Made by a program: the position numbers and the translations under genes
Assembly (NCBI GenBank): GCA_965655095.1
Contig: OZ296648.1
Coordinates: 51,832,001-51,896,000 of the forward strand
Length of the DNA: 64,000 bases
Origin: Haplodiscus bocki
Lineage: Eukaryota
Direction of reading: 5' to 3'
The notes under the pieces: model-generated
Database searches by the model: none
Told to the model about the DNA's origin: nothing
The model's input: only the letters and a program-made list of their open reading frames with translations
In this document: piece after piece, positions 1 to 64,000 of the stretch
Numbering within the stretch: the stretch's first letter is position 1
Layout of the letters: each line of letters opens with the position of its first letter

Positions 1-250
1 TGCTGTATTAGAATTGAGTAAGTTACATTTGCATGACATATTACGATAAATTACAACCTTTTTTGGACAGGAAATTATTCAATTACACTATATCGATACC
101 GGTACCTTCGTTTTGAGTGTGAATACAAAAGATATTATCAAAGATTTAAAAAACTTAGAAGACATTTTTGATTTCAAAAAATTAGGTGAAAATCATGAAC
201 TATTCAGTAACAAAAACAAAAGTAGTTGGTAAATTTAAAATTGAAACTCT
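1..250 (+). pseudogene. Protein-primed DNA polymerase B fragment (Maverick/Polinton type), frameshifted
   Basis: Manual translation across frameshifts: AVLELSKLHL..YDKLQP/FGQEIIQLHYIDTGTFVLSVNTKDIIKDLKNLEDIFDF..ENHELFSNKNK/VVGKFKIET. YIDTGT is a degraded YxDTDS motif and is followed by the typical GKFKxE segment. Runs off the window start. Confidence 0.8.
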
Positions 251-789
251 CTTTGTTCATATGTAGAGATGATAATTAATATATTTTTGATAAGAAAATT
301 ATTTGTTTGAATATTAAAGAAAGTTTACCTTGGAATTGGTTTTTTTAGAATACTTTTATGTAATCATCCATACAAAAACTCTTGATCTTTTTCATTTACA
401 ATAGCCATTGTTCTCACCTTTAATTCCAGAAGTTTTTGTACTACGGATTTGAAAAAAATCAAATTTTTCTCTGTTCATTACAGAATATCTATATTGTTTG
501 ATAACTTCAACTTTCTAAAGAGAATCCGTATCAATATTATTATTATAAATATCATTCCTTAAACAATGTATCATTCTTAATAATTTGAAAATAATAACAT
601 GATCTTCATCTTTATTAGTTTTCACATTTCTTCATATAAAATTTGTATTATGGTTGGCATTGTCTATTTTTGATTTTTATTCCAATGATAACATTGGAAT
701 AGCAATAAATGAAGTCTTCCAAGATGTTTTATTGAAAAAGATTTTTCTATTTCAATTACTTGGTTACTAATAAATGAATTAAAACTAAT

Positions 790-1242
790 TATATGTTGTA
801 AAAGAAAATAAACATGATAACCCACTAACCACTGACATAAATTCTATATTAGATAGTTGTTTTAAAGATTGTCACAAAAATTATTTTCCTGAATCTAAAT
901 ATAAATGTATATATGATATTAAACTCACAAATATCACTAATAATGAAACAATTCATTTGACAATTATTGGTACAAGCATGAATTTGTATGGTTTATTTGA
1001 AAAATTAACAGTTGCTAGACTAAAAGATGTTATATTTAATCAAATAAACAAATTTAAAAAAAACGTGTTCGCATTTACGATATATAAACATGAGTTTTTA
1101 TCTGAAACTTCAAATACCGATGTGTCATAGACAGTTTTTTAGAGTAATCTGACAAAATCGAGATTATATCGAACGTTTCTGCAATGATGGGGAAAACACT
1201 TTTCATTTTGCATGTCAGAAATTGTTCAATGAGATAAACTAA
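790..1242 (+). pseudogene. Decayed unknown ORF within the Maverick-like relic
   Basis: Reads YVVKENKHDNPLTTDINSILDSCFKDCHKNYF...FNQINK/HLRYINMSFYLKLQIPMCHRQFFRVI*QNRDYIERFCNDGENTFHFACQKLFNEIN*, with one frameshift and one internal stop. Function not recognised. Confidence 0.45.
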
Positions 1243-1345
1243 AAATTGTACGTAATTTTATAATTTCACTTATTTTTATAATATAACATATTTTTATAAT
1301 TTCAATTTTATTTCTAATTCAACATAATATTATAATTTCACGACT

Positions 1346-1951
1346 AGTAGTATGTAAAACAGAATATGACGTCAGACGGCAAGAATCGCACAGAATCAAG
1401 AATAGTAAACCACGACCAAAATATGAAAGACACCATACACAACGTATAATCATACATTATCTTTTTTATTATATTCATACACAAAAGTGCAATTTGATAA
1501 TGTTTAAATTTAATTTTACATCACTGATAAAGTATAACTCTTTTCATGTACGAAATTGAATTTTAATTTTTTCCTTTTACTTTATCGTTAAAGTATAATT
1601 TATTGTGTGTTCCATTTTTATTTTGTTCTGTAATTTTTTTTCTTATGTAATTTTATTTTCTCATATTTTTTGTTTTATATGATTACACCATGTGTATGTT
1701 AAAGTTTACTTTGTTTTGTATTTACTTTTTAAATTTGGTATGTAAAATTTTTTAACCTATTTTTTTTATTTTCTTATGTAATTATATTTTGTCCAATTTT
1801 TATTTTCTTGTGTAATTATATTTTAATTTTATTTTTCATTTTATATGATTATAACTTGTGTATTGTGTATCTCAAATTTTGGTTTTGGTTTAATATTCTT
1901 GAACCTGTTTGTCCGCGTTTTTTGGCGTCATTTTCTGTTTTATACACTACT
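1346..1951. repeat. Diverged ~100-bp inverted repeat pair with Polinton-type AGTAGT termini
   Basis: 1346 AGTAGTATGTAAAACAGAATATGACG... versus reverse complement from 1951 AGTAGTGTATAAAACAGAAAATGACG...; similarity continues to about 1440 and 1858. No clear 6-bp TSD. Confidence 0.7.
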
Positions 1952-4900
1952 AGCGTCTGCGGTTTGGATTTCTATATCAGAACGCGCTTTGAATTATCTT
2001 CTGGCAAAAAAAAATTGAAAACGTCTTTACATTTTCAGTTGATTGGTTGAAAACTACCGGAACAAAACCGACGCTAAACTGCAGCTGATGGACGCATACT
2101 CAACAAGAGGACAGTACGAGGTTTTCGAGCTTTAACTTTGGAAAATTGAGGACGTGATCCCAAATACTACGCGCGTGAAGGTTCCGCAAAACTTTTACGT
2201 TGGTTCACTTACGGGATGAATGAACTTGTAGTTTTCCTATGCTGCAAAGTAACAGTAGGACAGAGGAGGTCGTAACAAGTTTGTTTTAGCTTCGTAATTT
2301 TGAGACTTTCGCTTTAAAATGCTTCGATGAACGATATCACAGATCAACATATGCAAGTTATCAAAGAGTCCAAGCCAATCTGTAGAATCAAGGTCGAAAG
2401 CAGACGCTTTCGACTGCTAACTGGAGCAGACAACCAAATCCCAGGTGGATTGAACCAATAACAGAACTTCAGAAACTACATTCAGTGACTTGCATGAATT
2501 CCAATTGACCATCCCCAAACATGGAAGGTAAGCCAGGACTCCATCGTCAGTCATACTCACTGAAAGAGAAATGTAAACCAATTCCGATGTCACCACTCAA
2601 GGTTTCTATTGTTTGATCCAGTATATTCCCTCTTCCCCCAAAAAAGGTTGAAACTCTTGGAAGATTTCCGTAGAGTCAGAAAGACAACGACAGCGACTGA
2701 GGGGCAACTGATTCAATCATCATTGCAGGATCTTGGCATTGATATGACACTGAGATTGAAAACTAATACAAAAGTTTTTTTTCCACTGATGACGAAAATG
2801 CGGAATGGGAGCCACACTGATAGATCTACTTTAAAACAAAAGGTTGCGAGAAAAATTCTGATGGCTTACGTTCTCGGCATTTTGATGGCATTTTGGCTCA
2901 GATTTAGAAGAAATGGATCCACTGTCTATTTGGATGCAATCACGTACCACGAGTGTTTGGACAATTGACTTTGATTAGAAATCTCTTTTGCCTCAACTGT
3001 TGACAGGGAACACCCCAATGATCACAAAGTTACCAATAGCTCTTGTGTGCATCTTTAACGAAAAATTAAGCCCCTTTGTGGACAGTTGCTTGTCAGAAAA
3101 AGTCAACCAATTTACAAATGGACACCAAACCGTCAAGCCAATCATCAAAGGGATCGAGGAAATTCGATCTGAAAAGCAAACCCTGTATTAAGGTTGAGAA
3201 CTTAGAAAATGTTGCATTGACGAACAACTCGACGAACGTTTGACTCAGTAGAAATCAGACTGACAAGACACTGGATCGCCTGCAGAGAATAATGCAGCGA
3301 CTAGTGTCCGAAAGCAGTGGGCAGCAAATCGGGAAGAAAAGCATCGAGGCGTGTCTGGGGCCCTCTCTCAAACGGTAGATTTTGCATGAGTTCACATTTT
3401 CACAAGCGGAGCTGGCTCCTCCAGAAAAAATCAAGGGCATACGCATTGAAACCAAAGAGCACCTCAAAGAGCATGGCAGCCATTCAACGAAACCGGGAGC
3501 GGTGTCACGCGGCCAAAACGCTTCATTTGTATCCAGAAATTGCCAGAATATTAAAAAGTTCGATAACCATGATTTACCGTCAACTATGCAAACTGATGAC
3601 GACGACAGCTACTGTTAATCAATAGACAAAGAACTGTTGCGAGAAATTGAAGAATTTGATTGATAACCAGGCCCAGCCACCAAAACGCCGTTTTGAGCAG
3701 AAGCAATCTGATTTGAAGGAGTACATAAGCAAGACAGAGGACCAGAGCTCAGAAAGATAAGCATGAGGCAAAAAAGCATATCATGAATGGTGTCTCTGAG
3801 AAAAAGGAAGTGCTGCTGAAAAATGGCAAAAGAAAACTCCGTCATAGGGCGAGGAACAAACTTTCAACAAGAATGGGCGATTCTTATTTTAGAGGACATG
3901 CTTTTGGTTTCCTTCCATTGCAACACTGTTTCCACTTTTGCTCAGTTTTTTATCATGGAAAAATTCATCTGGAAGTCCAATCTGTTGATTGTCTTCAACT
4001 TCAACACCATTTTCATTTTTGCGCAATAGTCCCGAATCATAGAAAAGATTGTCTCTAGACGTTAGATTCGGAAGAAGAGGTCATGGAGTTATGCGGAAAC
4101 ACTCCGGAACTGCTAGTAGAATCGGGAAATCAAACATGCACCCTCGAAAACTAACCAAGTAGCAACCGATGAAGTTGAAAGCGTTGAGCCACATTTTTTC
4201 TGATATTCTGAGATCGTGCAGTTTTGAAAACCTCGAATTTTGATCTGAGGTGTTAATTCGACATGCCTTGCGGGGAAAAGTGCACCTTGAGAATTTTCGA
4301 CGAATTGAACGGAATATATATTGAAAGTGTCGTCTTTAGCGCTTTAGCAACTGAGTAGTGAAACACAGCACCATCAGAATAAGACAACCCGTTTTACGTC
4401 ACGAATGTAGGTCTCAGTTGGAAAGCTAGCGAAAGAAACGGAGTTTTTGGGGTTCTCCATGTGATTCTGGCAAGACTTTTTTTGTAGCCACAGATTTGCG
4501 ACCGTCATAAAGAACGCCATTCACCCACTGCATTTTTCAAATCCGCCCCAATTAATTCTCACCCATCGGTGCAATCGTCCTGCTTTTTTCATAATTCTTT
4601 CTGCAATTTCGAAATTGATAATGTCCAACGTTTTTTTACAGCAGATATCACTTTGCACCTATGTTTCTATCATTACGTTCCTTAATAGTTTTGATTAGAA
4701 CTTTTTCATCCAGGGAATTAGACCAATGAATCTCTTGTATTTTGAGCGCCAACACATTTAGCCGATCATATTTGCTACAGTTTTAAATTGCCATAGATTT
4801 TGAAAAGTAGTGTATATGCCAAATCATTTTGCATTGAAATGCAGTAAATTTAGCTCGACCAAATATTATCTTTTCCATGCCGATAAGAATCTTTGTCCCT

Positions 4901-5655
4901 CGAAATTCAAAAGGATGTTAATTTTGTTCGCAATCATTAATATCACTTTCAAATGTCATAGTCTGAACACTATGGATCAAGTTGCAAATCACTATGGATC
5001 AAGGAGTCACGATGCGTCTTTTTTGCCCAGCTTGGTAAACTTCGATATAAACCAGCATGCTAGCCTAAACGACTACAGGTGATATGTTACATGGATTCAA
5101 ATGATACATGAACTTGCAATACATGTTACGGAACTCACGAGCCATGCTACCAGCTGGCCGACGGCTCTGTTAACCAATTGTTCAATGAGCCGATTTTAGC
5201 TGACTTCCTAAATACTATTGGCTGAGGTTGTGTGATTCGGTTACGTGACAAATACGAATGATTAGCTGAAATCGAAAACGCGTAAAGCAAATTTGTTCAA
5301 TTGCACAGTCGCTTAATTGAGCTGTCGGCTAACTAACTGAACGGCATCCGCCAAGGAAAACTTTTGCTTGGCGTCTGTCTGCACGGGTCACGTGCAGTGG
5401 TAGAAACAAAACACATAATAGTAAATTTAGTGAGTCTGCAGAATTGTGTTCTCTCTGTCAGTCTGCATGAGAGACTTGAGATAAAATATTCAACTTTTGA
5501 TTTTGTCTGAGAGCAATTTCTACTTATATCTAAATCCATCTACACTGCATGTTAATGATATGCGAAAATTTGTGGCATTGATTGATAATTTTTTTCTTTC
5601 AAAAGATCAAATTTTAGCAATTTAGGAATGCTATTTAGATTGCAGCATATGCGGG

Positions 5656-5859
5656 GGATCTTTTCTGTTATCTCCACAGTAGAAGCTCAAAATTTAACTC
5701 CCCCCCCCCCCCCCCAGGCAGAAGCGAGCTCGTCTCTGATTGGCTAAAATTCACAAGTTAAAACATTACGGCGCTTATTATTTCGCATATCCATTATGGT
5801 GTGGGGGGAGTTAAATCAGTGGGGGGGGGAGGGAGGGGAGGAGTTATCAGAAAAGATCC
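5656..5859. mobile_element. MITE with ~19-bp TIR and probable 8-bp TSD
   Basis: GGATCTTTTCTGTTATCTC versus reverse complement GGATCTTTTCTGATAACTC (17/19). Flanks TATGCGGG (5648-5655) and TATGCCGG (5860-5867). Internal C-run and G-run. Confidence 0.75.
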
Positions 5860-7526
5860 TATGCCGGTTTATGCAGGCCTTCGGACGGAATAATGTAAGG
5901 ATTCGCCCTGTTAAGTATTCGTCTAAAATTATAACGAGATATGCCTTAATTTTAAGGAAATAAGAGAATTATATCTTTCAATTGGCAGATTGGTTGTACA
6001 AAAATTTGAAAATTTGCAGTTGATCCTCTCGTCAAGGTTGCTCGTTAGAGAAATTACCTGGAATATACAGTTTGAAAAAAATGTTATGGAATAAAATTAA
6101 ATCAATCTATTTAATCCCTACTTCAAATTTGATTGGCTTCATCAGGATATATTTCTTTCCAGTTATTGCAGAAATAATGGCAAGCTCATTGTAGCATTTG
6201 GTTAAAATAAAAAATGAACTGAACTATTGTCAAATACGTACGATGCCATGCGCAGTCATTGAAACCTTAACACTTCAACTCCCGAGCGCTGTCATGTTGA
6301 CTTCTTTCTTCCTCGACGTGAAATCTTGGCTGGACGAACGAAATCGTGAATTACAAAGTGCGTAGCTGTCTAGGAGCTTGCCAATTCGTTTACGAACATA
6401 AAGGACGTTTTTCATAATATGTTCGCAGGCGAGCAGGATTTCAGGGTAAGAAAAAATTTTGAGCTGTAAACTATTTTGCCGCGCATATATCTTTTGATGT
6501 CCAAAAACGGAGTGAGATCTTCTTCTTCTTTGCTGTTACGCCAGTTTAGCTTCGTTGTCTTTGGTTATCGCCTGTGAAGCTTCCCTGCGGTTGGCTAGGC
6601 CGCAGGTGTTTTTGATGGCTAGCGGTGTTTCTGCCCAGTAGCGTGGCCTAGGTTAAACGCGCTGCTGGGCCCAAATCCACCCTTGTGTGGTCTTTGATCG
6701 TTTTCGCTTGGCTTTTTTCTCTTCGTGCAGAAGCCACGCCCATCGACAAGCCGGAGCTGGAGCGAGATCAAGCATCGAGCGTCAAACGCCATTTTTATTG
6801 CGGCACAAAATTTTCTTGTACGCATCATTGCAACTGAAAAGATGCGGGCTTTTATATTGAAATAAGATTTTGAAGATCATTTTTCAATAACTATTAATAA
6901 CAGGCCCAAATTGAATTTTTTCTTACCTCAAGTCACTAAGTTTACGCCTAATTTAGAGAACGTTGATAGGATTTTGTGGGCTATTGATTGAAAGACTCAA
7001 TAGATTGAGCAAGATACATGTTGTTCCTATGGTGAAGAACCTGTCCAGAACAGAGTTCAAATATTCATAGACAGAGACAACATGAAGAAAGTGAGAAAAG
7101 CGAAAGAACATTGGGAAGAACCGTACTTCCATGGAGAAATGATTACAACTCTTCATAGATTATGGGTCAACCTATTTACTATTTGGTCAAGACAGATATG
7201 GTTATTTATTGGCTGGGGGAAATAAAATGGTTTAAAATTAAATAAATTTAATTGCATTACTCAGCAAAAAAAAACCTTTAGAAACTTCTGTAAAGGTTTT
7301 TTGCAGAAACAAGCCGTCCTCGAAAATTTAAGGAAATTTGAAAGCATTAATTTTAGACAAATTGAGACAGCCGTATTTGACAGTTATTCAGGGACGACAA
7401 TGATTAGTCAATTTTCACTTGTTTTACCCTGAAATGCTGGATAAGATCTCATTTTTGAAGAAATCTTGATTTTAAAAGCTAGAAAAGCCCCTGCTGGCTG
7501 CACCGTCGGAGACTGAAAAGCTTTCG

Positions 7527-7712
7527 GACTTTTTCGGTTAACTCCCCCCCTCCCCTCACCAGTGGTAACAAGATTTTTAAAAACGCCTCGCGGAATCAAA
7601 TTCTTCTGTGATTGACTAAAATTCACTCGCGCGAGTTAAAACACTACGCGACTTATTATTGTGGTATGTGGGGGAGGACTAAATCAGTCGGGAGGGGGTT
7701 ATTAAAAAGCTT
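7527..7712. mobile_element. Diverged MITE related to 5656-5859
   Basis: Shares the internal segment GATTG(G/A)CTAAAATTCAC..AGTTAAAACA(T/C)TACG..CTTATTATT and the C-rich left / G-rich right arms. Confidence 0.55.
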
Positions 7713-7744
7713 TGAAGAAAGTATTTCACGGTAGGTTGTATGAA

Positions 7745-10700
7745 AGAGACCAATAATGCAGAAGACTCCTAAAAAACATTGTTTCTTCTCTGAATGCTTC
7801 CAAACCTTAGTTTTCCGCCTCACAAGACGACAAAGCCACTGTTGGTTGTTTTCGAGTCTACCCAAAGATGAAGCCCTCACTTTTCCAAACTTGAAAAGAT
7901 ACGCAGTTGTTGATCGCCTGTTGTTCATGTTTCCGCTCCAATCTGCTTCTATTTTAACCAGTAAATTGAAATTGCCATTATATGGATGCACTAGTTTCAA
8001 ATAAATAAACGTTTGTAGATACCGCAGCACTCGTTTGGCTGCATTGTAATGTGCTGCAGTTAGCTTTTTTTTATACCTTCATAGGGCATTAACTGTTAAA
8101 ATTACACCTGGTTTAATCTGCTTTGCTGGATATAGTGTTGAATCTACGAGGCTACCATGAAGAGTCACAACAACTAAGTCATCGTCATTCTTTGTTTTTT
8201 TGAGTTTTAGGTTTACTCAGGCTGATGTCTTCTTTGGGTTTGCCATCTTGCATGCTATATTTTTCAACTATGGTCGTGACGTAACTTTCTTGGTCTAGTG
8301 TAACTTTGTTGTTGGTTTTATCAACTGTCATGCCTGAGAACCATTGAACAACAACTCTGTCATCTATGCAGAATTTCTGTTCAAAAAGTTTTTTCCGTCA
8401 CTTTTTTTTAGCTGTGTTTGAACCGGCTGTGAGTAGGTTGTCTGCCGAGGTCCGAACGATTGTTGTCGTATGTGCGTTTTTCTAGTAAACACAGTAGTCA
8501 TCCAAAGGTCGTTGGAAATCTTGGGTAGCGAAAAATGTTGCTAACTCCTCGCAATAAATGTTAGTTGCATTTTTGAATCCGTAGTTAGACTTTTTCAATC
8601 CACAAACTGCTTTCTGAAAGCATGATCACTTTTCTCAACATCTGAAAAGTTGCTCTAGGTATCTAGGTAATTTTATTCTTTTACTTTTGGAAGCAAAGAA
8701 GCAATATCAACATCCATCTGTCTCAAAAGGCAGCTTTTTTGCCGCTGAAGCAGAAGCGTTCTAAAAGTTTTAAGCTTGCTAGTCGGTGCAAAAGTTTCAA
8801 CGCAATCAATACCTTATCTCTGCTTTTAACTTGTTACTAAGCATCCAGCCTCAACTTTTTATAATGGACCATTTCAATCAATTTTCAGTCTGCAGAATCA
8901 TTCTTCCGAACAAATAGTTTCAGCGCCACTTTTTTTTACTGTTTTTCTTTTGATGAAAAGCGTTTGGTTCTTCAGGTATCATCGAGGCCACTGCACTATC
9001 GGCAAAGTCTTTTCCATCCAGTTGTCGTGGATTTTTTGATCTACTGCTTCCAACTAGCTTTCTCCATGCCTTAGTGGCTTGGTTTCCGGTCTAATACTTC
9101 TCTTGGTACGCGGACCGTCTTGTTATAGTTTCGACGGTGCTCGGCACAATGCTAATTTTTAAAAGCTGCCCTGCCAATCCTAGTCGGCTACATACCCCAA
9201 ATTTCCTGTTCAGTTGAACCGGTCGTGGTTGTTGGCACAGATTACTTGATCTAAACGTTCGTTCCTGTTTGACAGGACTTATAGAACCTCGGAGCACACT
9301 CACTCCGGCTGATGTACTAAAACTGAATAACCTGTCATAGGTTGCAATTCTAATGAAATTCTTCCAGCTTCTTGATGAGTTTGTTTTTTGAAGGTTGCCG
9401 AAGAATCCTCCTTGGAGTAGGCAATGGAGGTTTCTTCACTGATATACTTTGATCCTGAAGACGTTTCTCAGTATTATCAGAATCTGGTTTTGAAAGGATA
9501 GTTAGTTTCTCAGACCCATTAGGAACAAATAATTCTTACTGCGTTTTCTCAGTGCAAGACATTTCTTGATTATAAAAGGCTTGTCGAACGCAAAAACACA
9601 TCAGTTTCATCAATATTAGGGTTTTCATTGAAAAAAAGTAATTCACCTTCACGGAAAATCACTTTTCTAGCCGTGATTTTTACGGATTTTAAGATCTAGC
9701 TTTACCTCGGAAATACCATTTCTTTCATATCACGAAAACACATACTTTCCTGCATAAGGGTCAATTTTTGATTTTTCATTGCCTCGTTTCTTCACAAAGA
9801 CAAGACAGCCCAAACTGTTTGATGATCAGTTTAGAAATTTTCACAGATAATGTTTTCAAAGGACGAATTGCGTTCATTTTAATTCACTACAATTTTCAAA
9901 TACGATACCGTGTCGAATGAACGCAGCCGAAACGTTTTGGAATTGGTGATCGAAATTATGAACTTTCTACAGCGGCCCGGTTATAGAACTCAGTGACACC
10001 ATTTTTTCGAAAATATTTGGGCACAATGAACTCCTTTCTGTTCAACGCAGAATTTTTGAATTCTTTTAGTTGTGTAGTTGCTTTTTTGTCAGTTGGCAAA
10101 AATCTTGGTGTGTCATCATCGACCATAAACTCTTTGAAGCAATCCAATACACGGCTGTTTCGACTGAGTTGTCATAACGGAAACAATTGTAATTGTCAAT
10201 CAAAGTTACAAACAATCGGTAACCATTTTATGTGGATGTACTTGGAAAACTAACAGCGTCTAAAGAATCTCTTTCTTTAGGACTTTTTGCTTTAGTTTTT
10301 ATGTATTCTGAAACTGGGAATTTTTTATTTTCGACCTTTTACAGGTTTTAGAGTTTGACGGTCTGAAGCAATTTTTTCCTCAGACGAAAATTTAACATTC
10401 ATCTGAGAATAACTTATCCTATTTCTTTGCGCCACATTTCCGAGCGTTGACCGCTTTCCCCATTCAGATTAAATTAGAATTGTTCCATTGGAAAACAAGG
10501 CAGAAATAATTTTTTTCCTTCGCTGTTTTTCGAAATTTCTTTTGTTTTTCAATGCAAAAGACCGCATTTTTCAAATAGACATAAGAAAGGCGTTTGTTGA
10601 TAACGTTGGATAGCTTTAAGATGTTTGTTCAAAACTTTGTCAACACAAAGGTTGTCCTTTCCGCTTTGCTCGTTTTCAACCACAATTTCTACGTCACACA

Positions 10701-11690
10701 CGCCTTTGACATCCGTTTTTCCATCATCTATGTATATAAGAATTACTGAAATTTATATCAATAAAAAACTAACTACCAAGAACAAGTAATTGATCAGTGC
10801 TGCTTGAATCTAAAAAATCTCTGAATTAAATTTCGCGTTTCGTCATTTCTCCGGACAATGCAAGTACCTGACATGTACGGAAAATTTTGACCGCCTGACT
10901 TTGGTCGAAGGTTTTGGCCAAGATGTTCATTCTCACTCGACACTCCAATCGCTAGAATACTACTCAACGTGCACGAGCTGACTTGATCATTTCTTCTGCA
11001 ACTGACGCACATTTTCAAAATGCGCCTTTTGCTTACACTTTTTGGAACAATCTTCCTATTGTATCTGCAGTCCCTAAAAATTGGCCTGTTCTACCGCAAC
11101 AAAATTACTGAAAGCCTGAAGTAGACTTCTTTGACATAACTCCTGGTAAGGACTTTTGCCGAGACTGATTGACTTTGTTCTGCTACTTTATCCCATCACT
11201 ATGTGACTGTCATCACTGCCCTTGCGTTGAAATTGTTCATCTTGGTGGTTAAAAAATTGCATTCGCAGTTCGGCAAAAGACCCGGCAGGTTTGAAACACT
11301 CTTGTACCATAAAATGTTCAAAGGGCTCACGAAACCCATTGAGGTTCATCGCATTGAAGAGTGGCTCTGATAGTACCTCGCCAGCATGCACCAATCTGAT
11401 CAACAGCTCTTCAGCAGCAATGAATCGGTTGTCCAACCCTTCGATATTTTTAAATTTGAGCCTGACCAGTTGCCTCATGACACTTAGCACTGTGACTGTC
11501 CCATCAATTTGTAACGGCTGTTGCAAACAATTTCAGTTTTTCTGTCCGTCGCCAAGTCCATATCCGTCCACATACTTATGTTTGATCAAAATCAAAGTAG
11601 TGCTTCCCAACACCATAGCCAAACAGCACAAGAAGCAAGATGGTGTTGTTTTTGTGGACTGAGCTGCAACTTGTTCTCGTGCTTCCATTT
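7745..11690 (-). mobile_element. Decayed Ty1/copia LTR retrotransposon internal region (gag-INT-RT-RNaseH)
   Basis: Domain order on the minus strand: gag (LIRLVHAGEVLSEPLFNAMNLNG, ~11.3 kb), integrase (PRFLPTD..EFK..NGVTEFYNRAAVE, ~10.0 kb), RT (ETFAPTSKLKTFR, QMDVDIA, GLKKSNYGFK, RVLRYL, 8.0-8.8 kb), RNase H (EADWSGNMNNRRSTTAY, ~7.9 kb). INT before RT indicates copia. Many stops and frameshifts; LTRs not seen. Confidence 0.9.
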
Positions 11691-13734
11691 GTGCGTTGTG
11701 CGTTTTAAGTTCAACTTCAGTGGTCCCTGAAGAAAGCTGGTCTGGTCATAAAGGGATCGTTTCTGTCCCAAGCAGCGTCTTCAGTGGGCTTTTCGTTTGA
11801 GCAAAGGCCAGTGAATGGGTACAGCGGATTAGAAATTCTTCTTGTTGGCCAAAAAAGCACAAAAGTTGAGGCTGTTGACAGTGTTTGCCAATTTTTGGTT
11901 TTCCATTGTCTAGAAAAAAAACGATTCTCCTTTTTTTGGCAACAAACCAATGGACTGATTCAATTCGGTAGCGGCCTTCTCTCGTTAATGGTTTTTGTGC
12001 TAAGGAAACACTTTTTGTCTAAAAGAAAAATTCCGTTCTTAGAATAAGCCAAAACCAACCAACCTCGTAGGTGCCCCTTACCTTTTACTCCTGAGCATGA
12101 AATGAGACCTTCCACCACTGGATTGTAGAACTGAATCTTGGTGAACTGCAACTTTATCCCAGAAGAACTGATTTTTCTCGGCGCATGATAGTCAGCGAGA
12201 AACACTCTAAATTTCAATCTTTCCTTAAGAAAACGGGCATAGGAGTCTGCACCCATAACTTGTCGGACAGTTGCTTTGAGACAAAAGATTTTCAATTAGG
12301 AGAAGCAAACGTACTGAATGAAAATTAAGAAAAAATTCAGGTTTAGTATTCAAAGTTTAATTAGACGTTTTCAAGAAGGCACAGGGCTTTGATTTTATAC
12401 AACAATCGCGTCTTCATAGCCTTTGTAATTAAAAACATTTTCATCTTTTACGGATGAAATAGAAAGTAATAACACTCATTAAAGAGCCTCTTTGGCATCA
12501 ATCATTGGCATATTTTGAACTTTCAAATATATTTTTCATGATGAACAAAACCAGCCTATGAGGTATAAACGAAAAAGTGGCGTGATGTTTGATTCAAATA
12601 TGAGCGTATTTTGAGCATTTGAATAATGAGCTTACAAAGTTCGAATTATCAAGGAAAAGTACTTTGCCTTGTGCATGTTCGAATATGGAACAATTTCGAA
12701 CGCAGGTTTTTTTTCGATGGTCATAAAAATTTCAGAAGCTATCTTTACAAATGGCAGTGTTTCAATAGTACTGGTTTTCTGTCCGTAAAAAGAAGCTTGG
12801 GGTTAACAGCCACGGATGGAACAAGGCAAGCCTAGTAAGACAAAAATTTGGTAAAAATTAGCCTGAGATGTCTCAGTATGTGCCCAAGGATACCCTTGTC
12901 GCCAATATAACCTACTATGGTGCTTCCCTGGAATTTACCAAGTTCACTAGTTGACTCTGAGCCCAGCCCTGGGGCCGTAGCAAGTTATCCGTGTAAAGTT
13001 TTGATAATTTATGCTTTTCACTGACCATCAAGGTAATCAGCCCCTGGAATTGCGGTAAAATGGAAAAGATGTTTGCTGCATGTAAAATAGCTTCACTTAT
13101 ATCTTAAAACGTGAAAAAATGACATTAATTTTGTTTTTAATTACATTCTTTAAAAAACTAATAAAACCCCGCCAAATTTTCCAAATTTCGTCAAAGAGAC
13201 GTGGAAAAATTCAACGCAACAGACAAATTTCGAGCATGGCAAATTTTATAGGAATCATTTAGAATCATTCAAAAAGTGTGAGATAACAAACAAAATCATA
13301 CAATTTTTTACGATGCCTTCAATATGCTCAAAGCGAAGAACATTCTAACAAGCATCAGCAATAAGGAAGTTTATAAAATTTATATAAGGTGTGCAAATGT
13401 GAAAACCCATTCCAAAAAATTGTTTCTCCAATTGATTAATAACAATTCCTCTAATTGAAGCTGTAACATTGTTATGATGAAGAGAAGTCAGAAATGCTAT
13501 GGCTGAAGCGCGGAAAGTTTTGAAACTGCAGATAAGGGATTGCATTGGTCTGTTCCTGTTTTTTTTTACCACGCTGTCTCGAGCATACATCGATATTCTG
13601 ATCAAGCAGCCACGCTTCGTAAGTAATAATTCTCTGCAAAACTTTCACTTTCAACTGAATTCTTAGTGGCTGAGTCAATTTCCAGCAGGCCACACAGTTA
13701 CCATTCCTATTTAACTGAGTCTCGTTACGGATAT

Positions 13735-14160
13735 TTATGACCACAAATAAAAAGATCTGTCACGACAACCTTTTGGGCCAAAGTTTTGTGTAGTCTGGCC
13801 GCGGAAGATGCCTGCTTCAGGATGAGGATCACTCTGGGAGTCGTCCTCATTCGTTCCCTGGTTTTCCACGTTTGTGTTCCGGAATGTTCCCGGAACGGTT
13901 TCGAAAGGCGTATGTATCTGTTGGTTCGAGAGAAATTCGTCTAATTTAGTCAGAGCACCCAAAATGCGGGACTCTGTCCTGCTGAACTCCTGGGACAGTT
14001 TTTTACTGATTCTGCCTTCAATCTCCTCAGAAACTTGTGTGATATATTCCTCATTAATTCTAGGAACGGACGTGTTTCGTGACTGGCCGTTCCTAGGATT
14101 TTCCTCTTGTGTTTCTCTTGTAACGGCTGCCAACTTTCGTTTGTTTCTCAACGTTGCCAT
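13735..14160 (-). CDS. N-terminal gag-like ORF of an LTR retrotransposon, 3'-truncated
   Basis: Clean ATG ORF MATLRNKRKLAAVTRETQEE...EFSRTESRILGALTKLDEFL. The M-x-x-LR-[SN] start followed by a helical segment is typical of Gypsy-type gag leaders. It lies directly after an LTR-like block and composition changes abruptly near 13757. Confidence 0.55.
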   Translation of the reverse strand: MATLRNKRKLAAVTRETQEENPRNGQSRNTSVPRINEEYITQVSEEIEGRISKKLSQEFSRTESRILGALTKLDEFLSNQQIHTPFETVPGTFRNTNVENQGTNEDDSQSDPHPEAGIFRGQTTQNFGPKGCRDRSFYLWS

Positions 14161-14174
14161 TTTTGAGGGGAAAA

Positions 14175-15041
14175 TGCTACGCAGTTATGAAGACTGAATT
14201 ATTTTGTATTTGTTAATGAACTTGAGATTATAACAAAAATGTTATTCTTTAAAATAAACAACTAGTCGCAATCAGTACAGTCAACTGATAATCAAAGTGA
14301 TAATAAGGATCTCCCCTTAGTACTTTCGTTTCTGCTATTTATACCTTTTCCTTGGCAGGAAGCATAATTGTTTACACGCCAAGTAAAGGTACAAAGTAGG
14401 GAAAAGTACTTTGATCATAATAACTACAAAGAAATTACGCCGACTCTGGCGGGAAATAAACACATTTCCCTCCATTTCTTCCTTTACAGACCGCGTCTTT
14501 TCCATCTTTCGACGGAAAATATACGGGTCTGATCAGTCGGAAATGGATATCAAAGTGCTTATTCCCGCGCCGACACAATAAATAATAACATAAACAAATG
14601 ATTAAAAAGATTTTCCATAAGAGGAAAGTATTATAAAATGCACCAAAATTAGGTAAAATACACTAAAATAATCATAGAAAATCATAATTACATGCTTGGT
14701 AATACTATTGCATCGATTATATTCACTTTTCGGAACGAAACTAGGCTTTTTCCTAGCCCGTTCCACGTTATTTACGGATGGTTTGTCATTTTGGAGAAAG
14801 TGTTCCGGAACGGCTACGTGGCCGCTTGTAGCACTGCTCTCCGCAGTGCTACTGAGGAGAATGAATCTGGTGGCCACGTAGACGTTCCGTGTTCGTCCAA
14901 ATCGACACAGCATAAAAGCACAGCTTATTGGTTGAAAGTTTCGTGACGTCACCAGATCGGTAGCGACGTAGCGCGCACGTAACAAAATATTCATTCCTAG
15001 CTTAGAGTAGCTGCTAGGTAGGTACGTGTTCGTTACGTACA
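14175..15041 (-). mobile_element. Putative 5' LTR
   Basis: Minus strand begins TGTACGTAAC and ends CTGCGTAGCA (TG...CA with short imperfect terminal inverted repeat). TATAAATA at 14343-14336. Ends 14 bp before the gag-like ATG. No partner LTR in the window. Confidence 0.5.
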
Positions 15042-18000
15042 AAAGTTGCGTCCCAATCTGGTTCAGTACACGGGAGTGCTACGTATAAAATACGTAGAAT
15101 TTGTATGAAAATATACTGGGGAGTGATACGTATTTGATACGTATCAACTACATGTAAAAGCAATGATATATTACTGCAATATTAATATATGAATGAAAAT
15201 GGAAAAGTCGAAAGTATTAATACAGTTTCTTCTATTTTTCAGGCATTTTGGGGATGTCCTTTCCTTTCTTTATGCTCGTAGGCTTCGCGGATATACTGCG
15301 ACAATATCAATTGTATTCTATTATCTTTTTCGAACTTTTAGCACCTGGGTTTGCAGATTTTTTGTTCAATTAACTTCCGTTTCCATTCTCAAAATAGCAT
15401 AGAAAGCGATAAGAGGCGAACACGATAACTAAGTGGCCTTGAGAGAAATACTTCAAAGGAACAACCTTTTCAAGGTGACTGCTAATCGATTTATTGATTA
15501 TCATGGCAAGAATCGTTCTCAGACCCAAACATGGAGATTTTACATCCGTGGCAAATGGACCGTTTAGCTTGTTTATCCTCTTTTATATTTCCATATTTCC
15601 TAAATATCTTTTTCTGTCAAACGCAGGTGATATTTGCTCCCGCCTAGAAATTTAATTGATCTTAAAATTTTCAATAGAAGAAGTTTTCTTTAAAATGAAA
15701 ACATGGGGCCTCCTGGTCTATAGATTATTGTTATGAGATCATTCAAAACATGAATCTTCTCTAAGATATGACCCTAATTTGCATTGCCCAGGCTGACCTC
15801 CATAAAAAACATTGAACTGATGAACTGTCACTTATGGTAGTGTATGAAAAAATCCAGGCCATTAGCCTTTACCATAAAGACAAGTGGATGTCATGAGATT
15901 TATAAGCAGTCCGTAAAAAGTGCATTTTATGACTTCCATGGCTTCATAAAGCCATTGTATGACTCAACTGACACACAACTATTCTCATTTCCTGTTAGTT
16001 TGGGGCCAATTTTACCGCGGCTCTTTGGTGGCCTTGTGAGTGCCAAACTTCTTTCCATGGTCAGCTGATACTAGACAGACGTTAAACGAGACCAATCCCT
16101 TCATTGTTCAGTTGTTTAGTTGTTTTTCGCTCATCAGTACGATTCCTTTAAACTCCTACGCTTCAAACGAAACTGAAGTCTCATGTTCGGTTATTAATTT
16201 TTCATTTCTATTTCAGACGCGGTGAATCCACTGCCAATAGGGCTAAACACCAGTGCCTGAGCTAATCTTAACTTGAGCACATCACGTAAAAAGGTGCTAA
16301 CCAGTAAGTGGCACAAAGATCTGAAATTAAATGATAAGACTACCTTCTTCCTTCTGGTCTTTTATTTTTCTGGCTCAAAACCTTGAGTATGCGCCAATTC
16401 GATGTTGCATTTCGCACTTGCGCGAACTGGTTCGTGAAAAACATCCATTAGAAACCAAAAGCAGTAATTTTTGCATTTTTTGTTTCTTATTGCATAAGGG
16501 TTGAATAATTCCTTTCAATTCCCAGCTGCTTTTTATCGAAAAAGAAAATATTTCTGCTCGTATACCACTTTTGATCATGATTAGTTCACACGTTTCAATG
16601 TAAATTAAAATGGAAATTTAAATAATTGATAATTCTTACGTTGTTGTCTTCATTAGCTTCTTTATTCTTCATGATAACGCGGTAAGTAAGATTATGAAGT
16701 TGAATTGAATTAAAAATGGCGCTGAGATGAAATTTCCTGTTGGCGACCACCATTTGTATTCTTTTATTAACTGAAACGTTTCAGCTTCATAAACTGTTTG
16801 GTCTATACCGAAAGTTCTACTGATACTAAGTGGAATTAGCGTTGACTTCCGCTATATGTATCACATCGAAAACTGCAGAAAAAATTCAATGAATCACTGT
16901 CTGTCATTTTGAGAAGGTACTTACCATAATTTCCTACCAAATATTCTTTCTATTGGTAAAAGATCTCCATTTCCGACTACTTTTTTGACTACTTTTTTGA
17001 CTTCTAGGTTGGTTTTGACAATTTTTCCAAAATGTGGTCCGAATTCCGACTGCAGGTAGTATTTACTTCCTACTTAAGTTATGCCTTCCAATCCTGTTGC
17101 TAGTCGATAAGAAATCACATCAACCCTCCAGTAAGATTATGAAAAGCACCGGCTAACGATAAAATCTAACAGTATGTGAGCATTCACATCTCTAGGAGTT
17201 TTTGATTTTTGTTCTAAGCTGGACTACGCAGATAATAGCCTTCAAAGAGCAATTCCACCCAGCTAGAGGAAGAAAGGCTTCACAGAAAGTTGTGTAATTT
17301 GGAAAATTTTAAAATAACTAGTTATTCTGTGAAAAAACATGACCAAGATGCCGGTAAACATCTAACCAAAAAATCAACATGTCCCTTGGGAAACATCGGA
17401 GATTTTGGAAGAATGTTGAAATCATCATCTTTCCATTTGCTTTGGAACGTTCGTGAAAAAAATGGGCATCACATCAGCATCACACCATCATCAAAAAATG
17501 CCATGTTTTAATGCATTATCAGCCATTCCTAGGAACGCGAAAAAATCAAATTTAGTTAGCATGTCATTGACTGGCAATTTTGATAATAGTGAGGAGCTCG
17601 GTATGTTCCACTTTGCAGGTTAACAAGCAACAAACAGTTTACCAAAATTAGCACTCTCAAACATAATAGGGAATGATTATCATAGGTTTTGCTGTAAACA
17701 CCAGGGTAGTTTGATTTGCGTCGATTTTGAGCTGCTATGAAAGTTTTAGTTTTGTAGTTCAAGAAATTTGGCCAAGTTTTTTTCCTCAACAAATCCCTTC
17801 CAAACTAATTTTTTTCATCTCCTCTTGAATTATTTCGATAAATTTCGGTATGAATCGGCTTTGTAGAGTCTTACAAAATCACCTAAACTGGTCTGGAACA
17901 AATTAACGAATAGCAGAGTATAGAGGACGATACAAGGTCCATAACTTTTTAAAAACAAAGCAAGAGGTGCAATCGCGCTGCAATTTTTTCCGTCAGTGGG

Positions 18001-18069
18001 CCGGAAAAAGATTGACCGAAGATACAACTAATCAATTCCACAACTAAACCCAATATTGACAAGACTAAT

Positions 18070-21000
18070 CATTATAGACAAAAACATTGTTGGATAGAAT
18101 TGAGCCGATAGCTTTAGAGAACTTTGAATTTGAACATCGACAAGTTATGATAAAAATTGGAACTTTCCGCCTTCCTGGTCTTTCAAAATTCCAATACATA
18201 AAATGAAAATTATTGTTCAATAAAACTGTCAAAAAAAATAAAAATACTAAAATCCGTGGGTTCAGACCTTGTTAGAAAATTCAAAGCTGTAGTAAATCAG
18301 AAACATGTGGTAGAACATCAAGATATGTTCAAACAAAGAGCACTTCTTCCACTTTAGGCTAATCACGATTCCAAGTTCGATAACTGGAACAAATTTTGAA
18401 ATCTCTGGAAACAAAGAATTCCGTCTCAAGTGAAAAACAATCAATGGATACCTTGACCGAAGGAGGAAGCAAGTGGATCTGAAGCAATTCGACTTTGACT
18501 AACGAGGCATGCCGAGACTAATATCATTTTTTGGTAATTTCGTTGCATCAGAAGAACACCGCCTAAAAATCACTTCCAGTGCTTTTTCAAGGAATAGTCC
18601 CACGCAAGTAGAAGCCATTAGATCCCGACCTTGAAAAAAGAAATCAGTCAGTTTTTACAGTGAAACATCAGTTTGAAAATGGTCTTGACTCTGTATTACC
18701 GGCATTTCTGAATCATCGGATTTTCACTCCACAGCACAAAAATATGCTTTCGCAACAAACTTCCAGTGTAAATAAAACTCTTTAGAGTGGGACATTGTAG
18801 GACGAAATCAGGTCAGTGTTTTTGAAGGAACACTGTTTCAAAATTCAGATGAGTCCAATATAAAAAATTTTCTGGCACTTTCGGTCTGTCAAGGTATTAA
18901 AGCAGGAAAAGAAATGTTACTGAACTATGCTATTCGAAAAACCAAAAAATTGCGAATCAGACATTGGTGGAAGGAAACAGACTTGTAGTTATAGAGAAAC
19001 TTTAGTTTTAAAATAGAGCCTTTTGACTACTACGAGCATTTTGGCATCCTGAGACTATCAAAACTGCAACGCAAGGACTAGATTCAATCGTGTTTAAACC
19101 GAATAATCAACCAAAAACAAAAACCTTAAGATTCAGACACGGATGCCAGAATTCAATTCAGCTGCTCCAAAGAACTTTGAGTCAGAAAATTGGAAGAAAG
19201 TCAGAAATGAGAACAGTTTTCTGGCATATCGAACTGCAAGAATGCCAACGTAAAAACCGAAGTCAACCTTTTTTCACAACAACAGTTTTCTAGGATCAAG
19301 AAAACATAAATTGTGACTTCGATGGAGGAAATTTGGATTGTACTTACAACGAAATACGAAATTGAACGTCCAGGTTGGTTAAAGTTGAATATTTTTTGAG
19401 TATTTTCAGTCATTTCGGTTTCTGATGCAAGGAGCAGACTGGTTCTATTTTAAACTCAAAGCCTCTAGAAGTACAAAAAGGTCCAATTGAAGCCTTGATG
19501 AAAGAAATTAGGTCTGTTTAACCGGAGAAAAATTAGTTTGATTCTCGGGTTGATACGAAATCAATAGCATTTTCTGGAAGCTACGGACAGTCAGAATTCC
19601 GAACCAAAGATAAAACACATGTTTTTCCAAATAAATCCGCTAAATCAGGTGCTAAGGCTCGATTGAGACTCTGATCGATGGAATCAAACTTCTAGTTATG
19701 GAGAAACAAGAAGTCGAATATCCATAACAAGCTACATTGAGAGCACCTTTTGGAATATTTGCATTCTTTTGATTCGGAGGCCAAATTCAAAGTTACGACT
19801 TCTCAATTGAATCATCCTCCGGTACAACTTTACAGCTTTTTATCGAGATCTCAACAAAAGACATCAAAAATGTAGTTGTGGAGAAAGGTGGTTTAGAATA
19901 CCGATATAACTCAAATTTCAAAAGCTTCCGAGAATTTTCAGAGTCTTGGCACTCAGACGCAAAGACTTGAAAAGATAGTTCCACAATTCAGCACCGTTTT
20001 ACAAGCAGAAAATTTTCGGTGCAAAACCTGATGGAAAAAGTAATCTTGTAGTTACAGGGAAAAACACTTTGAATCTCGGGATGTTAAAAAATCAATAGCA
20101 CATTTAGGAACCTCCGGACAATCAAAAATCCAAACATAATGTCGGATCTGATTATTTTTCAAACAAACTATTCTCAACAAATGCGAATTTTTTGAAAGAG
20201 ACCTTGATGGAAACATTGAACCTGTAGAATATTGAGTTTATGAGATTGAGTATTGGAAGGAATCTTGATAGCACTTTTTGCAGTTTTCAGACTCTCATTG
20301 TTTTGACCCACCGACAAAAGTCTTTCGTGGTTCATTCCAATCTTCCTCCAGAAGTGTGAGGCTTTCAATTGACCCCTCGACTCAAGAAATCCAACGTGCA
20401 GTCCCTGATATATTTGATTTTGAAAATCGATGAAAATCAAAATAGTAGTTTCTTTTGAAAAGTTCGGACAATCAGGAATCTGACGCAAGGATTGAATTAC
20501 ATTTTTTTAAGTGACACCTTTCTCTAAAAGTCAAAAACCTTCTAATGAGAACTTGATGTACGAAAACAAGTCTACTTTTGCACCTGAAAATCGGTTCGAA
20601 AATCGAGATAAATTAAAACTAAAAGCAATCCGCAGAATGTTCAGACTGTCAGCGATCTGTTGCAAGGACTAACATGAATTGTTTTTGTTTTGAATCGGAA
20701 TCACGTCCGCAAGACTGAAATATTTGAAAATTTTTTGATAGAAAAAAACAGGCAACTTAATTCGCAATTATATGAGTGTGAATGTCGAAGTAAATCAACA
20801 TTAATAGTAAGTCTTGGTTTTTGGGACTATAAAGCATCTGATGCCAGGAAGAAGACTAAAGTAAGTTTTTATGAAATATTACCTTCCAAGAGCAAATTTT
20901 CCGACTGAGAATTTGCTGAAAAAAATCAGAACTGCAGTTACGGTGAACAACGAGCTCAAAAATCGAAGAATCAAAATTGATGACAGCTTTTGGATGTTCC

Positions 21001-21600
21001 GTATTATCAGGTTTTTGACGGAAGGTTTTTTAATAAAATTTTTCAGTCGAAAGGACTTGTGAAGGTTGAAAGCATTCAATTGGGTCCTAGATGGAAAAAT
21101 CTAGCCGGTGGTTACGGTAGAAGTTGATTCTGAATATCAAGCAAAATCAAAACTAAAAGCACTTCTTGGAAAATGCTGACTACCAGCATTTTCATGCGAG
21201 GAAGAGGATCCACAACGCTGCAATCACATAGTTTGTCACAGACTGAAAGTTTTTGATTGAGACTCGGTTGGAAGAAACCAAGCTTGTAGTTGCTCCATTA
21301 ATTGATCTCTAATATCGAGGTAAACCAATAAGGATAGCATTCTCAAGAATTTTCGGACTGTCAATACTCTCTCGTGAGGCATATAGCCACCGCCTTGTTA
21401 ATGGAATACTCTTGTAAAAGCAGATTGTTTTCGATTGAGAGCCAGTGGAAGGAATTGAAATCCATGTTTCTGGAAATAAGTGAGTTCCAACTTCAAGGAA
21501 AATCAAAACTAATTGCGCTTTTTGGCATGACCTGAATCTGGGGATCACAGAACGAGATGATCCAGCGTCAAAACTTCTGAAACATGTTTGTACTTTCTCA
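18070..21600. repeat. Highly diverged ~177-bp tandem array, about 20 units
   Basis: Motifs like GAGACCTTGATGGAA..CTTGTAGTTATGGAGAA..GGACTATCAGG recur at about 18085, 18263, 18445, 18625, 18790, 18960, 19135, 19315, 19490, 19666, 20025, 20197, 20548, 21260 and 21435. Confidence 0.75.
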
Positions 21601-21894
21601 GTCCGGAGAAACTAGAGAAAGAAGAAAATAGCTACCAAAAAGCTGAAAGGAAACTCCAGTTTTTACACTTATAGTTAAAATTTAACAGAATTACAGATTT
21701 TTTCGATTTCTTCAAGAAATCGGTTTTTTCCCATTTCTTACAAAATATTGAGAAACAAACGAACTAGTTAAAATACTTCACAATACTGAACAATTTTCAG
21801 AGAAAAGGTCACTTATCTAATAAAAACTTTTAATTTGTCGAAAGAAAACGATTTTCGAAAACTAAAAGAAAAGGTTTTGTCAAGGGGTATCTAG

Positions 21895-22624
21895 AAATAT
21901 CTGAAACACCTGAACCACCACGAGCTCCCCCATCAACCCAAACAACATTTGGACCTTCTTCGGATCTAGAAACCCGAGTCAGACAATTGGAAGAAGAAAA
22001 TACCAAGGCAGGGATAGTCGCGAAACAATTGCATCCTTTTACCGCTCTCAATTCGCCTTTCTCTATGATAGAATTCGATCCTTGGAGTCTGGAGGCACAG
22101 ACACTATCTTGTGGAAATTAACTTCATTGAAATTAGTCTTCGACACCGCCAATTCTTCTGCTCGACTGGACAACGCTGCCAAAGACCCCAGTACTCATTC
22201 TAATAGCCCAGTGTACCGCACGCACCCTTACGGCTATAACTTCTTTGTTCAGTTCTACCCATACGGTCTGGACTCTGCCGCTGGAAATCACTCTTCAATT
22301 ATCTTCGCTTTCTTTCCCGGCCAATACGATGGGTTATTGACATGGCCGTTCCCCAAAACGATTCAACTCTCAGTCCGCGATCAACTCGACCCCCAGAATA
22401 CGTGGACTATCACCTTCGCAGCCTCCGAGAAGATATCCTTTCGATGGCCTACCAGAGAACCATTACCTACTCTGATGACCTTCAACTTCTTCCCACACAG
22501 CAAGGTGTTCAGCAGAACTGAAGACTTTCTTTTATATGATACTTTATATTTGGAGATAAAATTCACTGACTTACCCAGCCCTGAAAGCGCCACTCCTTCA
22601 ACATCCCGACCATCCTTTTTATAG
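21895..22624 (+). pseudogene. Intronless TRAF-like segment: coiled-coil stub + TRAF-C/MATH domain, 5'-truncated with one frameshift
   Basis: ILWKLTSL, SPVYRTHPYGYNFFVQFYPYG, GNHSSIIF..PGQYDGLLTWPF, LSVRDQ, SFRWPT and FLLYDTLYLEI match the TRAF MATH pattern (LWKI, SPxFYT..GY, GTHLS, GEYDxLLxWPF, LLDQ, SFxRP, DDTLFI). The upstream coiled coil DLETRVRQLEE/..FLYDRIRSLE is joined by a 1-bp frameshift near 22010. No in-frame ATG upstream of the domain. Confidence 0.88.
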
Positions 22625-22799
22625 AACCCCCTAATCTTTTTTCTACCCTTTTAACCCCTGTGAGTTGTCGCGTTATAGCTAACGCTTAAACAGATATATT
22701 AGATTTCTTAAATACGCGCAGTAAGCTTTTAAACAGGAAATGACTAATGTTTAACAAGAGAACTGCAGTCGCTATTGACTAACCTGGGAGCTGGTGGAC

Positions 22800-25205
22800 G
22801 ATATAAAATAATATGCTATATGAAAGAAAGCTGAAGAATTGGAATTGCACAAGGAAAGGAAAAAAGCAAAAATTCTAAATTGCTGGCTCAACGCGATTGG
22901 CTCAACGACTGGTCACGAAGTATGATGACGTAGCTTCGTATTGTAGCTGGTACGGGAAAACGGCTTGATCATTACTTACTTACTCGCTTACCGTATGGCA
23001 GCCTTACTCTTTCCCCTTTACCTTACCTTACTCTCCTCTTTCCTTTTACTTTACTGCCTTTCCTTTTAACCTTACTTCCCTTCCATTCTTGCTGGGTTAA
23101 AATTATTCGAAATTCTCTTCTCTCTTCACTTCGGACAAAAATATTCGAAGTCCTTTTTCTTTCTGACTTAGAAAAAAATCCCCCTTGTGCCTACAAACTC
23201 CATACTCACTTTATTCATTCGCTTTCCTACCGTCAACTGGCCTAATTCCCCGAGGAGAAACTATCTTCCACTTTCCCCTCATCATGTTTCTAGCGCTGAA
23301 TTCTTGCTCTGAAAATATCTTAAAACAATTTCAAGACTTGTCTTTGCCAAATTTCTTCATCGCCTCTTCGAAAATATTCAAAGACTTTTTCGCCTGCAAA
23401 CTTATCTTAGCCGCAAATCGTCAACTATATCCCGGAAATATTCAAAGACCTTTCGAGCAGCAATCAACAGCAGCAACCAGCATCAGCAACCAGCAGCAGC
23501 AATCAACAGCAGCAACCAGCAGCAGTAATCAACAGCAGCAACCAGCAGCAGCAATCAACAGCAGCAACCAGCAGCAGCAATCAACAGCAGCAACCAGCAC
23601 CAGCAATCAACAGCAGCAATTAGCGGCAACAACCAGCTTTCATCCTACCAGCAGCACCTACACAATCCACGACGACTTCCGTTAGTTCCGACTACGGTTC
23701 CTAGCAGAGGCTTGTCCGGCTAGAAGTTGATATAGGATTAGTCGCCCGGTATCAGCGTGCAGCCACCGCACCGTGGCCCATTTTGTGACTTTTCCATTTT
23801 TCTAAAATCCTTTTTTTGTGAATTTTTCCCTTTTTTGCTAAGACCTAGTTTTAATTATTAATTGGTAAAAGTAAAATGTTTATTATTCACGACCTATCGG
23901 CAGTCCCTATGACGTATGCCTTGGTCGCAGATAAAAGAGATTGAAATTTATTGCTGGTGACCTTTGTGTCCGGACTGTTAATCGGCAGGTGACAAAATAC
24001 CAGCCTTAAGATTACACCCGACGAGTGGTTTTATACCACACGGTGGTGATTTTTCAAACTAAGAGTAGTGTAAAAAGCATGTAATTTGAAATGCATGTAA
24101 TACTCAACTCCCTTTCCCTAAATACTGGCCTATCCAGCTGGGACTAAAACAGGGACTAGGAGGTTAACCCATTAGCCTAGAAACCTAGAGCATTGCGTGG
24201 TTTAGCTAAACGTAAAACAAACGGTAAAACAAACTGGCTAAAAAAAAGCCGACTAGACAAGACGGAAAGTGTACATCACCCGCACTAGTCAAAAAGTATA
24301 ACGGTGTATGTCTTTGTTCTGTTTACAGATATTCCACATCCAACAACAGCAGCAGTAATCATGGATATGGATCGTCTTTGATCTTAAGATTTTAGAATTT
24401 ATGAATTCTTGGGACTAAATTTGCATATTCCAATTTTCTAATTTTGATGATTCAATTTAAATGGACTAAAGTGAAAGGGTCCAATTTCTATCTATGATTT
24501 TACAGATTCTTAACTTAATTCAATAAATTCAACTTTTATATTTAATTTTATATTTTCAATCCAGACTAAAATAAACTAGTCTGAATTGGTGTGATGTTAT
24601 TTATACCTTTACTTCTAAAGTGAAATTAATTTAATGTGATTCGATTTTTAACTTTTATAAATTCTAACAATTTGTGGCATCCCCTTACAACCCTGTCTTT
24701 AGTCTTCTGACTTCTTGTTGAATAAAGTGCTGCCCTTCCACTAAATCCACGGTTAAATTTAAATTGGAGTTGACTAATTGAAAATTAAAATTCTTCATAT
24801 ATTGTTGAAACTAATGTTGAAATTGAAATAAAAGAAGAGAAGAATTGACTGAATTGTATAACATTAAAGACCATATGGCAATTTTCCCTGTGCTATCCCA
24901 CGCTTACAGTCTCAGGCAAAGCTGAGTAATTTCCCCTTACGTACGTGCAGACATTTTCCTTTCAGCAATTCAACATATTGAAATACGTTCACTAATAATT
25001 TAACTTTCCCTTGTATCATTCTCCACTATATCTCACAAGTCCTTGCTTGAATTCACGCAATCCCTTTACTCGCACGGTAAAGCAAGGCACACTATTGAGA
25101 CTTACAAATAATAACCGTCGCTACAACGCAGCAGTGCTGACTGAGTCAACCGCCAGCACGACTAAGTAAATATTTGATTTGCAACACCCCTACTACGTGC
25201 GAACA
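22800..25205 (+). mobile_element. Putative long (~2.4 kb) LTR following the TRAF ORF
   Basis: Non-coding block preceded by the G-rich tract GGGAGCTGGTGGACGA (possible PPT), containing simple-sequence tracts and AATAAA motifs, and ending ...CTACTACGTGCGAACA before an abrupt return to background sequence. No second copy in the window, so this is inference. Confidence 0.35.
23456..23660 (+). repeat. Low-complexity CAGCAGCAA(TCAA/C) minisatellite
   Basis: Mixed 10- and 13-bp units (CAGCAGCAAC, CAGCAGCAATCAA) in tandem. Confidence 0.85.
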
Positions 25206-27739
25206 TTCATTTTATTTTTTCATTGTTTTTTTCTGTCAAATTCGAAAGTGACTTATGCAGAGTTCGTGGAAGGAATCTGAGGAATGTCAATTCAGCAAAC
25301 AAAATTGAGCCTTGGAGAAACTTGCATGAATCATTCAAACCTCTTCAAAATATTTTGACAACACATAGAATTATACCAAAATTTCATCCGTCCGTCACTG
25401 ACTGAATCATAAATGTATTTCAGACTGCATGTAGTGTTGGCCATGCAGATCGCACCGGTTCTCAAGTGACTAGGTTGCATTTTCTTTTAGCAGATCCGGA
25501 AACGAATGAAAGGTATGAAAGATCGAGCTAAGGTTGTAGATTTATTAAACTCAAATCCAGAGATAGTCGTTTAAATTGACACTGCTTGTTTTTGGTACAT
25601 TTTTGTAAAATGTGATTCAATAATCTCTCATCTGGTTTCTGCTCTACTGGATAAACGGCACAACCGACACTAAATACTTTGTAAAAGAGCCTGGTCTCTT
25701 AAGCTTCAAGCATAGGATTTTCGAATATAACTCTTCAAAAACAAAATAACAGAGTTCTGAATATGTCGTATGGTAGCAGTTTTGCATAGAAAAGTTTGAA
25801 ACTGGTCTAGCACCACAAATTCCAAGAAAATATGGGGCTCTTTTTTCCTTTCTCCCCTCAGGATATTTTTTCCACAGTCATTTTCTTGATAATGGATTAT
25901 TCGTGGCATTATTAATCAACATTTCTTCAAGTTTGTGAAAAAACGCTCAGAAATTTTTTTGTTATCCATCTGAATTGCAACTTGAAGTAAAATTCTGCAA
26001 TGTATGTGATGGTGACGCAAAAAGTTCCAATATTTGGAAACAAAACCAGCTAATTTGACCATAATGTGAAGCACTTAGTTGCACGGTTATTGTTTGACCT
26101 GCAAAAATTACTATCAATAATTTTTTGAATGTTTTTGATCAGTTGTCAAACATGCCATCAATGCTTCTCTTCTCACACGTGCTTTTCAAGTCCCTCCTTC
26201 TTCAATCTTTTCCTTGTCAAGAACAAAGGCTTTTGAATTGCTTAATCAATATTTCATTACATTTAACCAGTCGGCCGTTCCTGAAACAATGCCCTACTGT
26301 GCACTAGCATAGTCGGTATCAAGCTTATGCACGTGAGTAGGGAAGTCTCTATTTCCACTCAAACCTACGACCAACATTTAAAATTCATGTTTGACATCGT
26401 GTCAGGTGCGCGGCTTAAAAAGAAATCACCATTTCATTCTCATACAAACCTGATTTTACACAACAATTATGAGGCATTAGATGAATTCAAAATAGAATTT
26501 TTCTCTTGTCGGTGACAGTTTTCCTGTAGTCAGCCAGAATCTATTACAGCAAAAAAGAAACACCTTTCGAAAAAATTGAAAAAAAAAGTTGTAGCGTGGA
26601 TGGGTCAGCAATACCTTTCAAAAAAATTAAAGTGCTGATAGTTCCTCAGTACTTGCGATGATTGTCTCCATCTTTTCCGGGGGAGGTGTTTCAAGGATTA
26701 TTTCAGAAATTCTAGAGAGGATTGGACGATCATCGAGATTCAAATTGCTACTGGTTATGACAGATGCGTTTTCCTCGAAATCCTTATTGGTTACAAGGTT
26801 CACTATCATTAGTTGTCGTGTTGTTTGATCCAAAAGTGTCCACTAGAGCTCAGTTCATAGAATTCCTGATTCCGTTGATTACTTTGTTTTCAGGAGCAAT
26901 TAAGCCCTGCTTTTTGATTTAGCGCTTTCAAGAGCGTCATTAACCCGTTGTGAAAGCACTTGAAATTCATGCACTGTTAGATTAGGCTCAGTTAAAGCTT
27001 TACAGCCTTCACCGGCAGCATTCGCTCTGCTTCTGTTGCTTTCATGACCACGCAACTGAGTTTGGTTGGTCTCCTCTTCAGATCTCAGTAGATCTTCTTC
27101 CATTTTTCTCTCGAGATTTTTTCGGATTTTAGACTTCCGCGCCTTTTGTCTAGTTTTCGAAGGCGCTGTGAAAAGAAGGAATTTTCTAAAACTCCAATTC
27201 AGTGTTCATAACTGAATCAACAGAACTTGAATAAACTAAAAAAATTTCAGAAAAAATGAAGATTGTCCAGAAAAAAAATAATTTTGGAAGACTCCGTTGA
27301 TGATCGAAAACTATCAACTGATTTGGAGAACGATAAATGAAAAAAACAACAATGCAGTCTCAATGAAATCACGCCTACTCATCTTTATAGTCATTCCCAA
27401 TTGGTCAGCAAAAATCGAAAAGTCACTGGAAATAGAACCAATCTTGACGTCAGTCTGTTTCTCACATTACGTCAGCTTAATAAAAGCATGACGTTTAGAG
27501 TCAAAAGCAATTTTTAGCCGTCACAATTTGACAATATAACAAGTTCGGAACAAAAAATCGTGTGCACCTGAATTTAAAAAATTTTGGAAGCAAACTGCAT
27601 GACAGTTGAAACAAAATTGAGATTAAACAAGAGGCGCAGTCGCAATGCGAATTTTTTGGTCAATGCGGTGCATAAACAATTTGTCGAACTTACAACAGAT
27701 ATTTTTTGCAACTTACCAAGTACAGACAAAAAATGTCTT

Positions 27740-30400
27740 TGAATACCTTGTCGGAAAAATTCAAGCCGATAGCTATAAAGAATTTTGAGTTGCAAAATTC
27801 ACAAAATGAGAACACTACTAAGACCTTTCCACATATTTAGCTCATCAACATTGTAATCCAAAAGACGCAATTGTAGATTTTTTCATCTAAAGAAAAACTT
27901 AGAACATATCACTGCCAGTTAAACTCAGCTTTTGACAGTAGAATTCAAATTGGCAGTTTTCGGGAAGGATGGGTTAGGCTGTCGAGATATATCAATACTA
28001 AAAGCACTTTTGCTACCTTGGTTGTTCAGGACTATGGTTCCTATGCAGACAACAATTTCCACAATATATGGAAACAAATAGTCTGCTCCAAATTAAAGCA
28101 ATGGATTGATGGAAAACGAGGGTTCAAAAATGAACCATTAAGAGCTGAAAAACCTGGAGTTTAATGAACAAACAATATCAAGACTAAGAGTACTTCTGGG
28201 AATCTTTGGTACGTCAAGGTTCCATTCCAGGGACGAAAAGTATTGGGTTTCAATTGAATGTTCCGACAGAAGTAGAGAGTTTCATATTAAGACCTTGAAG
28301 ACAGAAAACAAGTTTTATATATTCTGGAAACACTGGTTTTAAAATCAAAATGGGTCAATAAAAAAACCATGTTAGGCATTTTTAACCATTAGGACTCCGA
28401 TGATTGATAAGTTTTTGATCGAAAGTTGATGATTTTTTGTAGCAAAACTTCTCAAAAAGGGGAAACTATTTCATTTACATCTTGGTACAATAAATCAATT
28501 CCATAGGTATAGGAGAAATTTGAGCTTGAGAATACAGAATAATCAATATTAGGAACAATATGGCATTTTCGGACTATCAGGCCTGAAACAAAGGGAAAAA
28601 AATTATTGATTTTCAATTCAACCAGTTGACCAAAAAGAAACAGTTTTAGACTGTGACCTTGAAGCAAAAAAAACAAGTCAGTGGTTAAAGAGAACTATGA
28701 GCTGCAATATGGAAAAAATGTCAAAACCAACAGCATTTTTTGGCATTTTCCAAAAATCAACAAACCAAGGTAAGGAAAAAAGTCATTGCTTCATACAGAC
28801 ACTTTTCCCCAACAACTAACGGTCTGTTCCTTGAGACCCTGATAAAAGAAACTAAAACGGAGAAACATCAATTTGAGTATGGAGATAAATCAAAATTATT
28901 GGAACTTCTGGAATCTCCAGACTATAAGGAATCATATGAAAGCAAAAAACAAGTAAATTTTCAATTAGGTTATCCTGCACAGGTTCCGAGTTTTTGACTG
29001 AAACCTTTGCGGAACAATTGAAGCCTTTAGTTACGGGATGATATGAGTTTGAAAATCGAGATGAATTAAAGTTGGTGGCGACTCTTGGTTTTTTTGGGAC
29101 TATCAGGTTTATGATGCAAGGAAAAATGTGAAGAAATTTCTTTCGATTCATGTTTTCCAAGACTAAACCTTCCGATTGAGAAAATGATGTAATAGATCAA
29201 ACCTGTAGTTAGCGAAAAACACGAGTTCCAAGACCGAGACGAATCAGACATCATACCAAGATTTGGAAATTCCAGACTTTAGATTCTTGACGGAATGGTT
29301 TTAAAACAAGTGTCAATCAAAAAAAAGTTACGAACTGAAAAGTTCTGATTTCAATCGTAACTTCTATCTGAATCCTAGATAGAACAAATCGACCCGCTGT
29401 TTACGGAAGAACATGATTTTGAATTTTGACAAAAATCAAAACTATAAACACTTCTCAGAATGTTCAGACTATCAATAGTCAAATGCAAGAAAAACGATCC
29501 AGAACTTGGCAATCAAAAAACTTCCCACGATTTGGTATTTTTCGATTGGAAAGTTGATAGAAGTGTCAAATTTGTAGTTATGAAGAAGGTTGACTTGGAT
29601 TTTTGAGATAAATCGAAAAAAAAATAACCTTTTAGAACTTTCAACCGATCACGATTTTTATGCAAGGATCAAATTAATTCATATTTTCAACGAGTGCTCC
29701 TCAATAGACGTTTGGTTTTCTCATGAGAGCTCGATAACTCACATCAAACTTGTAGTTATGGAGGAATAAGAATTCGAAAACAAAAAAACCCAAACTTTTA
29801 ACATTTATCGAAATTTTCATATCAACAGGACTCCGATGCAACAATCAAAACCAACTGTTTTCCAGTTATGGGAAACTGCTCTGCGTATTTAATATTTTCG
29901 ATTGAATTTTTGATAGACAAAAACAAAGCGGTAGTTATGGAGAAACGTAAGGTCGGACAAGGAGATGAATCAGTTTTGAAAGCACTTTCTCGAATTTTTG
30001 GACTATCAGGTTTCAAATGCAGACAGCGAAATCCACAATTTTTCAAAAGTTATATTAGCGGCAAGTTCAAATTTTTCGAGTGAGACCTTGATGGAACCAA
30101 TCAGGCCAGTAGTTATCGAGAGTTCATTTTTAAGAAAACTGAGGTTTTGAAAAATAGGTTGCAATTTTTTGTATTACAGCTCTATCAGGATTCTAACGCA
30201 TGGAAGGGAACCACTCTTTTTTCAAAAATTGTTTCTCGTACTAGTAGCAGACTTGCCACTGAGACCTTTTCGGAGGAATTGTGCCTTGTATTTTTGGATT
30301 AAGGTGCGTTGCAACATCAAGGAAGTTCAATACTAATTGCACTTTTTGGTATTCCATCAAGGTGGGGACATCAGAACTGTATGTTGTAGTGGAAATGATT
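27740..30400. repeat. Second ~177-bp diverged tandem array, about 15 units, same family and orientation as 18070-21600
   Basis: Same motifs recur at about 27745, 28291, 28652, 28833, 29001, 29178, 29548, 29725, 30082 and 30260. Confidence 0.75.
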
Positions 30401-31399
30401 CCCCACGAAAATTAAATTTTTGAAACCAGAGAAACTATGACGAAAAAAAAGACTTCTAATTTTTGAACGTCATTCGTTTTTTTTGGACGATCGAATATTG
30501 TGTGAATTTTTTTCAAAAAAACTAAAAACATTTAAAATACGATTGCTTTTTGTAAGTTTGGGAAACGCATATTTTTTGAGAAAAAAAATGCTTAATTGTC
30601 ATAGAATCCTAAATGTTTTCAAAAAACCCAGATTTTCTGCTTTCATTAATTATCAATGTTAAGAATTATCTAAAAAAATGTTGAAGAGATGTCTAACATC
30701 AGGATTCAAGACTGCCAACTCTGGCTTCCTGACCGCGGTGACACTTTGAACATTGGTGTTATACAAGACACTAACTGTTCTGCAGACGATTCTGTGCTTC
30801 ATGGCCAAAATCAGAAGGGAAAATAAAACGACTACCGATTTGAGTATGATGTTTTTGAATTTTTTTTACAAAAAAGAATAAAGAAAACAAAGTTAAATAA
30901 GATTTAATTAAAAATGTCGGGCGTGATGAGCACTTTTTATCCGATAAGATCGAGTCTTTTCTGAGTGCTTTCCCCAACTGGGCCCCAGTTCCAAATTTTC
31001 CAAAAAAAACAAAAAACAGATCATCAGAAGAAGCAGTGAGAAAAGTTCTCGAATGACACAAAGCATTCCTTAATTATCGAAAACACCAGAAAAAAAGCAC
31101 TATGAAACGAGTCTAACGAACTGATCACAAAATTGATCTTAAGACATGTCAATGCTGGCATCTACTGAACAAGTTAAACTACGTTTTCAATTCAGGATAA
31201 CCCCTGGAGCAACAGTATTATTCTTCAACAACGTATCGACACTCACCAACGAGTAAAATTTTTATCCAGGATTGCTTTGTCAAAAAGTTTTCATTGTAAA
31301 TTTTTGGATCCGACCTGGGAGCAAAAAGTATGGAGGGAAAAAAGAATTTCTTTGAAAAGAACTGTGAAGAAACAACATATCACTTGGCAAGCTGAGGCA

Positions 31400-32300
31400 G
31401 TTCAATAGCTTAAAATACGTTAGTTCTTAAGCATTTTTCCACCCTTCGAGGCATTGATTACGGAGATTCAAGACCAAACATTTCCATTTCACCTTTTGTT
31501 CTCTCATGCTACTTTTGTTTTCATCCGACAACTTTCCATCTGGATTGTAGTTAGGTTTGTGGCAAAGCCATTCCGTCAGAGGAACGTTTTTATCCGAGAT
31601 CCAGTCTCGGAAAACTGACTGCTATGTACGGAAGAGCTGTCATTGTAGAAAACTGAATCTTCTGTAATGAAGTCAGATCGGACGCTGTTGAGAACTTTGA
31701 CCTATTTCTGCCTAACATGTTGCTAGAGCGCTTCAGAAGGTTTTTGCATCATGACTTTTAAGAGTTCCCTAAACATCAAAAATCTCAATAGATCGAGGAC
31801 TTCCAGATACAGTTTTTGAACCATGCACCAAATGGTCTGCAAAGGCTAATTTTTGTATGAATCTTGAGTCCAATGTGTTTTTCATCAGTGATAATCACCT
31901 TCTTTCCAGTCTTCTGCCGATTAAACGCGTCAATTGCAGCACCAATTAATGCAACTCAATCAGATTTTAGGCTTTGGATAGACAGTTTCCTTGTGTTTGT
32001 ACCCTCTTCCCCAAATTTAGGTTAAAGATGTTTTCTGCCGGAAAGTCAATTATACTTTTTTCCCAGGCAAAAACGCTTTATAATCAGATCTCAATAAGGC
32101 AGCGGATAATTGTAGATCGCATTCTGCCAATCTTTTGATTTTTTGCTCTACATTTTCGTTGAATTTTGGTGCTCTACCACGAGAGCTTTTCGCTTCATAT
32201 CACCATTTTGAATAACGTTTCTTTCAGCCGATATGATGTTTTTCGTAATTTCAGTGTCAAATGGTTAATGTTAAATTCAAATTTGGTAATATAAGTTTTT
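31400..32300 (-). pseudogene. Tc1-family transposase relic
   Basis: Ordered degenerate motifs on the minus strand: RGRAPKF (GRPRK, ~32170), EDWK/KVIITDE (WxxVxxSDE, ~31900), FYNDSSSVH (FQQDNAxxH, ~31635), EWLCHKPNYNP (WPxxSPDLNP, ~31555). Confidence 0.75.
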
Positions 32301-33878
32301 CATACAATAAATGCATCTAACGCTCTTCCCTTTTTAAAACCAGAATTTGACTGCAATGAAATCAAGTTCAAACTTTCAAGAAATGTTCTTGCCTCTGACC
32401 TTCTGGGTAGCAAGCGTAAAGATAGAGATTTTAAACACTATTTGACGATTATTTGATACGATGATCAATAATTACTGTGGTAAAAACACCTAGCAAGCCG
32501 GTAAAAATTTTCGAAGCTCCAAGTTCTAATCAGCTTGGCAACCATGCACGCAAAGTTTTTGATATAACCCATTGAGCTCCAAAATATATATGCCATAGTT
32601 GCATGTGATAATATAGGGCTAACTATTTTTTCAGTTACTTCAGTGCTAGAGAAACGTTTTTTCTATTGATTTTCCAAGTATTGTAGATTGCTTCGAAGCA
32701 AGTTCAATTGTAATAAAATGGAACCGTTTTTCACTTCAAACTTATTACACTTATTACAAAAAAATACGCCACATAAAAATCAAAAAGTTATCAATGGATC
32801 CAAAATGGTTCATTACAGCAATAAAAAGTCCATTCAAAAGAGCAAACAAATTCTATCGTGCTAAATTTTAAAAAACTGTTGAATTCAAGGAAATTTCTGA
32901 CGTTTTGTGTCCACACGGTTGAAAAATATTTGGAATCGATGACTAATTCGCTTTCATCAGAAAAAGACTTAAATTAAGTGAGAGCAGTTATTGATAGAGT
33001 GACTGTGCCCGTGATTTTGGGCCATTTTTATTCAAAACTCATTCAAATTTCTCGGCTCCGAGATCCCTGTTCCTTGCAACTCGTAATCCGGCCATTTGCC
33101 ACTCCACAGATGGAATCCCAATCAATTTATTGCTAATCCCCCGGAACACCCAATTGCTTTTGACGTTTTGCCAGCACTGCAAGCCCGCATTTTGAGGAAT
33201 TAGCTCCAACTTAACTTTCAAGATTGACATTTCTGGCGAGATTCAACCAGTTGAGTGACGACAACCATCGCCTGAACACCCAATTATTGATGAGGTGCGA
33301 AATACCCTTCTCTAGCTATAGCTCTGCAGTTTCTCAACTTAGCAACAAGCACCAAGTTTTAAACCTCGCTTTCTTCGATGTGGTTATCATGTAAAATAAA
33401 AAATGATCGACGGATACTTTGTCATTTTCTGCAAACAAATACTTAGCCACGAAAATCTTGAAAGCGGAAGGGAAAAATCATTTTTGGTTGAAAGTTAACT
33501 AATATCATAACTTATATTTTCAAAAAATATCCATTTGTATACACTTTGGATTCATTTCATAATCTAACAGCACTTGTGTTGTGATTGTGTTGTGAAAACA
33601 GAATATTCAGGTTAATATACTTGACGATTAACTTAGGCAACTGAATCTTAGTTAACGGTAAGTAAGTTATGTAGTATCATACATGTTCTTTCGTATCATA
33701 AGCGTAACATTTAGGTTTGTAAACATGTTTGTAAACTATTTCTATGCGGGCAATGTTCTTTTTAACCATCATGACATCTGGGAGCAATAAAAATTCGTTA
33801 TTAATTGTGTGCGTATCGGATGATTATTTCTGTTAATCATCGTAACTGAAATGTTTTTCATCAAAGTTCTTGTTTCAG

Positions 33879-34165
33879 ATTAAATCAAAGGAGGAAGAAA
33901 AGTTGACCTTTTTGAACCAGATCGAAATCAAAGATGCTTTATTTGGACAGGTCATCAGAATTCAGGACATATTCTGGGTGCCAGAACAACAGTATTTAAC
34001 AGTCTTACTCTTGTCTCCTTTAGAATTTGGTCGACAATACAACTTCACCCTCCCCATCAGAGTCAAAATCGAGGCTACCGCCAATTCTCAAACTTCTCTT
34101 TCTCCTTTCACTTTAATACCAAACAAAATGAACAAGCAAGCGGATCAACCGGAAGTCAGAATGAG
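33879..34165 (+). pseudogene. M1-like exon (N-terminal beta domain)
   Basis: TTTCAG acceptor, open frame with QQYLTVLLLSPLEFGRQYNFTLPI (xQxLxIxLxxxLxxGxxYxLxI pattern). Phase-2 AG|GT donor matches the next exon. Confidence 0.7.
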
Positions 34166-34255
34166 GTTCTAGTTGCACTTTTTTTGCATTGTATTATTTT
34201 TCGACACCAAGGTTCTAGTTGCACTTTTTTTGCATTGTATTATTTTTCGACACCA
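34164..34255 (+). repeat. Perfect 46-bp tandem duplication
   Basis: AGGTTCTAGTTGCACTTTTTTTGCATTGTATTATTTTTCGACACCA occurs at 34164 and again at 34210. Confidence 0.95.
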
Positions 34256-34267
34256 ACCAGTTACGGT

Positions 34268-35530
34268 CCCGGGTTGACGTCCTTACTACTTTCAGTGATG
34301 ATCATGGAAACTCAAGATTGATTCAGCGATGCAAATAGATTTTTCAGAATATTTCAGAACTGATGCACTTTGCATGAACTTCAATGAAAATCACTGTTGC
34401 AGAGCTAAAACAGCCATGATCAGCCTTATTACAGAGTAAGAATTCAGCAATTTTCAGAGCTGAAACAGCTATTATCAGAACTGAGAATCTCTGGTCATTA
34501 CTGAAAATTACTGAACATCGCTCAACACTTATGAAAAACTGTGAACATTAAACATTACTGAAAATGTCTGAGAACCGCTGAATATCTATGAAAACCTCTG
34601 GTCAGCTCTGAAAATGCCTAAACATAGCTAGACAATTAGGAAAATATCTGCTCGTCTCTGAAAACAACGGCTCTTTTTTGCCCAATGGTCTTCGACCTAT
34701 GCTTTGTCGACTTTCTATGAGCTACATTCAAGAAAAACCTAAAAGAAAGAAAAAATAAATTTACCATGAGGACAAAATTAAAGACACTTCAGGCAAAAAT
34801 CTTCAACAGAGCGAACATCTTTTTCTTTAGACGTTATTCTTTACACGTCATTCCTGCCCCTCCCCCCTCCCCGAGTGTGATTAGGAACTAAAACTTGAGA
34901 CGTTATTCTGCTCCGTTGAATTGACTGATGAATTCTGAACTATGCTGAATCAGCTCTGAAAATAACAGATTTTCTCTGCGATCATTTCTGAAAAATACTG
35001 ATTCAACTCAGAACATAACTGATTTCTTCTGATCCAGCCATGAACATTGCTGGCGCAGAGACTTTACATGTTCGCCCAAAAACGCTGTAAGAACATCGCA
35101 ATTAACCCCTGTAACGTTTCTTTTTTCCTAATTGCAGGGTTTTTTCAGTACTTTTCACTGTCTTTTGTTCTAGTAAGAAGTCTTCTGACATGAAATCAAA
35201 AGGAAATACATATTTCCGAAAAATCACACTTCTAGAATTTTTCAAAAAAAAACGTCAAAAGTTATTCTGAAATTTTCAATTTCTCGTCTTACCAGCATCG
35301 ATAATAAAAAAACCTTTTTTGGCTGTTTTTATGGTCTTTGTCGCTTTGCTGCTTGCCAGTAATGTTCAGCGCTGAATTAGAGATGTTCAGAAATGTTCAT
35401 CACTGAATCATTTATGACCAGAAATGTCGAAATTAAAGTCGGCTGGTACAGCTCTGAACATCGCTCAAAACGCAAAAATCTCTAAATCAGCACTGAAAAT
35501 GACAGAATATCTATGAGAGCTCAACTTGAG
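34268..35530. mobile_element. Old non-autonomous DNA element rich in TCAG(A/C)GCTGA palindromic motifs (intronic)
   Basis: Degenerate inverted ends (CCCGGGTTGA.. / ..TCAACTTGAG) and many internal CAGAGCTGA / CAGCTCTGA / CAGCGCTGA motifs. No coding capacity. Confidence 0.45.
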
Positions 35531-36056
35531 CACTTTTTGATGTTTTCTCGATTTTCCAAGGCTCAGAGGTGAAAAGACGGTGTTGGAATTACTGGCGCAA
35601 AGATTCTACAGGGTTCAATTGATGAAATTGAAATGTTTGTGGATTGGAACGTTTCTCCTATGCGGTGAAAGTCCATGGGGTTGAGTTGTGAAATGTACCA
35701 GAGCATTTATTGTGTTTATCATTTATTTCTTTGAAATGATGTTCAATTGTCTCTGAATATAATATGTCAACGTTGCACCAAGACGGTTCCGAAGGGCAAA
35801 GAATACGTCTTTAGACTGAGCATGAGAATTCTAACAATAGATCAGAGCTAAATGCCTTTATGTTCAAATGCAAGGGAGTGAAATGTCTTCTGGATGCAAT
35901 GTCTGGACAGAAGTTTGACTCGCCCTGGATTTTGCCACCATCCATAATTCAATTCCAAACATAGAGACTCTCTAGGAACAGAACTGATGTGCCGACCGGG
36001 AGCAACTTAATGTTGACTTTAAATGACGTAATTCGATAGACTCTTTTGTTGTTTAG

Positions 36057-36196
36057 GCACGGTGCTATTTTGGAGACGTTTCCAGCAGGAGCCAGATCTT
36101 TCTTCCCCTGTTTCGACGAGCCAAAATACAGAAGCAATTTTTCGATATCAGTCAAACATGATTCTACATACACTATTTTGTTTGACTCAAAAATTG
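36057..36196 (+). pseudogene. M1-like exon with FPCFDEP motif
   Basis: TTTAG|G CAC GGT... translates HGAILETFPAGARSFFPCFDEPKYRSNFSISVKHDSTYTILFDSKI; donor G|GTGAG. Confidence 0.92.
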
Positions 36197-36563
36197 GTGA
36201 GGTTCAAATCTATTTATGACAGTAGAATTGCTCTTGTGAAACATACAATATTTCACACAGATACTAGATTGAAAATGCAACCTCTTTCATCAAAATCAGT
36301 AAAAATTGATATCATCATAAAAAATTTCAACCAATTTCCAACCAATTGAGGTGCATATCAAAGTTTCTTCAAAAATGGCATGAATGAAAAGTGAGAAGAT
36401 GAAAATTTTGGAAATGCAATTGTTATCAGTATAAAGTGTCGGAAAAACGTGAACAAAATTGTTTCCCACATTAGTTGGGCAAAAATGTAAAATTTGGCTA
36501 ATGAAGAGAATTTCATAACACCACATTTTCGCAGCTGTATGCTCTTGATAGTCCTTTCTTTAG

Positions 36564-36959
36564 ATTAAATTGTATTTGAAAAGCAACTACTGCTAAAAGG
36601 AGATCACGGGCAAAGATTTCAAGGCAAGATCTTCGATAATCATTCTTTTCGATGATACTCATTGCCAACAGATATGGTATTGGTTTATATCGACAACTAC
36701 AAGTACTCTACTACTATTGTAAATGTGCCACATATAGTAAATCTAAAGTACCTTACAAAATCTAAAGTTTTGTGGACGTACGAGTTCAAAGACTGATTGT
36801 TCGTGTATGTTTCAGATTATCAGACTAGCAGAAGTGATTTCGTGAGGTACGGACATATTGAGAAGCTATCCACAATTACCATGGCACCCAACATGCTCTC
36901 TATGGTCATCCTACCCCGCAGCTTCCACCAGTCTTACTTGATAGACTACGAAAACGAAG
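36564..36959 (+). pseudogene. M1-like exon with three premature stops (MSTYL- to GAMEN-equivalent region)
   Basis: One frame with TAA 36566, TGA 36653 and TGA 36794. Contains SLPTDMVLVYIDNYKY and PNMLSMVILPRSF..IDYENE. The donor appears one G short of the phase needed by the next exon. Confidence 0.65.
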
Positions 36960-37119
36960 TCAAGGTCATCATAAATTGACACTTCTAAAATTACATCTGA
37001 ATAGTTTGAACGTTTTTTATTTCTGAACTGACAAGAAAATGAAAAGTTATTGCAGCTATATAAGCACTGTTTGTTGAATAAATGTCAACTTCTATAGTGA
37101 GAGAAAACATTAGTATCAA

Positions 37120-37205
37120 TGTGGGTTATGACCCCACAATCTACTTTTGATTGCAATCGGTACTCAGATTGAGCGTACTAGTTGTAACCACTGAGCTACC
37201 CAGTT
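37120..37205 (-). mobile_element. Possible tRNA-derived SINE head
   Basis: A-box-like TAGCTCAGTGG and weak B-box-like GGGTCATAACCC on the minus strand; no cloverleaf. Confidence 0.3.
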
Positions 37206-38273
37206 CACTCTAACTCTACTGAGAGATTTATTACCTCTCTTATGCTTGAACTTGTAATTCAAGCCTTCTTCGTGATGACAAATTACCATTTGAGTGAATA
37301 CTTTAACAAAAAGTTTTCATTATCTGAAAAAAATGAAAAGTTTTTTTTCTGGTCATTGCGCGCGGAAAAGATGTTCCCGGGGCGAGATCCGACAGATAAT
37401 CGTCGTTGACAACAGATGATTTTCTAAGCGCTGTTTCAAAGACATTGAAGCATACCAACGCCAATCACTGGTGAAATTATTCAAGGTTTCAACCCAAGGA
37501 ATGCTCAAATGTAATCTAACGTTCGGTTTTTCGCATTTTTTATCACGTGTTGGAAGATGTAACTTCCATGTGATTGCCTATATGCTGATAAATAATGTCA
37601 TCTTCATCTTTAGATTCAACTTCGTTCAACAGATGACTCATTAATTCCCGATTATGGTTTCGACACTGAAACTCTCATAGCCCAATCAGTTTTCTCAGTC
37701 TTGAACTTTTGTGAGCGAGAATTAGTCCTGAAATACCCACTCAATACCATAAGTGAGGAAATCTTCCTTTTACCATTCTGATCTTCGTTGCTTCATATTT
37801 TCCGCTCATATTCAAATATGGAAGATATTATTCACTCAACGCGAGCGTTTTTTTAGCGTTTACTTGCCAATTGAAAATGTCCGATGGTCCGGACGATTCT
37901 AGATTGAAAATTTTCATCTGCAAGTTATAGCAAATTTGCCGTAGAATGCGACCGAACAAGCAAGATTTCTGAAATACGTTCGAAATTTGAGTTTTTTGGA
38001 AACAAGTTTTCTTTTCAAAATCGGAAAAGGTGGTAAATTTGCTGTAGAAAGCGTATCAATATTATTTCTTAATAATGTCTTTTCCACTTTAACTGTGAAG
38101 TATTTTTGCAAAAAACGGAAAATTTTAAATGTCATGAAGAAAGAGTAATTTTTGATGGGAAGACGCCTTCACCCTTTCAGACAGCATCTTTTACAAAATT
38201 GGCGGGCGGAAAATATGCCGGTGTTAGCCGGCCGTGTTGTTTTCCTATGACTAGCCCAATCATTTTCTTTCAG

Positions 38274-38434
38274 GTATTTTGTTCATCTCACCTTCGCTGA
38301 CGTCATCACAAGACTTGGAAATGACGCCAAGGACCTTAGCTTTTGTCTCAAACCCAAATGTAGTCTCGGTTGACCCCACCAACAAATCACTGCAACAGAT
38401 AATACAAGATATCTGCAGAGCCATCATCTTCCAT
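38274..38434 (+). pseudogene. M1-like exon ending at the HEXXH-equivalent position
   Basis: TTTCAG acceptor; open frame (G)ILFISPSL...KSLQQIIQDICRAIIFH, then phase-0 donor GTTAGC. Aligns by position to GLITYRE...VIAHELAHQ. Confidence 0.7.
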
Positions 38435-38963
38435 GTTAGCCTCCCAAAAATATAAAGTTGCTTGATTGTATTTTTGCCAATTTGGATTTTTGCGGAATTT
38501 AAATTTCTTAGAAAGCCAAAAATTTTTCATTGTGTTATTGGATGTATTTTTCTACGGGTTGATTCATTTTTTAAGGAGAGATTTAGAAAAATTAAATAAA
38601 ACCTCTTTTTATTTTCCACCCGTTTTTCATATGCAAGAAAAATCATTCATTCAACATTGCTTTTTTAAATATGAAATTTGCCAATTGCATGCAACGATAT
38701 GTGAAGTAAAAAGTGCAGATCGTCAACTGAGCGGCAAATGCGCCAAAGACTTGGAAGAAAAAGAAACCGGAATTTTTTTGAGGAATTGGACCAAAAATTA
38801 ATGCATTGACTAGACTATAAATTCTACGTTTTTGGGAAATAATAGAAAATTTGCTGTAGAAGACATTGGCACAGGCAAAATTTCTTGACTACGCTTTTTA
38901 CTCGACCAAAACTGAAGATTTTTTGAAGAAAAATGAAAATATTTAAACCGGTAAGAAAAAGTT

Positions 38964-39038
38964 GGGGGTAAATCCAACCTCACCTCCTCGTGGTACCCCC
39001 TCGGGGACAGTGCTGCTAGCACTGTCTAACGAACGAGG
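38964..39038 (+). ncRNA. HDV-like self-cleaving ribozyme fold at the 5' end of the RTE element
   Basis: P1 GGGGGT(38964-69)/ACCCCC(38995-39000); P2 CCTC(38978-81)/GAGG(39035-38); P3 ACC/GGT closing L3 TCCTCGT(38985-91); P1.1 CC/GG(39003-04); P4 GACAGTGCT/AGCACTGTC; J4/2 CGAA with the catalytic C at 39030. Confidence 0.82.
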
Positions 39039-42000
39039 CTCTGGCTGTGGAAGGCAATAGCAAACCACCACAGTATCCTGCTAAGAAACCATGAAGTTCA
39101 ATATAGTAAATCAAGAAAACGACGTTAACGTAGCCCAAAGGGGAGACGCGTCCGGTATGGATTGCACTACCAGGCAGGGTGCACCAGATCGTCATCATGC
39201 TACTGCCAAGATGGAAAAGCAAAAGAAAAAGAAGAATGTGTTCAAAATCGCAACATGGAACGTGAGAACACTGTTACAGCATGGAAAGTTGGAAAACGTG
39301 AAAAAAGAAATGGATCGTTTGAAATTCGATATCTTCGGAATATCAGAAATGCGTTGGAAAGGAAGTGGACGTATTCAAACCGACGACCACACTGTCATTT
39401 TCTCCGGCTCAGAAAACAGAAGCGAGATGGGAGTTGGATTGATATTTAACAAAAAGTGGTCAAAGAAGTTGACCGGATTTTGGCCGATTTCTGAACGAGT
39501 CCTTCTGGCCAAATTATCGACCGCGCCAATGCCAATGATTATTGTCCAAGTGTATGCTCCGTCAGCAACATCAACAGATAGTGAGATCGAGGCATTTTAC
39601 GATGATGTCGAAACAGCCATTAACAAATGCAAATCCAGAGATATCACAATGGTCATTGGTGACTGGAATGCGAAAGTAGGCAATGAAGAATCCTGTAGTG
39701 CCGTGGGACCTTTCGGACTGGATGAAAGAAATGAAAGAGGTGACAGATTTATTGAATGGTGCGAGGATCACAAGATGGTCATCAGCAACACATGGTTCCA
39801 AAATCGAAAAAGTAGATTGTATACATGGCGAAGCCCTGGTGATCGTACAAGAAACCAAATTGATTATATATGTGTGAATGAAAGATGGAGAAATTCCATC
39901 CTGGACTGCAAAACGTACCCTGGGGCGGACATCGGAAGTGATCACAATCCAGTTGTTGCAAAGGTGAGAGTGATTTTGAAAAAGACAAAAGCAACTGAAT
40001 TGAGACGCAGGAGGGATTATCAGTCTATTGATCCGGCTACCAGTCATGAAATAGAACACTTTGGAAGACAGATATGGACACACGAAGATAGAGAAACGAA
40101 AGAAACCACATGGGAGAAATTCAAACGTGTTTGTCATCTAGTAGATGAAAAATTTGTGCCTGTACGTAAACAACACAAAAACGGGTGGATCACTGAAGAG
40201 ATCCTAGAATTGATGGAAAAACGAAGGAAAGTTAAATTTGACGACAGAAGATACAAAGAAACAGACTGCATCATCAAACGAAAATGTATGGAGGAAAAAA
40301 TGAAGTATTATGACGCGCAATGTAACGAAATTGAATTGACTGAAAAATATATGCCAAGAGATCACCATCAAAGAATACAACAAGTAACCGGTAAGAAATG
40401 GAAAAATCGAAAGGATTCGAACGTGTTAAAGGACAAAGAAGGAAACATCATGATTGAAAAAGATCAAATTATTGAACGATGGAGAGAATACATTGAAGAA
40501 CTGTATAGTGACGATGAACGACTGCAAGAAACGATAAAGTTCGAGGGCGAATTGACTGGTAATAAAATTGAAAAAGATGAAATAGTGAAAGCAATGAATA
40601 CAATGAAAACGGACAAAGCGATTGGAAATGATGAAATACCTGTCGAAACGATCAGAAATCTGGGCAACACTGGTTTAGATATGCTACAGAAAATGTTTAG
40701 CGAGGTATATGAAAGTGGAAAATGGGATATTGAGATGATGGAATCAACGTTTATACCGTTACCAAAGAAACCAAAAGCAATTGACTGTAGTAACTTCAGG
40801 GCTATTAGCATAATGAATCACTCGACGAAAATATTATTGCGAATCATTATAAATAGAATGAAAAATGCCATTCATGCAGAAGTCAATGAATGCCAGAACG
40901 GCTTCATGCCGGATAAAGGAACTCGAAACGCCGTGTATGTACTCAACCGGATCGCAGAAAGAAGTAAACAAGTACAGAAAAAGGTGTTCTGCTGCTTTAT
41001 TGATTACACAAAGGCGTTCGACCGAGTCCAACACAACATATTATTTGAGATTTTGAGTGATCTAGACGTTAACGACAAAGATATCCGACTAATGCACAAC
41101 CTTTATTTCGGACAAAAAGCGAATATCCGAGTCTGTAATACGAAGTCAGAAAATGTGGATATAAAGAAGGGAGTGAGACAAGGATGCGTTGCATCGCCAG
41201 ATCTGTTCTCTTTATATTCGGAGGTGATAAGGAGAGCAATAGACAGAGAAAATGGAGTCAACATCGGAGGCCATAATATAACCAATATCCGATTCGCAGA
41301 CGATACAGTTTTAACAGCAAATACAGCAGACGATCTACAGATTCTACTGGAAAAAACCAACGCGAAATGTAGAAAGTTTGGAATGGAGATAAATACGAAA
41401 AAACGGTCATCATGGTACTAAACGGAGATGGAAAAGTGAAAACAGAGATCAAACTAAATGGTGAAGTTCTTAAAGAAGTGGAAAAATTCAAATACCTGGG
41501 AAGCTGGATAACGACTAATGGAGGACACATGACTGATATTAAATGTCGAATTGCCGAAACGAAAATAGCTTTTGCGGACATGAAAAATATACTAGCTAAT
41601 CTTAAAATGCCGTTTGACTTGAGATACCGAATTTTGAATTGTTATGTCATGCCTATACTTCTGTACGGATGTGAAAATTGGATATTGAACCAACAACAAA
41701 TTAAAAGACTAGAAGCGACCGAAATGTGGTTTATACGGCGAATGCAAAAGATCAGCTGGAAAGAAAAGAAGACAAACGAACAGGTACTCAGAGAAACTAT
41801 CGGAAAACGAAAATTAATACAAAAAATTGTGCAGCGACAAGTGTCATTTTTTGGACACGTTATGAGAAAACGACAACTGGAAAACATCGTAACAACAGCA
41901 AAAATAAATGGAAAACGGAAGAGAGGAAAACCATCGATCCAGTATATGGATCAAATTAAAAAATGGACCCAGCAAGATTCCATCGAGAGCCTGATGTCGA

Positions 42001-42064
42001 AAACTTACGAACGGACTTTATTGGTTGCCCAAGTCCATTGACAAGGCACGCAAAGAAGAAGAAG
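38965..42064 (+). mobile_element. Full-length RTE-clade non-LTR retrotransposon
   Basis: Perfect 12-bp TSD AAGAAAAAGTTG at 38953-38964 and 42065-42076; short 5' UTR, single APE-RT ORF, very short 3' UTR and (AAG)n tail. Confidence 0.95.
39091..42041 (+). CDS. RTE APE endonuclease-reverse transcriptase polyprotein, split by one frameshift near 41400
   Basis: APE motifs TWNVRTL, GISEMRW, QVYAP, GDWNAKVG, QIDYI, GSDH; RT motifs FIDYTKAFD, GVRQGC, RFADD, FKYLGS; RTE-type C-terminus FFGHVMR..GKRKRG. One extra A in the A6 run restores INTKKTVIMVLNG and joins the 776-aa and 209-aa ORFs. Confidence 0.95.
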
Positions 42065-42324
42065 AAGAAAAAGTTGCTATATTGATGCAGAAAAATTAAC
42101 AAAAATGGGTGGCGGAAAACATCCTGGCGGTAGCCGAGCGTGTTGTCCTTTTCATTCTACCAGAATGATAATATGAACAGTTTTTCCGGTAATATCTTCG
42201 GTTCCAACCCAAAATACCCAAGCCCGAAAAACCCAAACCCAAAATACCCAAAGTTCAAAATACCCAAGGCCAAAATATCCAAAGTCCAAAACACCCATGG
42301 CCAAAAAACCAACTGTCCCAAAAT

Positions 42325-44391
42325 GGTTACAGGACTTTTGCTACTAGTCCATTTGCTAATATGATATTTGATACTACGTAAATTGCTATAAGGTACTTTG
42401 CTAGTATATACTATTTGCTACTCTTCAATTTTTGTTACTAAAGTTCAAACGCTACTACGCACTCAAAAACTCTTGAAGGTCATACATGATCACACGTAAT
42501 TTGATTGACACCGTACGGTATGCGCCTCAAAAGCAGAATAGTAAACAACATTAAAAATCAGTAAACACTTTTTAATTTTATTCAATTTTCTACACGCAAA
42601 CAGAATGACTTACTTAACTTGATTGAGTTGTTCTATACTGCGGATAAACAGTATGTGCTTCATAAGCCGAAAAGTAAACAACATTAAAAACACCAGTAAA
42701 CAACTTTTCAACGTTTTTCGTACGCGTGGATAAAATTACTCATCTTTCAATCAAAAAATATATACGTTGCAATGTTGCTACAACGATATTTAGGTGTCTT
42801 TACATTGGCGTTCGTTGCCAAACGGGTACTGCTTGTGCCTGTAAAAATTGGAAAAACTAAATTGAACCTTCCTTCTGCCAGGTTTCCTAAAACAATCCGC
42901 ATTATTCACCACCCGGTTTACACAAATTCCAGCTTCCTGGAGTTTGGGAAAGCCTGGGTTGGGACGGGGAGCGGTAAATAAAACTGCTAAAAATGCTCTG
43001 ATCCAGGCACTAAAATTTGAGCTCTCAATTCGCAATAGTTTTTGAGAGTTTGTTCCTGAAATTTTTGGAAAACAGACAAAATTTAATTATGATTAACGTA
43101 TAATAACTTGAATGACAAATTGTGTCAATGCCACACAAGCTAAATCATTCACTGGAGATGAGCGATGCTCCATAAGAAAGGCATGAGTTTTTCTTTCTTT
43201 TCATCATAGGAGTTTATGAAGGTATGACCTCGGTCAATCAGCTGCTGATCTGTTTTGCGTAAATTCTTTTGGTGACCAGTCCCAGCCTGTAGGACATTGA
43301 ATTTATGATTTTCGATGATTAGAGCATTGTGGCGGAACATCTGGAGGAAAGTCCACACTTTCGGATGATTGGTGTTAAAAAGCGGTTGGATTCTATAATG
43401 CCAGGATTCAACTGCATTATTTGTGCTCGATAGCTTTCAAAAAAACTGCTCTGTTTTAACTCCAGATTGACGGTTCAAATGTTGGGGCTCTTCTAGTACT
43501 TTTAATGTGGGCTTTTTGGAAGTAGCATGCAAATTTCTTGACTTTTTCTGAAATTTCATCGTCTGATTCGAATTTCAAAGGATGTCACCTTCTTCTTCTA
43601 TTACTAAAAAGAAACCTTCTTCAAGGTGCTTCACTGGTAAAAAAAAGCAGTTGCAGGTACCATTTTCAAGGCTAGGGCCAATTCTGGGGTCGTTGTGGAA
43701 TTTTTTTTCGAACCGACTCCATTTTTTTGCGCAGAACGGATTGTCAAAGAAGAGCGTAACATCCATAGTCTTTTTCAGCTAGAAACGTTGTGGAAAACGC
43801 ATCAACAGCCGCCTTTTTGAAGTCCATCATTATTCTTGCAGGATTTGTTTTCAGTATTGACTGCACGTGGTGGACTGTTGTTAGTGTTTTTTCTTTTAGT
43901 TGGTTTTTGGCTTGTCTCTTTTCCGTTTCCCTTGGCTTAATGTTGCAGATATGATCTTTCGGTTTTTTTACAATTTCATTTCTTGATGTTATCACTAACC
44001 TTGAACATTTAATTTGACGATAATAGCGGCAAATCCAATGTGTTGTTGTGTTTTTCTTTTTTTTTAAACGTATTAATAACTTGGTATATGAGAGTTGGGC
44101 ATCCTCGGTTGGAAGTTCCAAAATATTCATTTTGATGAGTTAGTTGACAATTGAGCAAAGTTCAACCTATGTCTTACATATATATAACGAATAGATGATT
44201 ACTTAATTAAGGGATAAGTAAATTGCGTTAATCATCCTATGAAGCGGAAGTGCGTCAAATGTAAATGTCTTAGAACATTACCTGATAAATACGTAGTGGC
44301 AACGTATTAATAGTAGCAAAGTGTCTAGTTGCATTTTTTCTATTAGCAGGAAGCCTAGTAGCAAGTTAACTTGTAGAACTTTCTTGGCACC
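42325..44391 (-). mobile_element. Mutator (MULE) element nested in the left TIR of the outer element
   Basis: TIRs with TTGCTACTAG subrepeats; flanks TCCCAAAAT (42316-24) and TACCAAAAT (44392-400), 8/9. Contains a transposase relic. Confidence 0.8.
43150..44130 (-). pseudogene. FLYWCH-MULE transposase, internally deleted and frameshifted
   Basis: HWICRYYRQIKC...KDHIC (FLYWCH-like), PARIMMDFKKAAVDAF...GCY (MULE DDE second block), STNNAVESWH...HPKVWTFL (RTNNxxExWH..HPxxWxFI). Confidence 0.85.
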
Positions 44392-44699
44392 TACCAAAAT
44401 ACCCAAGATTGAAACAGCAATACCAAATAATTAATTAAGAGCGTATTGTCAATACAAGTGCCCAAAATATTTGAATGTTGAATATACTTAATTGAATACT
44501 TAATTGATATCTTAGTTATGATGGTGAAATTAATGCTTCTTGCAATAAACTTCTATACCCCCTTATAAACACACTTCACTAAATTATTATCACATCTAGG
44601 ATCAACTTTGCAAAAAATTCACCCTTTTGACAACTAAAATTTTCCGGAATACCGAGATGTTTGTTGGGGGGGTCATAATTTCAACTCTCAGTGTCGAAG

Positions 44700-45912
44700 A
44701 TTTTGTGACGTGAGTTACCATTTTTTTCTCCCAGTGTCGATGTCAAAAAATTGGTGAAATGAACCACAATTTTGTCTCACAGAGTCGAAAACTTTATGAG
44801 GTGAGTAATCATTTTGTCTCCAAGTGTAAAAAAGATTTGTGAGACGAATTACAGTTTTGTCTCACAGTGTCGAATATTTTGAGAAGTGAATTACATTTTT
44901 GTCTCACAGTGTAGAAAAATTGGTGAGACGAATTAAAATTTTGTCTCACAGTGTCGAATATTTTGAGAGGTGAATTAAAATTTTGTCTCACAGTGTCGAA
45001 AACTTTATGAGGTGAGTTACCATTTTGTCTCCAAGTGTAAAAAAAGTTTGTGAGACGAATTACAGTTTTGTCTCACAGTGTCGAATATTTTGAGAAGTGA
45101 ATTACATTTTTGTCTCACAGTGTAGAAAAATTGGTGAGACGAATTAAAATTTTGTCTCACAGTGTCGAATATTTTGAGAGGTGAATTAAAATTTTGTCTC
45201 ACAGTGTCGAAAACTTTATGAGGTGAGTTACCATTTTGTCTCCAAGTGTAAAAAAAATTTGTGAGACGAATTACAGTTTTGTCTCACAGTGTCGAATATT
45301 TTGAGAAGTGAATTACATTTTTGTCTCACAGTGTAGAAAAATTGGTGAGACGAATTAAAATTTTGTCTCACAGTGTCGAATATTTTGAGAGGTGAATTAA
45401 AATTTTGTCTCACAGTGTCGAAAACTTTATGAGGTGAGTTACCATTTTGTCTCCAAGTGTAAAAAAAATTTGTGAGACGAATTACAGTTTTGTCTCACAG
45501 TGTCGAATATTTTGAGAAGTGAATTACATTTTTGTCTCACAGTGTAGAAAAATTGGTGAGACGAATTAAAATTTTGTCTCACAGTGTCGAATATTTTGAG
45601 AGGTGAATTAAAATTTTGTCTCACAGTGTCGAAAACTTTATGAGGTGAGTTACCATTTTGTCTCCAAGTGTAAAAAAAATTTGTGAGACGAATTACAGTT
45701 TTGTCTCACAGTGTCGAATATTTTGAGAAGTGAATTACATTTTTGTCTCACAGTGTAGAAAAATTGGTGAGACGAATTAAAATTTTGTCTCACAGTGTCG
45801 AATATTTTGAGAGGTGAATTAAAATTTTGTCTCACAGTGTCAAAAATTTTGAGAGATGAATTACAATTTTGTCTCATAGTTCGAAAAATTTGTGAGGTGA
45901 ATTACAATTTTT
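44700..45912. repeat. 42-bp minisatellite organised as a 211-bp five-monomer higher-order repeat (about 5 copies)
   Basis: Monomer core TTTTGTCTCACAGTGTCGAA. The variant AACTTTATGAGGTGAG recurs every 211 bp, consistent with ORF-track ends at 45017, 45228, 45439 and 45650. Degenerate monomers at both edges. Confidence 0.95.
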
Positions 45913-46435
45913 AGGATAACATATTGTGCGAAAATTTTTGGACAAAAAATATAGAATTATGGAATTGCAAGTTTCCGTTTAGTTTTAAAGAAAAATAGTT
46001 TTGAATTTTTCAACAATGTTTTTCGGTTCAAGGTAATTTTCTGTAAATATTTTGACTTGTGGTATTTTTTTCTGACACCACTAATATTTTGAAGCATCAT
46101 TAAACCTAAGTATTTAGTAGCGTCTTGAAACTTTTAGTTTAAGACGCTCTTATTTATTAGTTTAGTATGGCTAATTCAATCTTGGCTTTTTTGAGACTTT
46201 GGGTATTTTGGCCTTGGGTATTTTGTAACTTTGGGTATTTTAGGTCTGGTTATTTTGTCCTGCCACCATTATTTTCAGCTAATGAGTCATGAAAACATTT
46301 ATGATTGTTTTTCGGAAGTTGAATCCAAAAAGTTACAAATTTTTCACAAGACACCAAGAATTTTGAAAACCTACGCTTTACCTTTCATTGCATTCAAATT
46401 TCAAAAATGAAATCATTTCATGTTCTCAATTTTAG

Positions 46436-46624
46436 TTCACACACGTTGTGCTGGCTTACAATTGGTGGGACGAGTATTGGGCGCTTCTCGGAATTTCGAA
46501 TTTCGTCACAAAGACGTGGGAACAGTCTTACCTACAGACGGATCTGATGATCAATATCACAAATGTTGGCAAACAGACCAAAAAGGAGTTACTGCAATCT
46601 CGATTAGCGGCTGAAAAACTGCAG
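46436..46624 (+). pseudogene. M1-like exon (WW..W..EG-equivalent)
   Basis: TTTTAG acceptor and CAG|GTAAAA donor; 63 open codons. FTHVVLAYNWWDEYWALLGISNF aligns without gaps to WFGNLVTMxWWDDLWLNEGFASY. Confidence 0.85.
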
Positions 46625-46905
46625 GTAAAATAACATATCTTTCAAAATGTTTCAAATGTTATTTAGTAATACTATATAAATTTTCATATGCAGCATTGAG
46701 AAAAATGAATTATTAAAAAATATTCGTACTTAGAAATGACAATGAATCAATTTATCAAATGTGCAACCGATCTTTTAACAGAAAATGTTCATTTTCCGAG
46801 CGTTTGGGTTCATTAGAAAAATTGTTAAAATTTTGGCATTTTTGGGTTAAATTTTGAATTACCATGAAACCACATTTTTTTAAACAAATTGCCATTGTTC
46901 TTCAG

Positions 46906-47049
46906 TATCGATTTTTCAAACGTGTCTGGGATGCGTTGGTGTTCAACTCTCAGCAACCTCTTCAACTAGTTCCTGACTTCTTCCGATCCGCGAACAACTC
47001 TCAGATTCGCAAAACTGCCATCATATCAAGCCCACAAGCAGCCTTCAAG
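46906..47049 (+). pseudogene. M1-like exon ending at the YxK|GA-equivalent
   Basis: TTCAG acceptor; 48 open codons YRFFKRVWDALVFNSQ...PQAAFK; donor AAG|GT, phase 0. Confidence 0.7.
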
Positions 47050-47073
47050 GTTCGCTAATCCTATATACAAGTA

Positions 47074-47856
47074 CAGTGGTGTCATAAAGAAATGCGACTA
47101 AGCGTGAATTTTAGTCAAATTTGAGCACTCAGATTTTGCAAATTAATCGATTCAGAGAGAACTCTCCGGAGCAAAAGTTTCTAGAATTTTGACGTAGATT
47201 ACAATGGTTTATGTTTGAAAATCCTAGGACCAGTAGTAGAAAAATTACGAAGATGATATTTTTGGGGAAAATTAATTATTTGACAGATTTTTCACATTTT
47301 CGTGAACTGAAAGAAGTTTTTTTCGGGTAAGTATTATGCTCAAAAGATGCCCTTGAAAATCCTCCGGTTGGCGGCTTGATTTGAGAATAAGATTTTGGTC
47401 GGAAACTCATAGAAATTTTCAATCAGTTGATACTCAAAAAAGAAAATTCATGTTTAAAGATGGGAAATAGAAATTTTGATCCCGTTGTTTGACGTATTCT
47501 ATTCGAGAGATAGTTTTGGGGAAATTGTAAAAGTAAATAGTTTTCGAGAAGATCCAAACGAACAAAACTGTCCACATGAATTTTTCTCTACTGTTGTTGA
47601 GAAATTTGGAAAAAAACTGCAAAATTTTTGTGCTTATAGACAATACATACATGGCTAGAATGGAACAGCTTCTAACGGAATTTTCAATTTTTTTCGATCA
47701 CTACTTTAAGCGAAGAAAATAAGCATCTAGTAGGCTTTAAAATGAGCTTTCTTATGGTACCTTTATTTACTCTCAAAGTCTATTATTTATTGATTTAATT
47801 AAAATTCTACAGGTTTAATCAAAATTACTCAGTCACATTTTTTTATGACACTACTG
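47074..47856. mobile_element. Tc1/mariner-type non-autonomous element
   Basis: TA-flanked on both sides; TIR CAGTGGTGTCATAAAGAAATGCGACT versus CAGTAGTGTCATAAAAAAATGTGACT (23/26). Confidence 0.88.
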
Positions 47857-48573
47857 TATAATGGAGATATAAAATGGTGTCTCGGATTTTCAAAACTATC
47901 AAAATTTTAATAACGTCATTGCTGAAGACCGAAGCCATCAAGTGAAAATAGCGAGCCAATAAAAAGCGAGTAAATAAAATTCAGTGACTGTGTTTCGGTT
48001 ATGGCGTCATGATGATCATTCCGAATGAAGAAAGCGAGTGAGTTCATCAAGTTTTACGCTGGATTCACTCACGAACTTTATTCTTTCAGCGTGATAACAG
48101 TGACTCCGAAGCTGAAAAAACTTGAACAGATCTCTAAAAAATCTAGGAGAGATTGGAAATTTAATCTGCCGATCCGGGAGAAGGTTTTGCTCATTTCCAT
48201 AATTTCTCATTCTTGAAAGTTGCTCCAAGATACACTAATGTAAAAATGAATCATGAACAATTCGATTTTATGTAAACAGCTTGAACTGTGAAAAAATATA
48301 TATCCAATTCTAACTACTTTTGTTCCTATCGACACTGATTATCCAATTGTGAGAGTCTTGGGTTGGATCAAGGACCCTCCTAAAGTTTAAGATTACTTCG
48401 CGAACACTAACAGATGCAAAATATTGCAAAGGAACTATTGGCCCCCAACTTTTTTTCGTAGTTTTTTATGAGATGAGTGAAATTTTAGCCAATTGCAATT
48501 TTTTAAATAGACAATGGGACAATTTTACATAACATTCTTTTTTATATATATATTTTTTGCTTTTGTTTTTTAG

Positions 48574-48729
48574 GCAGCTTCCATCATTAGCATGCTGCAC
48601 ATGGCGAGGAAGGTTTTCCTGGAAGAAGTATTCAAAAGGCGTCCCTGTCTTAGAAGTCCCTTCATCGCAGCCAATCACAATTGCGACCGGCTATTCTATA
48701 TCAACACTATCCTTCAAATTAATTCCCAA
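48574..48729 (+). pseudogene. M1-like exon starting at the GASVLRML-equivalent
   Basis: Strong polypyrimidine acceptor; AASIISMLHMARKVFLEEVF...INSQ, 52 open codons; donor CAA|GTACGC. Confidence 0.75.
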
Positions 48730-49139
48730 GTACGCTCATTTCACCACTTTGCCGCAGTCAAAACCACAAACTCTAGTACTGAATTATTAATGAAATTTTG
48801 TCCACGATGGCTGGCTTATATGATCATCAAGATACACCTTGAAACTTCGATTAAAATTTGAAAAATCTTTTTATAAGAAGTATTTCTTCGAAAAGTTTTG
48901 TTTCAGTTGGATTCCTCTTTTCCAACAATATCAGTTGAAGATTTCATGAAGAGGTGGTCCAATTACATTTTCTCGCCAGAAATTTTTCTGGAAGCAAAGT
49001 GAGTCATTTTCATTTTCAATGCACAGAAAAGTTTTGTTTTTCTGTTTCAAGCTGTAGTTTCAAGAAAACACATGACGCCCGGCTATCACTGGGAAACTTT
49101 CTATCTTCCAACTTAAAAGTAAAAAGACGTATTTCAGAA

Positions 49140-49760
49140 AACCTACTGTTGGACGACTTACCGGCTGCGCTAGAATTAACACTGGTACTCGCCCTTGGGG
49201 AAAAGTTTGTTTGATTGCCACTCAACATCCCTTGTATCAGCTGATTCAAATCCTCAAGCTGCTTGGTCAAGGGCTGATGTAGCTCCTAATCTGCTCTCTA
49301 ACTTCTTCCTGATTTAGAATGTGGGTTTCATAGTCACAGTCGGCATTGTTTCTATGGGTGTTTGGGAGGGCGTTACTTTCGGAACTGTTGATTTCAGCCA
49401 TTCTGTTACTTGCGAGCGTGTCGTATCTTTTACTGTTTGCTATTTCTCAATGCGTACTGAAACCTTGCTTGGAAGTAAGAAAGATTTGAACTCAATTGGA
49501 TGGATTTTGATGAAATTTCTGAGTAATAACGATGTATCTAAAAGTTTCTTTGATGTTAACAATACTGAGTTTCTGGTAGTGGCAAGTCTAGTGAGTGTGT
49601 GAGTGCGAAATGGTCACCTGAAGAATCAGGACTAGTAAGTTTTGAGTGAAATCTGATCAACTGACTGGGCTGATTCTCAGTGGGCTATTGGTGAATTGGC
49701 GTGGTCACCTGACCGATGTTAATTTGCTATCCCTATCATCGGCGAGTTGTCATTGGCTTG
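49140..49760 (-). mobile_element. Possible LTR-element leader remnant with short frameshifted ORF
   Basis: MAEINSSESN...QEEVREQIRSYISP/TKQLEDLNQLIQGM, a short coiled-coil ORF of gag-leader character with one frameshift. Identity not certain. Confidence 0.3.
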
Positions 49761-50804
49761 GTAAAAACTGTGGTAATTAACTAATTAAGATAGGAACGTA
49801 AATCTGCCGCAACTTGTGATAAAAACCATGACTTCAATGTAGCGGAATAACTATAAACACATCATATATATCTTTGTAATGATTGCATGAATTTAATGTT
49901 TGTTTATAAAAAAGGTTTTACTACTATAGATGTTCTACAGATAGCCATCGCGCTGTGCGTTGTGCTGTATCCATTTTAGGCGTTTCTTTTTTCCTCACGA
50001 ATTCATCATTTCGTATAGTTATAATAATTAGACATGCAATTCTTCCATTAGTTCATATTTGTTCCTCAGGTTACATGAGTTCCGTTGTAGTTTGCAAGAG
50101 CACAGTTCATTCACTTCATCACAACAAATAAAGATATGCAGTAAATCCATAATGAAAACCAATTACAAAGCTTTCAATAGAAACTGATGACTTCTGACAT
50201 CATAATGTAGAGCACAGATTGTGGTTTTGATCTCTCAGATGAAAACCATTGAAGTTTGAAATTACTTGCAAATTTTATTTTGAATGATTTTCACTTTTTC
50301 GCTGAAAACTGATGAAAATCTCAATCGATGTAGAACTGAAGATGGAAGCTTTTCATCACATGGATGAAAACCGATGATTTTCCGGAGACTTGCTAAGACA
50401 CTCTATGTTGTTTACACCGCCTGAATATAAACTATTGACCTTTATATTGTTATTGGTCATTGATTCAATCTTTCATCGTTTATATCCTCATGCATGTTCT
50501 CTTTTCACTCAAATTTATGTTTGTGTTGCGCAGAATAGACTAATGGAATGAAAACATCGTTTGAATTTTGTCTTACTTTTGTCTGTCGGGCCAGTTTAGA
50601 GGGCCCTTTTGGTGTCTTTTAGTGTTTTGGTTGGAATTGACCGGTGTATTTCATGCCAGTACTTGCATATTTGAGCATTCTTCTGAGTGTGCTTTTTTCA
50701 CACATACGTTTCAGCACATCTGGTGTCCGATGGATAAACGTGCTTTTTTAGGCTCAGCAATACTCATGATAAATATTATATATGGTTACTTAGATATTAC
50801 ATAG

Positions 50805-50933
50805 TCTCGTTCAAACCCGATAAGGGAAGTAATAACACATAATTGCATCTATACCATTATGCGATTTGTGGCTATGGAACGTGCATCGAGACCTTAAAGA
50901 CAACAATGACTTCATACACATAAGTAAAAGAGC
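50805..50933 (+). pseudogene. M1-like exon with +1 frameshift
   Basis: TAG acceptor and GC|GTGAGT donor. Removing one T near 50865 gives SRSNPIREVITHNCIYTIMRLWLWNVH.. (VxxIMxxW pattern) and restores the phase-2 join to the next exon. Confidence 0.55.
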
Positions 50934-53680
50934 GTGAGTTCAGCGATATATAGATATTTCATATTTCCCTCATACTGGCATGCCTTTAACTGTTTTGTTT
51001 TTCTAAGTTTTTGGCGCAAACTTTCCACCACCAAGATTTGAACGTTTCACGTTATCCTGAAGGAAGTTTGGTTGAAGATGGTTCAACTACATTTGTTCCC
51101 GTTCATTTTTTACTAAAAAAACAAAATCAACTTCTCAAGTAGTTTGGTTCTTGCGAACACTTTCCCAACTGATAGATTGTTCAAAATGAACATTCTGTCA
51201 ATTTTTTTTGACTTCTCATTTACTAACTGAAATTTTTTTATTACATTGTAGCTGCTCTCAACTTTACAGTTTTTATGCCTTCGAAGGATGGCAGGAGCTG
51301 CTCTAGGTCAAACTGTGGGGCCTAGAACAAACATAGTATCTTTATTTTCTCAACTTAGCGGTCATTGAAACACTTGTTGGCGCTTCACTGAGACAGTGTT
51401 CAATTTTCACTGAATTTGCCGGTGAGAGTTGAATACAATTCCGCAGCGCTGTTTGTTGACTCGCAAAAATTCATCAAATATTGAAAACTTCAATTCAAGT
51501 ATATCAAAAGTTTTGATTATATAAAAACGTCAAAAAGACGCCGGTATATCGACAATCATTCTGCGACATCCTAAGGCCAAAAAGAAACCCGTATTTACAT
51601 AAATGTTCTCTTTTTAGTTGTTTTTCGGATATAAATTGATGATTTTGTTGTTTTTCTATTTTTGCAAGAACTCGAAACAACCGATAAAGCTTATGAAAAC
51701 GCAGGAATTCATTTGATGAGCTTAAGAGGGAATCATTTCACTGAATGACTCAATTTCTATTCAGTCACGATTGATTCATATATAATATGAAAAAGGACTG
51801 GCAGGTTGACAAGTTGATTTTTTGTGTCAAATATAGTTGAAGTCTTCAGACAAAAGACTATAGAGATTCAGCTTCTAATGCAAAAGACCAATGAGCCGAT
51901 ATGGCGCGCAACGTCAAAAAGATACCATCCCTTTTGTAACCTTCGCGTTCGAAAACAGCGTTAGAGTTGGATCAAAAACCCGAAAGTTTTGTAAATAAAT
52001 GGTTCTACGTCCATCAGGTAAAAAAAATTCGCGAAATGTTCTCGACTGGTAAAGAATTACAGCAGAAAAGTTTTGCTGATCTGCATCGTTGCAACGACAT
52101 CATGATAATCACGCGGCAAAGTGCCCCAGCGAAAGCGAGTCGATTTTTGCTCAAACACAATCTTTTACAACCAATTAGTTGTCCCAGTCAGAATGTCTGA
52201 GCGATTCCATTACAAAACCGATAGGCCATCATTTGCCTTGGCCAGCAGAGCAACAACTCCAAAGAAATCCAAAGCTAAGAACTCTTGCAGATCAAGTCGC
52301 CGAGTAAGAAGCCGTTGGTCACTTCTCAAAACAATCGTAACAACATGAACCAGTGCTGGGCGCCCCATTCACAATATACCCGCAAATTTGCGTTACCATC
52401 TTCCTTGTCATTTCTACCTTTTTTGAATTAACCTCAACAGAATTTAGCACAGCAATTGGCTTGAATTGAAGAGCCTAACTCTGGTGAACCAGTTGGCCCC
52501 AGTGTCTCCGTCAGTGCCTTTTTAATGTCATGGATATTTGTTGACCTCAATGAGGAAAAATAACGCATCACACAAACACAGACGTCAGCTATTATTTTTC
52601 AAAAACGTGGAATTTACCGATCTATATAGACAGGTTGATACATCGAATAACTTGTAAAGTTGATTCTTTTAGATATGAAATGAGTTTACTGTCTACAAGC
52701 AATTTGAAAGTATGTAATTTCAAAACATCCTGGCATTTTGTGTGCTCTATTGTAAGTTGTACTTAAAGGTAAGGCGACAATTCACTCCAATTACCAAATA
52801 CAGACCAGGGGTAGATTTTATTTTACAGTTTTCCGGTAAAATTCTTTTTCGGAGTTTTAAGTGACATGCCTCTTGATACAAAATCATTGAATCTCTCAGA
52901 AAATATTTTTTTTGACATGTGGCCTTAAAAAAACTTTGACAAAGTCTAATAAAAACAGTAATTAGCGCCAAGCCAATTTGACGTGTAATTCAATTTTATT
53001 TTTATTTCACCTTAGGCATTTTGAACAGCTGACTTTCACATTTTTGGTGTTTCGCGAAAGCCCAAAATCTCCTACGATTGGTGGTATAAAATACTGGGAC
53101 AGTCCCCTCCTTTCCAGTTTTTGGAAAATGCGCTGAAGACAAAGAAAAATCCATTGAGAAAGAATCGAAAAATTTCACCGTTGATGAAAAATCAACTTCA
53201 TTCAGATTTGATTCTGCATAATAGACTAAATTTTTGTTGCTGCTAAGTTAAATCCTAAAAGTGACCGACTTTTTTTGTTTTTCCTCTCTAAAACAGTTCA
53301 AATTCATATAGACAGATTTATGTTTTTTCTATGGCAAGTTTTTTATATTTTGTAGTATGAAATTCTGGCTGCTCAAGTTTATCAAACTCGTGCTGTTGAG
53401 AACTTCAATAAATGATGAAATTCATTCAGAAAGGGCATTTTTTTACATTTGTTGCTAAATCTTCAGAGCAGTAATCTGCGTAAATTCTTGAAAAATCTCC
53501 GAAATGATTCAGGTCGATTTTGAAGTTTGCTCCGAATTGGTCTTTAGTCCTAGTCGGTTTTATTCCTTATTGACGTTGAGCTATCCTTAAATATACATGT
53601 GTTCAAAGGAGATTCAAAGATTCAACCACTTGTTCTATTATGAGTGACATGCCGCATTGACATCAAACACGTCGTTTTAG

Positions 53681-53892
53681 TTCGATAAACGAGGCGATGG
53701 CGTCGCAGAAACCTCTAATCAGCAACTACTTCTCTGTGACTCAAAATAATTCGGCCGACTGGTCTCAGAGTCTCCTCCGGTCTGTGAGGGACATCATTCT
53801 CCCTGTGCCCTTGTCCATTGTCATCCTCCACCCAGGAAACATCTACCCATCCGTTGTGTCCAGGTTCTCTTGGCTACAACTCGACATGCAAC
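53681..53892 (+). pseudogene. M1-like exon (domain III)
   Basis: TTTTAG acceptor and C|GTTAGT donor; open frame ...FSVTQ...IILPVPLSIV...FSWL (LTQ..WxIPI..WL pattern). Confidence 0.55.
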
Positions 53893-56800
53893 GTTAGTCG
53901 TACTCGACAAATACTTCAATACACTCTTTCATGTATATGTTTACTCGTGTCTCAAAATGTGAAACGTCATATCATGAAGTTTATAACCGCTTTCCAAAAA
54001 TATATACAGTAAGGATTTTGTTTCATTTCGTTTGAGTGAACTTGAGCAAAACTTGAACAAGTTTCTGTCTCATTTTCTCAGTGCACAATTACTTCACCAG
54101 AAAACGGTGAGGACAAAATTTTTTAAAAATTTTTATTCAAAACCTTTGACGTTTTTTTAAATCAAATTACTAATAGTTCTGAGGAAATTATTTTCTCAAA
54201 AATCTCATCAATCACTAAAGATACAGCAAAAGTTATACATATAATATTCGAGCTTTGAGTTTTTCCCAAAACCAATGACTTCAACCGTTTTTGAGAAAAT
54301 GAATTCCTCAAGCGTTTACTCTTAAAAGCCGAAGTGAACTTTCTTCAGCTGATTCATCAAAAAGTTCATATTTTTGGGAGTTCAGATGTCAAAAATTGCA
54401 AAGTGCAAATGTTGTAGGACATTCAAAACTGTAAAATAGTACTGGGTACTTCTATTTTTTTTTCACGGTTGAGATTTTGAAGCTTTTTCCATGGCTAACT
54501 AGACATCACAATCTCAGAAGAACGAACCTTCTTAACTAAAACAAAATTTGGGTCAAATTGTTCATCATGGGTTCGAGTCCATTGCAAAGATTTAGTTAAG
54601 TACACTGGATCGAGATTATTTTTCCATTTAGTCCTTCAAATTCTGCAAAAGTGCAAAAAATGACAAAAAATGCCTAGAATTGGCTGCCTCATTGATTGAG
54701 TTTTCCTTCCATTTTGATGAAATGGCGAGTTTTGCTAACTTATTAAAGATTTTTTCTTCAATCTTAAAGCAATCTTTTCCTTCAAAAGCGTTTCTTCGAA
54801 AATTTGGTAGTCAAAAACGCTAACTAATGAGGCTTTTGTAGTACCAATGAAAGTTTACTGGTGTGAGAGTAAATTTTTTAGACCAAAAATTATGTAAACC
54901 GTTTTTCATGTTGAATTTTCTCGTAAAAAACTCGAAAGGTTTCGAAACATAGAAAACGCCTCGTAAAGTACATTGACTCGTACGGGCTCCGCTGATTGGG
55001 GGTTCGTCTGTTACCTCGATTAGTTTCCACACTAGTATTGTATCAGTGTGAGTAGTGTTATCGCATTAAATTGAACTTCTGAGACGTGGAGTTCATCAAT
55101 GGGAAAATGGATGTCCAAATTTTCCAACATGAACGTTTTTGATTTCTGTAAAGGGTTTTTTGGGTTTGTAACTTCAGTTCCATTTTTAGTCGGCGCTTTA
55201 CGAAATAAAAATGCCGATTACTGGTTACATTTTTTTCTTAAGACAACATAGATCACTTCGATTTGATCCAGCTTTTGTAGAGTTGTATTTATACGTTTTT
55301 CTGGCAAATTGTTGCTTTTGATGGTAGAAGTTGTACCATAGCTTCCAAAACTATTAAAATCAAGCAAAACTCGTGATACCGCTTTTGCATATGCTCTAAT
55401 TTTTTGAGAAGGCAAACACCGAAATTTTTCGCAATACGCTTTAGACAAGAAACTGAATATATTGGTGAGTAAGTACACCCCCACTTATATCTCGATTTTC
55501 CGCCACTCGAAAACGTATCCGCCATTTTAGCTAGCATGCTTTCTGGCTGAACTAAATAATCGCCAAACTTGATTGTATACCAACCTTTATAATGATGACA
55601 AATCTGACGTTTCGTTGTTGAAAATAAAGTAATCAAGTTTAAACCCACTCTTGGTCAGGGAGCGCCCGCATTTATCCGCCCATAATTGCTGCGCGAATTA
55701 TCATGGAAAATTGAAGATACTTTCATTTAACGTTGGTAAATTGATTTTTCTTGAACAAAAAACCGAAAGTATGCCTCCAAGTTTTCGGAAAGAAACTAAT
55801 GTCAAATGATATCCAACTTTGCCCTAGAATATCCGCTACTTTGGTATTTTTGCCGGCATACTTTTTAGCTGAGAAAAATAATAAAAAAACTGAGCTTTTT
55901 GCCAACATCGTCCAAATGATTGCACTACGGACGTTTCATACCAAATTCGATGATGAAATTCGGGCCCACTTTCTGTGCTAATGCCCGCGGAAAATCGAGG
56001 TACTGTTAAACATCCCTTTGACTGCCAACAGTGTTTTTCAAAGCTACCAAGGCTATTCACAACATTGAATGTTCCCACTACGAGTATTTTGAAAATTTTT
56101 AGTGGCGCTGACTCTGGCCATTCTTAGTTTGTCTGATTATTAGTATTCGTTTTTCAGAAACATTCATTTTTACTTCGCTCCCAAAATGCTATTTTGGAAA
56201 AATATATATCTTTCGTCGTGTGCACTTTTTAAGGTAAACTAGCAAATCGTGCGTTGAACCAAGTTTGACCCTATAGTGTGTGTAAAATGACTTTTTTCAA
56301 AAAAAACTTCGATGACAAAAAAATTTTTAATTGGAACAATGAAGAAAAACTGCCATAGAATGCGGAATGCGTCCAGAAATGTAATATTTTTCTCCTTTTT
56401 TTTCATCAAAATGTAGGTAATTTTGAAGGTTTCTGTTCGGTTTAAAATCAGTTTTTCCCTAATAGCCTAATTTTGAGCCTGTGAACATCAGATCGCAGAA
56501 CTTCAGATTTTTATCATCGGTGAAAACTTTACACTTGAAGAATTTAACAACTTTAGGTAACCAACGAAAGAAAAACCTCCCAGAATTAGAAGAGCGTGTC
56601 GGTTTTTATGTGCATGTATGTATGCAGATGAAATGTTTTTTTTAAATGTTTTTTTTTAAAAAATTAAATGTTTCTGTTGATTTCCCCAAGCAGTAGAAAC
56701 ACCCCCCCCCCCCAACTCCCCATGCAGAAGCAAACTCTTCTCAATGGGATGGAAGAATCAACAGAAAAATTCCTCTTTTCTCAAAATGCTGGTGAATTAC

Positions 56801-57950
56801 ATTCTCATATTGCAAACTCGCATGACGGTCCATCAGAAAACAAGCGGTTACTGAAGTGAAAAGTATTAATTATTAACACCGAGAGGTCAGGTCTCATTTT
56901 CAAAGAGATACTTCGTCCTCATATTTTGGCTTGCCATTGAAGTGTATCATGAAGGCAACTTTTCAATTTGCTAAATCAAATTCCTTCATCTTTCATCTAT
57001 CACACACGCTGAGTAGGGTCGATAGATTTTGCTGAGATAAAAGACACGTCACAAGTGTCGAATTGAGCACCAGCCAATGTTTATCACTAACAGCCATTCT
57101 GGCGCCATTCTGTAAGTCTCAAAATGTTCATTCATATGGGCTCGCAGACAATATGCATGGCATAAAAGCAGATTGTAGAAGTTTAATTTTCATAAAAGCT
57201 TGAACTTCTTGTTTTACGAGCATGTTGAAAAGTTGTTCAAACCTTTGATCAGGGGTGGATATGAAACAAAACAAAAAGTGCCTAATAGGTACTGTTTTAA
57301 GTGCTAATAACAGCCATTTCAGGTGGTTAAAATTCAGAATCGTTAAAATAGGTGCTATTATATGTCGAATCTTACTTGAAAACTTTTTCGAAAAGCAAAA
57401 AATTTAGCTCGCTGAACGGTATTAATGCTCTAAAATGTTGACATAAAAAATTGAAAGTTTTCGAAATTCTTGGCTATAATTAAACTCCGCCCCTGATTGT
57501 GACTGACAGAAAAACTATGAATCTTTTAAATACCTTCGCTCTGATTCATTTGCTGACGACTGTTTTATAGTTCCCTCCAATCACAGTACAAGGAACATCG
57601 TGGAATCTTTTCTTTTGACTTTAGTAATTTTTGTGATTTTTGGAAACTACTTAAATTCAAATAATTTCTCACCGATATTGGACTATTTTAGTTGGTTTTT
57701 CAAAAAAATCATTATAGTGACAGCATGACACCGTTTTAATCAATAGAAGTGTCATTTTATTAGATCCACTATGATATGAGTACCATGGAGAAACTGAATA
57801 GTTTTTTTCCAGATAGAAAACTACATTTTGGTCATACTATTGTTGAGTCGTCAAACTTTTTTCTCTGCATAGATCGTAAATTTGCATGAATTTAATTTTC
57901 GGTTTGTGTACATTTCACCTCACAGACATTTAACCCCACTTTTGAAAACA

Positions 57951-58290
57951 GTAGCAGGAACAAAAATACTCAAACTCAAAATACCTAAGCTCAAAATACC
58001 CGAAATCCCAAAATACCCAGGATCGAAATAACTATACTAAATAAAGAACTAACAGCATCTTAGCGCTAAGAGTTTCAAGACGCAACTAATTACGTACGTT
58101 TAAGGACACTTCAAAATATTGATGGTGTCAGATTAAAATACCACAAGTCAAAATATTTACAGAGAATTACCTTGAATAGAAGAACATTGAAAAATTTCAA
58201 AATTAGTTTTGGTTGAAAAATAAACGGAAACTTGCATTTCTAAAATTCTGTATTTCTTGTCTGAAAATTTTCAAGCAAAATAATTTTCTG
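57951..58290. repeat. Inverted partial copy of the right end of the 42200-46267 element
   Basis: For example CTTCAAAATATT..TGGTGTCAGA..ATACCACAAGTCAAAATATTTACAGA..TTACCTTGAA (58110-58176) is the reverse complement of about 46027-46094. Confidence 0.8.
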
Positions 58291-58708
58291 AAACTGTAGT
58301 TTTTGCGAATTTGGAATTGATAACTTCCATTCTAACTTAGTTTTTTTTGTTAGTGGGCGCCCAAAATTTTCAAAGTTTGAGGTTTCCAAAAAACTAATTT
58401 ATTTGACTTGTTGAAAATACTGAAGCGTAACCCAAAAAAATTTCGGCACTGTGAAACAAAATTGTGATACCTCCATTTTTTTGCAACAGACCGGTGAAAC
58501 GCGCAAATTTGAGACTTAAAAGCCTTCTATGCCTTTCACATTTGTCTGCTTTTTTGATTGTGCTGTAAAAATTCGAGTTAAAAATTTCCAAAAACTTCAA
58601 ATTCCAAAATGGTAAATTTTTACAAAATAGATGCTAGCTGTGGTAGTAGTCTTTTTTGTTCGGTGCATTTATGATGTTATATAGAATTTTGTTTTAACAA
58701 GCAGTAAT

Positions 58709-60541
58709 TAGTTCCAAATTAACATTATCAGATGTTTTCAAAGGTTCCACTCCAAAGTACCCAAAACCAAAATGCCCAACCCCAAAACACCCAAGGCCAA
58801 AGTAACCAATGTCCCAAAACACCCAAAGCCAAGGTACCCAAGAGTTGAACAACCATACCATTTGAAGGGGGGCAGGAGAAAACCGCCGTTTTTGAGGTGG
58901 GACAAAACCGCCAATTTTGAAATTGAGACAAAGCCGCCGACTCTGAAAACGAGACAAACTCGCCGATTTTGTGAATGAGACAAAGCAGCCGTTTATTAGA
59001 ACGAGACATAATCGCCGATTGGTAATAACAAAGATCGATGATTTTGTCATTGCAGAACAAAGTTCAAAAATAAGAAACATTTGACTCAATTGCACAACGT
59101 ATTGAAAGCGAGTGAGCTGAATCTTGAAAGAATTCATTGCGCGCACATTACGTGATACATGATTACACTGCGCGCTGTATGGTACGTGATAAGACGGTTA
59201 CACGTCATTTTGTCCTACACCATTTCAACCGTTGCAGTTTTACCCGTTCACACTTTCAACCGCTTGCCTTTCCGACCGCTTGCACATTCAACTGCCGAAA
59301 ATTTGACCTATTTAATCAGGTTCAAGGTTATTCAATTTTTTCAAGACGTTCTAAATTAATTCAAAAAATTGAAGAATCAATAGAGCGTCATTAACAAGAC
59401 AGTCTGACGTAAATTCCAAAGGTCCTATTGGACAAAATACCATACGCAGCAAACTTGAAAATGATGTCTCCGAACTTAACCAGGAAGAAATCAGATGCAA
59501 TTTGCATCTCACTAGGAGAACAAACTTGAAGGGACTTTAATTTCTTGTCACCGGCTTTGACAAAGTTGTTGAAAATTCTGTTCAACACTTCCAAATTGTT
59601 ATTAGTTTTACTTTTTCTGTCCATTACCGCTTGATAAACGCTCCATTCACTAGCTGCAAATCTTGGTACGCGTCTGCCTTGAATAATCTGAAATAGCTTT
59701 CTTGTTCAGGAGTAGTGCGTAAATCAGAGGAGTTATGTAAATGTTTGTGCGCGAGACTTACCGTGGGTTTTGTGTACTTGATAAAAAACATCGTGTGATG
59801 TAGAAAAAGTGCCGTCCCAGTACCATCTCTCAGATTCCCCAGAACACCCAAGTTTGTTGGTCTGGCGAAAATGAGTAGTCTTTCTGGATCATGCGATCCA
59901 CTGTCATAATTCTGCCGCCTCTTCGGTAGATGTAACCCTCATGAATGGCAAGTTCAGCACTCTTCTGTCTATTGCTGAAATTCATTTTTGCGAAGTGCAA
60001 TCAGCTAACAAAATGAAGTGTAGTGACTTAAGTTTTTGCGATGAGTGATTTGAGTAATCTATCAATTAACACTTAAGGGTGTCAAAGTCTGATCGGAATT
60101 CGCGGTATCAGTTTTCACTGCCTATATCTCATTGATAATTACATGAACTTCATCAGCGCCTATTTACCAATCAGAAGCTATTAAATTGATGAAGTTTGTC
60201 TTCATGCATTTCCGTCTTGCAATTTTGTTAGTTGGAATTTAAATATGAGCAAAAGAAAAATCGGCGAATTCCTGACACAAAAATCGGCTGCTTTGTCCCA
60301 CTTCAAAATCGGCGATTTTGTGTGGCTTTCAAAATCGGCTGTTTTGTCTCGTTTTCAAAATCGGCGGTTTTGTCCTACTCCCATTTAAAGAGTTTGGTTG
60401 TTTAAATCCTGTGTACATTGGCTTTGGATATTTTGGGACATTGGTTACTTTGGCTTTGGGTGTTTTGGGCTTGGGAATTTTGGTTTTAGGTGTTTTGGAG
60501 TGGAACCTTTGAAAACATCTGGTAATGTTAATTTGGAACTA
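58709..60541. mobile_element. Palindromic fold-back MITE split at its centre
   Basis: 58709-58858 is an inverted copy of 60391-60541, including GGTTCCACTCCAAA.. (58743/60507) and 15-bp CCCAAAACACC subrepeats. Confidence 0.85.
58868..60382 (-). mobile_element. Mutator-like element with 25-bp subrepeat TIRs and transposase remnant
   Basis: TIR arrays of GACAAAACCGCCGATTTTG; flanking direct repeat ATTTGAAG/ATTTAAAG; internal minus-strand remnants EGYIYRR and KTNNNLEVLNRIFN (MULE RTNNxxE motif). Confidence 0.7.
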
Positions 60542-63500
60542 TAACTAGGGTACTATTTGCTTTTTTTTGTACTGCACCATGTATTTAACACATAATTTAT
60601 TATATTAGCTAGAGAATAATGCTAATATCACCTCATCATTTTAGGTAAGACAGTATTTTTTGTACATAGTTATTCACCATATGTATTAATATTATCGCTA
60701 ATTAAAGCTAGTTTTCAAATGGGGGTGAAATGTCCGTGGGTTGATATGTCCTTGGGGTGAAATATCTTCTGGGTGAAATGTCCGTGGGGTTAAATATCTC
60801 CGGAGTGAAATGCCCTGGCACCTCATTCCTCGAATTTTGCCTTTAGGTTTCTATAGATACATGTGCCGTTAATCTTCGCATTATGTTCTCCATTGTTCAA
60901 AAACTCCCCTCAACTGCTATTGTTTGGACTGCCGGATATTGAAACGAATTCGTGACTTCCGTCAAAGGAAGTCAGAAAACGTATGGATTTTATTTTCTCA
61001 GCGTTTCTTATTTAATCCGCCCGAATCCTATACAAATCTACGTCAAAGCGCTCAATTACGATAACTTTTGTAATCTAGAACTGCTTGCGAAACATCTTGT
61101 CTCCATAATCTTAATTGTCGAAACTTTCCGAATTCTTTGGAATCATTGCTGTTTGGCTGGTGCATCACTGGGGCATTCGTCAGAAAACATTTGATATATC
61201 GACAGAAACTGGCTGCGAAACGTTTAACCGTAAATACTCCAAACTCATGACGCAGTTTTAGCACACCAATTTGATTTGAAGCATAAAAACTTTTGTGATA
61301 AGCTGACTAACAACGGAAATTTTCCATCTTTGTAACTTGATCTCTCCACAAACAGCAAAAAGAATTTGAAACAACAACTTTAAGAAGCTTCGAAAGCCTT
61401 CCAAATTTGGAAACACTTTGTGATGACTATCAAACCTAGCAAGGTGTGATAAAATAAGTTGATTGGGTGCGAAAATTTCCATTTTGGAGCTCGGACACTG
61501 AATACTTCTACGAATGCAAAAAAGAATCGAGACGCCGTAATGATGAATGTTTCTCAGATTTTTATTTAGTTTACAATGGAGTTTGCTTGACAATCCTAGG
61601 ATCAATACTTTGAAAGTTATACACTTCAATTTTTGACCAATTTTGGTGGACTGTTGTTGAGAAGGAAAAGATTTTCCAGAAAAGTGTTACCCGAAAGATG
61701 CTCTCGAATTCAAATACTTGAGGAAAACAGTATTTTTAGTCGGCGCTATCTATAGGAAAAAAAGCTCGACTATTACAGTGACTTGTTTTTTTGTTTCTTA
61801 AAACCATTGAACTTGACGAATTTCTACAAAATTTTTAAGCTTCCAATTGGTACTCTACAACGGCCCGGTGGCCTATAGGGTAGAAGAACAGCTCCACAAA
61901 CCATAGATGCGGGTATTGCCAAAAAATTTCGGGATTATGTTTGATTTCCGGGTTTTGCGGCATATTTCAATTTTTGGGTTTTTTTCTACATTTTCAGAAA
62001 AGTTCTACCACCCCTGATTTTTCAACAATCCCGGCTTGTTGGTCTAGAGTTGGATAAAATTTTTTGATCCATAGATAGGGGCATGAGACTAGGTAAGTCC
62101 CATTTTTTTTTAACAAATGTCTAATTTTGGTTTTCAACCCCCGCCCCCTCCCCTCCAAAAAAATTATGATACATTGATCGTCGAATTTTATGATACTAGA
62201 AAAACGATTGCCCATGGATATTTTCGACCGTACGACTTGGGCCGTTCCCAGCTTCTTCTATCTTAATGCATAGAATACCTAATGTTTGACGTAAAACGGA
62301 AACATGTCTAAAAACGGTGAAATACAAAAATTTCATATGAAAACGAAACAGACCATTCGCTGCAAATGTTCCAGGGTGTCGCCTGGTTACACATTTTCCT
62401 CAAAACTTCTTGCACTACGATCGAAATTCCGAAAAAAATGAAAACGTTAAAAATTCAAAATGACGGGTCGTATTTTTCAAATAACCCGGAAGACTGAAGT
62501 CGGCGTCGACCGTAAAGCTCAGCATACTTTAAGGATGGGGACGCTCTGGCTGTTGAGAAATTCTGCGCTAGATGTATACGAGGGGCTATCACAAAAAAAG
62601 GACCAAAGATCCAGAACTTTTCGATAAAAAATAGATTTTCGAAATTGTTTCTGGAATAAAATGTAACCTCCCAAAATAGCCCAAAAACGACGTTGCCTGT
62701 ATGGCTCAAATATGCATGAGGATTTTTTTCGAACATTTCTGCTTGTCTGACAAAAAGAATGGAATAATCACGTTTTGTTAATCATAAAAATTGAATCCCA
62801 TAGTGTCAAACTTCTGGAGACCCTTTGATACCATAAAAATTGTCTTTTATATGTAATTTAGCTCTAGCCATTTTCTACAGTCCCGGAGGATGGCTGTAAG
62901 GCTTAGAAAGTTGTCAAGAGCAGGAAAGCAGACGCGCATAGTAGGTGTATCCTCTAATAAGTTTGCTATTGTTCGTGTCAGCTAAAATTGCTGAGCGGGG
63001 TGTGTGCGGTCAAAGATCTGCGGTGTTGTGTAAGAAACTCTCGGAAGCCTACACTGTTAATAGTTTTGTAAATATGCCTTGCTAGGCCCCACAGTCAAGA
63101 TTTCAGTAAATTCTACTAGCAGGGAGTTGAAAAGCAAAGGAAACGTATAAAATAGACGGGGAATTATTTGGTAAGAAATGAAAATGGCCGTCAGGTTAGG
63201 AAAACTACACGTTCACAAAAAAATGAGAATTCTGGAAGAGAGAGATTATCGGGCCGCTATTTGAGCATTACAATCACTGGAAGTGTAACAGCAAGTTTCT
63301 CAAGTTAATTTTATAATTGAAGTTATTGTAAATCGCATCTGTATATTCTCAACTGTAATATATTCGACATGAGTAAATTTCTCCCCAAAATGGGCAAAAA
63401 AACGTATCTTTGTTATAACCATCCAACGTTTAAAACCTCCTTCAACAGACTATATCACGCAAATTGTCATAATACCAGGAGGTATCCAAACAATCAAAAG

Positions 63501-64000
63501 CTTGGAACTACGAAGCATTTAATAAATTATAGGACATCAGTGTTAATTTTTGTCCAAAGTTTCACTTATCAATTCAGACGCCAATACATTGCTCAATTTT
63601 AATAATTTACCAATCAATCCCGTACTCTGAAAAGCAGTCAGAAAGTTCGTGCATAGATTGAGGCAAACTTTTTATTGAATTTTCGGTGGGATGAATGGTC
63701 ACATTCGTTTTCTAAAGCTTTCGTTTTCATCTTTGTTTTGATTTTATGTTTGTTTGATTTTTATGTCATATTTGATTTAGTTTAGTTAAGACTTCGGTAA
63801 CATGCATTGAAGCAATTAGCCTACTCACTTCCTTTGGTTCCTCTTTGTTCAAGCCGCTACTAAAGTCAAGCGGTATGACAAAATAGGATACCGAATTTCA
63901 TATACGACTGCGGTAAATGGGTTAGAGCAGTTAACGAAGTCAAGCCTTTTAGGGACCTCTAATTGTCAAGCGCCATCTGCGGACGAGGATAGGACATGCA

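Follow-up and report, generated by a model that had tools for sequence, protein, structure and literature searches.

The 64,000-nucleotide stretch of the Haplodiscus bocki genome analyzed here (hereafter the window) contains, at positions 21899-25205, the broken 3' end of a Ty3/Gypsy element of ~18 kb, comprising a frameshifted TRAF open reading frame (ORF) and the 3' long terminal repeat (LTR) (Table 1). The element family has been recently active. It is practically certain that this family carries a captured TRAF as cargo, which was the central claim of the original prediction: there are many intronless copies, they sit between an upstream Gypsy pol and a common downstream LTR, and their dN/dS is far below 1.

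Table 1 Features of the element remnant in the window
Feature	Positions	Strand	Evidence
5'-truncated beginning of the remnant, with the linker end and the first half of the pre-MATH coiled coil; frame other than that of the MATH part	21899..22005	+	Sister-copy homology from 21899-21910; frame PEPPRAPP...LETRVRQLEEE
Remaining coiled coil, complete MATH/TRAF-C domain (~22112-22561) and stop, after the frameshift near 22005	22006..22624	+	ORF 21914-22624, Pfam, PDB TRAF matches, alignment
Short pyrimidine-rich spacer ending GTGAGT, without polypurine tract	22625..22665	+	Same pattern at 26 of 30 loci; 745 exact junction matches genome-wide (other families and a gag-only derivative included), control 0
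3' LTR, ~2.5 kb, TGTCGC...GTGCGAACA (ending in sister copies: GTGCGACA)	22666..25205	+	Same sequence 5' of the primer-binding site (PBS) and gag in sister copies
13/26-bp tandem array within the LTR, of variable length among copies	23456..23620	+	TRF; BLAST against sister loci

The intronless coiled coil and complete MATH domain that had been read from the sequence were recovered by Pfam (PF21355, E 7.8e-17; PF22486, E 7.8e-12) and by the best PDB matches of the ORF, i.e., TRAF4, TRAF5, TRAF1 and TRAF2. The 5' truncation and the frameshift held up as well: window positions 1-21900 and the 10 kb preceding the window yielded no gag, pol or env DNA, and a three-frame reading separates the start of the coiled coil from the MATH frame. 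The LTR-like block proposed downstream is a true LTR ending in CA, although it begins 41 bases past the stop codon and not at ~22800, and the purine-rich stretch taken for a polypurine tract falls inside it. Pyrimidines predominate just ahead of the LTR at each of the 26 readable loci among the 30 examined (the other 4 lack the anchor motif that marks the LTR start), and none of these 26 has a polypurine tract, a usual but not defining feature of Ty3/Gypsy elements. Since the window MATH DNA is ≤90% identical to any sampled copy, we regard the window copy as an older remnant. On its upstream side, the truncation point abuts a degenerate repeat whose period is close to 178 bp (window 19000-21890). 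The spacer before the LTR ends in a conserved GGTGAGT.

A host TRAF terminal exon or processed pseudogene lying beside an LTR by chance would fit a window copy without adjoining gag, pol and env, and a donor gene that has its coiled coil and most of its MATH domain in one large exon, but it is hard to reconcile with an identity of 80-88% to 149 element copies as against ~35% to host genes. Moreover, the window copy spans the position of the host intron, shares its spacer-LTR junction with 25 other loci, and nests within the element family that we designate A (support 100/98). Element copies, LTR, junction and tree together rule out such a host origin for practical purposes, and the probability that we leave to it is vanishingly small. 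The LTR block also flanks gag-pol as a direct repeat, as seen from its occurrence 5' of the PBS and gag in sister copies.

We then consider the family across the genome. A MATH search of the 1.5-Gb genome returned 4018 first-look candidates (not a copy number), and all 150 scored candidates were intronless, with 80-100% identity, consistent with the multiplicity foreseen in the original prediction. The expected genomic context was also found: among ten fetched copies, picked for long ORFs, an env-like ORF lay upstream in 10/10 and pol in 9/10. Pfam domains in the element include gag, protease, macrodomain, reverse transcriptase (RT), RNase H, integrase and the Monjiviricetes fusion protein PF24664 (E 5.9e-33). 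The pol order protease-RT-RNase H-integrase, pieced together from Pfam matches in two separate pol stretches of sister copies, is that of Ty3/Gypsy (Metaviridae), and gag PF03732 and integrase SH3_Tf2-1 are consistent with this placement. Tandem copies recur with a period of 18.1-18.7 kb.

The LTR found in sister copies has the ends TGTCGC...GCGACA, and 4-bp target duplications surround 7 of the 8 LTR pairs that enclose an internal region and can be read at both ends. After the 5' LTR, the PBS shows an 18-base match to a host tRNA-Met(CAT), with nine genomic matches and one of five loci called by ARAGORN. Across the last 700 bases, nine LTR pairs differed at 0, 0, 0, 3, 4, 13, 29, 31 and 32 positions, two of these pairs (one at 0, one at 4) stemming from tandem or duplicated arrangements; such small differences (0-32 per ~700 bases) indicate that the family moved recently. 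Exact junction patterns occurred 745 (3') and 1938 (5') times genome-wide, counts that take in other families and a gag-only derivative, while controls gave 0. This derivative (loci L150-L156 and L158-L161, on C1) is high-copy and non-autonomous, with an internal region of 2.7-3.0 kb. It has the LTR start and primer site of family A and one ~414-aa gag frame, 69% like family A gag at the DNA level, without pol, env or TRAF. We rejected the possibility that these short elements are retro-copied spliced TRAF RNAs: 11 of 12 contain nothing but gag sequence, and the remaining one is a family-A copy with an internal deletion. Separately, at L064:5318-7043 a family-A-like 5' LTR and primer site lie upstream of a canonical host TRAF zinc-finger exon (C8), likely in an intron.

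The order of the main genes is gag, pol, env (chuvirus/gB-type), ORF X and TRAF. In full, family A consists of three small leader ORFs, gag, pol, an acidic antisense ORF, a small ORF, env, ORF X (227 aa), TRAF (433-441 aa) and LTR. The TRAF had been assigned to the env slot; instead, a real env of the PF24664 class (about 720-750 aa) follows pol, and TRAF comes second among the ORFs after it. Three further families emerged from a search with a distant relative: B (456-aa frame), C (about 500) and D (256-260), with pol 50-76% and env 52-58% identical to family A, and a fifth family is suggested. All four have ORF X and TRAF behind env, which was present in 12/12 upstream stretches. ORF X had no Pfam match and no usable Atlas match, and an env search in PDB gave no match. 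At the ORF X-TRAF junction, stop and start overlap as ATGA in 44 of 46 readable family-A junctions (56 loci), TGATG in 3/3 copies of B and TAATG in 3/3 of C, while D has a 2-base gap. A pyrimidine tract and AG follow the env stop in 4/4 families (one copy per family).

A,(B,C) with a separate D is the topology of both the TRAF and the env tree; D is likewise separate in the integrase tree, which leaves the order of A-C unsettled. The TRAFs of families A-C form one clade (100/100) separate from host TRAFs, as had been anticipated. Family D TRAF, which lacks the first coiled coil (diverged in family C), groups with two relatives in a wider tree, and a single TRAF origin including D is neither shown nor rejected (p-AU 0.36).

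Several smaller features accompany these genes. A macrodomain lies between protease and RT in pol (L050:2-2884, - strand; PF01661, 23.2 bits against a cut-off of 22). The acidic antisense ORF (~185 aa) is conserved between pol and env in families A-C (L047:3041-3604, L136:2966-3688 and L140:3274-3996, all - strand); no family was found for it, and its Atlas scores were all <0.9. In the L050 leader (~3000 bases from the low end upward, - strand), three tandem related ORFs of 113-130 aa lie between the primer site and gag, and an ORF before env at L047:4495-4980 resembles them. At L148, family D forms a 2.8-kb tandem array of the env 3' half, ORF X and TRAF, with at least 5 units.

Sequence comparison identifies the donor as a RING-less host TRAF family that has a single zinc finger. 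The best host matches are two C5 genes, at ~35% in MATH, and a FPLxNxKxxQYLHA motif in the first coiled coil is common to these genes and to families A and B. In the trees, the element TRAFs join those of the donor family to the exclusion of canonical TRAFs (100/99 with 31 rows; SH-aLRT 97 with 37 rows). Scanning 8-18 kb for ORFs did not find the upstream exons of the two C5 genes, and their N-terminus was therefore inferred from full-length relatives, i.e., P0139 (Convolutriloba macropyga), P0243 and P0314, which have one N-terminal zinc finger and no RING. From P0139, the one named relative, the host is likely an acoel. Given that both the donor family and the full-length element ORFs are RING-less, the missing RING is inherited, and not a product of truncation as had been considered. 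Near the end of MATH, a GT-AG intron interrupts both C5 genes at His|Ser; the element reads through this point as PHSK. Capture via a spliced host mRNA is the simplest reading of this absent intron, with a later intron gain in the host as an alternative that these sequences also allow. Four other TRAFs (P0130, P0234, P0272 and P0300) likewise continue uninterrupted across the host intron position and do not closely match any of the studied families; they are possibly element cargo in other species. Cluster look-ups returned no protein named as element-type. The genome also holds a canonical zinc-finger TRAF with introns and a TNFR-type cysteine-rich exon.

The family A TRAF is under purifying selection, with a dN/dS of 0.18 (0.16-0.23) over the whole ORF at dS 0.42, below 1 as had been predicted, and 0.13 in MATH. 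Other parts of the protein gave 0.13 (first coil), 0.05 (shared coiled-coil motif) and 0.33 (linker), and neighboring ORFs gave 0.24 (ORF X, 15 copies), 0.06 (env, 8) and 0.12 (3' pol, 7). These are pairwise NG86 estimates, those for TRAF from 31 distinct open ORFs out of 56 loci; the pairs are non-independent and the sample is biased toward open, best-scoring copies, yet the values remain far below 1. Such constraint largely refutes a neutral passenger, or an ORF kept for an RNA or cis role and not as a protein, as dN/dS is 0.13-0.18 at dS >0.4. TRAF is also retained across families with ~50% identical pol, and the MATH fold is conserved. We thus hold the passenger reading to be very improbable, even though the spread of the gag-only derivative with the common LTR (11/12 short elements) implies that TRAF is dispensable in cis.

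AlphaFold modeling of the element TRAF yielded helices at 59-148 and 217-261 and MATH at 267-422, with disordered linkers and a mean pLDDT of 64, and the top Foldseek match was TRAF1 (E 9.6e-13). The protein is predicted to form a homotrimer: a coil + MATH trimer model scored 0.78, compared to 0.04 for the best of three controls, with ≥96% of contacts shared between runs and pLDDT ≥83. In a eukaryotic calibration the mark was reached by 17/29 solved pairs and 0/30 single chains, the present job differing from it in having three copies, and the score likely stems from likeness to solved TRAFs and may reflect trimers that the model had already learned. Residues at the predicted trimer interface show no greater conservation than the remaining MATH (dN/dS 0.24 vs 0.12).

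The positions of the peptide groove, taken from TRAF2 and mapped via an automatic alignment with gaps, are near-constant among host genes, while families A-C differ from the host and from one another. Family A is identical to the host donor at 2/12 and to a canonical TRAF at 4/12 of these positions. Between families, identity is 1/12 for both A/B and A/C, vs ~55% in the remaining MATH (Fisher p ~0.002, post hoc), and within family A the groove is constrained (dN/dS 0.16). Because the groove differs from that of the donor and between families, the protein is probably not binding the donor's partners, which makes a plain competitive decoy doubtful; constraint within family A in turn speaks against a dead poison subunit. 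Judging from these sequence patterns, the MATH domain probably still binds some partner, and this partner is probably family-specific.

Considering these results, we propose, at roughly even probability, that the intact TRAF may act in the manner of a viral accessory adaptor, damping host death or stress signaling, by analogy with RING-less TRAF1 (PMC6305416). Specifically, the host TRAF that became the intronless last gene of this env-bearing Ty3/Gypsy element would have been captured through spliced mRNA. It would be expressed from a spliced subgenomic RNA, the AG directly downstream of the env stop serving as acceptor, and its translation would restart at the overlapping stop of ORF X (coupled restart). 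The protein would then form trimers and, having no ligase domain, may occupy host TRAF complexes or receptor tails, with the result that the element-expressing stem or germ cell would survive. A TLR/NF-kB target, as named in the original prediction, is unlikely because acoels are reported to lack the Toll pathway, i.e., TLR, MyD88 and NF-kB (PMC12849515). Our own genome search for an NF-kB Rel domain gave no match, but the controls were equally unmatched, hence it is uninformative. Two read sets of unknown kind gave contig cover only, with no GT-AG joint, and carry no weight either way on expression.

A groove that is constrained in family A and different between families could also be tracking an element-encoded partner. 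TRAF would then serve the element's own particle, as a trimeric adaptor for the trimeric Env tail, Gag or an accessory protein in assembly or trafficking; the TRAF gene lies close behind env in all four families, and the agreement of TRAF and env trees would fit such a role. However, the C-terminal tails of Env are alike across families (EH[LI]YP...SP[VI]) where the groove is not, a clear PxQxT or [PSAT]x[QE]E motif is not evident in them by eye, and constraint is strongest in the coiled-coil motif common to the host protein (0.05). On balance, we consider this particle role improbable.

The sign of the regulation may also be the reverse of damping. TRAF1 acts positively as well as negatively, and a TRAF1:TRAF2 1:2 heterotrimer recruits cIAP better than TRAF2 alone (PMC6305416). 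The element TRAF could accordingly be a positive regulator that nucleates or stabilizes pro-survival or proliferative signaling, e.g., by IAP recruitment, which would fit the first coiled coil being the best-conserved part in family A. Yet that coil is absent from family D and diverged in family C, and we give this possibility little weight, preferring a damping adaptor.

TRAF cargo in a Gypsy element, namely Burro, and gB-type env in Gypsy elements are already known. The planarian Burro/GYPSM1 Gypsy elements carry MATH_TRAF_C, as an accessory ORF in Dugesia tigrina, alongside BIR and BCL2 domains, and have been proposed to meddle with apoptosis and ubiquitination (PMC6431247). They resemble the present element in being Gypsy-type LTR elements with thousands of copies, a mononegavirus-fusion-related env and MATH_TRAF_C. 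Unlike it, Burro exceeds 30 kb and has a giant ORF1 in which env lies in frame, flanked by gag and pol, as well as BIR, BCL2 and ankyrin cargo (PMC6431247), whereas the present ~18-kb element has separate gag, pol and env ORFs in the order gag-pol-env-X-TRAF, with TRAF last. No Pfam match to BIR, BCL2 or ankyrin was obtained among the seven ORFs scanned here. A capture independent of Burro appears likely from the tree, in which the element TRAF nests in a RING-less family known from acoel-type sequences, Burro sequences being outside the trees.

In gag-pol-env order, tRNA PBS, chuvirus/gB-like env beside pol and many near-identical copies, the present elements resemble the Ty3/Gypsy elements with gB-type env described as "ancient errantiviruses" (PMC13524379). 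They differ from these in several added accessory ORFs and in the macrodomain in pol. TRAF, acoel, macro and accessory were absent from the main text of that survey, as were acoel names and TRAF from the seven supplements (PMC13524379). Our literature search found no account of TRAF cargo in acoel elements; Repbase and most subscription journals were outside this search, and prior annotation is possible.

HTLV and lentiviruses are complex retroviruses with accessory genes. The extra ORFs 3' of env, the likely spliced second exon and the antisense ORF give the present element a likeness to such viruses, from which it differs in its Ty3/Gypsy pol and in an accessory gene that is a recognizable host TRAF. 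Foamy-like fish endogenous retroviruses have also been mentioned as complex retroviruses with accessory genes (PMC6431247). On the protein side, the RING-less coiled coil + TRAF-C architecture is that of vertebrate TRAF1 (PMC6305416; PDB 5e1t, 5h10), and the one-finger layout of the host donor is the same as in TRAF1. The element TRAF departs from TRAF1 in lacking even the single zinc finger and in its remodeled groove.

The present case amounts to a likely independent TRAF capture whose donor, missing intron and selection can be traced in one genome, within a complex-retrovirus-like element. Captured genes kept under selection by a mobile element point to host defenses that have to be beaten, and with the donor gene, missing intron, selection and diverged families all in one genome, the capture is traceable and its target findable. 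As acoels reportedly lack Toll and NF-kB, a TRAF partner would expose the role of TRAF signaling in such animals. More tentatively, and with the balance of probability against it, enveloped retroelements may have captured TRAFs independently in two unrelated stem-cell-rich worm lineages because TRAF signaling would be an ancient anti-retroelement defense that operates without TLR/NF-kB. The acoel element TRAFs would then be arms-race accessory proteins with a groove re-specialized family by family, and the invertebrate element housing them would match a lentivirus in complexity (leader ORFs, macrodomain, antisense ORF, env, ORF X and TRAF). A TRAF expansion has been reported in planarians (PMC6109357). 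For acoel genomes, element copies may overwhelm any count of TRAF or MATH genes.

Finally, other repeats occur elsewhere in the window. A LINE with endonuclease and RT occupies 39085-42041, with a frameshift near 41400, and MULE-like pieces with long inverted repeats lie at 42200-46260 and 57950-60540. The first of these contains a weak FLYWCH match at 43744-44139 and a 42/211-bp satellite at 44685-45911.

What the first reader, a model, noticed from the sequence alone, without database searches (positions are those of the whole stretch)
38953..39045. HDV-like ribozyme defining the exact 5' end of a young RTE LINE
Seen: all double-pseudoknot elements are present in order with canonical L3 (TCCTCGT) and J4/2 (CGAA), and P1 begins at the TSD junction. 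Known: HDV-like ribozymes process 5' ends of R2, L1Tc and some RTE elements. Notable: the first 1-2 nt of P1, which should pair with T39001/C39002, are absent and replaced by target-site TT, with the TSD's last G completing the G-run. Activity of each new copy may therefore depend on its insertion site.
Basis: partly seen in the sequence, partly recalled or inferred. Interest (0 to 1): 0.7.

Follow-up and report, generated by a model that had tools for sequence, protein, structure and literature searches.

The report
HDV-like ribozyme heading an RTE retrotransposon
The first ~76 bases of this 3.1-kb RTE-type jumping gene encode a hepatitis-delta-type self-cutting RNA whose predicted cut is the element's first base. 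This arrangement is already known, and this copy carries two private defects in the ribozyme.

Summary
Window 38964-39038 has every element of an HDV-like double pseudoknot, in the right order, at the 5' edge of an RTE-type LINE with a 9-12 bp target-site duplication.

The family shows where the 5' end lies. Of 76 distinct copies in this 1.5-Gb genome, 50 start with exactly six G before TAAATCC. That is the predicted cleavage site, with a G1·U wobble closing a 7-bp P1. No upstream extension is shared by the family.

A sister RTE family in the same genome (46-50% amino-acid identity) has a homologous 5' UTR. It carries compensatory changes in P1 and P2. Within this family, one P4 pair runs C-G, U·G, U-A.

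- The window copy lacks one base (G1, replaced by flank T38963), not a built-in part of P1.
- C39002 is not a P1 partner. It is a private G-to-C change (1 of 76 copies) at the first P1.1 position.
- 63 of 76 copies carry at least six G, a complete P1 5' strand, so dependence on the insertion site is not a family property.

No Rfam model reaches its gathering score, cleavage is untested, and the RNA-read test was void. The scan had already noted the same device in two other RTE families of this genome. Verdict: a new member of a known kind.

The parts
38953..38964 (+). 5' copy of the target-site duplication (AAGAAAAAGTTG). The left part may overlap the element's (AAG)n tail and the last G is ambiguous with the element's G-run, so the true duplication is 9-12 bp.
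   Evidence: Identical 12-mer at 42065-42076. Contigs of other copies diverge after 42065/42067 (table 7).
38963..38963 (+). Position of family nt 1 (G1, the nucleotide 3' of the predicted scissile bond). It is T in this copy, giving U·U instead of G·U with U39001.
   Evidence: 50 of 76 copies have six G before TAAATCC; this copy has five.
38964..38969 (+). P1 5' strand, nt 2-7 (GGGGGU).
   Evidence: Pairs with 38995-39000.
38970..38977 (+). J1/2 (AAAUCCAA). The AAA..CCAA motif is shared with families C and D.
38978..38981 (+). P2 5' strand (CCUC).
   Evidence: Pairs with 39035-39038. Family D has two compensatory changes here: CUCC/GGAG.
38982..38994 (+). P3 (ACC/GGU) enclosing L3 UCCUCGU. 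C38986 and C38987 form P1.1.
   Evidence: Identical to the Rfam drz-agam-1 consensus for P3/L3 and aligned the same way by all three HDV-type models.
38995..39001 (+). P1 3' strand (ACCCCCU). U39001 is the wobble partner of G1.
39002..39003 (+). P1.1 3' strand. The family has GG, this copy has CG. C39002 is a private substitution that breaks one of the two P1.1 pairs.
   Evidence: 1 of 76 copies carries C here.
39006..39026 (+). P4 hairpin (GACAGUGCU GCU AGCACUGUC).
   Evidence: The pair at 39013/39019 occurs as C-G, U·G and U-A in 12, 10 and 15 distinct rows and is never unpaired.
39030..39034 (+). J4/2 CGAA plus one extra C. C39030 is the likely catalytic cytosine.
   Evidence: Family D has a single CCAA followed by the same extra C and then the P2 3' strand. 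The alternative C39026 (CUAA), which two Rfam models align, would leave 5 unpaired nt before P2.
39035..39038 (+). P2 3' strand (GAGG), the probable 3' end of the ribozyme.
39049..39068 (+). 5' UTR block (GAAGGCAATAGCAAACCAC region) conserved with family D. Its role is unknown.
   Evidence: 18 of 20 bases identical, while the ORFs are only ~48% identical in protein.
39091..41421 (+). ORF, first part: AP-endonuclease domain and start of the reverse transcriptase.
   Evidence: Pfam Exo_endo_phos 9e-9, Exo_endo_phos_2 2e-9, RVT_1 2e-32.
41412..42041 (+). ORF, second part, in another frame (frameshift near 41412-41421). This is the C-terminal region of the RT protein.
   Evidence: It aligns to family D at 46% identity.
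42053..42067 (+). (AAG)5 microsatellite 3' tail of the element.
   Evidence: Family D ends in a longer (GAA)n.
42065..42076 (+). 3' copy of the target-site duplication.

Best explanation
The element at 38964-~42067 is a copy of an abundant RTE-type non-LTR retrotransposon. It has a single APE+RT ORF, a (GAA)n tail and a 9-12 bp target-site duplication.

The family's first ~76 nt encode an HDV-like (delta-like) self-cleaving ribozyme:
- P1 GGGGGGU/ACCCCCU, with a G1·U wobble at the cleavage site
- P2 CCUC/GAGG
- P3 ACC/GGU with L3 UCCUCGU
- P1.1 CC/GG
- a P4 hairpin
- J4/2 CGAA(C), with the catalytic C at family nt 68 (window 39030)

Inferred mechanism: the element is transcribed as part of a longer host or read-through transcript. 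The ribozyme cuts immediately 5' of G1 and releases an RNA whose first base is the element's first base. Full-length reverse transcription then regenerates the whole ribozyme in each new copy, independent of the flank.

The window copy is a slightly damaged product of that cycle. It lost G1 at integration, probably by joining at a G/C microhomology with the target ...GTTG. It also carries a private G-to-C change in P1.1 and a frameshift in the ORF. Its own ribozyme is therefore probably weak or dead.

Shown: the fold, the position of the family 5' end, and the covariation. Inferred: cleavage itself, co-transcription, and the effect of the two lesions.
For: - Fold. Searches show all helices paired. 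An intact copy scores HDV_ribozyme 34.5 bits (E 0.0025), HDV-F-prausnitzii 32.6 bits (E 0.00026) and drz-agam-1 20.6 bits, all starting at the six-G run. My structural descriptor matches intact copies. It gave 0 hits in 7.7 Mb of composition-matched random sequence and 1 hit in 3.8 Mb at 59% GC.
- 5' ends. Of 76 distinct copies, 50 have exactly six G. Five have seven, no more than a chance flanking G would give (about 11 expected at the genome's G frequency). Eight have 9-16 and three have five. No upstream sequence is common to the family.
- Covariation within the family. P4 pair 51/57 occurs as C-G, U·G and U-A and is never unpaired.
- Covariation with sister RTE family D, which is 46-50% aa identical across the ORF with the same tail and a homologous 5' UTR. 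There are two compensatory pairs in P1 and two in P2, and the same CNAA+C junction. Families B and D share a P4 with two compensatory pairs.
- Element type. APE+RVT_1. The nearest atlas clusters are arthropod APE-RT proteins, including one named 'Craniofacial development protein 2'.
- Literature. HDV-like ribozymes cleave at the 5' junction of RTE, R4 and L1 elements (PMC3774820). RTE and baggins elements carry them and lack their own promoters (PMC6765202). The cleavage site is the first nucleotide of P1 (PMC4908430).
Against: - No Rfam model reaches its gathering score: 26.4 bits for the window copy and 34.5 for an intact copy against 50; 32.6 against 44; 20.6 against 37.
- No cleavage assay and no RNA 5'-end data exist. 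Three RNA runs under the species label gave essentially no reads, so that test is void.
- P2 is only 4 bp. J4/2 has 2-3 extra nt after P4 and one extra C before P2.
- Nested MFE folding is unremarkable (z = -1.35), as expected for a pseudoknot, and gives no support.
- Within-family covariation amounts to a single pair, and the copies are related by descent.
- A fixed 5' end could also come from a transcription start at G1.
Confidence: 0.85

Rival explanations
1. One reading: P1 is constitutively incomplete in the element. Each new copy must borrow one or two bases from its target site, so ribozyme activity depends on the insertion site.
For: In the window copy the base opposite U39001 is flank T, and the last G of the duplication could supply one P1 base. 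Two other copies with five G have flank A opposite that U. R2 elements of many species do build the P1 5' strand from 28S target sequence (PMC3774820).
Against: 63 of 76 copies have at least six G, and 50 have exactly six, whatever the preceding base (A 22, T 21, C 7). P1 is therefore element-encoded. C39002 is a private substitution in P1.1, not a P1 partner. RTE insertions are not site-specific, so no constant target sequence could supply P1.
Confidence: 0.05
2. The uniform 5' end comes from an internal promoter that starts transcription at G1. The HDV-like fold would then serve only as a structured 5' UTR (translation or protein binding) and would not cleave.
For: Identical 5' ends are also what a fixed start site gives. 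HDV-like ribozymes of LINEs are proposed to aid translation initiation (PMC6765202). There are no RNA data here.
Against: Conservation and compensatory change preserve exactly the catalytic architecture in four LINE families of this genome: G1·U at the terminus, L3, P1.1, and CNRA with a C. RTE elements are described as lacking their own promoters.
Confidence: 0.07
3. Chance resemblance: a G-rich/C-rich hairpin region that happens to fit an HDV-like drawing.
For: Every Rfam score is below its gathering threshold. The MFE z-score is weak.
Against: The descriptor's false-positive rate is about 0-0.3 per Mb, yet the match sits exactly on the first base of the repeat. There are 72 motif matches against 0 in the control. 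Covariation is seen with sister families.
Confidence: 0.02

Closest known systems
HDV-like (delta-like) ribozymes at the 5' ends of RTE, baggins, R4 and L1Tc non-LTR retrotransposons (Ruminski et al. 2011 JBC, as cited in PMC3774820 and PMC6765202; L1Tc: Sanchez-Luque et al. 2011)
   Same: A nested double pseudoknot sits at the very 5' end of the element. The predicted cleavage is at the element's first base, so no upstream sequence is needed. The element inserts without site specificity, and the ORF starts ~50 nt downstream of the ribozyme.
   Different: This is a new sequence family. P2 is short (4 bp). An extra C lies between the CNAA junction and P2, conserved in two sister RTE families. 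A CUAA/CGAA tandem follows P4. Activity is untested. I could not read the primary paper, so I made no direct sequence comparison with the published RTE ribozymes.
drz-Agam-1 (Anopheles gambiae HDV-like ribozyme, Rfam RF01787)
   Same: P3/L3 is identical (ACC-UCCUCGU-GGU), with an A-rich J1/2 followed by a C-rich P2 5' strand (alignment).
   Different: It scores only 20.6 bits against a gathering score of 37. P1, P2 and P4 differ in sequence, and P2 is much shorter here.
R2 retrotransposon ribozymes (Eickbush & Eickbush 2010; PMC3774820)
   Same: [quoted passage not shown] 5' junction variation (deletions, untemplated additions) is made anew at each insertion and removed again by cleavage.
   Different: In many R2 lineages P1 is built with 28S target sequence and cleavage lies 9-36 nt upstream. 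Here P1 is wholly element-encoded and the element is not site-specific. R2 also has a different endonuclease and ORF architecture.
Genomic HDV ribozyme (Rfam RF00094)
   Same: G1·U wobble at the cleavage site, a 7-bp P1, a 3-bp P3, L3 UCCUCG, a 2-bp P1.1 of CC/GG, and J4/2 CGAA.
   Different: It scores 26-35 bits against a gathering score of 50. P2 and P4 are unrelated in sequence. The context is a LINE 5' UTR rather than a circular RNA replicon.

Membership tests
HDV-like (delta-like) self-cleaving ribozymes | Nested double pseudoknot with P1, P2, P3, P1.1 and P4 in canonical order and spacing | tested here: met
   All helices are fully paired in intact family copies. In the window copy, one P1 pair (U·U) and one P1.1 pair (C·C) are broken.
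HDV-like (delta-like) self-cleaving ribozymes | Cleavage site at the first nucleotide of P1 (G1, usually in a G·U wobble), with no upstream sequence required | tested here: inconclusive
   Support is indirect. 50 of 76 copies begin exactly at G1, which pairs with U39. There is no direct cleavage or RNA-end data, because the RNA runs gave no reads. The window copy has T at this position.
HDV-like (delta-like) self-cleaving ribozymes | Catalytic cytosine at the start of J4/2 (C-N-R-A) leading into the P2 3' strand | tested here: met
   CGAA lies at 39030-39033. Sister family D has a single CCAA at the homologous place. Departures: 2-3 nt lie between P4 and the C, one extra C precedes P2, and two Rfam models align C39026 instead.
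HDV-like (delta-like) self-cleaving ribozymes | Compensatory base changes that maintain the helices | tested here: met
   Within the family there is one P4 pair, C-G/U·G/U-A. A versus D gives two pairs in P1 and two in P2. B versus D gives two pairs in P4. The sample is small and the alignment was made by hand on structure.
HDV-like (delta-like) self-cleaving ribozymes | Reaches the gathering score of an Rfam HDV-type model (RF00094, RF02682, RF01787) | tested here: not met
   Window copy: 26.4 against 50. Intact copy: 34.5 against 50, 32.6 against 44 and 20.6 against 37. These models omit the pseudoknot pairs and were built on other lineages.
HDV-like (delta-like) self-cleaving ribozymes | Self-scission in vitro, abolished by changing the catalytic C | not testable with these tools
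   Needs a bench assay.
RTE clade of non-LTR retrotransposons | A single ORF with an N-terminal AP endonuclease and an RT, ~3.2 kb long, with very short UTRs | tested here: met
   Element length is ~3.1 kb. APE and RVT_1 lie in one reading series split by a frameshift. The 5' UTR is 127 nt and the 3' UTR ~25 nt.
RTE clade of non-LTR retrotransposons | A 3' end formed by a short tandem repeat rather than poly(A) | tested here: met
   An (AAG)5 tail in the window copy and a long (GAA)n in family D. RTE-generated microsatellites are cited in PMC6765202, ref. 123.
RTE clade of non-LTR retrotransposons | Phylogenetic placement of the RT within the RTE clade | not tested
   Support is indirect only: nearest atlas clusters are arthropod APE-RT proteins, one auto-named 'Craniofacial development protein 2'. 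I built no tree.

The most novel reading that the evidence does not exclude
Loss of one or a few 5' bases at integration removes G1 and so disables the ribozyme. Such copies would be dead on arrival even with an intact ORF, unless the flank happens to supply a G. 5'-end erosion would then act as a per-generation filter on which RTE copies can become sources. The G-run expansions (9-16 G in 8 copies) and the snap-back or duplicated junctions (at least 5 copies) would be the footprint of reverse transcriptase handling an uncapped, ribozyme-made 5'-OH end.
Probability: 0.15. Interest if true: 0.5.

Novelty: new member of a known kind. Interest (0 to 1): 0.25.

Why it matters
It adds a well-documented example of a known device in a large, apparently arthropod genome (taxon inferred only from the nearest protein clusters). 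The example has 76 mapped 5' junctions and sister-family covariation. At least four LINE families in this one genome use the same architecture.

Three practical points follow:
- Rfam gathering scores miss these ribozymes, whereas a structural descriptor combined with repeat-boundary evidence finds them.
- The exact element 5' end (six G) is useful for repeat annotation.
- The natural variants form a ready-made allelic series for testing the cleavage-site pair and P1.1: G1 lost with flank T or A, and the P1.1 G-to-C change.

None of this changes current understanding.

Tried and rejected
- RNA evidence. I laid three raw-read RNA runs listed under the species label on 38600-42100. They gave 0, 0 and 1 reads, so this is no test of expression or of RNA 5' ends.
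- Diversity by region (ribozyme versus ORF) among 29 copies. I rejected it because the loci were selected by identity over the first 300 nt, which is ascertainment bias, and one rearranged copy (L019) inflated the values.
- Nested MFE folding with shuffles. It is uninformative (z = -1.35 and -1.52), and the MFE is a non-native alternative fold.
- Rfam RF00094 over the whole genome. Only 5 sub-threshold hits were scored out of 3654 candidates. It did reveal families B and C.
- C39026 (CUAA) as the catalytic site. Two Rfam models align it, but I rejected it in favour of C39030. Family D has only one CNRA, at the position homologous to CGAA, and CUAA would leave 5 unpaired nt before P2.
- The outer P2 extension (38974-75 with 39043-44). 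It is invariant within the family but not maintained in family D, so I did not count it as part of the ribozyme.
- The primary papers (Ruminski 2011; Webb 2009; the Webb & Luptak review) are not held in the library. I used secondary citations instead.
- I did not use the large protein searches, because the protein family was not in doubt.
Full report
**What is at the coordinates**

Window 38953-39045 reads AAGAAAAAGTTG, then GGGGTAAATCCAACCTCACCTCCTCGTGGTACCCCCTCGGGGACAGTGCTGCTAGCACTGTCTAACGAACGAGGCTCTGGC.

Downstream there is an ORF at 39091-41421 with AP-endonuclease and RVT_1 domains. It continues in another frame at 41412-42041 and is followed ~25 nt later by an (AAG)5 tail. The same 12-mer, AAGAAAAAGTTG, recurs at 42065-42076.

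This is therefore a ~3.1-kb single-ORF APE+RT element with a microsatellite tail and a 9-12 bp target-site duplication. That is the RTE layout. The nearest protein-atlas clusters are arthropod APE-RT proteins, one auto-named 'Craniofacial development protein 2'. I did not build a tree.

**The fold**

I number the family from the first of six G, so nt n equals window 38962+n. The parts are:

| Element | Family nt | Sequence |
|---|---|---|
| P1 | 1-7 / 33-39 | GGGGGGU / ACCCCCU, with G1·U39 |
| J1/2 | 8-15 | AAAUCCAA |
| P2 | 16-19 / 73-76 | CCUC / GAGG |
| P3 | 20-22 / 30-32 | ACC / GGU |
| L3 | 23-29 | UCCUCGU |
| P1.1 | C24, C25 / G40, G41 | CC / GG |
| P4 | 44-64 | hairpin |
| J4/2 | 68-71, then C72 | CGAA + C |

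- The Rfam HDV model aligns the window copy end to end at 26.4 bits (E 1.7 over 10 kb and 4227 families).
- An intact family copy scores 34.5 bits on HDV_ribozyme, 32.6 on HDV-F-prausnitzii and 20.6 on drz-agam-1, all in the same register from the six-G run.
- All of these are below the gathering scores. Those models also leave out the pseudoknot pairs.
- A structural descriptor I wrote (7-bp P1 starting with G, 3-bp P3, L3 with CC, GG after P1, P4, CNRA, P2 of at least 4 bp) matches intact copies.
- The same descriptor found 0 matches in 7.7 Mb of composition-matched random sequence and 1 in 3.8 Mb at 59% GC.
- The motif ACCTCCTCGTGGT-N6-TGG occurs 72 times in the genome and 0 times in the reversed control.

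**Where the family begins**

The genome (1.5 Gb) holds many near-identical copies. I collected 76 distinct 5' junctions.

| G-run before TAAATCC | Copies |
|---|---|
| exactly 6 | 50 |
| 7 | 5 |
| 9-16 | 8 |
| 5 | 3 (the window copy, L003, L024) |
| shorter or replaced | 10 |

- The five copies with seven G are no more than a chance flanking G would give; about 11 would be expected at the genome's G frequency.
- In the six-G copies the preceding base is A 22 times, T 21 times and C 7 times.
- No upstream sequence is shared by the family.
- The element RNA therefore starts at G1, which is exactly the predicted scissile position.
- DNA depth in a genomic run rises from ~40 in the flank to ~6800 at the 5' end and ~18,000-40,000 at the 3' end. 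This fits a family that is mostly 5'-truncated.

**The window copy itself**

It differs from the family in two ribozyme positions.

- Nt 1 is flank T38963, giving U·U instead of G·U.
- Nt 40 is C39002 instead of G, giving C·C in P1.1. This substitution is seen in 1 of 76 copies.

Only U39001 is a P1 partner. C39002 sits at the first P1.1 position.

The missing G1, next to a target ending in ...GTTG, looks like ordinary joining at a microhomology (inference).

From established knowledge of HDV ribozymes, the cleavage-site pair and P1.1 both matter for activity. PMC3774820 also reports that P1 mismatches, a U-U among them, have been postulated to explain a lack of in vitro cleavage except at raised Mg2+. 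This copy is therefore probably impaired (inference).

It is 97.5-99.1% identical to other copies over 1.8 kb, and its ORF is split by a frameshift. I could not check C39002 against reads, because the only contig with unique flank ends at 38993.

**Covariation**

Within the family, only pair 51/57 of P4 varies on both sides. It appears as C-G, U·G and U-A in 12, 10 and 15 distinct rows and is never unpaired. This is one evolutionary path, not many events.

Stronger evidence comes from other LINE families of the same genome.

- Its ORF is 46-50% identical to this element's protein along the whole length. It ends in (GAA)n, and its 5' UTR aligns with this one.
- Between A and D, P1 changes G-C to U-A at pair 4 and U-A to C-G at pair 7.
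- P2 changes from CCUC/GAGG to CUCC/GGAG, which is two compensatory pairs.
- P3, the P1.1 pairs (CC/GG) and most of L3 (UCCUCGU versus UCCACGC) are kept.
- Both families have CNAA followed by one extra C and then the P2 3' strand.
- Families B (L097) and D share a P4 with two compensatory pairs.
- Family C (L100) heads another APE-first ORF, 29% identical in protein, and has the same architecture.
- The outer CC/GG extension of P2 is not kept in D, so I end the ribozyme at 39038.

**Mechanism**

Shown: the fold, the coincidence of its predicted cleavage site with the family's 5' end, and compensatory change.

Inferred from the literature on LINE ribozymes: the element is co-transcribed with upstream sequence, cuts itself free at G1, and regenerates the complete ribozyme on full-length reverse transcription. 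The structured, uncapped 5' UTR may also help translation of the ORF 46 nt further on (PMC3774820; PMC6765202; PMC4908430).

Junction variation is made anew at each insertion, as described for Drosophila R2.

**What is known and what is new**

HDV-like ribozymes at the 5' ends of RTE, baggins, R4, R2 and L1Tc elements are published. Use of target sequence in P1 is known for site-specific R2 but is not what happens here.

The scan had already reported the same device for two other RTE families in this genome. I checked one of them myself.

This is a new member of a known kind. The family-level documentation and the natural lesions are useful, but they are not surprising.

**Limits**

- There is no cleavage assay.
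- The RNA-read test was void.
- The primary RTE ribozyme paper was not available, so I made no direct comparison with the published RTE ribozymes.
- I built no full-length consensus and propose no repair of the element. The bench tests I suggest use natural copies only.

Noticed in passing
Loci L002, L010, L011, L054, L077, L082, L091, L096 (5' junctions of other copies): Eight copies have the 5' G-run expanded to 9-16 G, more than a chance flanking G explains. This suggests untemplated addition or slippage by the reverse transcriptase at the homopolymeric RNA 5' end.
   Followed up: partly
L003, L006, L017, L027, L082 (also L053, L094), immediately upstream of G1: Some 5' junctions carry short inverted or direct duplicates of the element's own first 35 nt. 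L017 has the reverse complement of nt 18-35. L027 has a direct copy of nt 15-26. GGAGGTGAG precedes G1 in three copies. This looks like snap-back or template switching at the end of first-strand synthesis.
   Followed up: partly
window 39049-39068 and L103 ~184-203: A ~20-nt block just 3' of the ribozyme (GAAGGCAAT[A/G]GCAAACCAC) is 18/20 identical between RTE families A and D, although their proteins are only ~48% identical. It may be a second functional 5' UTR element (protein binding or translation).
   Followed up: no
L097 (G000:C604:35993-36060), L098-L101, L100:1503-1590: At least two further HDV-like candidates exist in the genome. Family B is a single copy on an unplaced contig with the same P3/L3 and no long ORF within 1.5 kb. 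Family C has several copies and sits directly upstream of an APE-containing ORF 29% identical to this element's.
   Followed up: partly
window 42190-42310: Just downstream of the element lies a run of degenerate ~17-nt repeats (cccaaaataccc, caaaatac-type units). I did not examine it.
   Followed up: no
window 41398-41421: The element's ORF changes frame next to an A-run. A genomic run shows that copies of the family differ in length at this spot (table 4).
   Followed up: no
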